From Chlorokybus atmophyticus (taxonomy: Eukaryota > Plantae > Mesostigma and Chlorokybus algae), in NCBI GenBank assembly GCA_009103225.1, contig RHPI01003156.1:226537-290536 (forward strand): a stretch of DNA of 64,000 bases, read 5' to 3'. A program made the translations under genes and the position numbers. Under the pieces are notes generated by a model, which worked only from the letters and a program-made list of their open reading frames with translations, ran no database searches and had not been told where the DNA came from. Shown piece after piece: positions 1 through 64,000 of the stretch; position 1 is the first letter of the stretch, and each line of letters begins with the position of its first letter.

Positions 1-217
1 GTGCGTCCAGCTGCGTGCACACTTGCATGCATGGTGTGGGTCGTTCTACACAATAATTTGAGCATTAGTTGTGTGTTCTTGCTGCACATACACATCATTA
101 CACACGCATTGGCTTGTTGCACCAGCCGCGCGTGTGCTCGTGTGTGCGCGCGTGTGCGCGTGAGTGCATCTGTTACAGGGACCTCACCTTGTAGTGTTGG
201 CCCTAACCTTTGTGGCA

Positions 218-922
218 ATGGCTGAGCAAGAGCATACAGCAAGAGAGGAGGTATCTTGGGGCAATGATGTTGCTAAGACCACCCGACAGCTTACCACTGT
301 GGTTGCCACGTTGTGTGAGCAGGTAACAGAGTTAAAGCAACACGAGGCCAACATAGCTCACTGGCAACGGTCAAGTGACATCGTTGACTGTGCAATCCCA
401 AGTAAGGGACATGTTGGTGCATCTGTTGATGCAAGTGTACAGAACCACCGAGAGCGTAAGCGTAGCCATGAAGCACAGCTCTGTGAAGCTGAAGCTGATG
501 CTGCTCGGGGCCATGCTCTCATGTGTGAGGGACATGAAGAGAGCAAGAAGCCATGTATACAACAGAGATTGTCAATGGCTAGCTGCTCTGTGGACGTTGA
601 TACGCAATGTGCTTTCAGTGACTTGATGTCACGCCTTCCCCAACCATGCAATTTCGATGTGTGGGAGAACAAGTTGGGTGTACAAGTAGATACTCAATTC
701 ATGCAGCACGACTGTGCAGGCAAGTGTGTCTTGCTCAATGCACCTGTTGACGAGTTGTCAAACATGCTCAAGCACTATGTAAATTGCAAGAGCAAGAGTG
801 CGCACAACACAAGTGCATGCGTGGTTGTACCCAAGCGTCCTGGGTTGAAGACCCGCTTTGTTAAAGGCATGCAGGTCCTGGGAGAGGTCAAGCTGGGTAA
901 GGGGCAGATGCGTGTCGTGTGA
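218..922 (+). CDS. Copy A ORF1: coiled-coil-like N-terminus plus Dam-like N6-adenine methyltransferase-like domain
   Basis: Open frame MAEQEHT...MRVV*. Contains FDVW...FMQHDCAGKCVLLNAPV...LKHYVNCK...NTSACVVVP, which aligns by eye to the D-F...DW-G...NPPF...LVVP-W pattern of retroelement MTases. Paralogous to the domain at 5700-6030. Confidence 0.6.
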   Translation: MAEQEHTAREEVSWGNDVAKTTRQLTTVVATLCEQVTELKQHEANIAHWQRSSDIVDCAIPSKGHVGASVDASVQNHRERKRSHEAQLCEAEADAARGHALMCEGHEESKKPCIQQRLSMASCSVDVDTQCAFSDLMSRLPQPCNFDVWENKLGVQVDTQFMQHDCAGKCVLLNAPVDELSNMLKHYVNCKSKSAHNTSACVVVPKRPGLKTRFVKGMQVLGEVKLGKGQMRVV

Positions 923-1234
923 CCTTGCATTCAGATGGGCACAATGTTGCGCCCACTGTTAGCTCTGTTTATGATGCATTAAGTACAGATGTCTTATGTT
1001 CTTTATTGAGTGCCATGCAGATGAGGGCTGTTCGCCATGGAGCTCAACCTCTTCTAGTGCTCGTCCGGCCAGTCTGTAACGACGACACTTCCACCTCAGT
1101 TGGTGAGACCGGTGGCAAGCCACCAGACACGGCCCTTGAAGGTCTGTTGTCTAAATTTTCTGATGTGTTTCAAGCTGAACTGCCTGCATTGCCACCTAAG
1201 AGGGACATCTGGCATACGACCCCTTTAGAGTCTG

Positions 1235-3052
1235 ATGCGCAGCCTCCGTTTAGACCCGTGTATAGGCCGAGTGTATAGACCAACCTTGTCGAGAAGACAA
1301 GCGAGGTGGGCTGAGTACTTGTCTAGATTCAACTTTATCTGGGTTTACAAACCAGGGAGAGTGAATGTGGCAGACCTTTTGAGCCGTTCGCCATTGCTGT
1401 TGGCAGTGACAACACGTGCACGTGCACGAAACCAAGGGTGGGCACAAGCAAGTGATGCTAGTGCCAGTACTTTCGAGTTGCCATCTGTGAATGAGCAAGT
1501 TGTCAATAAGACACCAGTGGCAACAAAGATCAGCGAAATGCCAACTGAGCTCGAGAGAGCAGACAGTGAAGCACCATTGGTAGTGCACGAGCCAAGTGGG
1601 GAGGACCCAATGGCCATTGATGTGGAAGACATTTTACAGCGAATGCCTAGTGCTTATGCACTTGACACATGGTTTGTTGAGTTGCTAAAGCAGGCAGACA
1701 ACAAGATCACTTGTCACAAGAGCCTCTGCTACAGTGAGGGCAACTTGATAGTGCTAACTGCACTCGGCTTGAGGCAAAAGTGTCTGTTTAAGGCACACAT
1801 TTTCGTGTACAATGGGCACATGGGAACGGCAAAGACCATCAAGCAGCTGCAAAGACAGTATTGGTGGCCGAGCTTGGGTGCTGATGAACCTAAATATGTG
1901 GCGTGTTGTGACACTTGTCCAAGAGACAAGGCCTCGCAGAGGAAGCCAGCAAGGTTGTTGAGGCCCTTGGCTATTCTCAGCTATTACTATGAGAGTGTGA
2001 GCATGGATCTGATCACAGATCTACCTGTGACAAAGAAGGGACACAATGCTATCGTTATCTTTGTTGATCGCTTGACCAAGATGATCAGATTTAGGCTCTG
2101 TCGCACAGACTTTTATGCGCAAGAGTTTGCGTTTGTCTTTGTGAAGTCGGTGTTTAGATCACACGGTGTACTCAAAGAGTTGGTGTCTGACCGTGACCCC
2201 AACTTTGTGAGCCAGTTTTGGCAGGCTGTGTGCCGGTACTTGGGGACTAAGCAGAGCTTGAGCACTGCTTACCATCCACAGAGTGATGGACAGACGGAGC
2301 GCGTTAATCAGGTGTTGGAAGAAGTGCTACGCCACTACACGTCACCTAGGTTCGATGATTGGGATGTGTATCTGCCACTTGCTGAGTTCGCTGTGAACAA
2401 TGCATGGCATGAGTCGCTAAGAAGCACTCCTTTCTATCTGAACTACGGTCGTCATGTGTTGACACCCATGTCTCTAAATGTTGAGCCATTCAGCAAAGTG
2501 CCGATGGCTAAAGACTTCACAGAGAGCATGCATGCCTCGTTGGCACATGCAAAAGATTGCTTGAGAGCAGCACAAGACAGGCAAAAGATGTATGCCAACA
2601 GGCAACGTAGGCCTGGAGATGAGCTCCAAGTTGGAGATCAAGTGTTGTTGAGCTCGAAGAACGTTCAACTCAAAACAAAAGGGGTACGTAAGTCGCTACC
2701 ATTCCGCATCACCGACAGTGTTGGTGACCTTGCCTTTCGGTTTGACTTGCCGAAGAGCATGCGAGTACATGATGTGTTTCATGTAGCACTGCTGAAACAG
2801 TACAAGAGTGACGGTCCAGTGCAACCCCCTCCCCCTCCGGTTGAGGTTGAGGGCGATCTCGAGTATGAGGTCGAGGCCATTGTTGGCAAACAGTTCAGAA
2901 AGTACAAGAGGAACTTTTGGATCCAATACTTGGTGAAGTGGCTTGGTTATGGCGAAGAGCATAACACCTGGGAGCCGAAAACCAACTTGGCAACCTGTGC
3001 TGCCTTGTTGGAGGAGTTTGAGAATGAGCTCAACTCAACAGGTGCCACTTGA
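1235..3052 (+). CDS. Copy A integrase plus chromodomain (open frame that starts in the RNase H C-terminal tail)
   Basis: HHCC (AHIFVYNGHMG...CDTC), DDE core (SMDLITDLP, LVSDRDPNF, QTERVNQVLE) and chromodomain (YEVEAIV...YLVKWLGYGEEHNTWEP). No stops over 605 codons. Confidence 0.93.
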   Translation: MRSLRLDPCIGRVYRPTLSRRQARWAEYLSRFNFIWVYKPGRVNVADLLSRSPLLLAVTTRARARNQGWAQASDASASTFELPSVNEQVVNKTPVATKISEMPTELERADSEAPLVVHEPSGEDPMAIDVEDILQRMPSAYALDTWFVELLKQADNKITCHKSLCYSEGNLIVLTALGLRQKCLFKAHIFVYNGHMGTAKTIKQLQRQYWWPSLGADEPKYVACCDTCPRDKASQRKPARLLRPLAILSYYYESVSMDLITDLPVTKKGHNAIVIFVDRLTKMIRFRLCRTDFYAQEFAFVFVKSVFRSHGVLKELVSDRDPNFVSQFWQAVCRYLGTKQSLSTAYHPQSDGQTERVNQVLEEVLRHYTSPRFDDWDVYLPLAEFAVNNAWHESLRSTPFYLNYGRHVLTPMSLNVEPFSKVPMAKDFTESMHASLAHAKDCLRAAQDRQKMYANRQRRPGDELQVGDQVLLSSKNVQLKTKGVRKSLPFRITDSVGDLAFRFDLPKSMRVHDVFHVALLKQYKSDGPVQPPPPPVEVEGDLEYEVEAIVGKQFRKYKRNFWIQYLVKWLGYGEEHNTWEPKTNLATCAALLEEFENELNSTGAT

Positions 3053-3291
3053 GAGCGTGTGCTCAGAGCTACTAGTGCTCAGCCTGGAGGAGCATGTGCA
3101 CATGCCCACATCATCTTCATGTAACATACCAACACCGCATGCACGGGTACACAGTACCAGAGTTGGTTGTTACTCCCACGACTTGCACTACTTTCACGTG
3201 AAGCACTGCCACTCAATTAGGCCTGGCCAGCCTGGCTGCGGTTTGTGCGGGACTAGTGTCCCACCCTTTTGCAACGCGGTCGTTGCAATGC

Positions 3292-3304
3292 AAGTGGGGA
3301 GAAA
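3292..3304 (+). promoter_or_regulatory. Polypurine tract of copy A
   Basis: AAGTGGGGAGAAA directly before the TGTCAC LTR start. The equivalent AAGTGGGGAGGAA lies at 9823-9835. Confidence 0.85.
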
Positions 3305-4326
3305 TGTCACGCCCACAGGGCAGGCAAAAGTCATCCTCTGTTCCTTACTTATGTGGTAAGTAAGATGAGACCAAGTGGGGACCCACACGCAAGCGTGTGT
3401 AGTGCTTGTGGGCGTGCTCTCATGTAGGTCTGCTCTAGAGCCTGTGCGGCCTTGAGCATGATGAACTACACAAGGCATGATGGCAAGCACAGGGCTGATC
3501 ATGGCCGATGAGACATCATGTGATGTACAGAGACATATGTGTGCATATGTGTGCATATGTGTGCATATGTCCGCATATGTCCGCATGTGTATGCATGTGT
3601 TTGCATATGTGTGCACATGTACGCATATGAGAGCATATGCGTGCATGAGAGGTATGTACTAGATGTATGCATGTATATGCATGCATGCGCATATGTGTGC
3701 ATATGCGCGCATATGTATGCATAAGGATGCATATGTATGCATGAATATGATGTCCTAGGCTGATGTAACCAGCCAAAGACGTTCACAACGTCCAAGGATG
3801 ATGTGTGTGATGTCCTAGGCTGATGTGACCAGCCTAGGGGCGTTCACAATGTCCGAGGCTGATGTGTGATCAGTCTTGGGCGTTGATAAGATGTCTTATG
3901 GCTGATGTGGCTACTCCTAGGCATGAGTATAGGTCAACGCAGCTATGACAAGGCAAGTAGCCTTGGACATGGTTGTTCTAGGTTGGAGAGCAGCAAAGAG
4001 GGGGTATATGAACGGCCTCAACAAGTGTTGAGGCAGCTCAGCATGTGCATACTCTTGCGTGTGGGGTGCCTAGTTCAGTTGTTCAAGGGGCTCTCCCTCT
4101 TATCCCAAGTGGGTTGTAGTGTCCGTAGCAGCCTTGCACATAAGTGGGGTGTGCTTGAGTGTGTGTGAGCTAAGTGGACGGTTTGTTGTGCATCCTCTCC
4201 ATCCCGTTGCGGTGCTGGTCATTCCTTCAACAATGTGCTGCACCGTGGTATGTTGTGAAGAAGTTCTTGTGCGTGTGCACAAGTATGTGACATACACGAG
4301 CAGGTAAGTGTGTGTCTCACGTTACA
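3305..4326 (+). repeat. LTR shared by copies A and B (1022 bp)
   Basis: Starts TGTCAC after the PPT and ends GTTACA. The 3' portion closely matches 9836-10698. Contains a CATATG satellite (~3533-3745) and a ~60-bp tandem duplication (~3749-3868). Confidence 0.92.
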
Positions 4327-4642
4327 TTGGACTTGGAGCTTGTTTTCAAGCCTTGCATGCTTGCCCATCAGCTTGTACACTTGCTACACGGTGCGTGTGT
4401 TGCATTCTTTGCTTGCACACGCTACATGGCAGTGTTTGCACGCTGATTGTGCATGTAGTTGGTTGCACCAGCTGCACGCACACTTGCATGCACGGTGTGG
4501 GTTGTATTCACGCTGGTTTGCGCACTGGTTGTGTGCATTTTCGTTGCATTTTGCTGCGTGCATAGCTGGACTTGTGCGCGCGTGTGTTTGTTGAACACTA
4601 CACTCATTACGTGCTTGTGCACGAGCAGATTTTCACTCGACA

Positions 4643-5631
4643 ATGACTTATCCGAATGCCAACGCACTCGCGGCCCAGATGATGGAGCAGCAAAACCAGG
4701 TGCAAGCCATGGTCACGGCCAATGCCTCCATAAAGGAGCAACACGAGCAGCAGCTAGCCAAGATGGCAATAGCAAACACCCACAAGATGATGCCACGCTT
4801 GGAGTTCTTCGCCGGTGCCAATGATGGGAAGGGCGAGGATCTTGGTGTTGCCGTGCGTGACCGGCTTTCAGGTTGTAAGCGTGTGTTGCATGCCGCTGAG
4901 GTATTGCCTGGGCTTGAGGCCAAAGCGGTGTCGCTTTTGGCATCCTACTTGCGGGGAAGTGCTGCCCGCATGTGGGAAGGGGCTTCCCCACGTCTTGAGG
5001 CTGTTGGCAAGGATGTCGCAAGCCTTGACGTGTTTGAGACTGCTATGTTGCAGGCCTACGGGGGTGTGAACCCGTTACAAAAGGCGCGTGACAAGTTGAG
5101 ACGCTCGAAAGTCAAGCCCTATCAGTCCATTGAGGACTTCACTGTCGACTTCGAGTTGGTGTGTGCCAAAGTTGGCCCCGACATGCCCTTGTCAGAGGTA
5201 AAGAAGATGGACAAGTACTGGGCGGCTTTGCCTGAGGATACGGCGAAGCAATTGACCTTCATGGAGGGCCTGGAGTCCTTCACGCATGCTGATTATGACT
5301 TGATGAAGCGCACGGCTGTGCAGTATGACAACAGCCAGCGCATAATCAACCAGGCACGGAAGTTGGCCATTGTTGCCAACCAGCCCTTGAGCTCGACCAC
5401 TCCCGCTATGGAAGTGGCAGTGGCAACAACAGTCGCAAGCGCGGCCGCCCAGACGGCAAGGGCAAGCAGCCCTTTCAGCCAGGCAACAAGAAGCGCGCTA
5501 CCAGCATCCCTGGAGTCAGCGTGGAGCTGAGGAATGCACGCTTCAAAGCCGGACTTTGTCTCAAGTGCGGGGAGAAAGGCCATCACGTGGCGAACTGCCC
5601 CAACCCCTCCAACGACAAGCCTGTCGCATAG
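4643..5631 (+). pseudogene. gag: gag of copy B with CCHC zinc knuckle (one frameshift near 5400)
   Basis: Retrotransposon gag-like ORF from 4643. In the shifted frame, CLKCGEKGHHVANC lies at 5557-5598 and ends TAG at 5629-5631. Confidence 0.85.
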
Positions 5632-8600
5632 AAACTCGGGGTGGAGAGCTGTTCTACTAGTAGCCCTGTACAGCCAGCTTGCCAACTCTGTAAGTTGCTT
5701 GATGACTGTTGGCAATCCACATGCTTCCCTGTTGACATGCGATGTTGCTGTGTGGGAAAACGATGTGGGTGTGCCTGTTGACTCCGAATTTCTGATGCAT
5801 GACTGTGTGAGCAAGCAAGTGCTGCTTAATGCGCCCTTTGACAAGTTGTCAACGGTGCTCAAGCACTATGTTGAGTGCAAGATTAGAAGCCCGCATAACA
5901 CAAGTGCATGTGTCATTGTGCCCGCGTATAGAGGACCATGGTCGTCCCTTATAAAGGGTATGCAAGTCATTCAGGAGATTGACAAGTCACAAACTGGGAT
6001 AGGGTGCTATGTGCGTGTCATGTATGACCCGCCTGTTCTCCACTGCGGAAATCACTTGGACCTTACATGGTTGTTCAAGGCGTCAGTGGCACGCATACCA
6101 GCTACTCTGATGATAGGTACTAGTACACCGAAGAACTTTATAAGTGAGTCTCTGGTGCGGCGTCTTGGCATTCATGTTGAGAAGGCAAGTGAGGCAGTGA
6201 CCTCACTAAATGAGCATGAGATCCCAGTCAAAGGGTCCGTGCATCTGTCTTTGCGTGTGCAAGGCTATCATGCTCAACTGAGGTTCTTGGTTGTGCCAGT
6301 TGAAGTACCAGGTGTTGACGTCATTCTTGGTGCTCGCTGGGAGCGTGCTAATGGCCTGCGCACAGATGCAGACACTGGCCTTTGCAGCGTGCGCAAAGGG
6401 CGAGGGCGTGTGACCCTGAGAGCTGAAGGGTGTGATATCATGCCCTCTACTCGTGGTGACACATCAAGTGATGTGTTCCCTCTGTTGTTTAATGCCATGC
6501 AGGTGAAAAGAGCTGTGCGCAGAGGTGCTGAACCTCTTCTTATCCTCGTCAAGCCTCTTGCCAACAATGATGGCACCACTCCACCCGATAAGACTGTTAG
6601 CAGCTCATAGAACAATGCACTTGACGCTCTGCTGCATGAGTATTTTGATGTGTTTCAAGCTGAGCTGCCTTAGTTGCCTCCTGAGCGGGAAGTGTGGCAC
6701 ACTATCCCTCTCGTATAGGAGGACAACCTCCATTTAGGCCTGTGCATAAGCTAAGTCCAGCTGAGTTTGCGGACATGGAGAGGCAAATCAGGGCCTTGCT
6801 TGCGAAGGGATTGATTGAGCCAAGTAGCTCTCCCTTTGGAGCACCCATTCTGTTCGTACTTAAGAAGGATGGCAGGCTGCGCATGTGCGTGGACTATAGG
6901 GCCTTAAACAAGCTTATCATTAAGAATAGGTATCCGTTGCCAAGGATAGATGATTTGCTCTATCAACTGAGCGGGGCCTCACTGTTCAGCTCCTTGAACT
7001 TGATCAGTGGGTACCACCAGATCCGGATCACACCGAAAGATGTGCCCAAGACAGCGTTTAAAACGCGTGTGGGACACTTTCAGAACAAAGTGCTGCCATT
7101 TGGGCTGATGAATGCGCCAGCTACCTTCTAAGCTATGATGAACCGTGTGTTTCACAAGGTGATTGGGAAGACAGTACTTGTGTACTTGGATGACATTATG
7201 GTCTTCAGTAAAGACCCTGAGTCACATGTTGCACATGTGCGTGAGGTCCTTAAAACGCTGCGTGCGAACAAGTTCTTTGCGTACATGCCCAAGTGTGAGT
7301 TTGGGAAGACGGAACTTAAGTTCTTGGAGCACATTGTAAGCAAGGAGGGCGTGCGCCCTGACCCCAAGAAGGTTGCTAAGGTCCAAGATTGGCCCGCACC
7401 CAAGAACGTGCATGAGCTGCGAGCATTCTTGGGGCTAAGCAACTATTTCCGGAAGTACATTCTTAGATACTCATCGCGAGTTGCTCCTCTCACAAACTTG
7501 CTACGTGACAAGGTTGTGTAGAAGTGGGGACACGTGCAACAGGTTGCCTTTGACTCTATTAAAGAGGCTCTGGTGACAGCATCTGTGTTACAGTTGCCAG
7601 ACTTCACCAGGCCCTTTGAGGTGATTAGCGATGCATCTAGATGGCACGGGAGCTGTGTTGCTTCAGGGTGGACACCCTCCCGCGTACTTGAGCAAGAAGT
7701 TCTCTGCTGCTGAGAGAAACTATACCACAACTGAACAAGAATTGTTGGGAGTGGTCCATGCGCTACAGGAGTGGCACTGCTATCTGGAGGGGGTGGAAGG
7801 TGGGTTCACGGTGATTGCCGATCACAACCACTTGTTTTCTTTCAGACCCAACCAACCCTGTCCCGAAGACAAGCAAGGTGGGCTGTGTCTTTGTCGCCTT
7901 TCAACTTTACTTGGGTGTATCGTCCAGGTAGGGTAAATGTGGCAGATCCCTTGAGTCGCTCGCCTTTGTTATTGGCAGCAACGACACATGCACGTGCACG
8001 CAGTTGAGGGTGGGCACAATCTGATGACACAAGTGCAAGTACATCAACGCAGCTAGCAACATGTGAGTTGCCAGTTGCAAGTGAGGCAGCGGTGATGCAC
8101 CAATGGTAGCTTCCATTGCAAGTGGGGAGGACCCACTGGCTGTTGATGTTGAAGACATTGTGGCACGTCTACTACGGCTTATGCACTTGACAACTGGTTT
8201 GCCTAGCTGCTCAAGCAAGGAGACGACAAGATCACTTGTCACAAATGGTTGTGGTACAGCGAGGGCAAGATGATTGTGCCAGATGCACTCGGACTTAGGC
8301 AAGAATGCTTGTTTGAGGCACACAATGTTGTATACAGCGGTCACATGAGCATGACCAAGACCAACAAGTTACTGCAGCGACAGTACTGGTGGCCGACATT
8401 GGTTGCTGATGCAACCGAGTATGCAAAGTTGTGACACTTGTCAACGTGACAAGGCCTCACACCGCAAGCCAGCAGGGCTACTTAAGCCGTTGGCTATCCC
8501 AAGCTATCAATGGGAGAGTGTGCGCATGGATCCAATTACAGATCTGCCCGAGACAAAACAAGGGCATGATGCCATCATTGTCTTTGTTGATCGGTTGACC

Positions 8601-9587
8601 AAGATGGTCCGGTTTGAGCCATGTCGCACAGATGTGAGCGCGCAAGAGTTTGCGTATGCTTTTGTGAACACGGTGTTCAAACTGCACGGTGTACCAAAAG
8701 AGTTAGTATCAGACCGTGATCCCAGGTTTACCAGTCAGTGACAGGCTGTGTGCCAATACTTGGGAACAAAGCAGAGCTTGAGCACAGCTTACCAACCACA
8801 GAGTGATGGACACACGGAGCGTGCAAACCAGGTGCTTGACGACATGCTGTGCCACTACACGTCACCCAGGTTTGATGACTGAGATGTGCACCTTGCATTG
8901 GCCGAGTTTGCTGTAAACAATGCATGGCAAGAGTCAACGCACAGCACTCCGTTCTTTCTCAACTATGGTCGTCATCCGTTGACACCAATGTCTCTGCAAG
9001 TTCAGCCATTTAGCAAAGTGCCAACAGCTAGAGACTTTACAGAGCAAATGCATGCTGCATTGGCAAGTGCCAATGACTGATTGGTAGCAGCCCAAGATCT
9101 GCAAAAGATGTATGCTGATCGGCAGCGCAAGCCTGGTGCTGGTCTTGAAGTAGGAGACAAGGTCTTGCTGAGTTCTAAGAACATTAGACTCAAGACCATT
9201 GGTGTGCACAAGCTTCTGCCCAGGTGGCTATGGCCGTTCACAATTACAGCAGCTGTTGGTGACCGTGCCTTTAGGCTTTAACTGCCAAAGAGCATGCGGA
9301 TCCACAGTGTGTTCCACGAGGCACTGTTGAAGCCGTACAGAAGTGATGGCCCAGTGCAGCCTCCTCCACCTCCAGTTGAGGTAGAGGGAGACCTCGAGTA
9401 TGAGGTCGAGGCAGTTGTTGGCAAGAGGTTTCGGAAGTACAAGAAGACCTTCCGCATTGAATATCTTGTCAAGTGGCTTGGTTATGGCGAAGAGTATACC
9501 ACCTGGGAGCCTATTTTCAACTTGACAAACTGTGCTGACAAGTTGGGTGAGTTTGAGAGTGAGCTCAAATCCACAGGTGCCACTTGA
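5632..9587 (+). pseudogene. pol: pol of copy B: Dam-like MTase-like domain, aspartic protease (catalytic Asp lost), RT, RNase H, integrase, chromodomain
   Basis: NAPF at 5828-5839; LMIGTSTPKNFIS protease remnant; [25 protein letters not shown] and YLDD (~7183); RNase H DAS...TTTEQELL; integrase MDPITDLP and SDRDPRF; chromodomain YLVKWLGYGEEYTTWEP. Several in-frame stops. Confidence 0.93.
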
Positions 9588-9835
9588 GAGCATGTGCTCG
9601 GGTTGCAACATAGGTGTTGTACAAACACGTGCAACTTTCTCTTCTATGTGACATGCCAATACGCGCGCACTGGTACTTAGTATCAGAGTTGGTTGTCACT
9701 CCCGCGACTTGCATTTTGTTTTATTCATAGTGTGCAGTGGTTCAGCAGGCTTGGCCAACCTGGCTGGCAATCATCGTGCGGGGCAATGAGCTCCATTGAT
9801 TGCAACATGGGAGTTGCAATGCAAGTGGGGAGGAA

Positions 9836-10698
9836 TGTCACGCCCAAAGGGCTGGTAAAAGTCACTCTCATGTTCCTTACTTATGTGGTAAGTAAGAAGA
9901 ACTAAGTGAGGATCCCGTATAGTCAAGTTGCGTAGTACTTGGCATATGTGCTCATGAAGTTAGTTCTTGTGCACTTAGTGTGCAAGGGCGTTGTAGCTAC
10001 ATATAGGCACTGTCTACTAACAAGCACAGAGCTAGTCGGTGTCATATGTCGGCATGTATAAGCATATGGTTGCATATGCATGCATGTGTCCGCATATGAG
10101 TTCATATGTGCGGATATGAGTGATGTATGCATGTGTATGCATATGTCCGCATATGTATGCATATGTATGAGGTCCTGGACTGATGTGACCAGCCTTGGGC
10201 GTTCACAATGTCCGAGGCTGATGTGTGATCAGTCTTGGGCGTTGACAAGATGTCCTAGGGCTGATGTGGCAGCTCCTAGGCATGAGTATAGGTCAACGCA
10301 GCAATGACATCCATGTCCAAGGCAAGTAGCCTTGGACATGGATGTTCTAGGTCGGAGCAGCAAAGAGGGGGTATATGAACGGCCTCAACAAGTGTTGAGG
10401 CAGCTCAGCATGTGCATACTCGACTCTTGTGTGTGGGGTGCCTAGTTCAGTTGTTCAAGGGGCTCTCCCTTTTATCCCAAGTGGGTTGTAGTGTCCATTG
10501 CAGCCTTGCACGTGAGTGGGGTGTGCTTGACTGTGTGTGAGCTGAGTGGAGGGTTTGTTGTGCATCCTCTCCATCCCGTTGCGGTGCTGATCATTCCTTC
10601 AACAAGGTGCTGCACTGTGGTATGTTGTGAAGAAGATCGTGTGCGTGTGCACAGGTATGTGACATACACGAGCAGGTAAGTGTGTGTCCCACGTTACA
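9836..10698 (+). repeat. 3' LTR of copy B (863 bp)
   Basis: TGTCAC...GTTACA, preceded by the PPT at 9823-9835. Homologous to 3305-4326. Confidence 0.92.
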
Positions 10699-12506
10699 CA
10701 GTGGGAGTATTCGCAAGGTGTATGTCCAATCCTACCATGGAGCATTGGAAAGCTGCAGTTGGAGTTCTAAGATACATTTGAGGGACTACATTTGTTGGGG
10801 TCTTTTTCGCTAGAGAAAAGACTGGACTTAAAGGCTTTTGTGATGTTGACTTGCTAAAGATCTGCACAACCGCAAGTTTATATATGGATTCGCCTTCATG
10901 CTAAATGGTAGCTCGATGAGTTGGAGTTCTAAACTTTAAGCTACCGTGGCAGTCTCAACTGCTGAGGCTGAGCACATCGCTGCGTCCCATGCTATAAAGA
11001 AGCAATGTGGCCGAGAGATTTCATGACTAATCTGAGCTATGAGCCAAGCTACGTGAGGTTATACTGTAACGGGAACGCCATTATACTGACGAAGCACCAA
11101 GTGGCTTTTGTTCGTGCTAAGCACATTGATGTGGTGCATCATGTTGTGCGCGTGAGAGTTGCAAGGATGAAGGTGCGATTTAAGTTTTGCAAGACTGAAG
11201 ACATTTTGGCAAACGTCTTCACCAAGGTCCTTCCTCTACCCAAGTTCAAGACATGCTACTCTAGACTTGGCATTTGGTAACTGCCTGCACGGGAGTGTTA
11301 GAGAAGACCCGCCTGATCTTAAGTTAATGGAATTAAACTCGCCTTGGGTTTATTCCATCATTTATGAATATGAATAGCTTGGTTTGAAACTCGATTTATG
11401 TGGACAACCGCAAGTTTATATCTGGATTCGCCTTTATGCTGAATGGTAGCTCAATGAGCTAGAGTTATAAACTGTAGGCTACTGTGGCAATCTCAACTGC
11501 TGAGGCTGAGCACATCGCTGCGTCCCATGCTATGCCGGAAGCAAGGCGGCTGAGAGTTTTCATGACTAATCTGGGCTATGAGCCAAGCTGTGTAAGATTA
11601 TACTGTAACAACCGGAGTGCCATCAAACTGACGAAGCACCAAGTTGCTTTTGTTCGTGCTAAGCACATTGATGTGGTGCATCTTGTTGTGCGCGTGAGAG
11701 TTGCAAGGATGGAGGTACAATTTAAGTTCCGCAAGACTGAAGACATTTTCGCGAACGTCTTCACTAAGGTCCTTTCTCTATCCAAGTTTAAAACATGCTG
11801 CTCTACACTTGTCATGTTGTGACTGCCTGCGTTGGAGTGTTAGAGACCCGCCTAATCTTAAGCATAGTTACAAAGTACGCAATACGCGTACTAGTACGTG
11901 GTATGCAAAGTACGCATGTTTTTTCGTACTTTTTCCACAGTACGTCGGCCGGTACGTATTTCATATCTTGTTCATGCGTACGATTGATAAACATTGGTAT
12001 TGTTTGTGATGCAATATATGTGCTAACAAGTGGTGGGCAACTCGTTGTACATTATAATGACATCATCACACACTGCTTGATATGATGTGATATGAATGGA
12101 GTCATTTATCAATCGTAATGCTTTTGCATAACATGTTATTACATGACATCACACCACTTTTAAAAAGATGCTTTATTACTTGCAGTGCCGATAGATGAGG
12201 TGGGTCGCACGGCGCTGCCGCGACCTACCCGCCGCGTGAGGTCGCGCGCGCGGCACGTCACCAAAGGCCGTTTGCTGCGCTATCGGCGGTTATTTCCGAA
12301 AAATGACCTATTGTAGCCCAATAACGTACGATTTCCGGTACTTTCAACGTATTATCAATAACTGCTTGCTGTACGCGTACTATTGCGTATTATTTTGCCA
12401 AAAGTCGCGTACTTTGTTGCTATGATCTTAAGTAAATGGAATTAAACCCGCCTTGAGTTTATTCAATCAGTTATGAAATAGCTTGGTCTCAAACTCGGTT
12501 TATGTG
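10699..12506 (+). mobile_element. Ty1/copia remnant (RT end, RNase H, LTR start) with a ~538-bp tandem duplication
   Basis: CMSNPTMEHWKAAVGVLRYI, VAVSTAEAEHIA and RAKHIDVVHH...ANVFTK are copia RNase H motifs. PPT-like GGGAG then TGTTAGAG at 11296. The unit from 10867 repeats from 11405. Confidence 0.88.
11863..12424. mobile_element. Non-autonomous hAT-like DNA transposon (MITE), 562 bp
   Basis: 18-bp TIRs (CATAGTTACAAAGTACGC and the reverse complement of GCGTACTTTGTTGCTATG, 16/18 match). 8-bp TSD ATCTTAAG at 11855-11862 and 12425-12432. The upstream duplicate has a single ATCTTAAG. Confidence 0.92.
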
Positions 12507-12873
12507 ATACTTAAATTAACTGTAGATACATAGATTTTAACATCACTTGTACATCAAATATCGAGGCTAGACTGCCCAGGTATTAATAGCTGCTGTACTG
12601 AATGTGCAATTAAAGAAAGAGAGGTTAGTTTTGCGTCAGGAGTCTTGGTCGCATGTAAAGTTTTGGCATCCGTAATGCAGCGGCCCACATTAAAGGGTGC
12701 CCATTTGCGGGCGACTAGCGGACTCAAAGGGTTTGCAGCGTCAAACTAATCTGGGGCTTTTGAGATTGCATCTGAAGGTACCTTGATGGTGCGAGCGCAG
12801 TGTGACACTGTGCAAAGTATGTGATACTGCGCACGGATGGAAGTGTGCGAATGCGCCAAACGCATTTCGTGGA

Positions 12874-13849
12874 TGTAATGATACCACTACTTACTGGGTG
12901 GTCAACTTGGCAAACTTATACACAAACATCTAGGACTTACAGCGGAAGCCCCACCAGCACCACGGTGCAGTACGTGGCAAGGGAAGTTGCAGCAGCGCAT
13001 TAAGGGAGGAGATGACCACCATCATCTCCACATAGCTCCAGCCCCAAGCACACTTTGACAAAACACACTCACATGCACATACAACACCCCACCCCACAAG
13101 GGATGAGGGGAGAGCCCCTGCAACAGCTACATCCAGGCACCCCACACGCAGGTGGACCTCTAATGATGAATATACTCTTATCCCTTCTCAAGGATGCTAC
13201 ATAGCATATATACCACTTGCTGCTGTCCCGACCTGGCACGCAAAATGTCAAAGACTGAACATTGGAGCCGTAACCACTAGGCCATCGCAGCAAAAGTCGC
13301 TGCCATAGGAAGAGCCACATGTCTAATATATGCCCCAGCCCATATATGTTACAAAGACTCTCAAAGCCTTATCACTGTGTGCTGATCTTGTTCAAACATA
13401 AGAACCAACAAATTGCTCTTGAGAGTATTAAACCATCTCGGTTCTCCTTGAAAGTACCAACCTAGCCTTGGAAACACGAACATATGGTCTCCTAGAACAG
13501 TAGCACTTGCGGATTGCCCCTATAAAAGCATCACGTAACCTTGCAGTTGTCACTATGGTGGCACTATCACAGGAAGAGCCTGTGGTTTCCCAAATTGGTC
13601 TTTGTTGGAGCTGTCAAATCCTGTCGCAACTCACATGTATGGGCCTCAAGCAGCAACCCGCTCTGTGCTAGCCTCAGCAATGCCTTGTAGATTATCGCAC
13701 CTAAGGCCGTCTATGCTCAAAAGTAGACCTACATGAGAGCGCCCCACAAGCACTACACATGCTTATGGAATGGAACTCCCATGTAGCCTCTTCTTACTCA
13801 CATAAACAAGGGATATAAAATGAATTTTGCCGACTTTATAAGCGTGACA
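12874..13849 (-). mobile_element. Solo LTR of a related gypsy subfamily
   Basis: Reverse complement starts TGTCACGC and ends ATTACA, with blocks homologous to the 3305 LTR (e.g. TGTGTAGTGCTTGTGGG..CTCTCATGTAGGTCT and GCGTGTGGGGTGCCT..GGGGCTCTCCC). Flanks GTGGA/ATGGA form a 5-bp TSD with one mismatch. Confidence 0.85.
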
Positions 13850-14909
13850 ATGGAGTTAAATCGCACGCTACACGACAATCGATAAGAATGGGCACGCATT
13901 ACACAAGCGCAGCACATGGATCATAAATTCAAGTACGAGCTGGAAATTAGCTGTATTGCGCCAAACTGAAAAGACATCTATACAAGTTACAACAGACCTC
14001 ATCTTTTGTGTTGTCCCAATAAATGCGCGATGCACCGCAGTGCATAGCAAATATCAAAAGTGGAGATAGGCTAGTTGAGTTGTTGAGGTGGTTTTTGTGA
14101 AGTTATGGTTGACTCAAAACTCTTCAATGCAGCGCGTTACCTTGCAATTGAGTTGCCCACTTGACTCATCGTGCTCGTTGGTTTGTAAGTTAATGGTGGT
14201 TGTGATGACATGTGATGTCCCCGTCTGGCGTCACTTGCGTACACGCGCGTCATACAAGTTCGACCGTCCATTGGTTCTGATGCAAATCATACGTCACGAA
14301 AACATGCAAAGAAGAGAGATAAAACCCACCACAAGCGAAACAGGTCATTGTGGCGGCAGGCAAAGGCAGAGAAGGGAGCGCGTTCCTGCTGCACTGACCG
14401 CCTGACTGTTTCTCTCTCAACAAGTTGCACCACGATGCCTGCGCACCGTTGCATGCGGTTCGCTGTGACATTCAATTCCGGATCTAATAGAGTGAAGCGG
14501 ATTATCAAGATTATGCATCCCGCCCCGTTCCCCTTAGCGAGTGTACAAAGGAGGTGCAAGCCTCTATGTGGCGTGTGTGTGCAAAGGGGGCGTGCCAGGA
14601 TGCAAGCGTAGACACGTGCAGGGCTTGCTGCCGGCTGCTTTCCATAGTTGCGTCCACCGCACTGCCCATTGTAGGCAATGTGAACGCCATGCGGATTATG
14701 CTCTACATTGCTGCACTACACATGCCACTCACAGTGGCTAGCAACTGACCCGTACACAACTTCTGCTTATACTTGTCATTCAGAACACTTGGTCATAACT
14801 TTCCACACAGCATGACAACGGAACCATCTAAGCAATTGTAAAGCCTGAATGGGCAAGATCTTACAATATACAAGCTTTTATGTATGTACAACGCATGTGC
14901 TGGTGTGCA

Positions 14910-17900
14910 CTACGAGAGTGGCCGATACTCCTCGTCATAATACTGTACAAGCCTTTGCAAGCGAGCTGTAACGGTGGCGTGCATGGGCAGAAGCGAGCGC
15001 GAGCGTGGCGGCGGCAAGAAGCTCGTGCGCAGCCACGCCAAAGCATACAACTCCGCCGCCACTGTCTTGACCATCACCTTGGCCGCGTGCTCATCAACAG
15101 CAGTGGCTTCTGCCGCGTTGTGGCACACAATGAGCTCCAGGCCGAGCACGCTGGGCCAGTCACTCACGTGCCGGATGGCGTGGTCGGGCAAGGCGGCTGC
15201 GGGCGGGGCCACAATGTGGGCCGAAGCTAGCACGGGTGCCGGTATGCGTGTTTTCCTCGCCTGCATAAGGTCGGTGTGCAGAGGGGGTGCGGGCGAGTGA
15301 CCCGCATGAGTAACTATGAAAGGGAAGCGCGCGGTGAGAGGGTGAGAAGGCGATCCGGACACTGGACCTGCGCAAGTGGATGCAGCTATCAGTTGTAGCA
15401 TGATGCATGCTGTTGTCATGCGTGTTTGTGCTACCATGTGTGCGTACTTGTGGGCGGGTTGGCCTCGATGGCGGGCAGAAGCTGAATGTTGGACTGTGTG
15501 GCGGGTATTGCGCACACGCAAACGGAGCTAACGCCTTCTGTTTGCAAATTTGCCGAGCACGAAAGAGCCGCCTGCCAAGCTGCAACAACACACGGGGTAT
15601 AAAGTCAGTGGCCGTGCATAACCCGTTATACACATGAGCGCGCACGCACACCCACCCTCCCGATCAGCTGCAGTGAGTGCCCCGAGAGCCGTGATGACAA
15701 TCCGGCGAGGCATGGACGTGTCCGCACTGCGCAGCAGCTCAAAACCCTGCATGAGTGCTCTTTGTCAGCACAGCAACTGCCACGCCAACCACATACCAAC
15801 GACCAATGCCCACCTGGCGCAGGATTGCGCGCAAGTTGTGCGTGAGGCGTGCTGCACTGTCCGCGTGAGCGTCCGACACGACCACCCCAGGACTCCACCT
15901 CGTTGCAAACTCATCCTGTGACAGCATGAGACATGTGCCTTTGCAGATGCAAAGAGGGGGAGGGTGCTTACAACAGGTGTTGCGTTGTGGGTGTGCACAC
16001 CTGTGGCGTGAGAGGTGCCGCTTCACCGTGCGCAGTGCCGGGACCGGCATAACTCACAAAAGAGTCGAGCAGCTCTCCCCGCGCGTCTGTCCACACAGAT
16101 ACAACCCACCTCCCGCTCTGTCCATGAGGGCGTTGTTACTACACTACCCACACAGCATGACATGCACCCTGGCAACTGTTTGTGCGTTACCTGTGTCACT
16201 GAGTACGAGCAGTGGAAGGCGGGAGGCTCGGCGTCAGCAGCATTGCCAGGAGCAGCGTTGGCATCAGCAAGGATCGCAAACGGCTCGTACAGGAGTCCGG
16301 GCGCACTGGAGTCTGTAGCAGCATTGGCAGTGCTGCAACACAGCCAACATACGCACACACATCAGTGCCTTCTGTTCCAGCGTTATCATTCACGTGTACC
16401 ACGCTCACCTCGGTATGGGGAATGGGAGGGGCGAAGGGACAATGCTTGCAAACGCATCATCAGAAGCGTTACCGCCAGCGTCATGGGTCGCGGTGATTTC
16501 CAGACCGCTGATGTGGTTTGCATGTACGTGGCGCGGCATGCGTCGTATCTTAGCGTAGACGGAGAACGCGATGTTCTTCAGCGAGGCCGGGGACGCGTGT
16601 ACCGTGCTGCCCACGCGCATCACTTGCTCGGGAGACAAGAAGTGCACGGTAAGGGTCATGCCAGCAAGACCACGCGCGACGGCGCTGGATGGCGGGGCGA
16701 GGTGATGGCATGCATCTGCAATGATGTCGAGGGTGCTTTTGGCATCGGTAAGAGGGAGAATGATGTAGAGCACGCGGGCGGTGTCGTGCTCCGGATCCAT
16801 GAGTTTGCTCGTGTTCGTGGCCTGGGCTATGCGGGCGCAAGCCTTGTGCAGAGATGCGCGGTAGGCTTCTACTTGAGTTAGACTCAGCCGCACGGGATTG
16901 CTGCTATCAACGTCTCTCACGTCTATGCTTATCAACCCGTGCGCATTCGCGCCATTGACACTGGCGTTGGCGCTGTGGCTGCCAAGGTTGCACACCTCAT
17001 AGACTGCGCACGCAAAAGCAAAGTCACACAACCACGACACAGAGCCGCGAAATGGGGACTGTCTAGCTCACCCGCAGTCAGCTCGTGGAAGAACTCCGCT
17101 GCCGCATTGGTGAGGGTCCCAATGGAGGGGCAAAGCACTTGATAAGCAACCTGCGAGTATGTGACGCGACACGGCATGAGAAAGCGTGTCCGCATGGGTG
17201 CAGAATGGGTACGCAAGCACTTACCGGCTTGGGCGACGCGTAAGGCTCCAACGGGGCTTTGTCCCACAACTGCATCGTGTCCGGCGACACTTGCAGCCAG
17301 TCTTCATGAAACCTGCAATTGATGACTGTTCTCACCACGGCTCACGCACAACAACTGGGGCACGCTCAACAACCAACTGCTGCACTTACCCGGCCAGAAG
17401 CAAGGGTGTTCGCAAAGGTGTCACGCTGTCCGCACAGTCCGCGAGCGTGGCATGTGCATATGCGCAGCCCCCACCCAAAGACGCCACAAACGCCGGCACC
17501 ACATCAGCTCTCAACAGGTTGCTTGCGAGTGTCGGTGACAGCTGGCACAAAGCAGCAACGTGTCACAACGCGATCATCATCAACCTGCTGCACGACACGA
17601 TATGTACACACGTACACGCACCTCGGCAAACAGTGGGTCTGGAGGATCCATTGCATTGGGCTCAGTGACCAAGTCGGCAATGGACAGCTGATGCGAGCGC
17701 GTGCGTGTGCGCGACGCCAAGAACGCCAGCGGACCATCCCTGTAAGAAGTCACACGGACTCAGCTCTTGGCCCGGCAGTGCGCACGCAACACGTACAGGC
17801 ATACACGCAACGCGCACATGTTGGCTCCCTCGAGGGCGAGGTCGAAGGTGGCCACAGTCTGCTGCGCCAGCAGACACGCAGCGGCCGCGATGTCGGTGTG

Positions 17901-20900
17901 AGACAGGCCTGCCAGCTGGGCGGGCGAGCCCTCGTCCGCGATGTGGATGGATGCGGATGCTTGCTGGTTGCTGCTGCTGCCGGTGTTGTCTGTTGCCAGC
18001 GACAGCTGGTGGCGGCGCAGGAGCTCGGCTTCTGTGGCAAGCACGGCCACGAGCACGGATGGAGCCGGGTCAGGCGTGCGCGTTGCTGTCACTGCGAGTT
18101 GCGACGTTGCCGACAACTCGACCGTGACCGCGGAAGAGCTTGTGCACGCGTGAGATGCTGGCTTGTTGCGCAGCATAGCTTCAGCCTTCACACGCTGCAA
18201 TCAAGAAGGCCCAAGAAAAGAATTGATACATAATATGCACGTGCGCACGCGCACGTGTGCGCATGCATCCATCTTCCAAGCGGTGTACCTTGCGGGAGAC
18301 GTCTGTGACAGCGGAGCCATCTGAGGTAAAGTGCCCAGCGTAAGTCAGGCCTCTTTTGGGGATGTTTTGCGCGCAGAAGGCTTTTACATATGCCCCCGGA
18401 TCGTAAGCATACTCCTGACCCCTGCTGGTTCTCCTCACGGAGACCTTGCACACGTACTCTTCGGGGCAGTAGCCTCGCGCATCCTCGAGCTTGGACTGCT
18501 CGTAGTCCTCGTCAGACCCTCTCTCTCGCCGCGTGGAACCCAGCGACGCATGCCAGTGGCTGCTCGTCACAACCGACGGCATGTCCACAATCCAACTCGG
18601 GACCGTCACAACCTCATCCTCGGTGGGCTCAGGAACTGCAGTGCCAGAAGACGTGTGCACAAAGTTACGGGCAGTGTACACAAGGGAGTCAATATGCTCA
18701 ACCTGCTGGGGTGGCGACGCAGTGTGCAGGCGTGAATGCGGGTGCTGGCGTGTAAGGGTTGCCAGGCGTGCCGACGAATGACGAGGGCGTGCCCACGCCC
18801 GCGTGCGGCGTCGTGCTCGGCCTGTCGTCTGCAAAAGATGTGTGGAGGGTTGTACGCGTGGGCTGTGCGGTTATCATTTCTTTCTATAGGTGAAGTGCGT
18901 TTTGTCACCTGGTGGCGTGGGTGCCATCAGCATGGACAGAGCCGACACGCCTTCAGGATGCGACAGCGTGCGTGCGTAAAGTGTAGTTGCCGGGGAGGCC
19001 GCCATCATGCTAACGTTCACCTGCACAACAACCAGCTACTCATGTGCTCACTGGAAACAAAGCACACAGACAGCATGTCTCACTCACGTTGGAGTCGGTG
19101 CCGGGTGTTGAGGAGGCGTACAGGGTTGTTGTTGTGGTGTGACCACTCTTTTCCGCACCTCCATCGTCAAACACGTCGTTGAAGGCGATGTCGTCGATGT
19201 TGCCAAAGTCCCCGAGGTCGGCGAGCTCGATCTTGTCGATATCGTAGTCGTCGAACACGTTGTCCGCGCCGCCAGCGCTGCTGCTTTTAGCCGCATCCAA
19301 CGAGGAGTCGCCCCAGGGTGACGTGTACGTTGTTGCGTTGGGTACCGATGTCGACGTGGTTGTGTGGTGCTGCTCCGCTTTGCTGGCAAAGTGCTGCTGG
19401 GCGGTGTTGTCTTTTGTTCGTGTGGCTGTGTCGGTGGCTAAGCCACTGCGGGTCCTCTTGCCAGTTGCTCGTTTCTGCAACAGCAACGCGCGTATTACAG
19501 CGTATACACATATAACATGGCAGCGTGCTACACACTGGCTCACCTGACTCTCGGGTGCTGATAGACTGCACGCATCAAGGTCAAACTGTCAGATACATAA
19601 AAGCTTTGGCAGAATGTGTGTACATATGCAGCGAGCTGCCTACCTTCCTGCTTTGCCACCCTGAGCAATCACGGTCTGACTAGCCTTCTCTGCGCAACAG
19701 ATCTCAGCACGTGTACACATGTACGCACTCACAAACACTCTTTCTACCCTCACTTGCTGCGTCATCGCTGTCGGCGTCGCTGCTGCTGTCGCTGGCGCCG
19801 TCATCCTCGCTGTCGCCGCTGCTGTCGCCGCTGCTGTCGCCCTCGTCAGCTTCGTCCGGCCCGGCCCCGCCACTGCTGCTAGTTGCGGACTCGTTGTCGT
19901 CACCGCGCAAACTGACACAACAACACGTCTCAAGGCCATGGCAACGACAGAATGCTGTGAACCTGCACTTGACTGTGAGCGTGATTTACCTGGTGGGAGC
20001 GTCTTTCACGTAGGACAGGATAGAGTCTTCCACCCACTCGCACGCTCCACTGTCACCCAGCCAGCACCTGCAAGCAACTCTGGCTATGAGCCACAGTTGC
20101 ACAACCTGAGACACACAACCCGACATCACGTTTGCATCATGTGCATGCCTGCGCAGCATGGTGAATGGCGGCAGCGTGTCGACGCGCGGCAGGAGCAAAG
20201 CGTGTGCCGGAAACAGCAGCGGCGGCTGCGTGGGGCCGTCCGTGGCCCACCTCACCTCGTAATGGCTATCATTGCTCTTGCCATCGACAGCGTTGTTCCT
20301 GCGCTTGAGCTCTGCAATGACGGGGGTGGAGGCGCGCGACACGAGGGTGGCGGGGGTGCCGTAGGGGGAGGTGATGACGCGGGTGCGCGCTTTATTGTTA
20401 TGTTTGTGCTTATTCTTGTTGTTGGTGACAACATCAATCGCATTGGGGAAGCGCACATTGCGTGATGAGAAGCGCACGTGCGCGGTGATGGTTCCACTTG
20501 CGTGTGCCACGAAGGACAACTGGCAGGACGGCAATGGCGATGAGGAGGACGGCGATAGCGCCCGTGTGCAAACGTACAAGCCTCCGAACGACGACCACTC
20601 GCGCTCACATAATGCCCGCCCCACGCGCACCTGCACTTGCGCACACGAGTGTGATGCTGTGAGGTTCTTGCGCTTGGTTCACTACTGAAACAACCTGTCG
20701 TGAACTTGACCATTCAGGCAGTTCGGTCACTACACTGCTGTCATAGCGACATGATTTACGCGTGGCAACAGCTTGAAGTGTGGGAATTGCCAATGCTGTT
20801 GTATGCATTTCTTTGCAACATTGATTATGTCTAAACAGTTGTGACCCATGCGAACAACCACTCTGTACCCCTGTGCGCCTACAATGATTGCTGTGCGCGT

Positions 20901-21343
20901 GTTTATCATCTTGCCTTTGTCATGTACTCCAGAATTAGTGAACCCATTGAGCTGGCTGGCGCGCGAGTGTGCATTTGTGAGTGTTTGTGCATGCGTGTGT
21001 GGAAGTGTACACCTCTCACCTGCAAAGCATGGGCGAGGGCGAGCCAGACGGGCGGCGGTGCGAGGGCGGGACGGGCAGTGCCACAGTCTATTTCCACCAG
21101 CAAGGTGGTAGTTGCTGTTGCTGGCATTGCTGTGCCTATCCCTGGCGGCGACAGGGGCAGTGTTTCAGCCGCCCCACCCGTGAACACCCACAGCTCGCCC
21201 GCGGTGAGGGCGGTGAGGCGGCCCTCAGCCAGCAGCGCCAGGTGGGCGTCCACCACCGCAGTTGAAGACGTGGAGGCATTCCATCGCCTCCAAGAGACCT
21301 CCTCTAGGCCGGACAGGGACAGCGCCGCCGCCGCCCACACCAT
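14910..21343 (-). CDS. MED13: Mediator complex subunit 13 (multi-exon)
   Basis: Plant MED13 motifs: N-terminal LSGLEEVSW...ELWVF, LADLGDFG, EDWLQVSPDTMQLWDKAPLEPYASPKP, LKNIAFSVYAKIRR, and C-terminal VAAELYALAWL...LPMHATVTARLQRL. Confidence 0.9.
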
Positions 21344-22344
21344 CGCGGACGCCGCCCATGCACGGGCGGGGCAGCATGCGCTCAACAAGGGCAGCCGTTT
21401 GAGCTTGTGGGCAGGTTGCTTATAGTCATACTGTGTCGTAAAAGTTATCCAAAGTCTCGTCCGCTGTGGCGGCCACAACTGACGCTGTTGTTGTCAAGGA
21501 TTTTACCACTTGCTTGTTGAGTGCAGGCTTGCGTCGCAAGCTTGTGCATGACTGTTTCAAATAATTCACGAGTTATTGCTACGTATCAAAAACATGCTTG
21601 GATATGACCAAGAATTTTACATGTTGATGCTACATGTACGCATAAACATGTTGCCATTATGTGTTTGTACTTAGTATACGAGATGAATATTGGTCGAAAG
21701 AAAGCACACTCATTGTTACTTGAACTACAACTTATCAGCGATAAAAGCAACATAGTAAAAACAGCTAATATTAATTGCCATTTATTTTTTGTCATATATA
21801 CTAATTATCGCCTTGCAATTTAGCAGCTACAATATACCACATCTTACCAAATCTTAGCTCACCACGCAAATGCCATTATAACATCCAAACATCTCGTGAC
21901 GACGTAAAACCTTTATAAAAGGTGCCGGTCATGTTGATGTTGATTTCAACGCTTATTTTTCTTTTCTCGATAACATCCCATGGATATGTTGATTCATGTG
22001 CAATGCATAATGGTTTCTAGCAAAAAGGTGGGGTGGGGGGTGGTATGGGGTGGGGTGGGATATATTTTTTGAATTGCGCATATATTACCTTTGCTTGTAC
22101 AACAACTTCCAACCATGACAATATGACAATATAGGTGTATGTGTGTGTCAACATTTCTGTCAACACTGTTACGCAGCATGATGCCTAGACATGGTCATGT
22201 ACATATCATGGTTGTTGTCAACGTTTTAACTATGTGAACGCAACATTGGTTTTGAACGGTGAGTGTGCCATAGACAGCAATGCGCTAAGTGCGTTTGGTG
22301 CTTGCAAATGGCAACAAGTCAAGCATATACAGTGTCCCCCCCCN

Positions 22345-22966
<622 letters not shown>

Positions 22967-22977
22967 ATCACTCTCAC

Positions 22978-25900
22978 CCTAAGAGCATTGTCGGTCTCTG
23001 TGTCGAGTGATTCCAGTTTGGACAGCGCTGTAATGAGCTCGTGCTCGCTGAGTGGTTTCGACCCCGCGCGCAGTTTGGCCACACGTCTGGCGGTGAGTAC
23101 GGCCGCAGCGGTGGCCTCAATGTCACCCGTTGTGTACCCCAACGACACCGTGCATAGCGTTGACAGGTCGAACGAGTACTCGGGCAGCTGATATCCCCCT
23201 CCCGCGCCGGCGGCGTAGCGCGATATCAACCCCGGCCAGATGCAACGCAGAGAGGCGTAGTTTGGAATCGGACACGGTATGTGCGTCTCGAAGAAGGACA
23301 CGAAGGCTTTGCTGTCTGAGGCCGATGCGCACTCGTATGGCCGCCGGCTTGCACCGACCACAACCACTCTATCTGTGGGCTGCTCAAATGGGATTGTTCT
23401 TGTCAGAACCACTACGCATGCATGTGTGCGTGCGCGTGCTCACATGTGGAGCTGCATGTGCCTATGCACAAGCACATGTGCGCATGCATGTGCGTGCCCA
23501 ACACGAGCGTTCGCACAGCTCACTGTTAGTTGCCCTCATATCACCTGTAGTGCAGAAACTTCCTTTAGGAGATCCTTCTTGATCCGTGAGGGAAGTTCGG
23601 CGAGCCCATATGCACGGGCCTTCTTCTTGTCGCTTACAAACACCTGCGCACGCATCTTTATAACAACAATGGAGCACACGCAGTGCAAGGAGCACACATG
23701 CAAAGCCCAAATGCCGGCTCTTCAAGCTGAGCCCCCGCACCCTCTCGGCATCGTTGATGTAGATGATGGACGGCGCCATGGCCTTGGCGACCTTGAACAC
23801 GATGTGCAGCATCATAGTGACAGTCTTGCCACTGTACTTCCCTGCACACAGTACAACAACACGCGTGTCACACAAGGCGCACTTGCCAAAGAAGACCGCA
23901 ATTTCCTCCCTCCCAGTCCACCACAAACCCACCATTGGTACGTGCGGGGCTGATGTCAAACACGGCTGCTGCAGCCTCTCTTGCTGCGCCCATAGCGAGT
24001 AGCGACTTCCCCGTGCCTTGTGCGCCATACAGCAACACCGCTCGCGGTCTTGCTGCAGCTGGCAGCGCCGCGTGGGCTTGTGGAGACAAACCCAACGGTA
24101 GCGACACGCTCTGCGCCACGGCCTGGCGCACCTGAGCCAGGGCGAGGTCGGGGAGCGTGCCGGACTTCTCCATGACGGAGTGGATGAAGGCGGGAGCGCC
24201 GAGGTAGTGCGCGAGGGAGGGAGGACCCGAGGAGAGTGTCACAGGGAGACGCACCACGAGTCCCGCCGACACGAGCTCCGCGTACAGAGACTCGATGCTG
24301 CGGTCGTGCGTCGGGTCCTTCTTACCCTTTTTGTCCTTCTTGCCGCCCTTCTTCTTGCCGCCGCCCTTCTCTTTCTTTTCCTTCTTCTCCTTGGGCTCCT
24401 TCTTCTCCTTCTTCTCCTTCTTACCTCCGCCCTCCTTCTTGGCCCCCTTCTTCCCCTTCTTCCCGCCGCCGCCCTTCTTCTTCTTGGCGTCCCTCTCCGC
24501 GGCTACCATCTCCTTGAGGTTGTTCAGCAGCACGCGCATCTCGTCATCCACCTCACGACGCATCTCCTCAAACACCTCGGGACGCATCTGAGCCTTCACC
24601 ATCTCCGAATCAAAATGCTGCACACAATCGAGTCAGTACATCATCGTGTGTACAACACCAACACCAACACCAACACCAACACCAACACCAACATTACCTG
24701 GGCGAAGTTGCTGGTCTCGTCTTTGCTCTCCCACACAGACGAGTACCGACTGAGACTCTCTTGCAACGGGGACACGAAGCCCGCGGTGATGTTCTCCTCG
24801 ACAACGGGTGCCTCGTCCTTGTCCTTGTCCTTGTTGGCGCCCGTGCCTTTTGCGTTGGACCCACTCTTGCCCCCTGTTTTGGTGTTGGCAGTAGTAGTAG
24901 TTGTGGTCTCACCCTTGGCATCCCCCTTGTCGTCTCCCCCCGCCTTGCCGTCCACCCCACCTGCGCCCTCCTTGCCCTCGCCGGTCTCGTTCGGGAAGAG
25001 GATCGTGCGGGACCCGCCGGCCTCCTCGCTCGGGAGGGAAGGCATCACGCCCGTCTCGGGGTCGTTGTTGGCAGAGAGCCTGAGAGAGAGAGAGGGGATT
25101 GCGTGTCAAGCGGTGTACAAGTGATGGTGAGCAATGTGTAAAATGGGTTAAGCCTACCATGCGTTGATCTTGTCTTGTATGGTCTCGCGCATGTCCTGGC
25201 CCTCGGTGTCACGCACCTTCTGCTTCAGGGTCTGCAGGGCCTGATCGTACTCCGCCTGATGCTCCACCTGTACGTGTACGTGTTTGTGGGTATATTGACT
25301 CTCTCAGACTCTCACTTTACGTTCAACCCCTCGTGTTCGTCATTGTTGCACTTGCCTGTATTTGCTTGCGGCGTGCGCGGTTGGCCTGGTCCTTTACTAA
25401 GGGGTCCGTGGCGGGGTCCCGCGGCTTGTGTTTCATCCCGATGAAGACAAGCTCCACGGACGACATCTTGCGCGTGCGCGCGCGCGCAAGAAACCCCCTC
25501 ACACTGATGCACAAGCCGTCAGTATTCTGAAGTAGCGGCACCAAGCCACACGCAACCACAGATGCAATGACTACTCACGCCGACTGTATGCGCAGAGCCG
25601 CCTTCTCCGTGGTCAACGCGCCCTCCCCTCCCATCCGCTGCAGCCTGAGTTCTTGCTCTTGCTGCTCCCTGTGATGATGATGCATCAGTATGTAGTCAAT
25701 CGAGGATCGAATGAGTAAACCACTACCAGGCACACAGCCTTTACCTGATGTTTCGCATGATGCGCGCGCGCTCTCTTCCCTGGCGTCCCCTCTCATTGAG
25801 TTGTATCAGCCTGATGGCCTCATCCTCGCCCATCGGGGACGCAGACGCAGACGCGTGCTCCGCGTACGGCGCGATCGCGTACTTCTCGAGCAACGCCTCC

Positions 25901-26723
25901 TATGGCAAAAGACAGATGAGGACATGTATGTGTTCACAAGGTTTGTTGAGCGATGTCCGCTGTCTTACGAGCAAGCGGTCCCGGGACTCGAGCTCCTGCG
26001 CCCTGTCTTCGATGTAGTATCGCGGGATGGGGATCTCGAGCACGTCGGGAGTCAGCTTCAAGTCCACCTGTGTGTGTGAATGGGCGTGTTGGTGCATGCA
26101 CATGCGTGCGTGCGTACGTGTGTGCGTGCGTACTTGCATAAGCAGGTTGAGTGCAGGGCGCGACGTTATGATGTACTACACATGTGCTTACCAGCAGGTC
26201 GTCGAGTTGAACAAAGTCGTTGCCCTTGTTGAGGTGAATCATCCACTGGGCGGAGAACAAGCGTTGGTGACCACGATGCAGAGCACCTTAGCAAGCAATA
26301 ATCAAGAGCAGTGCATGCAAATAAGTCTCACCGCTCTGACTTCTAGCATCCTGCCAATGGCGGCTTCGAGTGCGACCTTGATGTCCTTGCGCTTTTGGGG
26401 GTGCACCATCTGAAAGACGCACAGCATGTTCACAACACGTCTCCTCTCACAACTGCCAACAACAGACAAAGATCACCCCTGACCTGATCGTAAGCGTCCT
26501 CCAGCTTGCGCACAATCTGAAGGTAGCGCACATAGATGCACGCAAACTCCGGCAGCGTCTGGGACGAGGAGTTATGTCAACGAGACGGAGTCACCATCAC
26601 AACCGCATGCAGTCATTGGGAACTGCTCACACCTTGGGTGAAAGAAACTGGTGCTGCGGTGCCTCCGTCTCCATCTGGTCCGCGAGGTCCGTCATCGCCT
26701 CGCGCCAATGACGGTCGTACGTG
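22978..26723 (-). CDS. DRC11: Dynein regulatory complex subunit 11 / IQ and AAA domain protein (first coding exon and last exon not located)
   Basis: STYDRHWREAM, YVRYLQIVRKLEDAYDQ-MVHPQKR, IQ motif AALRIQSA, Lys-rich tract, KDPTHDRSIESLYAELV, Walker A LLYGAQGTGKS, and MLHIVFKVAKAMAPSIIYI. Confidence 0.9.
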
Positions 26724-27584
26724 CTGAACCCAGAACTCTATTTTATCAAAATGGTATGCTTGATTGCGTGTTCTATTGATGTATGCTCCCGTATACGTTT
26801 ATACAACACGTTACGTGTATGCTGATCGTCTGTGGATTGATGAGGAAAACTGCTGGGTTCGAATAGAAGCAAGTGCATTTATGTGATATCATCCTGTCAA
26901 GCACAACATGGATGTTGTTAAAAAAAGTGTATCCGGATGTTTTTGGGCAGCCAGCCAACCATGGATGGTTGTTTGTGCAATGTGCCGTTGTCTTGACAAG
27001 GACCCCCCTCTTGCTGATATGTCCGTGATCTCAAGCTTGAGATACGACAACAGAAGCCGCAGACACGTGAATGGGAGTCGCTTACACGTTCGCCATGGCG
27101 TGCGTGTCGAAGAAGGAATGTCAATGTCAAGCGACCAGCGCACAATCAGCGTTGTAGGTGTTGTTGACAGCGATGATGATGCCGAGAGGAGTCCCTTCTC
27201 CTCCTTTCTGCCTTTCTGCGTGTCAATCACCCATCAGGACTCCCAATCAGCAATTAGTCCGCCCTCGCCGCCTCCCAGGCCAGCCATACCATACCACCGC
27301 TCACGTGACTAGCGCCGCGCCGACGCTCGTTCGTATCAAGACCGTGCGGCCGTGCGGATCCACGGAAGCAAACACGGAAGGAAGAGGGAGCAGCACGCGT
27401 TGTATCGTCGTACACACGTGACAACTTGACCGCATCAGATCAGGCGGAGCGAGTGCTCCTCCTCCTCCTCCTCCGGTGGCGGTGCCAGCGTGGACGTCGT
27501 CGTCGGCCGCTGGCGGGTAGATCTCATCAAGGAGGAGGGGGCTAGGTGAGGGCAGGTCGTACTGGTGGGTGGAGAAGCTGTGCT

Positions 27585-28883
27585 ATGGCGGCCGCAGCCG
27601 CAGCCGCAGCGGCCGCCGCTGCGGCAGCGGCGGCGGCCGCGACAGCCAGGATCATCCGTGGCGCAGCAGGAGGAGGAGGTGGATGGGGCGGCGGCGAGGC
27701 CGTGGTGCCCTTCGACGTGCACAGGGTTGTGGAGGTGGCGCTGTCTGCCGAGAAGGCTGCGCTGGAGAGGCGGGAGCAGGACGTCGTGGCCGCCCAGGGG
27801 CGGATGGTGGCCATGGTCAAGGAGCTGGTGGCCAGGCTGCAGGGGGCGGAGGCGGCGGCGGCGGCGCTGCAGGCGAGATGCGACGAGAGGGAGGCTGAGT
27901 TAAAGGCGGCGGCGGACAGGGCAGAGGACGCCCGCGCACGCCTCGTCGCGGACGTCGCCCGCCTAGGCGCCGAGCTCGACCGCGCATCCACTCGCGCAGA
28001 CCTTGCTACCCGCCAGCGCGACGACGCCGTTGCCGAGCTCGCCAAACTCAACAGCAACAACAGCAACGGCGACATTCCCAGCACCAGCAACAGCGGTAGC
28101 GACACTGCTGCTGGTGCCGCGCGCAGTGGCGGCGGAAGCGTGCAGGTGGCGAGGCAGCGCGTGAGCCGGCTTGAGGGCTGGCTGGCGAGCGCGCGCAAAG
28201 GGTTTGAGGACTCCGTCGCCGCAGGAAAACCCGTATGGGACATGCACCACCGTGCCAAAGAGGTGCGCTTGCTGACCTGTGTCGCGCGCAGCCAACTATG
28301 TTTTACAACCATGTGAAACGTGTCAGCGTTGACGAACCTGAGTGTTTGGGGCTTGTCTCCCTGCAGTTGGAAGCAGAGCTGGTGGAGGCCAGGGCGAGCC
28401 TATCTGCAGCAGAGGCCGCAGCACCACCACCAACATCATCATCATCAGCCCCGACTGAGACCTCCAGCGCTAGCGACGTATGTGCAATACTTCATATTGT
28501 GGCTTGTATTATGCCAAGGCTAATGCAGAATGCATGAGACACGTACATGTGGTGCTGCGCAGTCTGCGAGGGTGAAGGAGCTTGAAGCGGCCCTGGCGCA
28601 GCTGCTGGAGGAGTGCGACGCGGCGATGCAGGAGTTGGGCCGTATGGAGCAGGAGGCCGAGCGCCACGTCGCCACCATCGCGCGCCTCGAGGCTGAGCTC
28701 GCTGACGTGCGCAGCGGCATGCAGCACTCCACGCGGGGCCATCGTGTCATGCCGCCATCGCCGCAGCGCCTGCACGCGGCCACCTCGCCCACGGGGACGT
28801 ATGGCATGAATTATGCCATGCCCACGGTCGGGGCGAGAATGCCGCGCATCAGCGATGTACAGGAAACATTGAGCACAGAGTGA
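27585..28883 (+). CDS. Uncharacterised coiled-coil protein (multi-exon; true start may lie further upstream)
   Basis: GC3-rich frames with heptad-like E/A/R/L composition (27585-28262, ~28368-28478, ~28562-28883), separated by GT-AG introns. Poly-Ala N-terminus. Confidence 0.6.
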
Positions 28884-29217
28884 CAGGGGCTGGACCAACA
28901 ACCCACAAGCTTGTTGGGTGTAGGGGACCAAAATGACAAATGGTGTGGCCTGTCTACTGTTGATATGTGCATTGTGCTGATGCTGGCTGCTGACTGCAGT
29001 AACTCAGCGACCGTTGTGTACTGTGCGTCTGTACTGTACATACACGATGCACATCGACGCTTTTGGCATAAGGCAACATCCTGTGGCAAACGTCTCACAA
29101 ACACAAGAGCCATATCACTGTTAGACTGGTCAATGGCATCCTTACATACAAGCTGCATCGCATATACACAATCCGCATTCTATACAATGTTGCCATACAT
29201 AGCCAACGGTCTGGCTA

Positions 29218-32200
29218 CTATGTTCCTGTACTACCGCCGGGGGGTTGCTGGTCAGAGGGCGGGGCCACAAAGTCCTTGATCTGCGTGAGCAGATTGAGCA
29301 AGTCGGCCTGGTACTCCTCCCCATGTTCTGCATTGCCACTGCCAGCAACGACAGGAGCACCTGACAACAGCTGTGCAAGAGGCGGCGGTACAAGAGAAGG
29401 TTGTGCGGGTGGAGGACGAAAGCTGTACTGACCGGGTGGATTATGCCGCCCCAGTGGGAACAACATCTCCGGCGGCAGCGTGGGTAGATCCTGATCTGGA
29501 TCCGACCTGAAAACAGACTGCGGCCTGCGAGCGGATGATAACGTCGGTGGCGATGGCGCTGCTCGCCAGTCACCCCCGTCGCCGCTCTCACGCCGGCGTT
29601 GCTGTTCCTGCTGGAACGCTCGGCGCGGATCAACTCGCGGATGCAATGCTGTCGCTGTTGTTGGCGGCATACGTCGTTGCATCGGGTGGGGTTGGGGGGA
29701 AGGAGCGGCGCTGTCTCCCCATCCCGGGGGTCCCCCCCATCCAGGAGGCCCGGACTCCCGCGTATCATAGCTGGTGCTAACAGTTGCAGGAGGTGGTGCT
29801 CTGTGTGCGACAGCTTGGGGCCCTGCTCGAAGGCCGTATCGTGGCTGGGAGCGGGGCCCCACATCATAACCACCAGGGTGTGCGTCATCCATTGCGGGCT
29901 TCAACATCACCTTCATTAAACAGTCGTTGACCTTGCAGCCCCACAATTCCTCGCTGTCTTGAACATTGTCCAGCGCATGCTGTGCCTGTTGTAGAGACCT
30001 ACAAACAATGCACATGGCTACTCAAGATCGTGAACAATAGTGACTATTGTTGCCGGCCTGCAGTGTGTTGCACCCATGATAAACAAATTAACCGCACAGT
30101 GCTCACCCGAAGGTGACTGTGACACGGGCATGTCTCCTATCAGCCCGGATGCCATCAGTAGGAATGTCACCAAAGCGCGTAAACCTTGAACGAACTTGGT
30201 TTTCTCTAATCATCGAAAACTGGTCCGGAAACCTGCCAGACATGCAGGGCTCACTACAATTCACCAAACAAATCACATACCACTGTATAATGACTTACTG
30301 TATGATGAGGACAGCCGGAGGCCCCTCAGCGGCGGTTTGTGCACCCTCTACACGTGCTTTCTTGGGAATACGACTCATACGACCCAAAGGAGTCACGTCA
30401 GTGGGTGGCCCCTCTGGCGCAAAATAAGAACGGTCTACCACTTTCCGCTTCTGACCTGCAGCTGCACAGAGCCATGTTTGCATCTCCTGGTATGCTACAC
30501 GCTCTAACAGCTACTTGCAGTGCTCACACCTGCAGCAGGTGAGCGTTCAGACGCCAGGGGAGGCACATCTTCGTCGCTTGTGGAGGCCGCCTTGGCTTTG
30601 GCCCTGTCTTGGTCGCGCTTGGCGATAACATCAGCAACTCTGGCCTTCACGCTGGGCTTCGGTCTGAGTATCTTCTTGACCTTGGTGGTGGTGTCCTTGT
30701 CAGAGTCGCTATCTTCTGAGGGGCTGGACACATCGCTATCGCTGTCCTCTGCATCAGACTGCGACCGCTTCACTGCAACGGGAGCTGACTGTGCCAGCTT
30801 TGCTTTCAGCGGTATCGCTCTCGTCTTCTCCTCCTCCTTTGCCGTTACATGCTTCTCTTCGGGCACAACCTTGCTCTGCAACCAAGGCCACAACAACTAA
30901 GTTGAGTGAATGCAAAGCCCCTGCAGTTCCAACATCAACTGTGCTGCATCAACGGCGGTAATAGACTCACAAGGAGGTGAGGTGCTGGCGCGGGGGCTGG
31001 TTGTGGCTGTGCCACTTGTTCATTCTGAGGGCTGGGCTGAGATTGTAGCTGAGGCACTTGGCCTTTGGCATACGCATGCTGCCGGAAGCGGAGAAAGGCT
31101 TGGAGGTCCCCTATGTCAACATCATCAAGGCAAGATGGCGAGCGTCCAAGAGCCTGTATCGTGCGTACAACTCTTGCCAGCTGCTGGCGCTCTTCTGGTG
31201 TCGACTCCCTCCTGCACACCTCTACATGTTAGCGACAGAAGCACTTCAGCCATATAGCAGGCATGTACCAAACCAACTCACCTCACTGGTGTGCTTGGCA
31301 CTGCCTCAACAGGCAGTGCTTCTGCAGCCTGGGCCTCCACCTTCTCCTGCCTAGCCTTTACCTCGTCAGCCTTAGGTTCGGAAGCGCCGGCATCAACCAT
31401 GGCATTGACGGCAGCGGCCGCATTGGCAACAGCAGTGCCAGTTGCCTGGTTGGCAGTTTCGGCTTCCTTAGCTTTGACTCGTTCTAGTCTTTTGTGCCGA
31501 CGCCTTTCTTCGACTTCCTGTGCCAGCAATTTGGATCAGCCACTTTGAGAAGGAGGCAACGAACATGCTTGCACACTACAACTACATGCACCATATGGCT
31601 TTGCTCCCTGCGCTCCTCCTTTGCCTTCTCCTTGGCTTCCTGCTTCCCTTGCAATCTTTTGGCTTTCAGCTCTGCTCGCTCCCTTGCCTGATACAGCACA
31701 TACTTTTAGCATTAAGGTGCAGGAGCACCGGCAGTGACAAGCAGCAATCGACATCAAGCAGTACTCAGCAATCCCACACCTTGTGTTGTCTCTTTTCCTC
31801 CTTGCGCTGCTCTTTTCGCTGGGCGCGCACCTCTTTGCGTTCATCTGTCGTCAACTTTGGCTCCTGAGCAGCCTGAACAGACACTCACCTCAATATTCAA
31901 CGCAAAGATACGGCGAGTTGTCGTATCACGGTACTTAAGTGCAAGAAAAGCCTTCCACTTGGAAATACTACAACCTTGAGTGAGGGCGCTGCTTCAGCAA
32001 TGCTGTCCTTCTTGTGCTTCTTGGCAGTATGGTCGACCTTTTCCTCGTCCTTGTGCTTAGCATCAACTGCATGCTTGCGCTTCGCAAGTTTGGTTTTCTC
32101 GGGCTCGGGCTCAATTGCCACCACTTTGCGCATGCGCATGCAAGTTGCTGCCAGCTTCCGCCTCTCATCCGTTTGCAAGATCTCCGTAGGTCTCCTGGCC

Positions 32201-33446
32201 AACGCCCTGCAAAGGTGAAACAAACAATATGGCTGCAAAGTTCAAATACAAGTCAACGACATGTGTTGACATATTAAACAAACGCCACCACTTACCTTAG
32301 AAACGCAAGAGCCTTGTCAATGTGGCGCAAATCAAAGGCATTGTCCGCTGCTGTGGCATACAGCTTCCACCCACAGTCGATCTCGTCATCATCCTCGTCC
32401 TCCGAATCCGGAAAGACGCCAAAAGATGGCGGCAACCCCCTTGCCAACCTTTCAGACTCCTGTTCAATGAGGCACACTGATGAAAACAACAGCTAACTCT
32501 TGGATCAGCGACAGTGCATGACACTACACACACCGCACTATGCACACCTTTTTGGCTTCTGCGACAGCTTTGGGGAAGTTCTTGTTTGTGGAGATCTGCG
32601 TAGCTTTGGCACTGAAGTTGGGCACGAGGGGAATGAGGTCATCAACACGGCACCACGCAAACGTCCCGTCGCCGAAGAAGGTTATCAGGTGGCTCCCCGA
32701 CTTTCGCATTCTCCGAGCCGTGGTCGATGCCTTTGCAGGGTCATACACCTGCGCAATACAGAACTTTCACACTGTCAAGATCAAGGTGTGCAAGACGTGC
32801 AGATTGCGCCATAACAATTTGGACTGCTCTGCTGTATGAGGGGAGTGACGACATGGCGCCAAGTTTTAACATGCATGCTCTGCAACAGTTCCTGCCTACT
32901 CATTTGGGCAATAAATATGGCAACTGCCGCTGTAACTGCTATGCAGCTGGCACCAAAAACTCCCTGTCAATGTTTGCGTGAATGCTGATTCAGAGCACGT
33001 GGCAGCAATTGCATGCCTATTACGTAGCTCAATGCATACCTAGTGCTTTGGGCATGGAACAGAAAATTCTACTAACTGCTGTGCAGCTGGCACCGAATTC
33101 GTAGACAATGTTTGCGTGGATGCTGATTCAGTGCACTTGGCAGCAATTGCATGCCTATTACGTAGCTCAATCGTCCCAACGACAAACGTAGTGCGCGTGT
33201 GGACTAGTAATGAGCTTGGACTGTGCAACAGTAACGCCCTAACTGCAGACATTGCAGCATACATACACGCAACAGCAATGCGTGCATGCCTAGACAACGG
33301 GTGCTGGTAAGAGACGGACGACCCACCTGGCCTGGCCACCAGGGGTGCGTCTTGATCTTGGCCCAGACGAGGTCGCCGACCTGCAGAGGCGCCGACAGAC
33401 GCACCTCGCCTCCTTCATTCCGACTGTGTGCGGCCCCGGATGCCAT
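29218..33446 (-). CDS. PWWP-domain chromatin protein (multi-exon)
   Basis: LQVGDLVWAKIKTHPWWPGQ, next exon MYDP...LITFFGDGTFAWC...LIPL, then K/E-rich and P/Q-rich exons ending ...PGGSTGT*. Confidence 0.85.
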
Positions 33447-33482
33447 GGCTCCCCTTGCTGCTCCTCCCGCCTTCAGGCCCTC

Positions 33483-33491
33483 AAACCCTAA
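33483..33491 (+). promoter_or_regulatory. Telo-box (AAACCCTAA) just upstream of the PWWP start codon
   Basis: Exact AAACCCTAA 37 bp from the ATG at 33446. Confidence 0.5.
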
Positions 33492-35249
33492 CCCGAACAT
33501 GGACTTGTGCCTGCTTGCCGCATGCGCTGACACAAAGTTCTGTGCAATAGTTGACTGCTTCGTGTCGTGCGCGCCTGTGGTTGCCGCCCGGGGTGTCTCA
33601 GCGACGCAGATCGACTAGACACGGCGCACCAGTCGGTCACGGCGGCCGCCGCCGCCGTCTCCGACACGGCCTGACGCTGGTCTGAGGTGCTTGCATTTAG
33701 TCATACATCGAGGGCGGCGAATGTGAGTCGCTTTGTTGTAAGGCTTGCAATCGGCAATGTAATGGCTATAAGTATGCTGCTTTGTATTAGCAAAGCATCG
33801 TACTTATAGCACAACCACGGGCTCCATGTTGATTACACACAGTGCAATACACACGCATTTTGGTATTGTAATGCACCGTGATTGACTCGATGGTAAATGC
33901 TGCATGGTTTATGCTAAGGCGTTGTCCATGATGACTTACGGGCCATTATCAAGCTTGATATTAGAGACATCATCCCCGAGTCGGGGCCCCTGACCATTAA
34001 CAGTCATGCGCCGTATATTACGTAACCTACCAGCGACGTACTGAATCTGCAAAAGATTTTCTGTTTGACATATGCTTTATATCAATATTGTGACCATACG
34101 ACTGCACATTTACGCCATATTTCTGCTGTGCTTACTTGCAATGATTTGTTGATCATACAACATGCATGTTGTAATGTATACAAGGGGTGCACATAAGCAC
34201 AACAGTAATATCAATAGTGAACACTTGCGCATGTGTCCAAAGATTTACACCACATCTACACGTACTTTGCATAGACAAATTACCAAAGTGTACAATGCTG
34301 ACTTCTGGCTGCAATTTATATAATACACATAATGCACATAATGTAGCACGCGTTGCATGTGATACGCGTCACTCCTTACAGAGCAAAAAGATTCTGATTA
34401 TTTATACTTAAACGCACCCTTGTAACAGTACTAGTTGTTTATTGTGCAATCAACCCATACAACTATTCGCGAATCTTATGCTTGTGCGAAGTTGGTCATG
34501 AAAGGGGGGCCTTCATATATTATAACATTGCAATCCGTTATGCCATGCAAAGACCATTGCATCCGTAATGCATACACTATGCGTTGCGCACGTCACGCAA
34601 CAAGCTCGAAGGAGCTAAGGAGCTAATGACACATCCGAGAATTGGAAGCACATGCCTTGTAGATATTATGATCGCAACCGCCAAGCAACTAGCCATTGCC
34701 TCGCCGGCGCCACGTGCGCACTTTAGCAACACACTGGACCTGACATCAATTTCACGTTGCGGGCAATGCTTGCTCTGCTCCCATTGGCAGTGTGCAACAA
34801 CCTTGAGCCAGGCAGGAGGTGCGTGATAGCCTACAAGTCGCATCTTGGGCGATGACTCGCACGCAGGGGGGCATCATGTTGATGCCGAGCAACGGCCGTG
34901 CTGCTACGTACCATGCAGAAGTATCAGCGCTGACTACTAACTTCGCGCGTACCTCTCTTTGAGGTTGCACACCACAACCTCTTGAGCATTGTGGTACTGC
35001 TGCTGCAGTAGTACGCGTCGTACAACTTTCGCAAGAAGGTGGCTGCGTGCATGGTACAATACATGCGAACGAACGCAAGTGCACGTTGGATGTAAACGGG
35101 TACGGGCCCTGCAATGGCGTCGTTGGTTTGTTGAGCATTTAGAGTGAGAAGTGGATTCTGCTACCCTTCTGGTTGTACTGCAGCGTGGACGTCTGTCATG
35201 GCGCCGTCGTCGCTGCTGGTGTACACCAGACACACCACCAGCAGCGCCT

Positions 35250-37743
35250 ATGCCGCCCACATGTGCGCTGCTGCTGCTGCTGCTGACGGCGTCCTCCGCC
35301 GCGGCGCAGCGCAACACCGAATCCTGGCCGTCGTCCACCGGCTATACTACTGACGTGAGCCATGTGTGTCTTGTATGCTGCTTGTTGACGAGCAGCAGCC
35401 TGCCTGCCAGGACGCATGAATGCGCACCTGCCTGACTGCATGGTGCATGCAAAGTGGCGCACGCACTTGCGAGCACATCGGAGAGTTTTGAGCCTGTTGC
35501 ATTGCAGCGCACAAATGGACATGCATCCCATCGCGCGCGCCCTCAATCCGCTGTCCCCGCACAGGTGTCGGACAAGCACATCCCCATCGATCCTAGTGAG
35601 CGTTGCGACGACGTCCTCGCTCGCTTCTCTTTCGCGCAGCCCGGGCAGGTGGTCCAGGCGGACTTCTTGCCCTTCGATGCGACTGGGAACTGCGAAGGCC
35701 CGCCGTGTGGCACGGACTCAGCATCGAGGCAGCCTTTCAGACGAGCGACTTCGTACCTGCGAATGGCATCGTCGGCGGATGGATTGGAGGTCAGTCGTGA
35801 GACCGTGCGTGTGTGTCATGGGGTACCGGTGCACCTAGATACCCACGAACACAACGATACTTGGTCGCTTGTTATCCATCCCCAATCAGTATGTGTGACC
35901 ATATGAACGTGCCTTGTGTTGACATGTGTGCGTATACTTGTGCGCGTGGACGTGCATGCATTCAGAGTGCAAGTGTGCACAGTCACTTTGCACACTGCGT
36001 GTTTGCGTGTGCGCATCGCAAGCGCGCGCATGCGTCCGCAAGTGTGCTTGCTTGCTTGCTTGCTTGAGTACATGTCTGCCACAACTGCCACAACTTGCCC
36101 CACTTGCTACAGACGTGGAGATCATGCGGGGGCTTTTCCCAGAAGGAACGTTTTCTGCTTTGGACTCCCCTGATCCCCGAGGAACCAAGCGGTGGAGAGA
36201 ATTGAGAAAAGTATTACACAGGTCAGTGGCTCTAGCTTGCTTCTGCACTGTTGTTATAGCAAAAGTGGACTCTGTCGGTCATTACTACAACCAACACAGG
36301 CCACATTGATCAGCCCAACCCCGCTCTCTGACACTTCCATTCACGCATGCGCAGTTCTCATCTCTGATGGGCAAGAAGCGGACGGCCATCTCCATCGTAT
36401 ACAACAACGACGGCAACCAAGACGCTCCCGTCCTCAACGCCACCATCACGCTGAGCTATTGCAACATTTACAAAGACTACTACACAAACTACCCCGAAGA
36501 TGCGGCAGTCTTCCCGCCCATCGTGCTCCGCATATCTCGAGGTAGGCGGGTTGTGTCCGTGACGGTGGTATTATGTCATGCTTCACACATCGACATGCAC
36601 ATGCTGATGTTCAGGCGGGGTCAACATAGCGCCGTGGATCACGCTTGCGCCATCAGGTGGGACAAGCAGCACCACACTCAGGCTGCCCCGCAACATGGTG
36701 TCCGCGAGCATCGAGGTGAGGAGGGGTCACACATTGCCACCTTTGCCAACCTCATGTCCTTATGCATGCATCTCCCCAGGTGATTAACGTGGCCGTGCCG
36801 GGTGCTCCTTCCCTCAGCACGCAAGTCGATGAAACGGACAAGCAGGTTCAGGTGCTGGTGGACGGTGTCACGGCCGGCATCGCGCACATCGAATTGCAAC
36901 GCCTCCACGAGCCTCTGCCACTCAGCTTCAGCGTGGCCATCACGCCGATGGTGGGACGCCTCGTCGACGGACGCACGCACACCTTTGCGTTCAAGAACCC
37001 GCATCAAGGCGTGAGTGATACAAGGGACTGCGTGTATGCGTGTCAGTGTCACGCTGATTCAGATAGTGCTTTGACAACTAAGACGAATGCAGCGTCTGCT
37101 GGTGGTTGGGGTTATGTTTATATATATACGTGGACAAGCGCGCGAATCGCACATCCGGCACGTTGTTGGAGTCGTCCACGAGCGGCCCGTTCCAGCTCGG
37201 CTCCGGGTATAACCCGCACTGCAACACCGACGATGACTTTTATAACTGCAACTACCAGACGGCTAACTCTAGCGTCATGCTCAGGTGAACTATCAAGGTA
37301 AGAAAAGCAGCTGTTTACTCGCATCATCACCACTGATGTTGTTGCTGCTGCGCTGGCGTGCATGGCATTTGACACCAATTGTCACTCAGTCTTGGCTTGG
37401 TCAGTCCTCGGTGGGTGTAGTATACATCAACGTGACGCAGACTTCCAACTTGATGGTGACGAAGGAAGGGGGCTACTGCAATGGGGTAGAAATGCATCTG
37501 CGCGTCGACCAAAAGATGTCTCGCGGCAACACGCCAATGCGAAGCATGAGTATCGAGAATACGGAGAGCGCGTACGCCTTCATTGATAGAAAGTTGGCTG
37601 CGCCCACATCGAGCGTGTGGACGTGTCGTATAGTGTTATGCGGACAAGGCAGGGAGCGTTGTTGCGGAAGCAGTATTATAGCTCGCAAGTCAGTAGCAGT
37701 GCCATTCCAGTGGAAGATGTCACTAGGACACCGAGGATGGTGA
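35250..37743 (+). CDS. Uncharacterised secreted protein (multi-exon)
   Basis: Signal peptide MPPTCALLLLLLTASSAAA-QR. Successive exons (VSDKHIPID.., DVEIMRG.., KKRTAISIVYNND.., VINVAVPG.., SSVGVVYINVT..) with GT-AG boundaries, several Cys and N-glycosylation sequons. Internal exon structure is partly uncertain. Confidence 0.65.
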
Positions 37744-39002
37744 TTCTGAATTTGTGTAGGCGGACTTTGACAAAGACGGACGATGCTTCACGCTCAACAC
37801 CACCAGGAAGTATGACACATGAATAGGCACCACCACCACAAGTGTGCACACCGTCGAATGTCCGCTGTGCAGTTAACATGAGCGGCATAAAAAGGGTGTT
37901 CTGCATATGGACATGCCAGTTGTACTAGCGGTAGCATCTTGTGGCCAGTGTATTTTCTTTTTGAGTTGTAGTAACAGGTTGCTGTTATGCGTACGGCGTG
38001 TGCATATACATTTGCATGATGCATGCATATGTCTATATACCACGTGCATGCAACGTTAATGCATGCTGGTGCACATAGCAAATGCACATGCCGTGTACAT
38101 CAAATGCAGGACATGCATGCGCATGCACAACGCGTAGTCCAGTCAGCACGCAGCAACAAATGCAAGGTGTCGTACAAATGACATTTAGTTGACCACCGGG
38201 CTACTACTAGCACGCTATTCTACTGCCTCTACCCCGTTAGACATGCAGCAGTCAATATGCAGTTGGTAATCACCTGCCCACATGGCCGTTGTGTAAAGCA
38301 GAATAGATGTGTGCGCGGACGGTATGTGCGCATCCGTATCTTGTTGTGAGCGATGGTGCTCATGCTTGTACCTAGATGTGCGTGTGAGTGCGTGTCGAGT
38401 AAGCGTGCCTGCGCTTGCGTACACGCGTGTGCATGTGGATGCATGTATGCGCGCGTGGGTATCTTGTGTACATACCAGTGTGCTCATGCGTGTATGCCAG
38501 GCATGGTGCAAGTGAGTGCGCGACCGTGTATGCACATGGTTGTGGGGTTGCATGGGAGTGCGTGCACGCGTTTTGATAAGTCCATGTGGCGTGTAAGCAT
38601 GTGTCCACAACGCTGATACGTTTTCGTGCCTCAATGGCACTACGTGGGTATCAACATCAACTCTGAGCTGCAACAACGCATGGAAACCAGATGCGCGTGT
38701 GAACTTCTTGCAACCAGGTAACAGCCAAAAAACCACTGGTGCGGCACTGTTGCAGTCTCGTTGCACAAGCTCTTACTCGATGACCTGTCTATTGCTCAAA
38801 CCTGAGGTATGTACGTACCATCCGCAGGATGCACTCAACTCCTATGCTTACAGTGTCTCAAAACAGTCCATCCTACACTTGCAGTGTGCAAATTTAAAGT
38901 CCTCAAGAGCATGTTCGCGCTACACACGAAGCCTGCTCTTCTCAAGAAGTCACCTTACCGAGGCAGAGTAAGCCCTTCTTTGGGGGAATAGAGACCACTT
39001 TA

Positions 39003-40140
39003 CTATGCGATAGTAGCGGGAGGCACGAACGCGGGGTCGCATCTGTACTCCAGGCAGCCATTGTTCTTCTTGGAGGGCCAGCTGGCGAGGCGATAGCCGG
39101 GGGAGCAGGCCGGGATATACAGGGGGCAGATGGGGTCAGGCACGCATCCGGTCTCGACAAAGCACCTGAAGGGTGTGCGTCGCCACACGACCCTGTCGCC
39201 GCGGATGCAGAAAAAGGAGGGGCCGGACCGGCACGGCACGTCGCGGTCCGGTATAGGGATGAACTCCTGGTCGATGGCGAGGACACCTGAACTGCTGATG
39301 GATCCTGTCACCACCGCCCCGCGCTTGAGCACGCGGTTCTGCAGCCAGGTGTAGTCCAGGAGAGTCAGCCCCACCTTCTTGATGGGTGCAAAGGAGAGCT
39401 CGGAAACTCTGTACGTGGTTGCGGTGTTCAGCACGGTGGCAACGAGTCCGTCCTTCGTCTCGTCCACCACGTAGACCGTGTTGGACGTGGGCTTCACCCC
39501 CGGCAGGCCCAGGTATATCTGCACCACCTTGAACACCTGGATGGTCTTCTGGCAGGTGCTGGTATCGGTGCTGCAGGGAGATGATGTTTCGCAGTAGCAC
39601 TCGGTGACGGTGAAACCCTTGAGGGTGAGCTGCCCAGGTGCGGAGCTGTTCAGCCACTTCTGCACCCTGTTCTCGTCAGCATCTTTGCCAGATGCGGACT
39701 CAATCCTCGCCACGTACACCGGAGCAAACGTCTGGATGTTCACCTGATCAAGGGTTGAATGTAAGGGATCAGTGTTGTGTTGGACCACATGGGTTGAAGG
39801 CCACTGAGTTCCCTGTGCGATGCATGGAGTGCACGTGTGCGAAAGACTCTATGCATGGGCATCGGAGACAAGCAAGTCAGCTGAGTGCAGCTACCTGTGT
39901 GTGGTGTACTTACGCAGTTACGTGCAGACCAGACCAGCATGCTATGGTTTGGTGTACAGCTGTTTGCATCAACTGCAAGCTCACCGGACTGACGCGGTAT
40001 CCGCCGCAAGGGGTGGTGAAGCACTGTCGGTCGTCCCGCACGATGTTCGTGATGACCTGCAAGGCGGGCGTCGCCTCTACTACCACTGCGATAGCGAGGC
40101 ACAACACCAGCGCCACCGACAACACCGACACCCTCGCCAT
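39003..40140 (-). CDS. Secreted Cys-rich protein, DUF6748-like (2 exons: 40140-39985 and 39743-39003; 298 aa)
   Basis: Signal peptide MARVSVLSVALVLCLAIAVVVEA; RDDRQCFTTPCGGYRVSP|VN; C-terminal RCFVETGC..CPLYIPACSPGYRLASWPSKKNNGCLEYRCDPAF. The phase-0 GT-AG intron joins the exons in frame. Confidence 0.85.
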
Positions 40141-42943
40141 CCTGCCCAGCAACGCCGCCGCCAACAACACTGCGAATCAAACGAGACTGGAGCAGCTTTA
40201 CGCACATGCCGTGATACCGTCAAAAGAAACAGGGGTTGTTGCTGGAAGGTAATGAGGCCCTTGAGCCCCGCGACAAACTCTGCTTTTTGTCCGTAGCAGG
40301 TAGCATCTTGATAGCAGGAGGGCATTTTAAACATTATCCAACTGCGAGTGGTACGGTGGCGCTGATGCGCGTGCCATGACACGTGTTGTGTGTTCCGAGG
40401 ACAGTGTGTCACTGCTACGTGTCGGGGCGTGTTGCCGTTGTACGGTATTCCCAATGCCTAATGCGGTTGTAAGAATTTTGAAATTTTTATAAGTTCAAGA
40501 TGACTTCTCAAAGGGTTACGCTTTGGCGGACAAGCATGTGTATAGTGTAGCTTGAAGTTGGGCTGTACAGGTGTTTCTTTACCCCCAGCCTCAACCTTCA
40601 TCCTTGTGTGGCCAGATCACACAGCAAGTCCCCAACACGAAACTCAGTCCTTATGTGGTATCCACACAAGGTTTCTGGTAAGGTTGAAATGCGGGTATTG
40701 TGGCATATACAGAACCAATTAGGTGGAGGTAATAAAAGCTATCAGTCTTCAATTACCCATGCTTTCTTTAACAACTACCCGCACGCATTGAGAACTATAT
40801 ATACATAATTAAGACAAGCTGATTACACCCTGCTTGTGCTGCATTCGTACACATTATTGATGCAACCGTTAGATATCTTTATGCTTTACACGTTAGCAAT
40901 CCTTGCAGATTGTTACGATAGTGCAACAATGATTGCAAAAGTATGCGCCGTATTAAATAAGCAATTTGGTATACATTGCATATATGCATGTGTAATGTAT
41001 ATTGTTCAATAAAAGTCCGCGTTCTTTCGTTTGTGGTAGCGTTTCATGCTATAATAGCTTATGGTCCATAACGCAATGATTAAAGTGTCATCGCGTATGA
41101 TTGATGAAAAGCGTGACATGAAGACCAAAAGCGAGTTTGGGACAAAAAATTGATAAAAAGAGGGCAAAAGTAAAGGTTGGGGCTTGAATATCGGCGAAGT
41201 GAAATGTGAGAGATTTGATGTTGATATGCAAGTCACAATTCTTATTTTCAACCATGCTCACTAACATCACTATCACTACCTATCACTACCATGCTTATTT
41301 AACCGTGTTATGTGTTTTTGTCATTGTCCCACTCAAACGTGCCAAAAGATCGCATACTGCAGGGAACATCATCTGTCCACTCGGTGGACTGATTGTCTTC
41401 AATCAAACATGGCAGCTGGTGACCATTTGTCTGGTTGATCTTGATGTGTAGACCTTAGCTCTGTTTTTAACAAGGTTGAAACACTTAAACTTATTAAAGC
41501 CATTGTTTTAAAAGAGTGCAGCATTTTCAATCACTTTCAATCAACATACACAACAATGGACAGCGTGTGTTACGACGAGGGTTCGACCGTCATAAAAGAT
41601 CATGGTGGTAATTATGGCTTTTTTCTCTTCCTATGTATCACGTCTCGAGCGCGCGAGCTCTGTAACAGCGCGTCTCTGTGTGTGTGTGTGTGCGCGTGTG
41701 TGCGTACATGATTTGCTGCCAATAGTTGTAGACATGCAGGACATTACTCACAGCATGCCAAACAGCATGCAAGCACATTGTAACACAACCACCGGGCTAT
41801 ACACACTGTTTGTTCCAACCTCACTACACTACACCAAATTAGACCTCCTCGTTAGACATGCATACATGCATATGAGTAGTGCATTACCTGCCCACACGGG
41901 CTCTGTTAGTTGGCGTTGACAACGGCAGCTACAGCAGCAGCAAGGATGACGACTCCCTCCTGTGTGTGCGCGCGTGCGCGTATAATATTGAATAGGATGC
42001 AAGGATGTGTGTATTAACAACGGAACTTCGAGGGTATGTGTACCGCATGCGCTTTAAGGATTATCTTGGTTGGTGTGGGGGGAGGGAGGGGGGGGCTATC
42101 GAAAGCGAGGCCTGAAGGGCCTCATTTGTAAAGCATAACTCACACAAGAGTTGCAACATGATAATAGCTTCGTAGGTGTACATTTAAAGATTGCTCTCAT
42201 TATTATGAATAGGTCAACGAGTGAGCGGCTGGTGATGGTACATAGGGTAATACCCTGGGGGCAGCACTCACAATTAATACGCAACAACATAAAGCAATAA
42301 GACTAACACCACTGCCAACAGCAGCACTGAGCACAGTGATGACGCTGTGGCGCTATAGCTATGTGCTAAACCAAGCAAGTAGTGTAGTTACGGCAAGCAG
42401 GCAAAACGTATAGCACCGCGCAGCTACTTGCAGCAACAAAAGGGTACATCTGACCTAAGCGCTTTGGTTCGGTTTGCAAAACACTACACTTACCATCTGG
42501 TTTACAATATTTCTACAAAACTATCAAACACAATCTGAATCGATATATGAAGCCGATAATTGTGGCAATAATAGCCTTCGTACAGCGTGTTCACATAGAT
42601 TTGCATTAGCAAGTTGTACATTGCATCTTTTGTACACCAGCACCTGGCTACTGTTGAAGAACATGTAAGACCATTAATATATCATAACTAGGTTGAGTTT
42701 GGAAACTCCCATTTCCATTGAGGTATTGCTACAAAGACTTGTCCGCAGACTTTGATGTCCCGTTTCCATATATAATCCAGTCCAATCACTACTTACAAAT
42801 GGAGGTTGCAAAGCTCGAACGATTATGCATACAAGCAGCCATTATGCGTTCATAACCCCGCGTGTGCACAAGAGTTGACACGCTACCATAAGTGCATGCA
42901 TGGTGTCAAGCACGCTGCGCATATCAACGCTACACCAACCACC

Positions 42944-43035
42944 ACCACCGGGCTATTACTCTCTACTTTCTGGCTTCACTACCTGCCTGCCCCGTTAGTC
43001 ACACGTAAGCATGCATGTTGTTGATCATCACCTGT
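42944..43035 (+). repeat. Short dispersed repeat, one of four copies in the window
   Basis: ACCACCGGGCTA...CTACTTTC...GTTAGTCA...AAGCATGCA...GATCACCTG, homologous to the reverse complement of 62228-62318. Weaker copies at 38192 and 41788. Confidence 0.7.
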
Positions 43036-43682
43036 ACGTGCGCAATCGTAGCAGCGTCAGCTATGACCAGCTCAGCTCTTGCAAGCAGCAAGCAGCGTGT
43101 GCATCATGCCCGCCCTTCCCTCCCGTACCTTCCCGCCTCCCACTTACTCCGCCATCCTTCTCATCGCCCTGAGTGTGAACACTAAATAACTATTGCCTAG
43201 CGCACGCAGACATGTCCACTCATACATGAATTGGCACCAATATGTGCGTGCATAGGAGTGCGTGCACACACATAAGCTTAAAAGGTACTGCATAAATGCA
43301 GGGAACACGCTCATGCTTGTGCGCTACTGGGCGCACGCAGATGCACCTTTGGCGTTGAGGCACTTGCGGCACTCCGAGCGCCACGATCCTTGCTTGACGT
43401 CCTTTCTCTGCATGAAGAGCTCCCATGAGAAGGGCACGCCGGACAGCCTGCAGGCCACCTGTGCAGACTCCCAATTGCAATCGAGACGAGTCGACACGTT
43501 ACTCCGGTCCTGTAAGACGTAAACAAGTGACGAGAGCAAATGGGCCTGTACATACACAGCAGAGGCACGCAAGTGTACGCGTGCATGGTGGTCAACGACA
43601 ACACACAACCCTCTTGCCAGACAACAAGTGTTCTGCGTGACTACAGAGATAGCAGAAGCTTAAGCTGTGTAGCGTCGCTACG

Positions 43683-45193
43683 CTATGTGGATACGGCAGA
43701 GATGAAATACTCGTGATAACCGTTATTGCGGGGCGGACCATACACCACAACCAATCCCGAGGGACCGAGATTATAACCCATTATCTTCTCGCAATTGTCG
43801 GGGGCATAGAACTGGAGACTATCCTCGAACAGATAGACTGTGATGTACTGATCTGTTAATAGATTAAGGAAGAGTCCCTCCCTGTTCGGCTCCTGCTCCT
43901 CGACCGGTTTGTCTTCATTTATATCCGGGAACACTCGCGCCGCTGCATACGCCCCTTCGATACTCCAGCTGCCTCTGCGGAACCGCAAACCATCTGGGGA
44001 CACGATGTTTCTACGCAGACATCGGTGGAGGAGCGGCATCATGACATTGTTGTCCTCGTCGTCGCTGTCGCCGCTGTAGTGGATTCCCGAGCTCAGGGTC
44101 GATACAGACTCTTTCCACAACTAGCGTCTTGGTGTCGTGAACACTATAGCAGAGCACTCGTGTTGAGATGAAACGAGGAAAGTGACGCAACCCTCGCCAA
44201 CACAAGCGTCCTCGACCCACTCTCCATCGTTGAGATGTACGTCCGCAACGGTCGCTTCACCTTCCAGACGGATGCCAGACGGATTGCGCAGGTCGGTAAC
44301 TCGGCACAGCGAGGCTTCTGATGCCGTGGAGCTTGCCAGCCCATAGCGCACATGCAAGTACTCATGCGCAGGATCTAGTTCCTTCTCACTTGTCTCCCGG
44401 CGATGTCGACCACAGTGACACTGGGCTTGTCATCAACGATGTAGAGAACGTGCGAGTCGTGGTCAGCACTCAACTTGCAATCGCTGTCCATATCAAGTTC
44501 GAAACTGTACCATTCGGTGCACGTGGTCGCGTCCCAGACATCAACTAAGAGCGGGCCCGGCTCTCTCTCGTTGTATCGCTCGCCGAAGACCAGGTAGCGG
44601 TCGCCGCACCAGCAGACAGAGCAGGACTTGTCCCAAGTAATGGTAGCAATCGCCTCGGACATGGACATGGCCTTCATCGCACCTGCACCTGGGCCAGGCC
44701 CTTGCCCGAGCCCGGTGGATGCCGGCGCATACCTCCCTCGGGCTACGTGCCTGTGAGATGTGGTTACGTGTTCTACGAAAAGAAAAGAACAAAAAGAAAG
44801 ACACGCATGCCGTACCGTGGAAAGAGACTCGCGCATGCTGTGTAGGTTGTTGACCAAGGCGATGTCCTCGCCTTGGTCAACAATGAGATGCCTGGTGGCG
44901 ATGTCCTTCCATAGTCTCGAGGGTCGAGCGGCATCGCGAAATTCCCGGCTGAGCATGGCCACGCGGGCTGCTACGTCGGGCCCACCCAGGACCATGATGT
45001 GTTGAACCAACACAAGAGGTAGATCGCCAAAGGTGTTGTCGTCTTCCAAGTTATAGAACTGCCCCTCCCCGAAGTGGTCCAACCATTCCATCATAACACC
45101 AACGCGTCTATCACCGGCTCCCGCAACGATAGCGACGTCGGCGTCCACGAGCTGCTGCAAACACGCAAGCTTTCGCGTTATACCGGCACTCAT
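43683..45193 (-). pseudogene. F-box protein with a putative beta-rich C-terminus; in-frame TAG at 44123-44121
   Basis: FGDLPLVLVQHIM...VAMLSREFRDAARPSRLWKDI is F-box-like. The frame continues through ...TPRR*LWKESV... to 43683. The ORF track mislabels this ORF as plus strand. Confidence 0.65.
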
Positions 45194-45528
45194 TCGATCA
45201 CATCAAAGAGGTTGTTGTGACCTACGCCTGCGCGCATGCACGACGCGTGTGCGTGCAGGCGTAGGTGGTCACCAGAGCCTTGATTTGCAACTACGCTAGC
45301 GTTTACCTGTAGGCATTCTTAGTGTCCTGTGTGGTAGCCTCCTGCGTTACTGTTTATGTGCTTGTGAGCGCTTGCATGAGTGTGTGTGAGAATGTGTCAT
45401 GGGATGACTGACATGCGGCTGCGGCCATTGCATGCCCTTACACAATAACTCGTGCCAGCTCATGTATATGTGGTGGCCAAACCTATCCAAGTCGTCAACA
45501 CTGCCGGAGGAGAAGCATCCCCCTCCCC

Positions 45529-46091
45529 NNNNNNNNNNNNNNNNNNNNNNNNNNNNNNNNNNNNNNNNNNNNNNNNNNNNNNNNNNNNNNNNNNNNNNNN
45601 NNNNNNNNNNNNNNNNNNNNNNNNNNNNNNNNNNNNNNNNNNNNNNNNNNNNNNNNNNNNNNNNNNNNNNNNNNNNNNNNNNNNNNNNNNNNNNNNNNNN
45701 NNNNNNNNNNNNNNNNNNNNNNNNNNNNNNNNNNNNNNNNNNNNNNNNNNNNNNNNNNNNNNNNNNNNNNNNNNNNNNNNNNNNNNNNNNNNNNNNNNNN
45801 NNNNNNNNNNNNNNNNNNNNNNNNNNNNNNNNNNNNNNNNNNNNNNNNNNNNNNNNNNNNNNNNNNNNNNNNNNNNNNNNNNNNNNNNNNNNNNNNNNNN
45901 NNNNNNNNNNNNNNNNNNNNNNNNNNNNNNNNNNNNNNNNNNNNNNNNNNNNNNNNNNNNNNNNNNNNNNNNNNNNNNNNNNNNNNNNNNNNNNNNNNNN
46001 NNNNNNNNNNNNNNNNNNNNNNNNNNNNNNNNNNNNNNNNNNNNNNNNNNNNNNNNNNNNNNNNNNNNNNNNNNNNNNNNNNNNNNNNNNN
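45529..46091. other. Assembly gap (N run) flanked by poly-C
   Basis: Run of n characters. Confidence 0.99.
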
Positions 46092-46660
46092 NCCCCCCCC
46101 CTCTCGCCAATGCCAAGACCATGTATGCGTAGAGTGAAAACTACACGCACGCACGCACGCACTTGTGCATCTGTGCAAGCCACCACCCCTGCTTGTACAC
46201 GAATGTGCACACTCTGAGCTTGCACGCTTAGTTCCCATGCGCAGAGCTCTTTGCATCGTCCGCAAGCACATGCGCAGCTCGCTGCAACGACGCGCATGCA
46301 GCTCTGCCATATGCCTCACGCCCCACCAAACTGTTGTGTGCATGGCCACGCACCTTCCACAGCTCCTCCATGGTGAACAGCCTCTCAGACTGTCCCCGCA
46401 TGCACACGGCTTTAAACAAGCTGTTGCGAGGCAGTGCCTTTTGGTCATCACACGTTGGGTTGCACACCAGGCTACTGGCCCACGGGACAGCCACCCGTGT
46501 TGGCGCACCGGAGGCGCTATGCATGGTTGCTGGTGTTAGTCACCGTCGTCCTCCCTAAGCGCCACGCCGCTGCCGCCGCTGACTTGACTACGACGACGAC
46601 GGCTACATCGACAAGGAGGAGCTGCAGAACTCCAGCGTCGTCGTCGTCGTTGTCGTCGTC

Positions 46661-48605
46661 ATGGAGGAGGCCAAGGCGGCGGCGTACTACGAGGAGTTGC
46701 TGGCGAAGGGCGCCGGGGCGGCGAGATCCAAGCAGGGTCTCGGTTTCTCCTCCTCCGCACCCACCCACAGCAGCAGCCCCGTCTTCATCCCTGGCCATGG
46801 CAGGGACCGCGACAGAGACCGAGAGAGGCGGAGGAGCAGGAGTCCCAGGAGAAGGAGGAGTAGGAGTCCAAGGAGAAGTAGTAGTAGTAGAAGCCCTCCC
46901 AGGAGAAGGACGAGTAGGAGTCCTCCCAGGCGGAGAAGTAGTCGGAGTCCTTCCAGGAGGGGCAGGGAGCGGGACAGAGGTGATGGGAGGGTTGGCGGGG
47001 AGTCCGGTTTCAGGGGTCGTATGCGTGAGCTGGGTTTGTCTGGTCGTCGGCGGGGCAGCGGTGGGGACGCCAGGCTGCAGCCCGTCAACAGCCTGGAACT
47101 CACACCTGGATGGGACGCCATGGTGCGACATCCATGCTGGTCACTCACTCACTCATTCACTCCCTTACCTGCATACTCACTCACTCATCCACTAATTCAT
47201 TCATCCTTTCAATCATCCATTCGTCCATCCTTTCAATCAACCATCCGTCCATTTGAGACTGGCTCGTTCGCTCACTGACTCACGCATTCGTTCAATTTGC
47301 CTCCACTCGTTCAATGCTTCATGGACTTGTTCGAACTCACCTCCTGCATGACAGATGTTTGGTGATGACTCGTGTCCCATTGCAAGTGTCACTTGTTGGT
47401 GCATTCTGTTGGTCCATTCTCACTCTACAGTGGTCCTGTGCGTTTTCGTGCTGTGTTGCCACGCCTGTGGCAAATGCGCATACCATGTGTTAGGGTGGTT
47501 GCCTAGAAACTGTGTCCACTTGGCACCACCGTGTCATTGTCGTTTCTGTGCGGCATTTGCTGCGCACGAAGTGTCACGCAAGCACCATACACACACTCGT
47601 GCGTATGTGCGTGCGCATCATGTGCGTATGTGTAGGTGGGTGGGTGAGGGTGTGGGTGAGGGTGAGGGTGAGGGTCGGTCAGTGGGTGGGTGGGAGCGAT
47701 GCTGTATCGTTTTCGAGAACATCATGATACACGTGCAGACACCGGCGGAGCGCGTGAAGGCCAAGATGAAGCAGCAGCTCCAAGCCTTGCGTAAGCTCGT
47801 ATGCATCAAGCCCTCATGCACACATCACAGCTTCACAACACATATTGACTGCTTGTGCCCTAACACATAACCACACTATTGCAGCATCGGGTGTCGCAAA
47901 TCCAGATAATGACGCCAGCAATGGCAACGATCGCGGATGGGAGCGATACTCATTCAATGCCGCGGCTCCCTTAGACGAAGACCGTAAGCATGGCATTGAG
48001 TGATATGATGGCATTTCTGCAACATAGTGGGTTGAGCACCTATTGGTACAGAGGCTGGCAAGGAGACAGAGGCGGAAGCTCGCGACGCAAAGGATCTTCA
48101 CGTTACAAATGTGCCGTTCGTGCTGCCCAAACCCACAAAAGCCCAAACAGAGGTCTGTTTGCAAGCTGCATGCATGTGGGTATGTGTGAGCGTGCGTGCG
48201 TACGTACGCGCACGTGTGTGCGTGTGGTGGATGTGGTGAGTGTTAGTGTGTGAGTGTATGCGCTTGTGTGCATTGATGCCGAGATCGCATGAACTCAGGC
48301 TGATCACGATGCGGCCATTTTTGGGACAACGGACACGCACGATGAGACCCCGCAGGATGATGGCAAGGAGGTGCTGGCATCATCATCGCCTGTTCTACTG
48401 AATGAGAAGGTGACCCATACACTACCCTGTAGTTCAATTTCTTTAAGAGATATGGGACGTGCTAGCTACTAATTGTACCTCATGTGTTCAGATCTTACAG
48501 TCTCAGAAATCACTGCCTTGGCAAGAGCGCGTACGCCTTGCGCGGGCCGAGCGCGCGACTCCTGGGGTGTCGAGATTGGCGGGCAATGCGGCTGACATTA
48601 CCTAG
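46661..48605 (+). CDS. Conserved uncharacterised plant-type Arg/Ser-rich protein (multi-exon)
   Basis: MEEAKAAAYYEELLAKGAGAARSKQGLGFS, RS repeats, TPAERVKAKMKQQL, GWERYSFNAAAPLDED, ADHDAAIFG and LPWQERVR match, in order, motif blocks I recall from a land-plant family. Confidence 0.8.
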
Positions 48606-49189
48606 CGGTGTGTTGGTGTTTTCAGTGTGCAGACATGATTGGTTATTGTACATAACACTTGATTATAGTGTTTGAAGCTAGTACTATAAGTGTGTACTAT
48701 ATACAGCCGTATTGTCACATTGCGCTGAGGGTGCGGCCAATCAATGTGTATCACTGGGGCATGGAGCTCTACTGCCTCCAGACGCCACTGTCACATCCTG
48801 CGTGCTTTTCTCGCAATTTGTCTGACACACTGTTAAGTTCCACGTTGCCTGTTGATGCAGCACAAACACCGACGTCTTGCAGACTGTTGTCCGCCAGCCG
48901 GCATACACCCTGTGGGGTAATTGTGACAGCAACCATGATAGGACAGATTGCATGGTGTGCTTGCTGGTGCGTTGCTTGTTAAGTCTATGCTGAGTTGTGC
49001 TGCCTGCGGCTCCTGCATTGTCTCTTGCTTTGTTGGCCCCTCTACTCTGCCATATGATACTGATTTCATGGCTGTCGAGGGATGCTTACAATGCCTATTG
49101 AATGCCTACAAAACTGTATGCACAAGATAGTGCCGCTCTCGATTGATGCAGATGCAACTGCAAACTATGCAATGGTGCTGTGAACTTTG

Positions 49190-52100
49190 TCATAGAAGTT
49201 TAGCGCGTGCTTGTTCCAATACGGTCAACTCCTGTTGTAGTGACTGCAAGTAATCGGCTGGTTTTTCTTTGAATTTTGCATGTTCATCTGCCAACTTCTT
49301 CGCCTCTTTCTCTGCAGCTTTCCTCGCTTTTGAAGACAGCGGCTTGCCCTCAACATCAGTTGATGGCAAGCCGGCTTCATCATAATCTTTGTACAGGTTA
49401 GATGCCCTGAGAGCCTCATCGGGCGCAGCGGCAGCCTTGGACCATCTCGCAATGTCCTTAACCAGTATCTGTATCTTGTTCTCAATTTTCTTCAACTGCC
49501 GAAAGCAAGATATGAGTCCAAGGCATTCAATGCAATGGCCAGACAGTCACTAACAGTTACCTACACAGAGCGTACCTGAGCCTGTGCTGCTTGGCGGAGC
49601 TTGTCATCGCGCTCTTTCTTGAGCAGCGCAGGGTCTTCCAGTTTCCAGACAGAGGGGCTGTCTCCCCTGTCTTCCAGCTGGACACCCAGTTCAACCATTG
49701 TCTCATCCCTGACCCTATCGCATGCGGCAAGGATTGCTTGCTTGGGTGCATCCGCGCGAGCTGCAAGACGAACAGTATCTCGAAACGCAGCAAACGCATC
49801 TATGAATGGCGCCACGCTGGCCGCGGAGTGCTGTGCGCCTGCCTCATCATCTATGCCAAACACTTGCAGTATGCGCTTGACAAAGGCCACAACAGACCGA
49901 AGGAGGGGAATGCGAGCTGAGCCTTCGTTGCCTTAAAAACAGAACACATGAGTTCGAGTTTGACACCCCCAAAGGGTAAGAACCCAGTGTACTGCTCAAA
50001 GGGAACTCACCAGCAACATAGTTGTTGGTCTGCTTGACGATCTCAAACACAGCAGTCATGGCACCTGGTGTGTCAAAGTTGTCGCATAAGCGTGCGTGAA
50101 CTTCTTCCTGTGCTGCTGCCAGTGCCTTATGCAATGACTTCTCTGCATCCCTCCAACCCTGCATGCGATTACGATTTGTAGCTTGAAGGCAGTGGTCCTT
50201 ACACAATGGAGCGACTGAAATGAAATTTGACGTACCTGAGCAGCATGGACCTCTGACCCTACAGCCCGAATAGCCACGTCAACATTTTGAAAGAAATTCC
50301 TCAGATACTTGTCTTTGGATAACGCGTCCGCCATGAATGCAGGCCCATAGTTAATGGGCTTGTCCCAATAAGACAGCACAAACAGCAATCGTAGCTGCCT
50401 TGCTGTGTACTCCTGCATCACACATCCAACAATGTTAACACCTCATCCGACACTCCCATGAGCAGAGGTCAACAAGTAAACATGTGTAATGCACACCTGC
50501 AGAGCCTCTTTGATAGTGACAAAGTTCTTGAGGGACTTGGACATTTTGTGGCCCTCAATATGCAGATGACCAGCGTGCATGAAGTAGTCAATCCACTGAT
50601 TGCTGCCGTAATAGGCTTCTGCCTGAGCGAGCTCGTTGTCGTGATGCGGAAAGCGAAGGTCGATGCCTCCGCCATGCACATCAATGCGCTCTCCAACCAT
50701 TACAGACGCCATGGCACTGCACTCGATGTGCCATCCGGGCCGACCCTTGCCCCACGGAGAGTCCCATATGGGTTCACCCGGGCGTGAAGCCTTCCACAAT
50801 GCAAAGTCAGAGGGGTGCTTTTTGGCAGAGTTGGCAAAGTCCCTTTCACCTTCTTCCGCCAGCGCCACGGACCCAACAGCGTGCGGGCAAAGTTTGCCGT
50901 AGGTATGCCCATTGCGGCGGAAAGCAGTCGTGTCAAAGTACACACTGCCCTCGTGCTCATATGCTAAGCCCTTCTTCACAATCTGGGCTACATAGGAGAC
51001 AATCTCATCCATGTACTCGCTAACTCTGGACACCACTGTTGGAGGCTGCACTCCCAAGGCGGCCATGTCTGCAAAGAACTCCGCTTCAAACTTCATTGCA
51101 TGCGCCCGAAAGATAGCTGCATCCGTCAAACTGCTGCCTTCCCGCGCATCCAACACAGCTGCCAACGCATCCCCACCAATCTGTTGACATGATTACACAC
51201 ACAAGATGCTCTCAATGCTTGACTATAATGCCTGACTGCTGCAGCAGCACACTGTCAATGCAAGCACCTGAAGAAGAGCATCAGCATCACTAATATGACT
51301 TGTTGAGTTGCCATTCTCCAAGCGCCTGTCCTCCTCAGCTCGCTTCACTGCATCCTGTCACATGAGATTGAGATTTCTCATCATGACACAGCGTATGAGG
51401 TGTGATGTTTGCACCCACTTGCATGAAGACAGTCTAACAGCCTGGCTTGCAAGTCACGTCCACCTGCGACCATGTAAGCATATACCTGAAATTGTGACAG
51501 CTTGTATGTCTCCTGCATCACGGCCGTGTTTAAATCGTCTTGCTGGCGTACCGATGTTGCCGCAGCCAGTTCTTGAGCCCTGGCAGCTACAACGGCTTGC
51601 TGCTTGGCAGCTGCATCATTGAGCGCCTGCAGTACATCTTGCTTGACCTGCAATGTAGCCCCAAATGAGTAAGCACTACACGTACCAAGGATACTGCAAC
51701 ATGCACGGTCTCAATCTTTCAGCACAGCACGCCCTCCCCCCCCTCCCCCCCCTCCCCCCACGCACACACAAAGAAAAGAAAACAGAAACAGGGAAAACAA
51801 CAAGGAAAACAAAGCAAGCTACTCTGTACAGCGTGCATGCACTGAAGCAACTTACCTGGGAGTACGGCAGATTCTTTTGGCGATATGCATCGAGCAGGTG
51901 GTTTCTGCGGGCTCTAATAATTATTTTGTCATCAATGTCCGTGACATTCATAACATAGAATATGTCATAACCGAAGTAATCCTGCAAGACCGCATGACAC
52001 CACACTGAGCACAACACGCAATCACGCCAGTGGAAGTGACAGCATGGATTGAGGTGCTTACACTCACCTCCATAATACGGCGTACAATGTCAAATGTGAG

Positions 52101-52955
52101 GTAAGTTCTAGCATGGCCAACATGTGACGAGTCGTATACTGTGGGCCCACAGATGTACCAAGTAACTGCACAGAATTAATATCAGCTGACGACAATAATT
52201 GGTATGCAGTCCCACCAGCTTCATTGCGAGCCACCACCTAAGCGACAACATGCAAGTATACCAACAAAAAGTGGACTAGCGCGGTGAGAGGGGAGGGGGA
52301 GGCATGTCAGCACACAACCATGTCGAGAAGACAATGCAAGACACTAAGCGCGTATGTATGCTGAGGTCATCAAGACGAGCACAATGCCAGTTTAAATGAC
52401 CCACTCTTGCAGTTGTTGATAGTAGCCAGAGGTGCACTGGCCATGCACGAGCAATCACACTGCAATGCAAGACACTAAGCGCGTATGTATGCTGAGGTCA
52501 TCAAGACGAGCACAATGCCAGTTTTAGTGACCCACTCTTGCAGTTGTTGATAGTAGCCATAGGTGCATTGGCCATGCACGAGCAATCACACTGAAAATCA
52601 AGTGCTTTGCACTGCTCAGGGCTGACAACCCTCAAGGAACTGGGAACCCAACACGGGCATTGCCTTCGACATTGCTTTGCACTGCTCACCGTGTTTGCCT
52701 TTACTGGCGGGGATAAAAGGGACCGGCGGACCGTCAACCAAGCTGTTGTGCACGCGCAAGCCAGTAGACCAACGCAGGCCTTCGTCGCTGGGAGGCGTCC
52801 ACCGACTCTGCAGAAGCATTCTGCCAAGTCAAGCCAAGAACACCTCTCCAGCAACCCAGCCATCACACTGCACGAATGAACGCAATGAACAACTCTGCCG
52901 TTCAATCTGCATGCCTCACCGCAGATTCACACGGAGAGGCATTTTCCCCGTCCAT
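49190..52955 (-). CDS. CARS: Cytosolic cysteinyl-tRNA synthetase (multi-exon)
   Basis: [29 protein letters not shown] (HIGH), [60 protein letters not shown] and DNFDTP, plus the C-terminal anticodon-binding region. Confidence 0.97.
52332..52593. repeat. Two-copy 131-bp tandem repeat in a CARS intron
   Basis: CAATGCAAGACACTAAGCGCGTATG... starts at 52332 and again at 52463, with few mismatches. Confidence 0.9.
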
Positions 52956-53073
52956 GACGATGCAGCTTGACCCAACCTCGTAGACGGCAAGGCAGACGAC
53001 CCCCTTCACCCCGCGGCCGCCAACGACGGCACCGCCGTCGCCGCTGTCGCCGACGCGGCGCACTTGCCCACTT

Positions 53074-53082
53074 TTAGGGTTT
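53074..53082 (-). promoter_or_regulatory. Telo-box in the CARS/SF3B3 divergent promoter
   Basis: TTAGGGTTT (reverse complement AAACCCTAA) between ATGs at 52955(-) and 53451(+). Confidence 0.6.
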
Positions 53083-53450
53083 CGTAACAAACGAGCAGGC
53101 TATGGATATCGTTTCTCAAAGCTTAACGAACACCAATATCAGCAACAGTGCAGATATCTGCTTCAGCAGCCCGCTCTGCTTTGCTCTGTGCATGCCAGCG
53201 GCGGCGGCGGCGGCGGTGTTGGTGTGCTGCTTGCCGAGTGTTCTGGCGTCCTGTCTGGTGGTCTTAGGGAGATACAAAGCCTACGAGATGACTTGCTGGC
53301 CTGGTCACAACCGGCTGCTGTGCGTAGTTTAAGCTTAAGAAAGATTAGGTTTACGTTCAGTGACAAAGTGTGGGTTCGTTTGGAAGGCTTTGCCTAAGGC
53401 AAGAGGTTTGCTGGAGACTTGCTCAAGACGGGTATTGAAGGCTTGTCAGC

Positions 53451-56400
53451 ATGTATCTTTACGCCTTGACGCTGCAGCGTGCAACCGCAATCACCAGCGC
53501 CATAGTTGGGAACTTCAGCGGTTCCCGCCAGCAGGTGCGTGCTGTCGTTGATGGCTGCTTGCTATACGTCCTGCATGCTTACCCTGTGGTTTGTTCTTCT
53601 TCCTGTCTGATGCACATAATACTGAAGAACAACAGCCAGTTGCTTGTACAGTAGCATGTCCAATTCTGTTCGGGGGAATTATCAAAATCATCGAACAAGT
53701 TGTGCCAGAACGTATGTTTGTCACGTTAACAGCAAACAAGCATGCATTTGTGCATGCGTCTCTGCGTAATGCAAACAAGCACGAGCGGATGAAGGTTAGT
53801 TTTCTGTCGTAGGCAGAGGAGGAGGCTGTTGTTGCAATAAACACGCTTGGTTCGCATAATCAACTCTGTGTGACTACCAGCGCATGATTAACAAACAGAT
53901 CAACGTGTATGTTCGCGAGTAAGTTACAATACAAGCAAGAGCTTAATGAGGGTCAAGCAAGAGTTCATGCGAGTTGGTGCTGGACCTTCCATCGTGCAGA
54001 TCTCAGCTGTAGTATGTTCAGTGTGAGGGGAACATATCGTCAACTTGCAAATACTGCATAACAGTGGTCGGAGGGCTTCACTCTACAGTTGGCTTTTGCT
54101 CTCGCGCAGTGAAGCACATGCACATATTGCAGCCAGTGCGTTCTTGAAGCACCGTTGTCCTAGTTGCGTGTGAACTGTGTGTCAATGTTTATTCAATGTA
54201 TGAGTCTATGCTCCGGCAGTCTGGCGGTTTCATCACCATGTATTCTCTTCTTGACTCAGTCACCCCTGTGCAGGAGGTGCTGGTTGCGCGCGGTAAAGTG
54301 CTGGAGCTCCTGCGTCCCGATGAGGCGCATGGCAAGATTGTGCCTGTCTTGTCCGTAGATTGCTTTGGTGTCATCAGGTCGATAGTTCCCTTCCGGTTTA
54401 CAGGTAAAGAATCCTAACAAGTCAGCTCGAACATTGCATGCATTGGTAGGCGGCTCATGTGTCAGGCTTGCACCATGTCACCAACTGTCAGTGACTGTGT
54501 ATGTGTCATGAGTGGACACATGCACAGTCACTAGCAAGACAAGTTGTGCTAGCAAGTGGAGACTTGCTAGCACAACGTGGGTTGCTTTTCACTAGCTTCG
54601 ATTGTAAGTTGTGTAGGGTCCAAGCGACATGCTAGGTGGGTGATGGTTTGTTCACTCCTTTGTGTTGCTTGCAGGTTCAAGTAAAGACTACATAATGATA
54701 GGCTCTGACAGCGGGCGTATAGTTATTCTTGAGTATAACCCAACCAAAAACTCTTTTGAGAAGATCCATCAGGAGACCTATGGCAAGTCCGGATGCCGCC
54801 GGATAGTCCCTGGCCAGGTGGGCTTCTTGGTGTTTGAGTAGCACGGGCTCTTGTACACTTTGTTTACATTGACACTGCTTGCAGTACCTGGGTGTCGACT
54901 CCAAAGGGCGTGCGGCAATGATTGGAGCAGTTGAAAAACAGAAGTTTGTTTATGTCCTGAACAGGGATACGTCCGCACGCTTGACCATATCATCTCCTCT
55001 TGAGGTGCGTCAAGTACCGGTAGTGAGGATTTTTTCTCATCTTTGGTTGTGCTGATGGGGGCTTGGGCGTGCAGGCTCACAAATCCCACAACATTGTTTT
55101 TGACATAAGTGGCCTTGACGTGGGATTTGACAACCCTGTGTTTGCTGCGATTGAGTTGGACTACTCAGAAGCCGATCAGGTGAGTGGCGAGCTTATGTCG
55201 CACGCTCAGTGTGAGATTTGGTGGACTTGCTGCGGCTTACAAGAGTGATTGTAAGGCAGCTGCATGCTCGTCATGTGTTGGGTGCCAATGCATGTGTTTG
55301 TTCAGGACTCTACTGGTGAGGCCGCCAGCGAGGCGCAGAAGCATCTTACTTACTATGAACTAGATTTGGGACTCAACCATGTTGTTCGCAAGGTATGGTG
55401 TACAACTGTGTGTGCTCAGGGAGTAGTCTGCTGCTTTCTGTGCTTAACTTTATGGCCTGTTGTCTTCAGTGGTCTGAGCCGGTGGACAATGGTGCGAATG
55501 CCATTGTGCCTGTTCCTGGAGGTGGTGATGGTCCGAGCGGCGTGCTGGTGCTTGCGGAGAACTTTGTCATCTACAAGCACCAGGCATGCATGCATTTTTT
55601 GCTCACCACTTCAGTTGCTATACATGTATAGCACTTCATGATACAACTTGCGTGCAGGGGCATCCTGATGTCCGGGCTGTCATTCCACGAAGAACAGACC
55701 TTCCCGCCGATCGTGGTGTCCTGCTTGTAGCCAGCGCGGGCTTCAGGCAGAAAGCCAAGTTCTTCTTCCTTGTGCAGTCAGAGTACGGTGACATCTACAA
55801 GGCAAGGGCAAGCGTGTTGCTTAGTATATTGATGCTGTTTTGTACAACCGTTGCACAAGCAGTGACACTGTGTCTGGCAGGTCACCATGAATGTGGATGA
55901 CAAAAAGGAAAACGTGACTGAGTTGAAGATTAAATACTTCGACACCATACCAACTTGTACAGCCATGTGTGTTTTGAAGTCGGGTCTGCTGTTCACAGCT
56001 TCTGAGTTTGGCAACCATGCACTCTACCAGTTCCAGGTGTGTGTGCGTGCATTTGTGCAGAGTACGTGGCTGCACAGTTGGTGTTAGTCAGCTAGCAGAG
56101 GTTAGTGCTTGCATGGCATGGGCTTGCTGCACGGGTTTCAAAGCGCATGTTTGTATGCAGGGGCTGGGTGAAGACGAGAATGATGTTGAGTCGTCATCAG
56201 CAACGCTGATGGAAACAGAGGAAGGTTTCCAGCCAGTGTTCTTTCAGCCTCGCAAGCTCAAAAACCTCATCCTGGTTGATGAGCTAGAGAGCTTGTCACC
56301 AGTTCTAGACATGAAGGTGTGGTTGCATTTCCTATCTTGTTTCATGGTACTTTATTGTGTCTCTTGTGTATCTGAAACAGATAGGGGCTTGCAGGTGACC

Positions 56401-59400
56401 AATCTGTTTGATGAAGAGACGCCGCAGATTTTTGCTGTTTGTGGTCGCGGGTCGCGCTCAACACTGCGAATTTTGCGCCCTGGCTTGGCAGTACAGGAGA
56501 TGGCTGTGTCCCAACTGCCAGGTAAGCAGTTTGTTGGTAGAACAGCAACATTGCGAGGTGGCAGTTGACGCGTGTGAGAGATGCATGCCTGTTTACATGC
56601 ACATGTGCGTTCCTGTTCATACGCGGTTGTGCGTTTGTGGCACAATGTCTACGCGTGCGCAAATGCACCTACTTATAGCGGAACTGCTGTCATGAGCCCA
56701 CACATAGCGCATGCACTGACATGAAGCTTACATGTCCTATCACCATGACTGCATTGCCTCACATACGTTGGTTGCAGGCAACCCCAACGCGGTGTGGACA
56801 GTTAAGCGCAGCAATAAGGATGACTTTGATGCGTACATTGTGGTGTCTTTTGTAAACGCTACCCTTGTGCTCTCCATCGGTGAAACCATTGAGGAGGTCA
56901 GCAGTGCATGTCTGCAAGGCGGGTTAGAAGCAGAGGTAGATGGCCTTTAACATTGTCGTGGTTGCAGGTCAGCGACAGTGGCTTCCTAGGAACTACACCA
57001 TCATTGTCAATCTCGTTGCTGGGTGATGATTCCCTTATGCAGGTATGGTTGGACATACAAGTTGATGTTGAGAGATGCTCTACCAGAGTTCGTGTCAAGG
57101 TAGTTGCATCGGGCAAGTTGTTGTTCCACAACTGACCTGTACTTGCTTGCAGGTGTACCCAACTGGCATTAGGCATATTCGGCCAGATCGGCGCATCAAT
57201 GAGTGGAAAGCCCCGGGCAAGCGAACGATACAGCGAGTTGCTAGCAATGCCTGGCAGGTTGTGATCGCATTGACCGGCGGCGATCTCGTCTACTTCGAGC
57301 TAGATGTTACCGGACAGCTGATGGAGGTTGAGAAGAAGGAGATGGGTGTTGACGTGGCGTGCCTCGACATGGCGCCGACTCCCGAAGGTCGTCAACGGAC
57401 GCGGTTTCTTGCCGTGGGCACCTACGACTCAACATTGCGCGTGCTGTCGCTGGACCCCGATGACACTCTATCAGGCCTTGCATTGCAGGCACTCCCCTCG
57501 CCAGCAGAGTCTTTGTTGATTTTGGACAACACCGACAGCAGCGGCGGCATCTTCCTCAACGCCGGCTTGCAGAATGGCGTGCTGCTGCGCACTGAGGTGG
57601 ACGGCATCACCGGGCAGCTCTCAGACACGAGGACTCGCTTCCTCGGCACCAAGCCCCCGAAGATTGTCCCGTGCATGGTGCATGGGCAGCGAGCCATGCT
57701 GTGCTTGTCGTCGCGCCCGTGGATCGGTTACACCTTCCAGGGCCGCTTCACCATGACGCCGTTGTCGTACGACACCCTCGAGCACGCGCACTCTTTCTCG
57801 TCAGATCAAGTTGCTGAAGGCATTGTTGCCGTGGCGAAGGATACCGTGCGTATCATCTCCGTCGAGCGCCTGGGGGAGATGTTCAACCAAACTTCGTACA
57901 AGCTGCGTTACACGCCGCGCAAGTTCATTGTCCACCCCGAACACAGGACTCTCATTATCATCGAGGGCGATCACGGCAGTCTCACCGCGGCTGAACGCCA
58001 GGCAGGTATTCAGTCCGCGAATGAAGCCAGCGGCATCAATGCGGCTTCGGCCAACGGCAACGGCGCAATGGCTGTGGATGGGGGAGAAGGCGGCGCTGAA
58101 GGCAAAGAGGTTTGCAAGCATGATCTTGAGAATGTGATTGCCATTGCAAGCTTGCAAGCTGAGCTCACACTTGATCATGCGTAGGAGCAAGAAGAGGGCA
58201 TGGCCGACGACCAGTTTGGTATGCCAAAGGCTGCAACAGGCAGATGGACCAGTTGCATACGAGTTATGGACCCGCGCACGGGTGAGACAACCAACCTGCT
58301 GGAGCTGGATGGAAACGAGCTTGCCACATCGCTATGCACAGTGCAGTTTCAAAACAGTCAAAACGATCTGGGGATGCTCTTGGCTGTAGGTAAATCTTGA
58401 ACTGTTTGAACTTGAATGCACATTGCAATGTGAGCTGCATTAGCGCGTTGACACTTTTTGGCTCATGGCAGGAACCGTGAAGGACCTGGGATTCTACCCA
58501 AGGAGTTCAAGCGGCGGATTCATTCACATCTACAAGTTTACCGACGAGGGTAGAGGACTAGAGTTGCTGCACAAAACACCTGTGGATGGTATCCCAGCTT
58601 CGCTTTGCCAATTCCAGGTAACTTCATTTGCAATACTTGTTTGATGACTACCACCACCGTCGCATCGTTTACCTGAATGTGCGTGACTGTTTAGGGCAAA
58701 CTGCTCGCCGGTGTTGGGAGCATATTGCGTATTTATGACCTTGGAAAGAAGAAGCTGCTGCGCAAGTGCGAAAACAAGGGCTTCCCGAACCTCATCACCC
58801 AGCTGCACGCCATGGGTGATCGCATATACGCTGGCGACGCTCAAGAGGGCTTCTTCTACGCCAAGTACAGGCGATCAGAGAACCAGATCTACGTGTTTGC
58901 TGACGAGGTGGTTCCGCGCTGGCTCTCGGGCTCGTTGTTAATGGACTACGACACCGTAGCGGGAGCAGATAAGTTTGGGAACGTATATGTCGCGAGGTTG
59001 CCGGCAGAGTTGTCGGAAGCCATTGAGGATGACCCCACGGGCGGGAGGCTGAAGTGGGAGCAGGGCCAGTTGAACGGCGCTCCACACAAGATAGAAGCCG
59101 CTATCGAGTATCACGTTGGTGAGACCATCTGTGCGCTGCAACGGGCCGCTCTCCAGCCCGGTGGCAATGAGGTCCTGCTCTATGGCACCATCCTGGGTGC
59201 ACTCGGTGTGCTCATGCCTTTCACCAGCCGCGAGGACGTGGACTTCTTTCACCACCTTGAGATGCACATGCGGCAGGAGAACCCCCCGCTCGCCGGCCGC
59301 GACCACATCGGCTTCAGGTCCGCGTACTTCCCCGTAAAAGACACCATCGATGGCGACTTCTGCGAGCAGTACGCCGCGCTGTCGCACGACCAGCAGAAGC

Positions 59401-59477
59401 GCATCGCCGACGAGCTCGACCGCACCCCGGGAGAGGTGTTGAAAAAGCTCGAGGACATCCGCAACCGTATTATGTGA
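53451..59477 (+). CDS. SF3B3: Splicing factor 3B subunit 3 (SAP130/Rse1), multi-exon
   Basis: [85 protein letters not shown], and C-terminal [22 protein letters not shown]. Confidence 0.98.
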
Positions 59478-60610
59478 TATGTTGTCGGTTTCTGCACATG
59501 TTGCCACAGTGGGTTTGGGTTCACTAAAGCACTGTCTCAGCTTGTGCAAGTGCAAAGATTACTTTACGTGCTGACCGTATGAGCAATGTGACATTTTGCA
59601 TGCACTCTAGAGTCGTTGGACTCATCATGGTGGTCTTGCTTGCGCGTGAGAGCTTCACATGCATGGCAGCTCGTAGTTGAACCACTGCTCTCAACTTGGA
59701 TCAATTGCATTATACATTGTCGTAGAGACTGTGGACTGGTTCCGGGTATAGGTATGGTCTTATAAGTGTTATTGGGTTATGTTGGTGCCATACATGCCGT
59801 GTTGGTCCCGGACATGTTGGGCGCTTCAGTCCGGCGGTGCGGGCCTTATCCATGTGCACGTGGATGTGTCTTGCGCAATTGTCTCCAGTTTGTGGCCAAT
59901 GGCTGGTGCGATGCTCATGGGCACTACGGCTGCTTGTGCATGTGGTTGCATTGTGAGGAGCATGTGTATACCGTTAGGTGGTTGGTAGGGAAACATGTCC
60001 CTCAGGCTGAAGTAAAACCGCAAGACAAGCACCCTACTACCAACGCACGGCACTCCGAACTACGCCCAGCAAAAGTGCCATTACAAATTGCTCTGGATGA
60101 CTTGCGTCTTCCACATAGCCAGCCCCCTTAGCTAGGGTAGTTGCTAGTTGCTGGTGCTTAGGTAATGTGATGTGCTGTGCGTGTGGTGTGGTGTGCTGCT
60201 GATGTCACTGGGGACCCCTCGGTTTTACCTAACGACCCACGCCGCGCAACACATTATTACACGCGCACAATCCACATACGACTCACTGGACACTGTCCAG
60301 TGGACAGCCTATATGCCATTGGATATATCACATACACTCACATGAAGTATGGATCATCTCGCACACACTCGGTCTCGCTCGAACCCACACTCCCTCCCTG
60401 TCCTCTCCCTCTCCCTCTCCCTCTCCCTCTCACCCTTCTCTTGAACAGCCTCCTGTCTGCCTCACACTGGAGAGAGTGCACACCCCAAACACCCTACCCT
60501 ATGATGACGCCGCATCCCTGATGCGACAGGCGCGGATGTTGACAAACAGGAGACTTTTGAATCCTTCCCGACATCAGTCACACATCAACGGGAGTGTAGT
60601 GGGGCGTGTG

Positions 60611-61801
60611 ATGGACGCTGAGCGGCCGCAGCGGCGGCGGGCGCTGGGGGCTGGGGCGGCGCCGCACCCTGACAAGAAGGCGTACGTCCCGCCCCAGACG
60701 CGTGCCAACTACACCGGCGCAGGATCGGACGACGACCTCGCGGACATACTCGCCTCCGCCGGACCATCGCGCACGGTCAGTGTGGGGGGGAATGGCTCAG
60801 CTGGCACAGCGGCTGGCGCAATGGTGCTACTTTGTGCTACATTGTTGATAAGCGAATGCAGTTGTAGTTCAAGTGTAACGCTGGCTAGGCCCGTCTGATT
60901 TCCTGCAATCAACCAGCCTTGATGGCATATGCAGCTACGTGCATAAACTGTAGGCATGCCTTGGTTTTCTAACATCGGTCGATGAATCTATACAGACCTG
61001 CATGGTGGCGTTGGCGTGTTGTTCTTGTTAAATCCTACTCACTTGCTTTTTGCTGCTGGGTTCTTAGCCAGTTCTATTTATTTTACTACTTGCTGCTAGG
61101 CGCATTGACCGTTGATTACCATGGTGGTGTTATGTTGGTGTTGATAATGCTCATGTCTGCTGATGGTCCTCTCTTGAATTTGCGTAGGTTGTTGTCGACT
61201 ATGGCGCTTCCTGGTAAGCTTTGTTACTGGCAGCAGCTGTCGCATGCATTGCATGTTGCATTGACATCCCTCACCAATAATACATATAAGGCATGGCGCT
61301 ATTGCCTGGTCAACGTCACACACGGATGAACGCTTGCATGCATGCTCCCACACAACAAGCACGCGTGTGCACTGGAATCAAGGCATGCACACAGGAACAA
61401 GCACGCGCATGCGCATGCTTGTGTGTGCACACGCGCGTGCAGAGAGGGAAGCATGCCGCAAGCATGGCACACATTTGAGCATAATAGGCATATGCACATG
61501 CTTCAAGCTCTCACTCAGCAGGCTTCAAACAACTCACACGTCATGCACCCACACACTCGTACGCGCACGCAGGTGCGATCACTGCAAGGGCATGATCCCC
61601 GCCTTCGTCCGTCTCAGCAGCCAATTCGTGGACACGCTGTTTGTTGTGGCTGACGTGGACCGCGTGCCGCGCACCTCCGCGGACATCCGCTTCACGCCCA
61701 CGTTCGCGTTCTACCGCAACGGACGCAAGGTCGACGAGATATACGGAAGCAACGTGCAGAGACTCAGAGACCACATATGGCTACACTCGCCAGCCACGTG
61801 A
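60611..61801 (+). CDS. Thioredoxin-like protein, plant TRX-like 3-3 type (exons 60611-60775, 61188-61213, 61573-61801; 139 aa)
   Basis: The spliced frame is intact (165+26+229 nt) and gives VVVDYGASWCDHCK, IRFTPTFAFYRNGRKVDEIYG and the C-terminus RLRDHIWLHS. Confidence 0.88.
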
Positions 61802-64000
61802 AGGGCAAGGTTGTGATGTCTGTGTCGCTGTGACGTGTGCTGGTTTTGGTTTGTCGGTTCGTTCTGACAATTCTGGACAATCAGCAGTGGGTGTGTCAAC
61901 ACCAGTATCAGCAGCAGCTGTACTGTGCAAGGCTGTGTATAGATTGATGTAGGGTTGTGGCAAACGGCAGGTGTTTGCTTGCTCTGTTTCCATTCGTTGG
62001 TCCGTCTGCATCAGGCAAACACACTGTGAAGCGGAAGCTGAAGTGATGTCACAACGCTGTGGCGTTTGTGTTTGACATTGGCATGGCACGAGGTGCAATC
62101 TCCCAGCATTGGTCATGAAGAACCATTGCAGCCGTGTATGATGAGTGTACTTCATGGTGCACGTCTGCAAGCAGGAAGGCCACGTTGTGGGGCTTATTCA
62201 GTGTGGTCAGTATACGCCCGTGTTGGCAGGTGATCAACTCTTGCATGCTTGTTGTATGACTAACCGGGCAGCCTAAGAGTAGCGTAGGTGCGAAAGTAGT
62301 AAGTACTAGCCCGGTGGTGAGTTATATGTGATGAGGTATCAGCGTGGGTGTGGTGAATGTCACTTGTTTAGGCTGAGCACACCATGCATGCCGGCACAGC
62401 AGCATACCCCTTTGTATACAACCTTGCATGAGTAGTTTTATTTATTGGTTTTCCAAAGGCAATTCAAGTGTGTGTCATTCACAACTCCTATAAGTAGGCA
62501 AAGGTTTACTGAGCAACTCAATGAGACTTTAAAAGCGTGTACTTAGCAAACGGGAAAAGAAAAGAAAATCCATTCTTTCAGAATTACTTTCATCACAGAG
62601 ATGCTGCAAACCTTCCCAATTTATTCACACGCGGCGTTACTACTTGCATCGCCCACATGTAAACTCAATTGCAATCTTGGTAAGCATTTCTGATTTTTAT
62701 GGCTACGTCACCTTAATGTGTTACGCATTATGTTCGTGCCGTTGACATTGCACAATGTAAGAAAGAATGGCTATAAAGCTTCTACTGTTCAACATAGCCT
62801 CTTTGCATACTATATTGTACATCGTATACCAACAATGTGGCATGCGATGCCGAGAAACAATTGCACATGTTTGCATAATATGTTTTACACAATTGAGTGC
62901 GTAACCATGAAGTAACGCATACAAGAATGTTATATACCGTTTATGATATGGAGAGCGTAATAGTAGTATGATGTCAAGCCGGCTTACCGGCAAGTAAACA
63001 AGACGATGATGTACTTGATCCACATCACTGGAGGCAGGGGCCAAATGCTGGCTACGTGACGCGAATACACGCAGATACAAGGGTATGATGCAATTTGAAT
63101 TCAAATTTTTGCAAATACATACTCATGCACAAGTTTGATCGTGTAATACAGGTTGTATATTATTAACATTATTTTCGTATATAAAAACGTTTCGTTTGTT
63201 TGTTTGTCCTCAACATAGGCCGCATGTATGAACGTGTTTCCGACACATGCTTCCGTTATCGATCTCCCCACCCAACTCTTCGCTTTTCATGTTTTCATTT
63301 GCCCTTACACGGTGTTGTTTTGCCACTCCACTGTCACAGATGTGGCATACGATCTTTATACACAGCCAGCTGTCACCCTCCATTGCCACTTCAGCAGCCG
63401 CAGCTCGCCAGTCACGTGACGCGCCGAAAGCCATCTCACCCACCCATCGACGGCTTCTGTGCCCTCCTGCCCCGCGAGCGCATCAGAAGGTCATGCAAAT
63501 CGGACGGCCTAGTTTCACCCATAAAGCGGCCCTTGGCGCCAGCATGCGTTACGGCTTAGCGTAACTCGCCGGCAGAAACACGCCCATCCCATCTCCTCTC
63601 ACTCTTCAATGACCTGTACGGCCACATGACCGCCTGTCCCACCGCGGATGGCCCATCACTGATCCGGAGACCGCGGCTTGGGGTGGAGCGTTGGGGTGAA
63701 TACTTGGCCTCTCAGTTGGTGTTGATGACAATGGTGGTAGTAGTGGCACAGAGGAGGGGTTATTAGGCTGACGGCGCCGCCAGTGCTGGCCGCAGGTGTT
63801 GAAGTAGACGTGTAGCAGTGCAGCAGGGTGGCTGTGTGAGAGCGGATTAGCAGCCCGCTGTGCAGCCAGAACAGAACCGGGCCAGGCCAGGCCAGACCAG
63901 ACTAGAGCAGGGTAGGCCAGGCCAGGGAGGCTCCGCGATCAGGCCAGACCATTGGGGGTGAAGGCGACGGAGGAAGTTTCGTACCAGCAGGAGGTCGCCA

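Follow-up and report, generated by a model that had tools for sequence, protein, structure and literature searches.

A trimmed Dam-like domain, probably without methyl transfer, at the start of Pol in two chromodomain Ty3/gypsy retrotransposons of Chlorokybus atmophyticus

Organization of the locus

The window, meaning the whole 64,000-nt stretch of Chlorokybus atmophyticus DNA that was analyzed, holds two broken chromodomain Ty3/gypsy retrotransposons arranged as a tandem pair, designated copy A and copy B, with all annotated features on the + strand. Copy A retains a trimmed Dam-like domain (611..919; family HMM E 7.7e-30, profile columns 19-126), which ends at a stop and at an internal deletion, beyond which the RNase H/integrase part follows directly. 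A single open 605-aa ORF (1235..3052) then encodes the integrase (H2C2 zinc domain, rve core, and SH3) and the chromodomain, with Pfam matches to Chromo (1.2e-16), Integrase_H2C2 (1.7e-14), SH3_Tf2-1 (2.2e-10), and rve (1.6e-07). A tract of 10-bp tandem repeats resembling CATATGTGTG (3514..3772; repeat family D1), with a counterpart in copy B at 10033-10200, lies upstream of the LTR that is common to the tandem pair (3798..4326). This LTR follows the internal part of copy A and is the 5′ LTR of copy B; it terminates in ...ACGTTACA and is followed by TTGG..., a putative primer binding site. Its alignment to 10157..10698, which delimits the 3′ LTR of copy B, has 91% identity over 545 nt, with ungapped blocks of 94-100%.

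Copy B comprises (i) a gag ORF of 295 aa (4643..5530) with no match in Pfam, (ii) a CCHC zinc knuckle (5557..5630; Pfam zf-CCHC E 5e-4) in a frame that differs from those of both gag and pol and with a TAG at its end, (iii) the trimmed Dam-like domain with which Pol begins (5738..6034; family HMM E 1.7e-31), (iv) an aspartic protease (6086..6352, residues 185-273 of ORF 5534-6610; RVP_2 3e-4, Asp_protease_2 1.8e-4), (v) a reverse transcriptase split by a stop into two pieces (6694..7521; RVT_1 8e-15 and 1.3e-10), (vi) an RNase H (7631..7936; RT_RNaseH 2.5e-19), (vii) an integrase whose zinc domain, core, and SH3 are recognized by domain matches in several frames (8249..9281), and (viii) a chromodomain (9294..9587; Chromo 2.7e-15). 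Aligned with DDI1, the protease reads G-T-S where the catalytic D-T/S-G is expected, and its active site is lost. Both copies are dead elements, and because of the frameshifts, the stops, and the lost protease active site, nothing is expressed from here now. Host exons are present elsewhere in the window, namely of CysRS (50443-51165) and of a DDB1/CPSF1-type propeller (57075-58184).

The domain ahead of the protease

In both copies, a conserved segment of ~100-115 aa follows the gag zinc knuckle and precedes the protease. The copy B domain is read in + strand frame 2 inside the 358-aa ORF 5534-6610 and contains a motif-I remnant CDVAVWEN (~5738-5764) followed by FLMHDC (5789-5806), NAPF (5828-5839), HYVECK (5864-5881), TSAC (5900-5911), RGPW (5930-5941), and YDPP (6023-6034). 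Its paralogue in copy A lies inside ORF 164-922 and carries NAPV at nt 737-748. When the copy B segment is used as a tblastn query, only two places in the window match: the segment itself (5747-6055) and 659-889 in copy A (E 9e-30, 60% identity over 77 aa). This similarity is far above chance, and nowhere else in their 5′ parts can the two copies be aligned. A preliminary description of this DNA had claimed an extra domain of ~100 aa upstream of the protease, with an NAPV paralogue in copy A, which the in-frame ORFs and the tblastn match bear out. Its motif coordinates stand as well; the domain limits are slightly wider than claimed, at ~5738-6034 in copy B and ~611-919 in copy A.

Relationship to Dam-type methyltransferases

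The window copies have no match to Dam (PF05869) in Pfam even at E<=10, so the gathering score is not reached. The window domain also has no match in PHROGs or, by phmmer, among PDB sequences; a word-index protein search with residues 70-185 of the 358-aa ORF finds nothing, and the window pair alone has no significant match to three phage Dam proteins (hhalign 4.6%).

A profile of the two copies, run with HMMER against the whole library, retrieves 248 proteins at E<=1e-3, 25 of them at <=1e-10, with a best E of 1e-17. Most of these 248 relatives form the beginning of a Ty3/gypsy Pol protein, and Pfam Dam PF05869 matches many of them. Of the ten relatives scanned first, nine have this match, with E values of 4e-9 to 7e-6, and six of the nine exceed the gathering score; the match precedes the protease in Ty3/gypsy Pol, the same position as that of the window domain. 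It also occurs in 18 of the 45 members of alignment A2, which is made up of 43 short relatives and the two window copies, the latter two without a Dam match. The relatives' Pfam Dam matches reach E 3.6e-10 and 7.5e-13, and an HMM built from relatives gives E values of 1.7e-31 for copy B and 7.7e-30 for copy A. The family profile, with the window copies included, aligns over 91 columns with three annotated phage Dam proteins (hhalign 97.0%, E 8.6e-11), NAPF falling onto NPPY; among PDB sequences it matches with its DDI1-like protease part only and has no match with its Dam part. A tblastn search with the intact relative P0008 has matches at E<=1 in 81 records, and the matches listed include phage genes whose annotation is Dam or DNA methyltransferase (best E 8e-4).

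Homology to bona fide Dam proteins is demonstrable, at the level of sequence comparison, via these intermediates; since the pair-alone hhalign is not significant, the Foldseek matches are weak, and the best VIA Z score lies at the border (see below), the link between the window and Dam rests on the intermediate relatives. Together, these matches show the segment to be an N-terminal Pol domain descended from a Dam-type (PF05869, M.TaqI/PCIF1-like) N6-adenine methyltransferase domain that is common in eukaryotic retroelements. A domain tree of 67 columns is poorly resolved and places the window copies with a degenerate-tetrad group at an SH-aLRT of only 86, which serves as a lead.

Predicted fold

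The AF2 model of copy B (pLDDT 82.4, >90 over the core) is predicted to have a class-I methyltransferase fold. In VIA-align, 50 of the 50 best matches to this model are class-I SAM methyltransferases, among them KsgA (Z 8.4), PCIF1 (8.0), E. coli Dam (7.9), and T4 Dam (7.0); the matches span 106-127 of 135 residues, and a Z of 8.4 is the tool's stated border. Foldseek returns weak matches to the same model, with a best E of 0.03. A methyltransferase fold thus appears to be present rather than missing, the model resembling class-I methyltransferases exclusively in VIA. The central claim of the preliminary description, namely that a chromodomain gypsy element carries an N6-adenine methyltransferase-like domain of Dam/DIRS type, agrees with PF05869 in the relatives, the hhalign probability of 97%, and the class-I fold of the model.

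Trimming and loss of motifs

In the window family, the domain is reduced to a five-stranded core. Relative to the family profile, both copies share two deletions: ~8 residues are gone between motif I and motif IV, in the cofactor-binding half, and ~16 residues are gone that make up the conserved KGxxLF hairpin. The motif I/cofactor half (F-x-L-D-A-C-x-N ... G) is not intact. DVWEN is found in place of DACCN, copy A reading NFDVWEN and copy B CDVAVWEN; columns 46-53 (eight) are deleted in copy A, and the family profile has no alignment to the N-terminal half of copy B. The tetrad (D/N/S)-P-P-(Y/F/W) is replaced by NAPF in copy B and NAPV in copy A; both have Ala at the position of the first Pro, and in both Leu substitutes for the Trp that precedes the catalytic Asn. 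Copy B keeps the Asn, the second Pro, and the aromatic residue; copy A has no aromatic residue in its tetrad. Three long open polyproteins (P0061, P0129, and P0140) likewise read NAPF, so the Ala at this position alone proves nothing. Active adenine-N6 methyltransferases of the KsgA/Erm type have the tetrad N-(L/I)-P-Y.

The trimming and the motif changes are common to both diverged copies and were therefore already in a replicating ancestor. As judged from the tetrad, motif I, and the deletions, the domain probably carries out no methyl transfer now. Catalytic deadness, which had been put forward as a possibility because of the NAP motif and a short SAM-binding region, has become the probable state on the strength of NAPF/NAPV, the altered motif I, and the two shared deletions.

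Selection on the domain

Comparison of the domain between copies A and B gives a pN of 0.24, a pS of 0.68, and a ratio of 0.35 (bootstrap CI 0.23-0.52; Fisher p 2e-8), an estimate that comes from a single sequence pair with 77 codons and synonymous sites near saturation. The corresponding JC dN/dS is 0.16. The comparison yields 0.23 for the integrase core and 0.15 for the chromodomain. Identities at the three codon positions are 0.65, 0.82, and 0.53, which is a coding pattern, and the core protein identity is 60% between lineages that are ~24% diverged in DNA. As read from this pair, purifying selection acted on the core to a degree similar to that on the integrase and chromodomain, and neutral evolution, an outcome that would speak against the preliminary description, is not what was found.

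The near-invariant residues of the family (H, Y, K, the TSAC strand, VP, GM, and YDPP) are almost all kept in both copies. Conservation in the family profile is 81-99% across the HYxxCK...P..TSAC..VP block but only 62% at the Asn. Degenerate-tetrad relatives are found in long, uninterrupted Pol ORFs, and Pfam Dam does not detect them.

Functional interpretation

With a probability of roughly 0.58, the domain is a catalytically inert Dam-like module that is kept by selection for another role in Pol. A Dam-type domain at the N-terminus of Pol was cut to its five-stranded core in the ancestor of both copies, methyl transfer would have been lost, and the trimmed core would have been retained because Pol needs the domain otherwise. 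We infer the loss of methyl transfer because the deletions and the changes to the tetrad and motif I predate the selection-maintained divergence of both copies. The retained role would most plausibly be binding of a host factor or of the nucleic acid of the element itself, or else a contribution to proper folding and processing of Pol at its N-terminus. A non-catalytic life is plausible in view of the block conserved outside the Asn and of the degenerate-tetrad relatives in long open ORFs. A metal site made up of the conserved His and Cys of the HYxxCK...TSAC block was considered and is not part of this reading. A more specific and more tentative version, for which the odds are somewhat short of even, is that a Pfam-invisible branch of retroelement Dam-like domains gave up catalysis and is kept via the eukaryote-specific HYxxCK...TSAC..VP block as a nucleic-acid- or host-factor-binding module.

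A PCIF1/CAPAM-like module acting on RNA would have one of two roles: methylation of the cap-adjacent adenosine in the element's transcript, or non-catalytic binding of that transcript or of RNA polymerase II. Among solved structures, P0008 comes closest to PCIF1/CAPAM (Foldseek E 4.4e-6, prob 1.00, ~155 columns), and one relative has a Pfam PCIF1_WW match at 1.9e-5. DIRS1 methyltransferase domains have been placed in the PCIF1 clade, with transcript binding or PCIF1 mimicry proposed (PMC4738411). PCIF1 matches the copy B model at a Z of 8.0, tied with many other methyltransferases, and PCIF1 may top the P0008 list merely for want of a closer solved structure, there being no PDB sequence match. 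By sequence, however, the family is nearer to phage Dam (PF05869) than to PCIF1, Pfam finds no WW or helical PCIF1 domain in ORFs 5534-6610 and 164-922, and a catalytic version faces the same motif losses as a DNA-acting one. An RNA-acting module is unlikely.

A functionless relic in the course of being lost, its constraint stemming from a short activity of both lineages or from unrelated constraints on the Pol N-terminus, is slightly more doubtful still. Both copies are dead with many frame breaks, the domain is shorter than in relatives, and the flanks on both sides have diverged beyond alignment. The deletions, however, are common to lineages ~24% diverged in DNA that nonetheless retain 60% protein identity at a pN/pS of 0.35, and the codon position identities (0.65, 0.82, and 0.53) and the retention of family-invariant residues likewise argue against decay.

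An active adenine methyltransferase, writing 6mA on the cDNA or LTRs of the element while the integrase chromodomain reads chromatin, an idea of the preliminary description that is also put forward for DAM-LTRs (10.64898/2026.05.21.726589), is improbable, and self-marking by a trimmed writer coupled to a reader would be unlikely. The methyltransferase fold appears to be kept in the model, copy B keeps N-x-P-F, the domain was under purifying selection, and DAM-LTRs in ichthyosporeans are reported to have higher 6mA and transcription (10.64898/2026.05.21.726589). However, the hairpin, ~8 residues of the cofactor half, and the Trp are missing from both copies, their motif I is changed, and copy A has no aromatic residue in its tetrad (NAPV). 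Even intact eukaryotic DAM domains yielded no 6mA in dam-deficient E. coli (10.64898/2026.05.21.726589), and the DIRS1 methyltransferase domains were judged inactive by Iyer et al. (PMC4738411).

A chance resemblance in a mere gag-pol linker would account for the lack of direct matches of the window copies to Pfam, PHROGs, and PDB sequences and for the pair-alone hhalign of 4.6%, but it is refuted by the chain of significant matches from the window to relatives (1e-17 to 1e-31), from relatives to Pfam Dam, and from the family to phage Dam (8.6e-11), together with VIA fold matches that are exclusively methyltransferases.

Implications

The trimmed domain bears on the recent question of why many retroelements carry a phage-type adenine methyltransferase domain. 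The part preserved by selection here is not the catalytic pocket. DAM-LTR retrotransposons, including a "Chlorophyta DAM-chromovirus-like" lineage, were described by Fernandez-Moreno et al. (bioRxiv 10.64898/2026.05.21.726589, May 2026), who include elements by hmmsearch with a DAM domain model at E<=1e-5, propose a 6mA-writing role for the DAM domain, and state that DAM-LTRs are absent from Streptophyta. A Pfam-based screen misses the trimmed version, since the window copies have no Pfam Dam match at E<=10. This Pfam-invisible form, together with selection outside the catalytic pocket, suggests that published DAM-LTR counts and host distributions may be underestimates and that the conserved role of the domain may not be DNA methylation. 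Should the host be a streptophyte alga, DAM-LTRs would occur within the plant lineage after all, and the proposed connection of DAM-LTRs with host 6mA would have to be reconsidered. Chlorokybus is not mentioned in one supplement of the preprint (10.64898/2026.05.21.726589).

Comparison with known systems

The kind of element is already known, from DIRS elements and from the DAM-LTRs (10.64898/2026.05.21.726589), and the expectation that the domain is probably not wholly new is confirmed by the DIRS1 domains (PMC4738411) and the DAM-LTR chromoviruses. With DAM-LTRs, and in particular their chromovirus-like lineage, the window copies share the Ty3/gypsy LTR architecture, an integrase that bears a chromodomain, and a Pol that contains a Dam-type domain. 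The features recognized in copy B are gag, zf-CCHC, the Dam-like domain, PR, RT, RNase H, IN, Chromo, and flanking LTRs; copy A shares the Dam-like domain and IN-Chromo. Insertions with raised 6mA and transcription, in a host that encodes AMT1, are further features of DAM-LTRs (10.64898/2026.05.21.726589). The relatives P0078, P0098, and P0140 are polyproteins with Dam, PR, RT, RNase H, IN, and Chromo. Unlike DAM-LTRs, in which the Asn-Pro-Pro pocket is reported to be preserved (10.64898/2026.05.21.726589), the window copies have Asn-Ala-Pro, lack two segments including the hairpin, and fall outside the inclusion threshold of E<=1e-5.

DIRS1-type elements (Goodwin and Poulter; Iyer, Zhang and Aravind 2015, PMC4738411) carry the same domain family in a retroelement polyprotein, where it is considered likely inactive, with transcript binding or PCIF1 mimicry proposed as its role. 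They differ in using a tyrosine recombinase and in having no LTR-type integrase, chromodomain, or aspartic protease, whereas the window domain lies between gag and the protease of a chromovirus.

Phage and bacterial Dam proteins of PF05869, such as those of Escherichia phage slurp01 (SCA80294.1) and Acinetobacter phage XC1 (WFD61270.1), have their elements in the same order: an N-terminal helix, the F-x-L-D-A-C motif I, V-W-x-N-P-P-Y/F, a helix, a hydrophobic strand ending in P, a G-R/K-x-x-F hairpin, and a final strand. They are free-standing enzymes of ~150-175 aa with NPPY/F, whereas the window domain is part of Pol, is ~24 residues shorter, and reads NAPF/NAPV. The HYxxCK...TSAC block is absent from phage Dam and present in the window domain as a eukaryote-specific feature. 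PCIF1/CAPAM, whose catalytic motif is NPPF, differs in being a cellular enzyme that acts on capped RNA, in having WW and helical domains, and in an identity of only 12-19%. This cap-specific mRNA adenosine N6-methyltransferase (PDB 6irv-6is0) is nevertheless the nearest solved structure to P0008.

Tandem arrangement of two chromodomain elements

The first 10.7 kb of the window comprises a tandem of two diverged Ty3/gypsy chromodomain elements, designated copies A and B, whose internal parts are only 73–78% identical at the DNA level. Copy A extends from the window start to ~3384, is internally deleted, and retains (i) an ORF at 164–922 with the extra domain at its end and (ii) a 605-amino acid open ORF at 1235–3052 encoding the integrase zinc domain, integrase core, SH3, and chromodomain. 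Copy B is flanked by LTRs at ~3798–4326, between the two copies, and 10157–10698, which match at 91% with ungapped blocks of 94–100%. It harbors gag (4643–5530), a CCHC knuckle in a different frame (5557–5630), the extra domain (~5738–6034), protease (~6086–6352), reverse transcriptase (RT; 6694–7521), RNase H (7631–7936), integrase (8249–9281), and a chromodomain (9294–9587). Copy B has numerous stops and frame changes, and its protease active site reads G-T-S in place of the expected D-T/S-G; both copies are dead elements.

The array order is internal A–LTR–internal B–LTR. Its internal parts are ~76% identical as opposed to 91–100% for the LTRs, which suggests that the array arose when LTRs of different family members recombined, and not through two separate insertions. 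Degenerate 10-bp repeats (CATATGTGTG-like) form tandem tracts at 3514–3772 (A, 17 copies) and 10033–10200 (B, 6 copies), in both cases between the chromodomain end and the LTR, the expected place of the polypurine tract. Within 5534–5631 of copy B, gag (frame of 4643), the knuckle (frame of 5557), and pol (frame of 5534) show three arrangements, and the knuckle ORF stops at a TAG ~100 nt past the opening of the pol frame; this layout may be left over from a programmed frameshift site, or it may reflect mere decay.

Directly past the 3′ LTR of copy B, 10860–11850 is probably a duplicated copia fragment: the segments 10860–11304 and 11398–11846 are tandem duplicates (88–90% identical, ~540 bp apart), and their ORFs (11005–11280 and 11484–11822) encode a peptide that, read by eye, resembles the C-terminal end of Ty1/copia RT/RNase H. 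The remaining window contains spliced host genes and thus belongs to a eukaryotic nuclear genome. These include exons for the catalytic domain of cysteinyl-tRNA synthetase (50443–51165, minus strand; tRNA-synt_1e, E 3.5e-79) and the second beta-propeller of an RSE1/DDB1/CPSF1-type protein (57075–58184, plus strand; E 1.1e-70).

Identity of the extra domain

The extra domain is the sole 5′-region stretch still alignable between the two elements. The peptide and positions in the preliminary description are exact, with NAPF at 5828–5839 (copy B) and NAPV at 737–748 (copy A). Within the window, a tblastn search with the copy B segment matches only itself and the copy A segment (E 9e-30, 60% identity, 77 aa). 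Pfam (E ≤ 10) and PHROGs scans, a PDB sequence search, and a word-index protein search gave no match to the window domain.

The methyltransferase-like identity proposed in the preliminary description is borne out by relatives. A profile of both copies, searched by HMMER against 1.84 billion representatives, identified 248 proteins at E ≤ 1e-3 and 25 at E ≤ 1e-10. In nine of the ten relatives scanned first against Pfam, PF05869 (Dam) coincides with the window-profile match and precedes the aspartic protease of a Ty3/gypsy Pol protein; some also have a terminal chromodomain. Dam is matched by 18 of the 45 members of an alignment of 43 short relatives and the two window copies (best E 3.6e-10), the latter two being without a match. 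A relatives-derived HMM recovers copies B and A with E-values of 1.7e-31 and 7.7e-30, respectively. The family alignment including both copies matches three annotated phage Dam proteins with an hhalign probability of 97.0% (E 8.6e-11); NAPF is thereby paired with NPPY, and the TSAC..VP strand with V-L-x-L-V-P of the phage proteins. When only the two window copies are compared with phage Dam, the match falls short of significance (4.6%), and the Dam link therefore passes through intermediate relatives.

The predicted fold adds support for homology of the window domain, though the case does not depend on it. For copy B, the AlphaFold2 model (mean pLDDT 82.4, >90 over residues 50–130) has a five-stranded sheet with flanking helices, and the best 50 VIA-align matches among 48,161 PDB representatives are all class-I SAM methyltransferases. 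Adenine-N6 enzymes are numerous among them (KsgA, Z 8.4; ErmC′, 8.3; METTL5, 8.0; PCIF1, 8.0; E. coli Dam, 7.9; T4 Dam, 7.0), with Z values at the stated border of VIA-align and weak Foldseek E-values. The model of the intact relative P0008 (pLDDT 85) gives a clearer match to PCIF1/CAPAM (Foldseek E 4.4e-6), the cap-specific adenosine N6-methyltransferase. This match fits the assignment of DIRS1 methyltransferase domains to the PCIF1 clade by Iyer, Zhang and Aravind (PMC4738411).

Trimming and selective constraint

Both window copies lack ~8 columns of the family profile between motif I (cofactor binding) and the S-F-L segment. Also absent are ~16 columns forming the K-G-x-x-L-F hairpin between the last two strands, which is conserved from phage Dam (G-R-L-x-F) through eukaryotic elements. 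In addition, the Trp before the catalytic Asn is Leu, the catalytic tetrad, (D/N/S)-P-P-(Y/F/W) in amino-methyltransferases, reads N-A-P-F/V, and motif I is D-V-W-E-N versus D-A-C-C-N in relatives. Decay of individual dead copies is ruled out as the origin of this trimming because the changes are common to two lineages ~24% diverged in DNA, and they thus arose in a replicating ancestor. Nearly every family-wide near-invariant residue is kept in both copies, including the eukaryote-specific H-Y-x-x-C-K...P..T-S-A-C..V-P block (81–99% conserved in the profile), G-M, and Y-D-P-P.

Rather than being simply worn down, the trimmed form was maintained by purifying selection. Over 77 alignable core codons of a single sequence pair (A versus B), with synonymous sites near saturation, pN is 0.24 and pS 0.68 (ratio 0.35, bootstrap 95% CI 0.23–0.52; Fisher p 2e-8), and JC-corrected dN/dS is 0.16. 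Identities at codon positions 1/2/3 are 0.65/0.82/0.53. Since dN/dS for the same pair is comparable in the integrase core (0.23) and chromodomain (0.15), the trimmed domain was as constrained as essential Pol domains.

Catalytic competence

Alanine at the second tetrad position is not alone decisive for inactivity. KsgA/Erm enzymes are functional with N-(L/I)-P-Y, and relatives of at least 800 aa carry NPPF/Y (n = 10), NAPF (n = 3), or N-x-P-aromatic with other residues (n = 4); this position undergoes ~49 state changes on a tree of 140 domains. The catalytic death that the preliminary description had allowed for is nonetheless the likelier state, judging from the combination of the lost hairpin, shortened cofactor-binding half, altered motif I, and missing Trp.

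Evidence from the wider family is in line with this. The Asn is only 62% conserved in the family profile, compared with 91–99% for the H-Y..K...P..T-S-A...P block, and the relatives adjoining the window copies on a weakly resolved tree (SH-aLRT 86) all have degenerate tetrads. These neighbors have no Pfam Dam match, yet reside in long open Pol ORFs, that of P0037 being one example. Published results agree with inactivity: intact eukaryotic DAM domains produced no 6mA in dam-deficient E. coli (10.64898/2026.05.21.726589), and the domains of DIRS1 have been assessed as inactive (PMC4738411).

The degenerate-tetrad Ty3/gypsy Pol group comprises P0037, P0138, P0049, P0048, P0041, and P0029, with tetrads HVPS, DLPH, DPPS, DPAP, DTGL, and DAQP and a likewise degenerate motif I. 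All six ORFs are open through protease and RT and undetected by Pfam Dam; P0037 (982 aa) is open through protease, RT, RNase H, and the integrase zinc domain.

Comparison with known elements

DIRS elements have been recognized as carriers of Dam-like domains for two decades. DAM-LTRs, among them a chromovirus-like lineage of chlorophytes, are described in a May 2026 preprint, which also contains the writer-plus-reader idea and states that DAM-LTRs are absent from Streptophyta (10.64898/2026.05.21.726589). Copia is never mentioned in that preprint, and Dam-carrying copia elements may thus be undescribed. Four full-length Ty1/copia polyproteins (P0081, P0086, P0122, and P0129; 1517–1639 aa) with Retrotran_gag_2, Pol_BBD, gag_pre-integrs, rve, and RVT_2 domains have a PF05869 Dam domain between gag and protease (E 7.5e-13 to 3e-8, above the gathering score).

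The preprint screened with hmmsearch using a DAM domain model at E ≤ 1e-5 (10.64898/2026.05.21.726589), a criterion that would miss the trimmed version given its lack of a Pfam Dam match. The expectation that the domain was probably not wholly new holds, as DIRS elements (PMC4738411) and DAM-LTR chromoviruses (10.64898/2026.05.21.726589) precede it. A Dam-like domain in a chromodomain LTR element is a known type, to which Chlorokybus atmophyticus adds a trimmed form without a Pfam Dam match.
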